Source: Planctomycetota bacterium
Lineage (GTDB): Bacteria > Planctomycetota > UBA11346
NCBI GenBank assembly: GCA_038213805.1
Contig: JBBQSO010000123.1
Location: 1-12,593 of the forward strand
Length of the DNA stretch: 12,593 bases
Reading direction: 5' to 3'
Part shown: positions 1-12,593 of the stretch, piece by piece
How positions within the stretch are numbered: the first letter of the stretch is position 1
How the letters are laid out: every line of letters begins with the position of its first letter
Notes under the pieces: generated by a model
Seen by the model: only the letters and a program-made list of their open reading frames with translations
What the model was told of the DNA's origin: nothing
Databases searched by the model: none
Made by a program: the position numbers and the translations under genes

Positions 1-15
1 CAATGCCGTTCACTT
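1..15 (+). repeat. IS terminal inverted repeat, transposase-distal end (IRR)
   Basis: CAATGCCGTTCACTT is the exact reverse complement of 1339-1353. The transposase stop codon (15-17) overlaps it by one base. Confidence 0.95.
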
Positions 16-1280
16 TAGCCACGTCTTTTCGTGCGCCCATACGGCAGCTTCGAAACGCGCGGAAATGAGCGTCCCGGCCGAGGTTTGTAGGCATGTCGTC
101 GTGCCTCGGTAATCATGGCATCGATTTTGGCAGGACTGCCGTCATCGAGGGCTTTGGCGAGACAGATGCGGGCGATTTCGCGCGAGACGGTGCGATTGGC
201 GCGCTTGTCGTCGGTCAGCCCTGCCTGGACGGCAGCGTGGATGGCCGAGGTTAATGCGACCCACATAAGGACGGTGGCGATCTCTTGCTGGATGCCAGCG
301 GTGCTGCGGGCATGGAAACGTTCGATGCCAAAGGCTTCTTTCATTTCGCGGAAGAGCGTCTCGATACCCCAGCGTTTGCCGTAAATGTCGATGATATCCT
401 TGGCCTCGAAGCCGTGCTTGGGCAGCAAGGTGGTGAGAATGACCATGGTGTCGCGCTTCATCTGGTGCTTCAGCGGTCGCCCGCGCAGCGCCGGACGGCG
501 GATCAAGCGGACAGTCGTCGTGCGACCATTATCTAAACGGCATTCGATGACGGCCGTCTTCGCGCGAGAAGCAACAAAGGCCTTCACCTCCGGCCACGCG
601 CCTGCCTTTGCTGCGGTCATGCGCATGACCACGTCCACGCCGTGGTCCACGAACAGCGCCAACAACCAACGCGCTGGATAGCCGCGATCCATGATCATCA
701 CGTCGCCCGGGCGCAGGCGCTTCAGTAGCGGCGCGGCTGCCGCGCGTTCGCCCGATCCCTTCGGCAGCAGCACCCAATCCAGCGGCAGTCGCCGCACGAC
801 ATCATAGGCGACTACCACCAGCGCCCGAGGATAGTGAGCGAAGAGCCATGGGTTGCTCTTGGGCGCATCCAGATCGGCCATCGTCGAGGGACTGCGCGGA
901 CAGACCAGGCTGGTGGCATCCACCGCGAAGAACCGGCGATCCCGGCGGACTCCAGGATCGCCTGGCAACAAGCGACCAAGGTGGTCCACCAGTTGATGCA
1001 GCACGTGGCGGAATACTTCGACCGGAACCTTCTTTCGTGCCATGCTCAGACTGCTCTTCGACGTTGCCACCACCACGCCCAGTGCGCGACACGACTCCTG
1101 CGCCAAATCGGTCAGCACCGTCGCATAACTCGAGCGCACATCCGGGCGAGTCAGGAGCATCACCGCAACCACCACTGACCGCGGCGACCATCGTCGTATG
1201 CGGGTGAAAGACGTCGCCACGCCGCGCAGCGCAACGGAGAGGTGATGGAGGAGATCATGCGCAGAAGTATGAGGGCTCAT
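15..1280 (-). CDS. tnp: IS4-family DDE transposase (421 aa from ATG 1280, MSPHTSAH...)
   Basis: Catalytic motifs FFAVDAT (D1), MIMDRGY (D2) and YGKRWGIETLFREMK, an exact Y-x2-R-x3-E-x6-K (YREK) IS4 signature. Basic C-terminus (RPGRSFPR). The ORF-track start at 1427 lies outside the IS, so the first ATG inside the element (1280) was chosen. Confidence 0.93.
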   Translation of the reverse strand: MSPHTSAHDLLHHLSVALRGVATSFTRIRRWSPRSVVVAVMLLTRPDVRSSYATVLTDLAQESCRALGVVVATSKSSLSMARKKVPVEVFRHVLHQLVDHLGRLLPGDPGVRRDRRFFAVDATSLVCPRSPSTMADLDAPKSNPWLFAHYPRALVVVAYDVVRRLPLDWVLLPKGSGERAAAAPLLKRLRPGDVMIMDRGYPARWLLALFVDHGVDVVMRMTAAKAGAWPEVKAFVASRAKTAVIECRLDNGRTTTVRLIRRPALRGRPLKHQMKRDTMVILTTLLPKHGFEAKDIIDIYGKRWGIETLFREMKEAFGIERFHARSTAGIQQEIATVLMWVALTSAIHAAVQAGLTDDKRANRTVSREIARICLAKALDDGSPAKIDAMITEARRHAYKPRPGRSFPRVSKLPYGRTKRRG

Positions 1281-1338
1281 TAGGCCCGAAGAAATTTTTT
1301 TTAAAGCGTTGTCAATACTAATATTATGGGTGGTTCGT
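1281..1338 (-). promoter_or_regulatory. AT-rich IS leader, probable transposase promoter region with a TTGACA hexamer (1315-1310, minus strand)
   Basis: The most conspicuously AT-rich stretch in this GC-rich window. It has a perfect TTGACA on the transposase strand followed by an A8 tract, but no convincing -10 box at 16-18 bp. Confidence 0.4.
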
Positions 1339-2493
1339 AAGTGAACGGCATTGGGTCGGGGGCTGGAGTGGGGTCGAGAGGGGCGGAGCGCCAGCTGGAT
1401 CGCTGGTGACGGCGAGCCGATGGGCATTGATCGCTGGGTCGGTCGGCCGGAACCATGCTGGTGTGGCCGATTCCCATGAGTCGTCCTTGTGGCCGACGAG
1501 TTCGAGGAGGGCGCCGCGCAGGAAGGCTTCGTCCTTCATTCCCTCGTAACGCTGGATCCGGCCGGTGCGGCGATCGACGAAGACGTAGGTCGGCGTCACC
1601 TTGATGGCCATGGTCGTTCCCAGCTCGGTCTGATCCAACCAGTTCTCGATGTAATGCGTTTCGACACCGGAGTACTGCAGGAAATCGAGCTGCGACTGGG
1701 TGGTCACACTGTCATTGTCCATCGATACCGTGATGATGCGTGGTCCGAGCTCACGATTGAAGACCTCGGTTCCGAATCTTGCGAAATCCTTGAAGCCCCG
1801 CATGGAGAATGGGCAGTGATGATCCCAGAAGAACATAACTTCCACCATGCGCATGGTGGTTCGCCCCGGGGTACGCGGAACATCTTCCGGCTTGATTCCC
1901 GCGACACGGGCCTGCTGGGGATTCATTACCTGGACGCCCCAATCATCAGCCGTGTGGCCGACGGGCGGCGTCAGCGCGCGATCATTGCTCAACTCGCTCT
2001 TCGGCGGTCGGAACGCCTCGGCCGTCACGAAACCGTGGTCGATGGCGGTCTTCTGCATGATCTGCGAGGCTTCGAGGTAGCGGCGGGCGCGGGTGCGCGA
2101 GGATTCGAGGTAGGCGAGTGCGGTGGTCTCGCTGGGGTTGTCGAGGAAGTTCTTGGTGAAGACGTCGGGGAAGCGCGGGCGGGGATTGCCGTTGGCGTCG
2201 TAGACGGTCTCGGTCCACAGCGGCAGGGGTCCGATCTCGGAGTCGAGGAAGGTCTGCTCGGGGTGGCGCCAGACGGCGCGGTAGATGTCGCCGTGGTCGG
2301 TGGGGATCCAGGTGCCGCCTGCCTGACGGGGCAGCGGCGCCGGGGCGGCGGAGGTCGCGATGGGATCGACGGACTCGTCGACCACGATGATCAGGTCTTC
2401 GGTCACGGGCTCCTCGCCTGGAAGCGAAGCGCCCATGGCCAGCAGAAGCAGGACGATGAGAAGAGCGCAGTTCGGGGCGGGTCGCCAAATCAT
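1324..2493 (-). CDS. traF: TraF-like exported thioredoxin-fold pilus assembly protein (389 aa); native C-terminus replaced by IS sequence
   Basis: The ATG at 2493 overlaps the upstream stop (ATGA, 2493-2490) and is followed by a signal peptide (LLIVLLLLAMGA). FLDNPSETTALAYL...RARRY resembles the TraF N-terminal helical motif (A.dNPt.env..Y...q). Thioredoxin-like VMFFWDHHCPFS and cis-Pro loop IKVTPTYVFVD are present. The last 9 aa (QCRSLTNHP) are read from inside the IS. Confidence 0.65.
   Translation of the reverse strand: MIWRPAPNCALLIVLLLLAMGASLPGEEPVTEDLIIVVDESVDPIATSAAPAPLPRQAGGTWIPTDHGDIYRAVWRHPEQTFLDSEIGPLPLWTETVYDANGNPRPRFPDVFTKNFLDNPSETTALAYLESSRTRARRYLEASQIMQKTAIDHGFVTAEAFRPPKSELSNDRALTPPVGHTADDWGVQVMNPQQARVAGIKPEDVPRTPGRTTMRMVEVMFFWDHHCPFSMRGFKDFARFGTEVFNRELGPRIITVSMDNDSVTTQSQLDFLQYSGVETHYIENWLDQTELGTTMAIKVTPTYVFVDRRTGRIQRYEGMKDEAFLRGALLELVGHKDDSWESATPAWFRPTDPAINAHRLAVTSDPAGAPPLSTPLQPPTQCRSLTNHP
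1339..1353 (-). repeat. IS terminal inverted repeat, transposase-proximal end (IRL)
   Basis: AAGTGAACGGCATTG is the exact reverse complement of 1-15. Confidence 0.95.
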
Positions 2494-3278
2494 GGTGTGC
2501 GCCCGGGATGACGGCGATCGTAGTCGGCTTCCCAGTCCTGAGCGTGCGCGATCCAGGCGACCAGGTCGAAGGCCGGGCCGAAGCCGTCGAGGGTATGGAT
2601 CCGACCGCTCGGCGAAATGAGCCGGAAGCAGGGCGTGGTCTCGACGCGCAGCACGCGGGCGGCGGTCGGGTCGGACAGCACGCCGATGCCCTGGTGATGG
2701 AACTGGGTGAGGAAAAGATTGGTTTCGCCTAGCCAGTCCTTCCAGGCGGCGAGAATCCCGCGCGAGCGCTCCAGGTCGCCGACCTTTGCGGCCGCCATCA
2801 TGGTCTCGCGATAGGTATTGCAGCGGAAGGTCATCTCCTCCCACTTGCGCAGGCTGGCGAGGTGGATGATGCGCTGGCTAGCGAGGCCGGAGCCGCGCAC
2901 CCGCACCAGCGCAGACACCAGACCGGTGAGATCGGGCTCGGCCATGGTCCAGAAGGTCCACAGCCGCCAGCCGTTGCCGGCCAGGGGATCCCGCTCGGCG
3001 GCGTCGGCGACCACGGCCGGGTCACGTAGCACGAGGTGCGAAGCGACGTCCGCCTGAATGCCCTTAAGCATGGACTCGAGATCGACGAGATCGGCGGTGC
3101 CGTCCTGGTGCATCGGGGCCAGGACCTGGTCGGTGAGGGATTTCAGCGAGATGGGATGCGGCGCCTGCGGACGCTGATGCTCGACCAGCCATGGATCAGC
3201 GGCATGCAATGCCGGCGACAGTACCGACGGCAGCGCCGCCAACACCGACAACATCATGAGCAGGGTCGTGGCGGGCAT
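2490..3278 (-). CDS. trbC: TrbC-like (F-type pilin assembly, thioredoxin-like) exported protein, 262 aa
   Basis: RBS GAGGGA 2 nt upstream of the ATG and a signal peptide (…SPALHA/ADP). C-terminal GVLSDPTAARVLRVETTPCFRL resembles the TrbC_Ftype motif (IDP..F..f.I..VPafV). It lies directly after traU, as in plasmid F. Confidence 0.55.
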   Translation of the reverse strand: MPATTLLMMLSVLAALPSVLSPALHAADPWLVEHQRPQAPHPISLKSLTDQVLAPMHQDGTADLVDLESMLKGIQADVASHLVLRDPAVVADAAERDPLAGNGWRLWTFWTMAEPDLTGLVSALVRVRGSGLASQRIIHLASLRKWEEMTFRCNTYRETMMAAAKVGDLERSRGILAAWKDWLGETNLFLTQFHHQGIGVLSDPTAARVLRVETTPCFRLISPSGRIHTLDGFGPAFDLVAWIAHAQDWEADYDRRHPGRTP

Positions 3279-3334
3279 AGTCCCTCATCGTCCTGCGTCG
3301 GGAGCGCAGTCAAACGTGGCAGGAGTAGGAGCCT

Positions 3335-4585
3335 TCACTCCCCGTCGATCAACTGCGGCAAATAGCCTTTGCCGACGTCGAAGTGCTTGGATGCCGTGTC
3401 GCTCGAGGGAATACACCACATGCAGCAAGTGAAGCGTGGCCACAGCGCGCCGGAGACATTGCGATCCTTGTCGCTGAACTTTGGGCCATCCGAGATGGCA
3501 TTATTATTGGTCTCGGCGATCGTTTTGGAGCCGACTTGCGGCATCCACAGCTCCATGTCCCCGTCGATGTCGTTCGAGAGTTGTGAGGTGTCGATGCAGC
3601 TGCTTTTCTTGGTCGGCCACAGCGGCTGGATGTAACCGCCGCGGGTCAGCATTGCGTGCATCGCCGATTCACCATAGCTGTAGGACGAGCTGGAATGCGC
3701 CGAGGCCACCAGCGGCCCGCCCATGCGCAAATGCAGCGGACCATAGAGCATGAAGACGCCGTAGGTGGGATTGAGCGCGTCGTAGGCGCTATCGACCAGT
3801 CCCAGGCCCTGCGACTCGGCGGGATTCACGCCGGCCGACGGGTAGACTGTGCCCCATCCACCGTGGCAGAACACTTTGTAGTAGTCGACGGCGCACAGGC
3901 CGGGGGTTTCGATCACCCGGCTGATGGCGGTGAACGGCGTCAGCCAGGGCACATACCAGTAGGCCGAGACCACGCCGCGCCAGTTGCCGAATTCGGTGCC
4001 GTTCTGGTGGTCACCCTCGGAGGAGAAGGCGTACCCGTAGGGGGTACGCGTGAACTCGTACATGGGCGAGCACAGCGTTTCGAAGGACACCGCGCTGGCG
4101 ATGTATTTGACGATGCTGGCGGTCAGAAACATGTTGATGCAGCGGCCCTGCGTGGTGTTCGACGCCGAGGCGAAGTCGCCCACACGCTGCACCATGGTCT
4201 TCTCAGTGGGCGCCATGTTCTCGTTGAGGCTGTCCATGTGTTCTTCGAGCTGCGACGAGTCGATGGACAGGTGGCCCTGGCGGTCGGAACCCTCGATCAT
4301 CGCCATCGGGGTGTTCATATCGTAGCGGAGGCACACCAGTTCGAAGGGGATGAAGTCGACGGGGCAGATCTCGGTGCCCTTCCACTTGAGGGTCTTGAGG
4401 AAGCAGTTGTCCATCGCGCCGTCGCCGAGGACGTCGATCACGTCCGATTCGGTGAGGTAGGAATCGACTGTGCTCACCGTCGAGCCGGGGGAGTCGCCAG
4501 CGCCGACGCTGGCTTCGGCGGCCAGCCACGTGTTCCCGGACATCAGGGTCAAAAGCAGCAGGAGGGCCCAGCGCAGCGCACGCAT
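3335..4585 (-). CDS. traU: TraU-family conjugative transfer protein (416 aa from ATG 4585)
   Basis: Signal peptide MRALRWALLLLLTLMSGNTWLA and 11 Cys in the mature part. TraU-like motifs are C.....P...IE near the N-terminus, GGWGTVYP.AG, and near-terminal LWPRFTCC. SD-like AGGTGA upstream; the ATG is 1 nt after the upstream stop. Confidence 0.75.
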   Translation of the reverse strand: MRALRWALLLLLTLMSGNTWLAAEASVGAGDSPGSTVSTVDSYLTESDVIDVLGDGAMDNCFLKTLKWKGTEICPVDFIPFELVCLRYDMNTPMAMIEGSDRQGHLSIDSSQLEEHMDSLNENMAPTEKTMVQRVGDFASASNTTQGRCINMFLTASIVKYIASAVSFETLCSPMYEFTRTPYGYAFSSEGDHQNGTEFGNWRGVVSAYWYVPWLTPFTAISRVIETPGLCAVDYYKVFCHGGWGTVYPSAGVNPAESQGLGLVDSAYDALNPTYGVFMLYGPLHLRMGGPLVASAHSSSSYSYGESAMHAMLTRGGYIQPLWPTKKSSCIDTSQLSNDIDGDMELWMPQVGSKTIAETNNNAISDGPKFSDKDRNVSGALWPRFTCCMWCIPSSDTASKHFDVGKGYLPQLIDGE

Positions 4586-4586
4586 C

Positions 4587-7500
4587 TCAATCACCTGAGG
4601 CCTCCGGCACGGCATTGGCCGGATCGATGAACCACAGGTAGGCGTCCCACACCGGCATGCGTGGACTCAGGATGGCGAACTGCTCGGGCGTGGTGAGGGC
4701 CACCGCCTCGTCCCCTGGCCACGATACGCCGGACTCGCTGGCGGCGGATACCACCAGCGCCACCCAGGCACCGCGATCCTCACGGTAGACTTGGCCCTTG
4801 GCGACCAAGCGCAGCAGATCCGCATTCTGGCTCGCCCAGCCATCCCAGAGGGCCTTGGCGCTGGCCCAGGCGGCGTGCTTAGCCGGGAACTCGGCAGTGG
4901 CGATCTCGTAGGCCTTGTAGTCGGCGGCTGCTTTCTGCCAGCTGGCGAGACGGTCCTGGTAGTCCTTGGTATCACTGGCGAACTGGGTGATGGCCGTGCT
5001 GCGCTGGGTGAAGATCGCCTGGTACCAGTCGACCTGGGGCTTGAGTGCGAGCGCCTGGTAATACGGGATGGTCATGGGGTGCGCGATGCTCGCCCAGGAG
5101 ACGTCGTGGCCCGCCGCATCCCTTGGGTGGATGCGGCCCTCATCGTTGGGATCGTTCGAGGCGAGCGCGCGGAGCTCGCCGCTCGGCACGGAGATGCCTG
5201 CGCTGCTCGGCCAGTACTGTCCCGCCACCGTGGCGCCGCTGGCCAGGTCTGAGAAGGTGATGGCGTCGAAATTGACCGAAGCCGGAAAAGTGACGGCTGC
5301 GGGAACCTGGCCGAAGAGGTAGCTCGAGGCATTGGTCCCGGGAATGCCCATGGGATACAGCGCGTCGACGTCATCTGGTGTCCACACCGCTGGCAGGGAG
5401 GCTGTCCCGCCGCCACCCTGGCCCGACATGCGCACCCGCAGCCAGCCGGTGACCGCGGTGTCATAGTGCACCGTGACCGTATCCAGGTACTTCGCGTACT
5501 GGGCCTGCGGCTCCAGGCCGTCGTAGCCTGACAGGTCCCTCCACAGTGCCCACGCGGTGCTGTAGCCGGCGAGCAGCGCCGGAGTCGGCAAGGCGATCAG
5601 GGGGGTGAAGGTCGGGCCTGTCCCATACCCATCCCAATTCTGCAGCGAAGCGGCGGGAGCGTGCGGAGTGTTTCCGGGCCAGTCGACGAACGTCGGCGTC
5701 GCGGGCTCGATCCCCGGTTCGGGCGGGGCCTCGGGAAGGGTCACGTTGGAGGCCAGGAGATCGGCGTAGCCGGCGGGATGAAGAAGGTCGTAGATGTGCT
5801 CGATGCGCGCGGCGCTTGCGGCCACGTCGGTGCTGCGCAGATAGGTCTCGAAGCGCTGACGCCGGGCGAATTCCCCGGAACTGATGTCAAGCGCGCCCGG
5901 CGGCGGGGCGCACTGGTCCCAACCCTCGGTGAACACGTCCTTGGGATCCGCATTGCGGCCGTAGTGGATGTAGACCGAACTCGCGCGGTCGTGGTAGAGC
6001 ACCAGCATCGGATGGCGGAACTGGATGGTCATGCTGCTGGCGAAGGGCTGCGCGGCATCGGGTGCCCATTGCCGGCTGTCGTTCATCGGCCAGCTGCGCA
6101 GCGTGCAGGCGTAGGCGGCGAGCCCGGCCGGCATCGATCCATCAATGCGCACGGGAATGCCGTCGAAATCACCCAGGGTGTCCGGCTTGACCGTGGCGAT
6201 ACGGTTCTCGCCAAAAGACTTCTGCCCGAAATCACCATTCACGCCCATGGTGTCCTGGCCATTCATGCCGATGTAGGGCTCCTTATGGTCGAGCCACTGC
6301 AGGCAGATCTCCTTGATGATGTCCTCCTCATTGGAGCTCTCGATGTCGTGCCGCCCGCCGGTGGGGTCGGTCAGCGTCAGGGAACGGGTCTCAGGGAAGT
6401 AGACGTTGCCCCCCTCCTTGCCGAGCACCGCCTTGATCGCCTCCTTGTCATCGTACTCCAGGCAGATCAGGCGGACGCTGTGCGGCATCCGGCGCGCCAT
6501 GTCCAGTTCCCATTCGCGACCGCGCGCGGCCGAGAACAGGAAGATCTGCTCCTTCATCAGGCGCGCGCGGCGTTCGGTGGCTTGGCGGGTGCGCTCGTTG
6601 GCCTGCTCGGGACTGGCCAACGACGCCAGCAGTGGGCCGGTCAGACCCCCACCACTTTCGCTGCGTTCAACCCGTGCGGAGCCCGGGGCGACCGTGGCGG
6701 TGTTGAGCGCGGGCGAGGCGAGGTTCCAATTGTTGAACCGCTGCGGGATGCACACCGAGTACAGGCAGGTCTCATTAGCCGCGGGCAGCTCGCGACCGGT
6801 GAAGTCATAGTTCCACATCCGGCGCAGCAGGGCGATTTGCTCGGCCACCGTCTTGGGACGGATCTTCTTGCCGCGGAACAGGTATTCGGTGAACCCACCG
6901 ACGACATCGAAGAGGCGCTGGCCGGAGGGAATGCGCACGTTGCCGATGCCGCGCCCGGGACCATAGATGTCGGTGCGCCCATCCCAGGGTGCGACATGGA
7001 AGGTCGCGCGGCCCGGATCGATCCATGGCATCGGGCTCAGCCAGCCGGGGGCGGTATAGAGCACCGTACCGTCTACCCACGCAGCGGCGGGCCCGGGCGG
7101 ATTCGCTGCGGTATTTTCACGCAGCAACCATTCGACCATGACCGTGCCGCTGGCATCGTTGACCAGCCCGGCGTGGGTGATCTTGGGCTTGAGATCGGCG
7201 TAGCCGGGGAACCGGCCCATGTCCGCGGAGTTGAGCCGGAACGCCTGGTCGGTCTTCTGCTTGGCGAGGTTGAAGAATTTCGCGATGAGATCCGATTTGC
7301 CGCGCCAGGCGAGGTTCCAGGGAAAGACGTACGATTGCGGATCGGCGGTGCCGGTGCCGCCCTCGGCGGTCGATTTCACGGTCGGATAGTCCCACATGTA
7401 GGTATCGGCCACCGGTGGGCCGGGGATGGCCGGGGTCTCCATCGGGATCAGCGAAAGGTCGAAGGGGTGTTCGGAGCCATCCCCATCGTCGACGGCGACG

Positions 7501-10070
7501 GGCGTGCTCAGGGTGCGCTCGGAGATGACGGCGCCGCTGCCGTCGCGCACGGTCTCATGGATGATGGTGGGGACGCTCGCATGCGCGAGTTCGGGCGGCA
7601 CCGAGAAGGTGATGTCCGACCACTTCCAGATCCACGGCGGCGAGTCGATGAAGGGACCGAGACGGTCGTACCACACGACTGCATAGTGGACCGTGCAGGA
7701 CTCCATCTCCCGCCCGGGACCGAGATTCCGCACTTGGACCACATCGGCCGACCCAACCGTTGGCAGGATGTCATCCGGCGCTGCACCATCGACTCCAGGA
7801 GTCCCGGCGGTGCGCGACACCGTGTTGCGCAGGCCGAAGCGGTAGAGCGTGGGGTCGTCGGCCTTCTGCGGGTCGAGCGGCGTGATGAAGCCGTTGGCGT
7901 AGTAGGTCTTGAAGCCGCGCCAGGTGAGCTTCCAGTGGTCGAACGGCCGGAAATTCTGCCCGACGCTCAGCACCAGGTCTTCGTCCGCTATCACCTTGCC
8001 GGCGTCATTGCGCCGCGGCTTCTTAATTCCGACCAGAGCGACGCTGTAGGTCGGGGTGGGGAAACCGCCCAGCTCGCTCGCGCCGCCGCCCATCTCGTAC
8101 CACAGCACCTTCATCTTCTTGTAGCCGCCATCGAAGGGATCGTCGGTATAGAAGCGGTCGAGGTCGCCGTCGTCGTCGAAGTCATAGAAAGGATGGCCGG
8201 CGCTGCAGCCGACCGGCAACGGCGAGGCGGGGTTGTCGCCATCGCCCGGCACCGGGTCGCCGGCCTTGTCGGGAATGGTGACGCCGGTGCGCGCGCCGTA
8301 CGTGGCAACCATCGCCGCATCGACGAAGTCGATCGGCAGCATCAAGGCGCCATGGTGGTGCGCGTGGGCCCGGCTCTGCCAGGTGGTGTGCTCCAGGTTG
8401 GGTGCCATCAACTTATTCACTACATCGCCCTTGGAGTAGTACTCGTCCGGCTTACCGGCGATACGCGCCTCGGCCACGGTGCCACTGGCATCCAGGACGA
8501 TCGGTTTCCGCTGCGGCTCGATGGGATTGGCACTGTCGTCGTAGGTGGTGGCAACCTGTTTGTTGAGCGCATCGTCGGAGGCGTCGAGGAGGTCGTTCGG
8601 ATCAAGCGTCGACGTATTCGGCGTACCGTCGGCGCGGGTCCCGTAGTCGAGCGTGGCGCTGGGCTGGGCGCCGGAGGTGAGCGCTGCCTGCATGTCCTGC
8701 TGCTGCTTGCGCATCTGCAGGTCTGCCCCGGCTTGCGCTTCGCGCTGGTCGAGGCCGCTCGCACCAGTGCCGGTGACCTTGGTGGCGATGCGGTCCTTGC
8801 CGTCCGCGGTCGGGGCGTTGTCGGCCGATGAGGTGCCGGCGCGCCGCGCCTTGACCTGCTCCATGACGTCGACCGTGCTCTGCGCGTGGCCGCCGTCGGG
8901 CTGGAAGAACTGCACGTCCTTGCCGGTACGATTGCCGTCGTGGTCGACCTCGGGTACCGCGCCGCGTTCGTGTTCGGTATGCAGGATGGGGCGGTGGGTG
9001 CTGACCGACGGCGGCAGTTCGCTCTGCTTGGCCTGCTGGTAGAGGTTCACCGGACCACCTTCCGCGCCGGCCCTGGGCGGCAGGGCGAGCGGTGGCGTCG
9101 GTGAGCCATCAGGCATGGTCGCGGGGAAGGATGCGCTCGTGAGCTGGTCGTCCGGGAGACCCTCGGTGGTCATCGCGTCCGCCATCGCGAAGCTGCCCTG
9201 ATAGGTCGCGCTGCCGATGGTGAAGGTGCAGCGCGCCCGCCCGTCGCCGGTCTGGTGGTAGTGGCCGCCCAGGACCAGTGCGCGGTTGTACTGCACCGGA
9301 TCGTACGCGGAAGGATCGTCGAGGGTGATGGCATGCTGCAGGACGTAGCGGTACCCGCGTGTGACGTCGTCGATGACCTGGACGTAGGCGCCCTGGTAAT
9401 AGCTGAGGGGTACTGACCGGGCCGCGGCGAGCAGGGCGACGCGCGCCCCTCCCGCGGACAGTGCGCTGGCATCGAGGGTGCCGCGCTGGTAGCAGGTCGG
9501 CGATGACCACGAGAAGGTCTGGGCATCGCTCGCGGTCGGCATCAGGTAGCCGTCGCTGAGGGTCGCGGAGCGCACCGTAGCGCCGCTGATGGCATAGACG
9601 TAAACCGGATTGGCACCGGCGGTCAGCGGCGCATAGGTGGCGGGGGTGGCGGCGTCGAGGATCACCGCGGTGACGCCGGACCCGCTGCTGGTACCGGCAC
9701 CGGTGATGCGCTTCGCCGCATAGCTGACGATCGTCCACCCTGTCGGGGTGCGCACCGCGTCCGGCACGAGCCGCGCGCGATAGAGGGCATTGGTGCCGAG
9801 CGCCGCACTCAGCGCAGCCGCTTGGGCATCCGGCACTGCCACATGCGCTTGGCCGAGGATCAGGGTGCGGAACAGGTCGGGCTGGTTGGTCGCGAACCAG
9901 CCCGACGCGGCCGCGGGCAGGTCGCCCGGTGCGATGCTGCCGTAAACCGGTACGAGCACCTCGGCCCCGTAGGAGACCACGCCGAGGAGGCCCCAGACCG
10001 CGACGCAGCGCATGGATCGCATGGAAACTCCAGGTGGCCGGGTGCGGCGGACGCCGCGCCGGGCGGTCAT
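4587..10070 (-). CDS. Giant exported hypothetical protein (1827 aa; 1811 aa from alternative start 10022), candidate surface or mating-pair adhesin
   Basis: Uninterrupted 5.5-kb ORF with normal GC3-rich codon usage, coupled to both neighbours (ATGA overlap at 10070-10067; 1-nt gap to traU). The alternative ATG at 10022 has GGAG 5 nt upstream and gives a signal peptide MRSMRCVAVWGLLGVVSYGA. No family was recognised; confidence refers to it being a real CDS. Confidence 0.88.
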   Translation of the reverse strand: MTARRGVRRTRPPGVSMRSMRCVAVWGLLGVVSYGAEVLVPVYGSIAPGDLPAAASGWFATNQPDLFRTLILGQAHVAVPDAQAAALSAALGTNALYRARLVPDAVRTPTGWTIVSYAAKRITGAGTSSGSGVTAVILDAATPATYAPLTAGANPVYVYAISGATVRSATLSDGYLMPTASDAQTFSWSSPTCYQRGTLDASALSAGGARVALLAAARSVPLSYYQGAYVQVIDDVTRGYRYVLQHAITLDDPSAYDPVQYNRALVLGGHYHQTGDGRARCTFTIGSATYQGSFAMADAMTTEGLPDDQLTSASFPATMPDGSPTPPLALPPRAGAEGGPVNLYQQAKQSELPPSVSTHRPILHTEHERGAVPEVDHDGNRTGKDVQFFQPDGGHAQSTVDVMEQVKARRAGTSSADNAPTADGKDRIATKVTGTGASGLDQREAQAGADLQMRKQQQDMQAALTSGAQPSATLDYGTRADGTPNTSTLDPNDLLDASDDALNKQVATTYDDSANPIEPQRKPIVLDASGTVAEARIAGKPDEYYSKGDVVNKLMAPNLEHTTWQSRAHAHHHGALMLPIDFVDAAMVATYGARTGVTIPDKAGDPVPGDGDNPASPLPVGCSAGHPFYDFDDDGDLDRFYTDDPFDGGYKKMKVLWYEMGGGASELGGFPTPTYSVALVGIKKPRRNDAGKVIADEDLVLSVGQNFRPFDHWKLTWRGFKTYYANGFITPLDPQKADDPTLYRFGLRNTVSRTAGTPGVDGAAPDDILPTVGSADVVQVRNLGPGREMESCTVHYAVVWYDRLGPFIDSPPWIWKWSDITFSVPPELAHASVPTIIHETVRDGSGAVISERTLSTPVAVDDGDGSEHPFDLSLIPMETPAIPGPPVADTYMWDYPTVKSTAEGGTGTADPQSYVFPWNLAWRGKSDLIAKFFNLAKQKTDQAFRLNSADMGRFPGYADLKPKITHAGLVNDASGTVMVEWLLRENTAANPPGPAAAWVDGTVLYTAPGWLSPMPWIDPGRATFHVAPWDGRTDIYGPGRGIGNVRIPSGQRLFDVVGGFTEYLFRGKKIRPKTVAEQIALLRRMWNYDFTGRELPAANETCLYSVCIPQRFNNWNLASPALNTATVAPGSARVERSESGGGLTGPLLASLASPEQANERTRQATERRARLMKEQIFLFSAARGREWELDMARRMPHSVRLICLEYDDKEAIKAVLGKEGGNVYFPETRSLTLTDPTGGRHDIESSNEEDIIKEICLQWLDHKEPYIGMNGQDTMGVNGDFGQKSFGENRIATVKPDTLGDFDGIPVRIDGSMPAGLAAYACTLRSWPMNDSRQWAPDAAQPFASSMTIQFRHPMLVLYHDRASSVYIHYGRNADPKDVFTEGWDQCAPPPGALDISSGEFARRQRFETYLRSTDVAASAARIEHIYDLLHPAGYADLLASNVTLPEAPPEPGIEPATPTFVDWPGNTPHAPAASLQNWDGYGTGPTFTPLIALPTPALLAGYSTAWALWRDLSGYDGLEPQAQYAKYLDTVTVHYDTAVTGWLRVRMSGQGGGGTASLPAVWTPDDVDALYPMGIPGTNASSYLFGQVPAAVTFPASVNFDAITFSDLASGATVAGQYWPSSAGISVPSGELRALASNDPNDEGRIHPRDAAGHDVSWASIAHPMTIPYYQALALKPQVDWYQAIFTQRSTAITQFASDTKDYQDRLASWQKAAADYKAYEIATAEFPAKHAAWASAKALWDGWASQNADLLRLVAKGQVYREDRGAWVALVVSAASESGVSWPGDEAVALTTPEQFAILSPRMPVWDAYLWFIDPANAVPEASGD

Positions 10071-10879
10071 TGTTCGAGCCCCTGCCGGACCTCCATGGTC
10101 TCGGCGGCGAAGCGGATGCGGGCGGGATAGGTGGTGACGCCGTAGAAGACGCTGAAATCGTCGGTCGCGACCGGATGGATGAGCACGCCGGGATGGGCGC
10201 GCCAGAAGCGGTCGCGATCATCGCCGGAGCGCCAGCCGGTGCAGAAGGCGAAGGTCAGGCGTTCGCCGGTGGCGCCTTCGGCGATCACCCACGCGCGCTG
10301 CGCCGGGTCGCGATCGTCGAAGACCAGCACCTGGGTCGAGGTGCGGATGTCCATGGGCAGGCCCCAGGCCCACACCGGCAGGGGGACCTCGTCGACCACC
10401 GCCTGCGTCGCGCGTGGGAAACCTGTCGGCTGCTCGCGTTTCTGATAGTCCTGGTGCCAGGCGGCGAGGCCGCTGCGCACCAACTCAGCCTCCTTCTGTT
10501 CGCCGAGGCGGGCGATCTGGACCAGACGTCCGGTCACCTCCGGAGAATGCAGGAAGCGGTTGATGCTCTCCTGCTCTTCTGCGATTAGTTCGGCGTCGCA
10601 GCGCTTGGCGCCGCCGGCCGCGCCCCAATCGACCCAGAGCACGGCGCGGTCACCCAGGATTTCATCGCTGACCGCGCGCGGGCTGTCCGGCACGGGGTAT
10701 TCGAGGGCCGCCAGGGGGATGAGAGCGAGGGAGACGAGCAGCAGATGCGGGAAATGCCGCGCGGCAGCGACGCGCCCAGGGCTGGTGAGCGGCGACGAGG
10801 GCGCCAACGCGCTGCCGATCATGCCGGTACCGACCGCCGGGGACTCCGCTCCGAATGTGCCTCTCGCAAATGGACGCAT
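10067..10879 (-). CDS. traW: TraW-like F-type pilus assembly protein (270 aa; start uncertain)
   Basis: AAGGA RBS upstream of the ATG at 10879. A hydrophobic signal segment (LLLVSLALIPLAA) is followed by YPVPD (TraW: yPI.E.D). VLVFDDRDPAQRAWV (TraW: lfiDg.Dp.Q.aWa) and C-terminal YGVTTYPARI (TraW: fgI..vPa.v) are present. Confidence 0.65.
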   Translation of the reverse strand: MRPFARGTFGAESPAVGTGMIGSALAPSSPLTSPGRVAAARHFPHLLLVSLALIPLAALEYPVPDSPRAVSDEILGDRAVLWVDWGAAGGAKRCDAELIAEEQESINRFLHSPEVTGRLVQIARLGEQKEAELVRSGLAAWHQDYQKREQPTGFPRATQAVVDEVPLPVWAWGLPMDIRTSTQVLVFDDRDPAQRAWVIAEGATGERLTFAFCTGWRSGDDRDRFWRAHPGVLIHPVATDDFSVFYGVTTYPARIRFAAETMEVRQGLEQ

Positions 10880-11179
10880 GCCATCCTTCTACCCGCCGCG
10901 AAGTCCAGTAAACCATGGCAAGGTCGCCCGCTGGCATGCGGGGCGGCCGACGGGCAGTTGCCCAACCGCTATGCGGCGGTTTCGCACGTCCCTGACCGCT
11001 CAAGGGGCCGCTGATCGCCGGGCGGCTATCGTTCCTCGCTGCTCGCTGTGCTCGTCTGGCACCATGCGTCTCGCCGTTCGCTCGTCGCCACCGTCATATC
11101 CCGCCCTCGTCTCTCCCTGACCTTCCTCGTGTCTCGCGTCCTGCGCCTTCCGCCGCCCACCCGCAGAGAGTCTCCCGCG
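10880..11179. promoter_or_regulatory. Divergent intergenic control region between traW-like and traD
   Basis: 300-bp gap between two genes transcribed away from each other, so promoters are expected here. It contains short inverted repeats (10923-10981) and a pyrimidine-rich tract before traD. No clear sigma70 consensus was found. Confidence 0.5.
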
Positions 11180-12593
11180 ATGTTCTCCGTCGACACCCGC
11201 ATCGATCACCAGCCCGCCCGCCGCTCGCTGCGCCGCGCCGTCGTCGCGGCCTGGTGCGGCGCGGTCCTGAGCCTGGTCAGCGCGGCGCTGGTGCCGGCCT
11301 GCCTATGGCTGGCACCGCTCGGCCTGCTGGCCTTCGTCGCCTACGCACTGGTGCTCGGCCGGCGTCACCGTGCGCTGCTCGCCGAATTCGCTGAACTCGG
11401 CAAGAAGCGCGGCTTCGCCTTCGCCGCCGGCGTGGTACCGACCCGGCCCGCGCCGCGCACGACGTCTGGCGTCGCAGCGGTGGACTGGACCGCGGAATGG
11501 GTGCCCTTCGCCATGGCCAAGATCGCGGACGACTACCAGGGCGCGGCGGTCACCGCGTGGCGCAAGCAACCCGTCGGTGGCGCGGCGGCCGAGGCGCTCG
11601 CCGCCGCCCAGCTGCGCTGGCTGCGTACCCACCTGCCGGCGCGCTGGACGGTGGTCGCGGGCTGGTGGCAGCGCTGGTTCGTCGCACCCCTGCTCGAGCG
11701 CCGCCACGGTGCGCAACCGCCCACCGCTGCGCAGCGCGACGCCGCGGCCGCCGCGCTCGAGCTCGAGCTGCGCATCGGCGTGGCCATTGCCGGCCAGCCC
11801 GCGCTGTGGGCGCGCCAGCTCGGCTTTGGCGACGAGAGCGCGGCCTATGCCGAGCTCGGCCGGCGCCTCGCCACGGTCGACGAAGGCGGCCGACCGGCGC
11901 TGCCGCCCTTTCCGCGCCAAGCGATGTCGCGCCCCAGCGAGCTGTTTATCGGCCGCGGCTTCCTGTGGGACGCCGAGCACACCCAGCGCATCGAGGACCT
12001 CAAACTGCGCAATATCGCCGAGGTCACCAGCGACCCCGCCGAGCAGGGCGATCCGCGCATCTACGGCATCGGCCACCGCCAGGCCGGCGACCTGTTCATG
12101 GACGAGCCGCAGTTCAACCAGATGGCCGGCATCTTCGGCAGCACCGGCGTGGGCAAGACGCGCTACGCCGAGGCCCTGCTGGTGCAGGTGGTGCGCAGCG
12201 GCCTGCCGCTGCTGGTCATCGACCCCAAGGGCGACCAGGCGCTCACCAACCGTCTGCTTGAGGAATGCCGGCTGAACGGCCGCGGGCACCAGTTCCGCTA
12301 CTTCTGCCTGGCGGCGCCGCAGGACCAGCGCACCTGGAGCTACCTGGCGCGCTACAATCCCTGCTCGTCCTACACCGATCCCGCCGAACTCGCCGCGCGC
12401 ATCGCCGCGGTGCTGCCCTCGACCAAGGACCCGTTCTGGACCAACGTCGCCAAGTCGATGCTTGAGACCTGCATGACGCTGGTGCACTGGACGGGCTGGT
12501 ACTTGCGCTTCCTGTCCCGTGAGCCCGACGGCACCCTGCCGCCGCGCGCCTCGCGCGAGGTCCCGCGCGTGCTGCTCGCCATGCAGTGGGCGC
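11180..12593 (+). CDS. traD: Type IV coupling protein TraD/VirD4 (SXT/PFGI-type conjugative TraD), partial, runs off the window
   Basis: Translated by hand from ATG 11180 (MFSVDTRIDHQPARRSLRRAVVAAWCGAVLSLVSAALVPACLWLAPLGLLAFVAYALVLG...), with no stop up to the window end. It has two N-terminal TM helices, LFIGRGFLWDAEHTQR, GDPRIYGIG, Walker A GSTGVGKT (12137-12160) followed by RYAE, then VIDPKGD, RYNP...ELAARIAAVLP and DPFW, all typical of this T4CP family. Absent from the ORF track because it has no stop in the window. Confidence 0.9.
   Translation, partial: MFSVDTRIDHQPARRSLRRAVVAAWCGAVLSLVSAALVPACLWLAPLGLLAFVAYALVLGRRHRALLAEFAELGKKRGFAFAAGVVPTRPAPRTTSGVAAVDWTAEWVPFAMAKIADDYQGAAVTAWRKQPVGGAAAEALAAAQLRWLRTHLPARWTVVAGWWQRWFVAPLLERRHGAQPPTAAQRDAAAAALELELRIGVAIAGQPALWARQLGFGDESAAYAELGRRLATVDEGGRPALPPFPRQAMSRPSELFIGRGFLWDAEHTQRIEDLKLRNIAEVTSDPAEQGDPRIYGIGHRQAGDLFMDEPQFNQMAGIFGSTGVGKTRYAEALLVQVVRSGLPLLVIDPKGDQALTNRLLEECRLNGRGHQFRYFCLAAPQDQRTWSYLARYNPCSSYTDPAELAARIAAVLPSTKDPFWTNVAKSMLETCMTLVHWTGWYLRFLSREPDGTLPPRASREVPRVLLAMQWA

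Follow-up and report, generated by a model that had tools for sequence, protein, structure and literature searches.

TraN is the outer-membrane protein that stabilizes mating pairs in F-type (MPF_F) systems; that of the F plasmid has 602 residues, and in MPF_F operons its gene comes after traU (and trbC). The published account of TraN describes at least 20 conserved, disulfide-forming Cys (22 in F) and a variable β-sandwich 'tip' that is thought to face the partner cell, in a protein without a barrel (PMC9246713). For ICEclc, the published gene table lists no TraN; it gives the arrangements TraG_N / TIGR03755 / TraU / thioredoxin and TraD / DUF2859, and places a VirB1-like transglycosylase gene after the DUF2859 gene (PMC10018362). 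Polymer adhesins, a class described as occurring on conjugative plasmids, carry Ala-rich and Pro-rich repeats that flank the adhesin domain (PMC7726212), and in adhesins of the PrgB/AgI-II type, some of which are encoded by conjugative plasmids, the flanking Ala-rich helical and Pro-rich repeats are reported to form a stalk (PMC7726212, PMC10588982). Our literature searches turned up no paper on the conjugation machinery of Planctomycetota, and a 2025 review of T4SS nomenclature never names the phylum.

Here we analyzed a window of 12,593 nucleotides, the whole of a planctomycetal contig, which encodes a giant exported protein. An earlier note on this DNA had proposed that the giant lies in a traU neighborhood and could be a replacement for TraN.

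The giant gene, its protein and its family

The giant open reading frame occupies 4587..10070 on the minus strand and encodes 1827 residues from its first ATG (10070), with the stop codon at 4587-4589. Its database form, P0002, whose numbering is used below, begins at Met17 (window position 10022, minus strand), 5 bases upstream of which stands GGAG, and counts 1811 residues; both lengths fit the size of about 1810-1830 residues estimated earlier. GC3 is 0.847 in the giant's frame. An antisense frame at 5661..8831 (1056 aa), which has the mirror pattern (GC1 0.847), was discarded as a high-G+C artefact. Because full-length relatives share 38–46% identity with it and an exhaustive search returned 25 matches, the giant is not a chance reading frame; it is a real gene, and its protein has a mass of about 190 kDa. 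The first ATG overlaps the stop codon of the upstream gene (ATGA), the downstream gene begins 1 base past the giant's TGA, and the giant is, as read from these junctions, translationally coupled to both neighbors.

The exhaustive phmmer search, run against 1.84 billion representatives, found 25 relatives at E≤1e-3, 16 of them at E≤1e-30, and the closest are 38–46% identical across their full length. Relatives that carry names or whose loci were retrieved all belong to Planctomycetota MAGs, including Brocadiaceae. The earlier note had named a clear full-length match to a known family as evidence against its proposal; no family in Pfam, NCBIfam, PHROGs or PADLOC matched the giant, and its four neighbors likewise had no PHROGs or PADLOC match. 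A Pfam domain above its cut-off was present in 0 of 26 relatives. tblastn of the giant against 72,556 plasmid records gave no match, a PDB sequence search with its 4-sequence profile reached a best E of 0.13, and in the ESM Atlas the whole protein had no usable match, the best score for residues 985-1400 (0.79) being at noise level. By these comparisons the giant founds a family that carries no annotation and has to date been met in Planctomycetota alone.

The signal peptide and the lack of any other TM segment, both described earlier, are borne out by hydropathy. The signal-peptide-like leader (residues 1-20; 9963..10022, minus strand) consists of two Arg, a hydrophobic core and then SYG/AEV; it was called from a 19-residue Kyte-Doolittle window above 1.6, and the sole hydrophobic stretch of the protein covers residues 6-24. 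The same type of N-terminus is found in 14 of the 15 N-terminally complete family members, and an internal TM-like window is absent in 13 of these 15. P0002 has 11 Cys, 1 in the leader and 10 in the mature part (0.6%), the number given before; across the family the Cys content ranges from 0 to 1.9%, with one invariant Cys only. The protein ends in ...PANAVPEASGD, without a terminal aromatic residue and in a region predicted to be helical, in line with the reported lack of a C-terminal aromatic β-barrel signature. An LPxTG-plus-hydrophobic tail is absent too, the sequence ending in ...FIDPANAVPEASGD with no TM-like window, and apart from the Sec-type leader we found no recognized signal for secretion or for the outer membrane, no barrel and no consistent lipobox. 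The giant is predicted to be Sec-exported, across the inner membrane at least, and since it shows no further targeting signal, the periplasm is its default location, which speaks against a surface adhesin.

The mature protein begins with an N-terminal domain (residues 21-300; 9123..9962, minus strand) that starts with the family motif V-x-V-Y-G and aligns well with closer relatives only. It is followed by a gap-rich, poorly conserved linker rich in Q, A, D, T and G (residues 301-489; 8556..9122, minus strand), residues 301-490 aligning badly. The conserved central core (residues 490-1400; 5823..8555, minus strand) comprises several β-rich and α/β domains of unrecognized fold: its AF2 model has a mean pLDDT of 62.1, and the 1200-residue core model had 0 Foldseek matches at E≤1e-3 in the PDB and 0 in BFVD. 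Weak top rows for the core (LmcA, thioesterases and the tetanus-toxin C-fragment) were discarded at an rmsd of about 30 Å. The AF2 models covered the protein from residue 490 on, with one model of 1200 residues for the core and one of residues 1400-1811, and about 1,400 of the 1,811 residues have no match to a known fold. The alternation of β-rich regions and linkers noticed earlier is visible in these models as β-rich domains, low-confidence linkers at ~1111-1137 and ~1248-1288, and a Pro-rich stretch at ~1425-1500.

Conservation is concentrated in three places of the core. An acidic motif (PGDGDNP...HPFYDFDDDGDLDR...DDPFDGGY; residues 586-634; 8121..8267, minus strand) is invariant in the four closest proteins and almost so in 17 sequences, with 64% identity among close relatives; we take it to fit the DxDxDGxxD calcium-loop pattern. 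The best-conserved block in 20 sequences, RRxxLxxxxxFxFSAARGREWExxMAxRMPxxxxLxCVE (residues 1146-1190; 6453..6587, minus strand), is 73% identical among close relatives and contains the invariant F1163, S1164, G1168, R1169, E1170, E1172, A1176, P1180, L1185, C1187 and E1189. R1336, H1337 and S1348 are also invariant in the 20 sequences and lie in a second such block, EFRHPMLxxYxDRxSxxYxxYGxNxDP (residues 1335-1360; 5943..6020, minus strand). The invariant R, E, E, C, E, R, H and S may belong to a docking surface but would equally suit the active site of an enzyme or a ligand site, a point against an adhesin. Two patterns considered among the invariant residues, a Cys-His-Asp triad and an ADP-ribosyltransferase-like R-S-ExE arrangement, were dropped, their order and spacing misfitting and no fold supporting them.

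The gene block and its conjugation context

A first contig scan with a 4-sequence alignment gave 85 pattern matches and 0 relatives; a second, based on 20 sequences, yielded the four loci with flanks (the window, L003, L004 and L006). All four contain an orthologous five-gene block that encodes a ~250-aa protein, the giant, a weakly TraU-like protein, a ~270-aa protein and a thioredoxin-like protein. The context of the giant is directly visible in these four loci only, which also counts against an adhesin.

The upstream gene of the window (10067..10879, minus strand) encodes an exported protein of 270 residues with orthologues in L003, L004 and L006; one of the four, that of L006, matches DUF2859 at E 2.8e-4, below the cut-off. 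The downstream gene (3335..4585, minus strand) encodes the weakly TraU-like protein, which is exported and has 416 residues and 11 Cys. Next come a 262-aa exported protein of no known family, with orthologues in L004 and L006 (2490..3278, minus strand), and the thioredoxin-like exported protein, of ~388 residues from MIWRP... (1324..2490, minus strand; Thioredoxin_2 E 5.3e-5, below the cut-off). The L003 orthologue of the latter matches TraF PF13728 at E 4.4e-4, and BLASTP of the thioredoxin-like protein against the TraF of a Simplicispira plasmid found nothing. At the contig end, an IS4-family transposase (15..1427, minus strand; NF033592 E 1e-45, above the cut-off) occupies the place of a TIGR03755-like gene that follows the block in 3 of 3 related loci (E 6.2e-8, 6.8e-4 and 3.2e-5, below curated cut-offs). 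Also after the block, L004 and L006 encode a multi-TM protein of >1045 residues; the TraG_N profile gave no match, and this protein has the right size only.

Beyond the upstream gene lies a divergent gene for a TraD coupling protein with an open 3' end (11048..12592, plus strand; TIGR03743 E 5.9e-34 for the fragment, below the cut-off). Its tblastn matches fall under annotated traD in the 15 plasmid records listed of 1936 that matched, and it is 40% identical to the TraD of L006. In that locus, a MobH relaxase (E 1.8e-29) and TraD (TIGR03743 E 5.9e-69), both below curated cut-offs, stand upstream of the block. Two further giants, P0003 and P0015, come from contigs equal in size (36433 and 55630) to those of homologues of the 416-aa neighbor. 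The earlier note had held that homologues unlinked to tra genes would speak against it; 4 of 4 loci with flanks are conjugation-linked, and the giant is, on this gene content, linked to conjugation genes. Within the block it is the most diverged gene (38% identity to L003 vs 51–59% for its neighbors), and it keeps its position in 4 of 4 loci, which range from unclassified Planctomycetota to Brocadiaceae and among which identity falls as low as 23%.

The placement of the giant in a traU neighborhood stands in part: the cluster is one of conjugation genes and TraD adjoins, but the supposed traU resembles TraU weakly. Pfam TraU (PF06834) matched 0 of 9 members of the 416-aa family at E≤10; the L004 orthologue, 1 of 2 scanned among three further orthologues, matched it at E 0.0018 with 18.1 bits (cut-off 26.5). 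hhalign of the 416-aa family (12 sequences) against 7 plasmid TraU proteins gave E 0.0028 and a probability of 11% over 21 columns at FCHGGWGTVYP, and tblastn of the 416-aa neighbor against plasmids gave nothing at E≤1. The TraU and TraN reference sequences were drawn from search matches.

In its predicted gene content, the module containing the giant resembles the ICEclc/MPF_G type: a TOL/SXT-type TraD stands by a DUF2859-type gene, TraU-, thioredoxin-, TIGR03755- and TraG-like genes follow, and the relaxase is a MobH, with all module matches below curated cut-offs and VirB4 outside the loci in view. The published ICEclc gene table differs in having no gene like the giant and in having a VirB1-like gene behind DUF2859. 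ICEclc transfers though its gene table holds no such protein, an observation that tells against an adhesin.

With TraN, the giant shares a large size and predicted export, a gene adjacent to one of traU type within a conjugation cluster, a variable β-sandwich and the proposed job of keeping donor and recipient together. It is two to three times the length of F TraN, however, has 10 Cys vs at least 20 conserved, and shows no sequence or profile similarity: the giant had no Pfam match to the TraN profile (PF06986) at E≤10 and no NCBIfam match at E≤1, 0 of 26 relatives matched at E≤0.01, and hhalign of its 4-sequence profile against an annotated 1330-aa TraN gave E 0.41 and a probability of 0.1%. 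The giant lies upstream of the TraU-like gene, whereas in the four annotated MPF_F plasmid loci with a listed traN (Simplicispira L001/L002, L009 and L011) this gene is found downstream of traU/trhU, and its module is ICEclc/MPF_G-like whereas that of TraN is MPF_F. hhalign of the giant's family against a 1250-aa hypothetical protein encoded after the transglycosylase gene of a Simplicispira plasmid found nothing. The idea of a TraN replacement thus keeps its negative half, that the giant lacks the Cys-rich TraN pattern and is not TraN, along with the conjugation cluster and the adhesin-like tail; the weak TraU, the different order and the likeness of the module to a type for which no TraN is listed weaken the remainder. 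Since the module resembles ICEclc/MPF_G and TraN is missing from the published gene table of ICEclc, there is possibly nothing to 'replace'; since the window is a whole 12.6-kb contig, a canonical traN may lie elsewhere on the element.

The C-terminal quarter and its likeness to adhesins

The C-terminal quarter of the giant looks, in its model, like an adhesin module. The AF2 model of these 412 residues (1400-1811) has a mean pLDDT of 86.6 and contains a β-sandwich and a 100-residue helix. A Pro-rich stretch (~1425-1500; 5523..5750, minus strand), the prolines of which are conserved family-wide, is non-helical and mostly confident in the model. The lectin-like β-sandwich, delimited with AF2 and Foldseek (~1527-1634; 5121..5444, minus strand), lies inside a variable segment (1501-1650). 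Comparison of homologues, which the earlier note had suggested as a way to find hypervariable segments, placed the sandwich region among the most variable ones, at 28–33% identity among close relatives vs 55–73% for the core blocks.

Foldseek of the tail against the PDB gave 2 matches at E≤1e-3, both to Cea1A (best E 7.5e-4, probability 1.00), with further rows for CBM6, CBM35, Epa1/6, Flo1/5, KpFlo2 and the PA14-containing protective antigen (E up to 5e-2). The best structural matches of the sandwich are PA14 lectin adhesins (Cea1, Epa, Flo) and CBM6/CBM35, over an E range of 7.5e-4 to 5e-2. TM-scores for the weak Cea1A match are 0.38 by target and 0.22 by query, at an rmsd of 7–8 Å, the Foldseek matches listed have identities of 8–18% and TM-scores ≤0.38, and Pfam PA14 (PF07691) had no match to the giant at E≤10. 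The model weakly suggests a lectin-like jelly-roll or sandwich only; PA14 or CBM membership is not implied by these matches.

A single helix of ~100 residues (1661-1761; 4740..5042, minus strand) carries aromatic residues at heptad spacing (F1681-Y1688-W1695-Y1702, F1712-W1719-W1726 and Y1746-W1753) and leads into a conserved C-terminal tail, GVxW...PxWxAYxWFxDP (4590..4739, minus strand). We infer from pLDDT alone that the Pro-rich strand may be packed on the helix; a crude test of co-variation between helix and Pro tract lengths was null (Spearman -0.36, p 0.13, n 19). With the family profile, the helix region matched GbpC at E 0.0036 and an AgI/II-type adhesin at E 0.006; both matches are borderline and perhaps compositional, and the giant's own C-terminal 427 aa had no PDB sequence match at E≤10. 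Besides this helix profile, the Pro-rich stretch across the sandwich recalls the PrgB/AgI-II/GbpC adhesins of Gram-positive cocci, but in the giant the order is reversed (Pro-rich, domain, helix). Its sandwich matches PA14/CBM folds and not the GbpC V-domain, with no GbpC, AgI/II or PrgB chain among the 50 Foldseek rows listed. The giant also differs in having no LPxTG-type end, in its diderm host and in that the adhesin-like module is the last quarter only. The likeness to AgI/II-GbpC is borderline and may be convergent.

Possible roles of the giant

Our finding is computational and accounts for the smaller part of the giant. The reading we favor, tentatively and at less than an even chance, is that the giant is an adhesin of the mating apparatus and a constant member of the block of exported proteins in an ICEclc/MPF_G-like module. 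The core (~490-1400) would dock the giant to the envelope or to the secretion machine, and in the C-terminal quarter a Pro-rich strand would run along the 100-residue aromatic-heptad helix to make a long stalk, AgI/II-GbpC-PrgB-like but in reverse order. This stalk would hold out the variable lectin-like sandwich, which could bind a glycan or another surface polymer, either on the partner or in the envelope of its own cell; such binding would stabilize the donor-recipient contact. A bolder version is unlikely: that of a new TraN-unrelated class of diderm conjugation adhesin, with a reversed stalk-plus-lectin design arisen independently of PrgB/AgI-II, a choice of mating partners for the mobile element read from their surface glycans, and a conserved 900-residue core that is a new fold plugging into an ICEclc-like machine.

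The giant could instead be a periplasmic structural part of the secretion machine, a long scaffold that spans or orders the planctomycetal periplasm, grips peptidoglycan or another envelope glycan with its lectin-like domain and helps to brace or assemble the channel. Such a role would agree with a Sec-type leader that has no outer-membrane targeting feature, with block neighbors that are all likewise exported, with a strongly conserved core between variable ends and with tight translational coupling to the neighbors, and a lectin/CBM-like fold could bind cell-wall glycan. We nevertheless regard it as somewhat unlikely, as the giant diverges faster than its neighbors and carries a variable domain on a stalk-like module, both more typical of outward-facing proteins; we know of no T4SS with a comparable periplasmic giant, and the ICEclc table agrees.

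The residues R1169, E1170, E1172, C1187, E1189, R1336, H1337 and S1348, invariant in 20 sequences, could also form the active site of an envelope-remodeling enzyme that opens the cell wall for the machine as a stand-in for the VirB1-type transglycosylase. The giant stands behind a DUF2859-like gene, in the place taken by the VirB1-like gene in ICEclc, and no lytic transglycosylase was found in the four loci; these are incomplete, however, and a VirB1-like gene may sit elsewhere. C1187 falls within a hydrophobic segment, inside a predicted strand, a setting that fits a structural residue, and no sequence or fold match to a hydrolase, transglycosylase or peptidase was obtained, which makes an enzyme improbable. 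Mobile elements often bear cargo, and the giant might be a passenger, a general planctomycetal surface or exported protein that serves host benefit or exclusion outside the transfer machine; it has no relative in characterized conjugation systems, and the context is seen for few of its 25 relatives. Yet cargo rarely keeps a fixed place within an operon of machine parts, and the giant is found at the same position between the same block genes in all four loci, even where identity drops to 23%, with start/stop coupling to both neighbors, so that a passenger is quite improbable. It is scarcely credible that the giant is a TraN homologue diverged beyond recognition: it is large and exported and adjoins a TraU-like gene in a conjugation cluster, and TraN, in its published description, too has a variable β-sandwich tip and no barrel (PMC9246713), but there is no HMM match, the hhalign probability is 0.1%, 10 Cys stand against at least 20, the gene order differs and the module type lacks TraN.

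The giant also draws attention to a whole divergent conjugation module, none of whose exported components reaches a family cut-off. ICEclc-type systems are widespread and are not known to have an adhesin or mating-pair stabilizer, and the giant is a concrete candidate for this missing function. If it mediates contact, partner recognition in conjugation would have arisen on more than one occasion, from unrelated proteins; as a periplasmic scaffold or an enzyme, it would nonetheless add a new component to a machine that works in an unusual cell envelope.

The giant gene and its product

The window has a G+C content of 62-74%; long genes occupy its minus strand from ~10.9 kb to 1.3 kb, and a single divergent gene starts at 11048 on the plus strand. 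The giant exported-protein gene (4587..10070 (-)) encodes 1827 aa counted from its first ATG, and a start at Met17 gives the 1811-aa form found in the protein collection (P0002), which we use for residue numbers. An antisense ORF of 1056 aa (5661-8831 (+)) was rejected as a gene and is a by-product of high G+C, because its codon-position G+C (GC1 0.847, GC3 0.638) mirrors that of the real frame (GC3 0.847). In the sequence ATGA, the upstream gene's stop codon shares bases with the giant's first ATG; GGAG lies five bases before Met17, and one base separates the giant's stop from the next gene's start. The upstream overlap and the one-base downstream gap argue for translational coupling on both sides.

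The earlier note described a protein of ~1810-1830 aa with an N-terminal signal peptide, no other obvious transmembrane segment, about 10 Cys in the mature part and no C-terminal aromatic barrel signature. This description was borne out in every element: hydrophobicity is limited to one N-terminal stretch, one of the 11 Cys belongs to the leader, and the C-terminus lacks an aromatic end.

A conserved conjugation block

The plus-strand gene (11048-12592) encodes a TraD coupling protein (TIGR03743, 5.9e-34), whose tblastn matches coincide with annotated traD in the 15 plasmid records listed among 1936 that match. The minus strand encodes, in order, a 270-aa exported protein (10067..10879), the giant, two further exported proteins of 416 aa (11 Cys; 3335-4585) and 262 aa, a thioredoxin-like protein (1324-2490) and, at the contig end, an IS4-family transposase (15-1427; NF033592, E 1e-45, above cut-off). 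The thioredoxin-like protein carries CPFS (Cys-x-x-Ser) in place of the Cys-x-x-Cys usual in thiol-disulfide oxidoreductases.

BLASTP recovered the five-gene block in three related loci (L003, L004 and L006), so that the linkage to tra genes on which the earlier note had drawn is kept in all four loci with flanks, window included. The 5-kb locus L005 holds only a giant, seemingly frame-shifted; this homologue (1-5047) is split over two frames, 1..3519 and 3345..5045, by a frameshift or assembly error. Two other giants, P0003 and P0015, lie on contigs whose lengths (36433 and 55630) equal those of contigs with homologues of the 416-aa neighbour. In 3/3 related loci the gene after the block encodes a protein of 637-718 aa that matches TIGR03755 below curated cut-offs (6.2e-8, 6.8e-4 and 3.2e-5). 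The transposase holds this slot in the window, directly after the thioredoxin-like gene, and the window is an entire contig terminating in the IS; either the operon is IS-interrupted or the contig was cut short in assembly by a repeated IS. The transposase probably starts further inside its ORF, because the first ~100 bases of this ORF lie over the end of the thioredoxin-like gene.

L004 and L006 encode a multi-TM protein of TraG-like build (>1045 aa) after the TIGR03755-like gene. Matches below curated cut-offs were also obtained in L006 for a MobH relaxase upstream of the block (1.8e-29) and for the orthologue of the 270-aa gene (DUF2859, 2.8e-4), and in L003 for the thioredoxin-like protein (TraF, 4.4e-4). 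The 1298-aa TraD of L006 (3142-7038 (-)) is upstream and divergent, the same layout as in the window. Both TraDs have a long additional N-terminal region: the window's TraD matches the profiles from about residue 326 onwards, and that of L006 is about double the usual size. L004 also encodes a staphylococcal-nuclease-like ORF just upstream of the block (112-636 (+); SNase, E 3.1e-6) and, placed between its TIGR03755-like and TraG-like genes, a protein of 389 aa whose LAGC leader is lipoprotein-like (12056-13225 (+)). Downstream of the block in L003, at a distance of a few kb, is a prepilin-type N-terminal methylation motif (~15835-16275 (+); N_methyl, E 0.0021; PilV-like, 9.2e-5). The long open frame around it probably comprises several genes, and the motif could be part of an element-linked type IV pilus. 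Judged from these sequences, the giant is a fixed part of a conjugation module, co-translated and exported.

The traU neighbourhood proposed earlier stands in part. Pfam TraU matched 0/9 members of the 416-aa family at E<=10. The L004 orthologue scored 18.1 bits (E 0.0018), short of the 26.5-bit cut-off. Aligning 12 family sequences with seven annotated TraU/TrhU plasmid proteins by hhalign gave E 0.0028 at a probability of 11%; the 21 columns aligned have at their centre FCHGGWGTVYP versus FWCAGxWGxxYP. A relation to TraU is plausible because of the synteny with TIGR03755- and thioredoxin-type genes, membership itself being weakly backed. The neighbour forms a small, well-conserved family (eight database homologues and three in the fetched loci) without family assignment; of its invariant motifs (EGDHxNGTEFGNWRG, PWLTPFTA, FCHGGWGTVYP, YGPLHLR and WPRFTCC) only FCHGGWGTVYP aligns to TraU.

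In Table 1 of the ICEclc study, one arrangement comprises TraG_N, TIGR03755, a TraU-superfamily protein (IceU) and a thioredoxin-like protein, and a second TraD, DUF2859, VirB1-like and TIGR03759 (PMC10018362). Both arrangements recur in divergent form in the Planctomycetota block, which, unlike ICEclc, has the giant as an insertion behind its DUF2859-like gene. 'TraN' does not occur as a whole word in that study (PMC10018362), and this closest known system type is without any TraN. In the examined MPF_F plasmid loci listing traN, it lies downstream of traU/trhU, which places the giant near but outside the TraN slot. The giant is not TraN; the earlier suggestion of a TraN replacement holds as far as this and its position near the slot go, but the closest known system has no TraN to replace. 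The MPF_F Simplicispira plasmid NZ_CP027670.1 encodes large unannotated proteins of 1250 aa after a transglycosylase gene (L001, 24226-27978) and 1454 aa after traH (L002, 13876-18240), besides a 1330-aa TraN. The giant has no relation to the 1250-aa protein.

Conservation and predicted structure

Even with permissive thresholds, the giant matched no family of Pfam, NCBIfam, PHROGs or PADLOC. A PDB sequence search with a 4-sequence profile and a plasmid search returned no match, and the ESM Atlas nothing usable. Three relatives came from a word-indexed search over 5.8 billion clusters, and exhaustive phmmer over 1.84 billion representatives (query residues 603-1802) gave 25 matches of up to 2431 aa at E<=1e-3, 16 of them at E<=1e-30. 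No Pfam domain scored above cut-off in any of 26 relatives, and the only source name is 'Planctomycetota bacterium, hypothetical protein'; the four loci from species-representative genomes are Planctomycetota MAGs, one Brocadiaceae. Among 15 N-terminally complete members, 14 have a leader-like hydrophobic start and 13 lack an internal TM-like window; Cys content is 0-1.9% over 34 family proteins and fragments.

Invariant positions in a 20-sequence alignment are confined to residues 1163-1189 (...FxFSAARGREWExxMAxRMPxxxxLxCVE...) and 1336-1348 (...EFRHPMLxxYxDRxS...). An acidic DxDxDG-type motif at 613-622, which may be a calcium loop, is also nearly invariant. Identity of six closer relatives to the window protein is 73% at 1151-1200, 64% at 601-650 and 55-57% at 1301-1400, versus 28-33% at 1501-1650 (the beta-sandwich), 28-29% at 51-150 and 19% at 1251-1300. 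Within the five-gene block the giant diverges most (38% identity to L003 versus 51-59% for its neighbours).

AF2 models were made of residues 490-1689 (26-row alignment) and 1400-1811 (23 rows), and compared by Foldseek as the earlier note had suggested. The first is middling (mean pLDDT 62.1, pTM 0.53), with low-confidence linkers between beta-rich and alpha/beta domains, and Foldseek against PDB and BFVD gave no match at E<=1e-3; with the two models together spanning 490-1811, ~1,400 of the giant's 1,811 residues are without a fold match. The tail model is confident (mean pLDDT 86.6, just 2 residues <50). In it, two short helices lead into a long Pro-rich stretch without helical structure, then a beta-sandwich (~1527-1634), a single helix (1661 to 1761) and a short tail. 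Its two PDB matches at E<=1e-3 are both Cea1A (7.5e-4, probability 1.00, TM 0.38 by target); the next are coherent lectin-like and PA14/CBM folds (CBM6, CBM35, Epa1A, Epa6A, Flo1, Flo5, KpFlo2 and the PA14-containing protective antigen).

A 20-sequence profile matched GbpC (E 0.0036) and an AgI/II-type adhesin (E 0.006) among PDB sequences, both on the long helix, whose aromatics are spaced exactly by heptads; the window giant's C-terminus alone gave no match in this search. The Pro-rich stretch aligned with the Pro-rich end of GbpC, not significantly. By our own arithmetic, an extended polyproline tract of ~60 residues would roughly equal a helix of ~110 residues in length; a crude test for joint length variation of helix and tract was null. 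Polymer adhesins, according to a review, carry Ala-rich and Pro-rich repeats on either side of the adhesin domain and occur on conjugative plasmids (PMC7726212), and Gram-positive T4SSs depend on such adhesins according to the abstract of the PrgB paper (PMC10588982). In the modelled tail the match of design would be striking, if statistically borderline, with the module order reversed.

Possible roles of the giant

We tentatively favour an adhesin, somewhat short of an even chance: the core would dock the giant, the tail would display the variable lectin-like domain, and this domain would bind a surface polymer, stabilising cell contact. As the main rival we rate a periplasmic scaffold, or a brace that binds the wall, possible though doubtful, because there is no sign of how the giant would reach the surface. 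An enzymatic core is unlikely, a passenger gene slightly more so, and a hidden TraN very improbable. Judged by titles and the openings of abstracts, the papers listed for Planctomycetes/Planctomycetota and conjugation do not describe such a system, and a 2025 T4SS review does not mention the phylum. The giants are new as a family; the function proposed for them is of a known kind.
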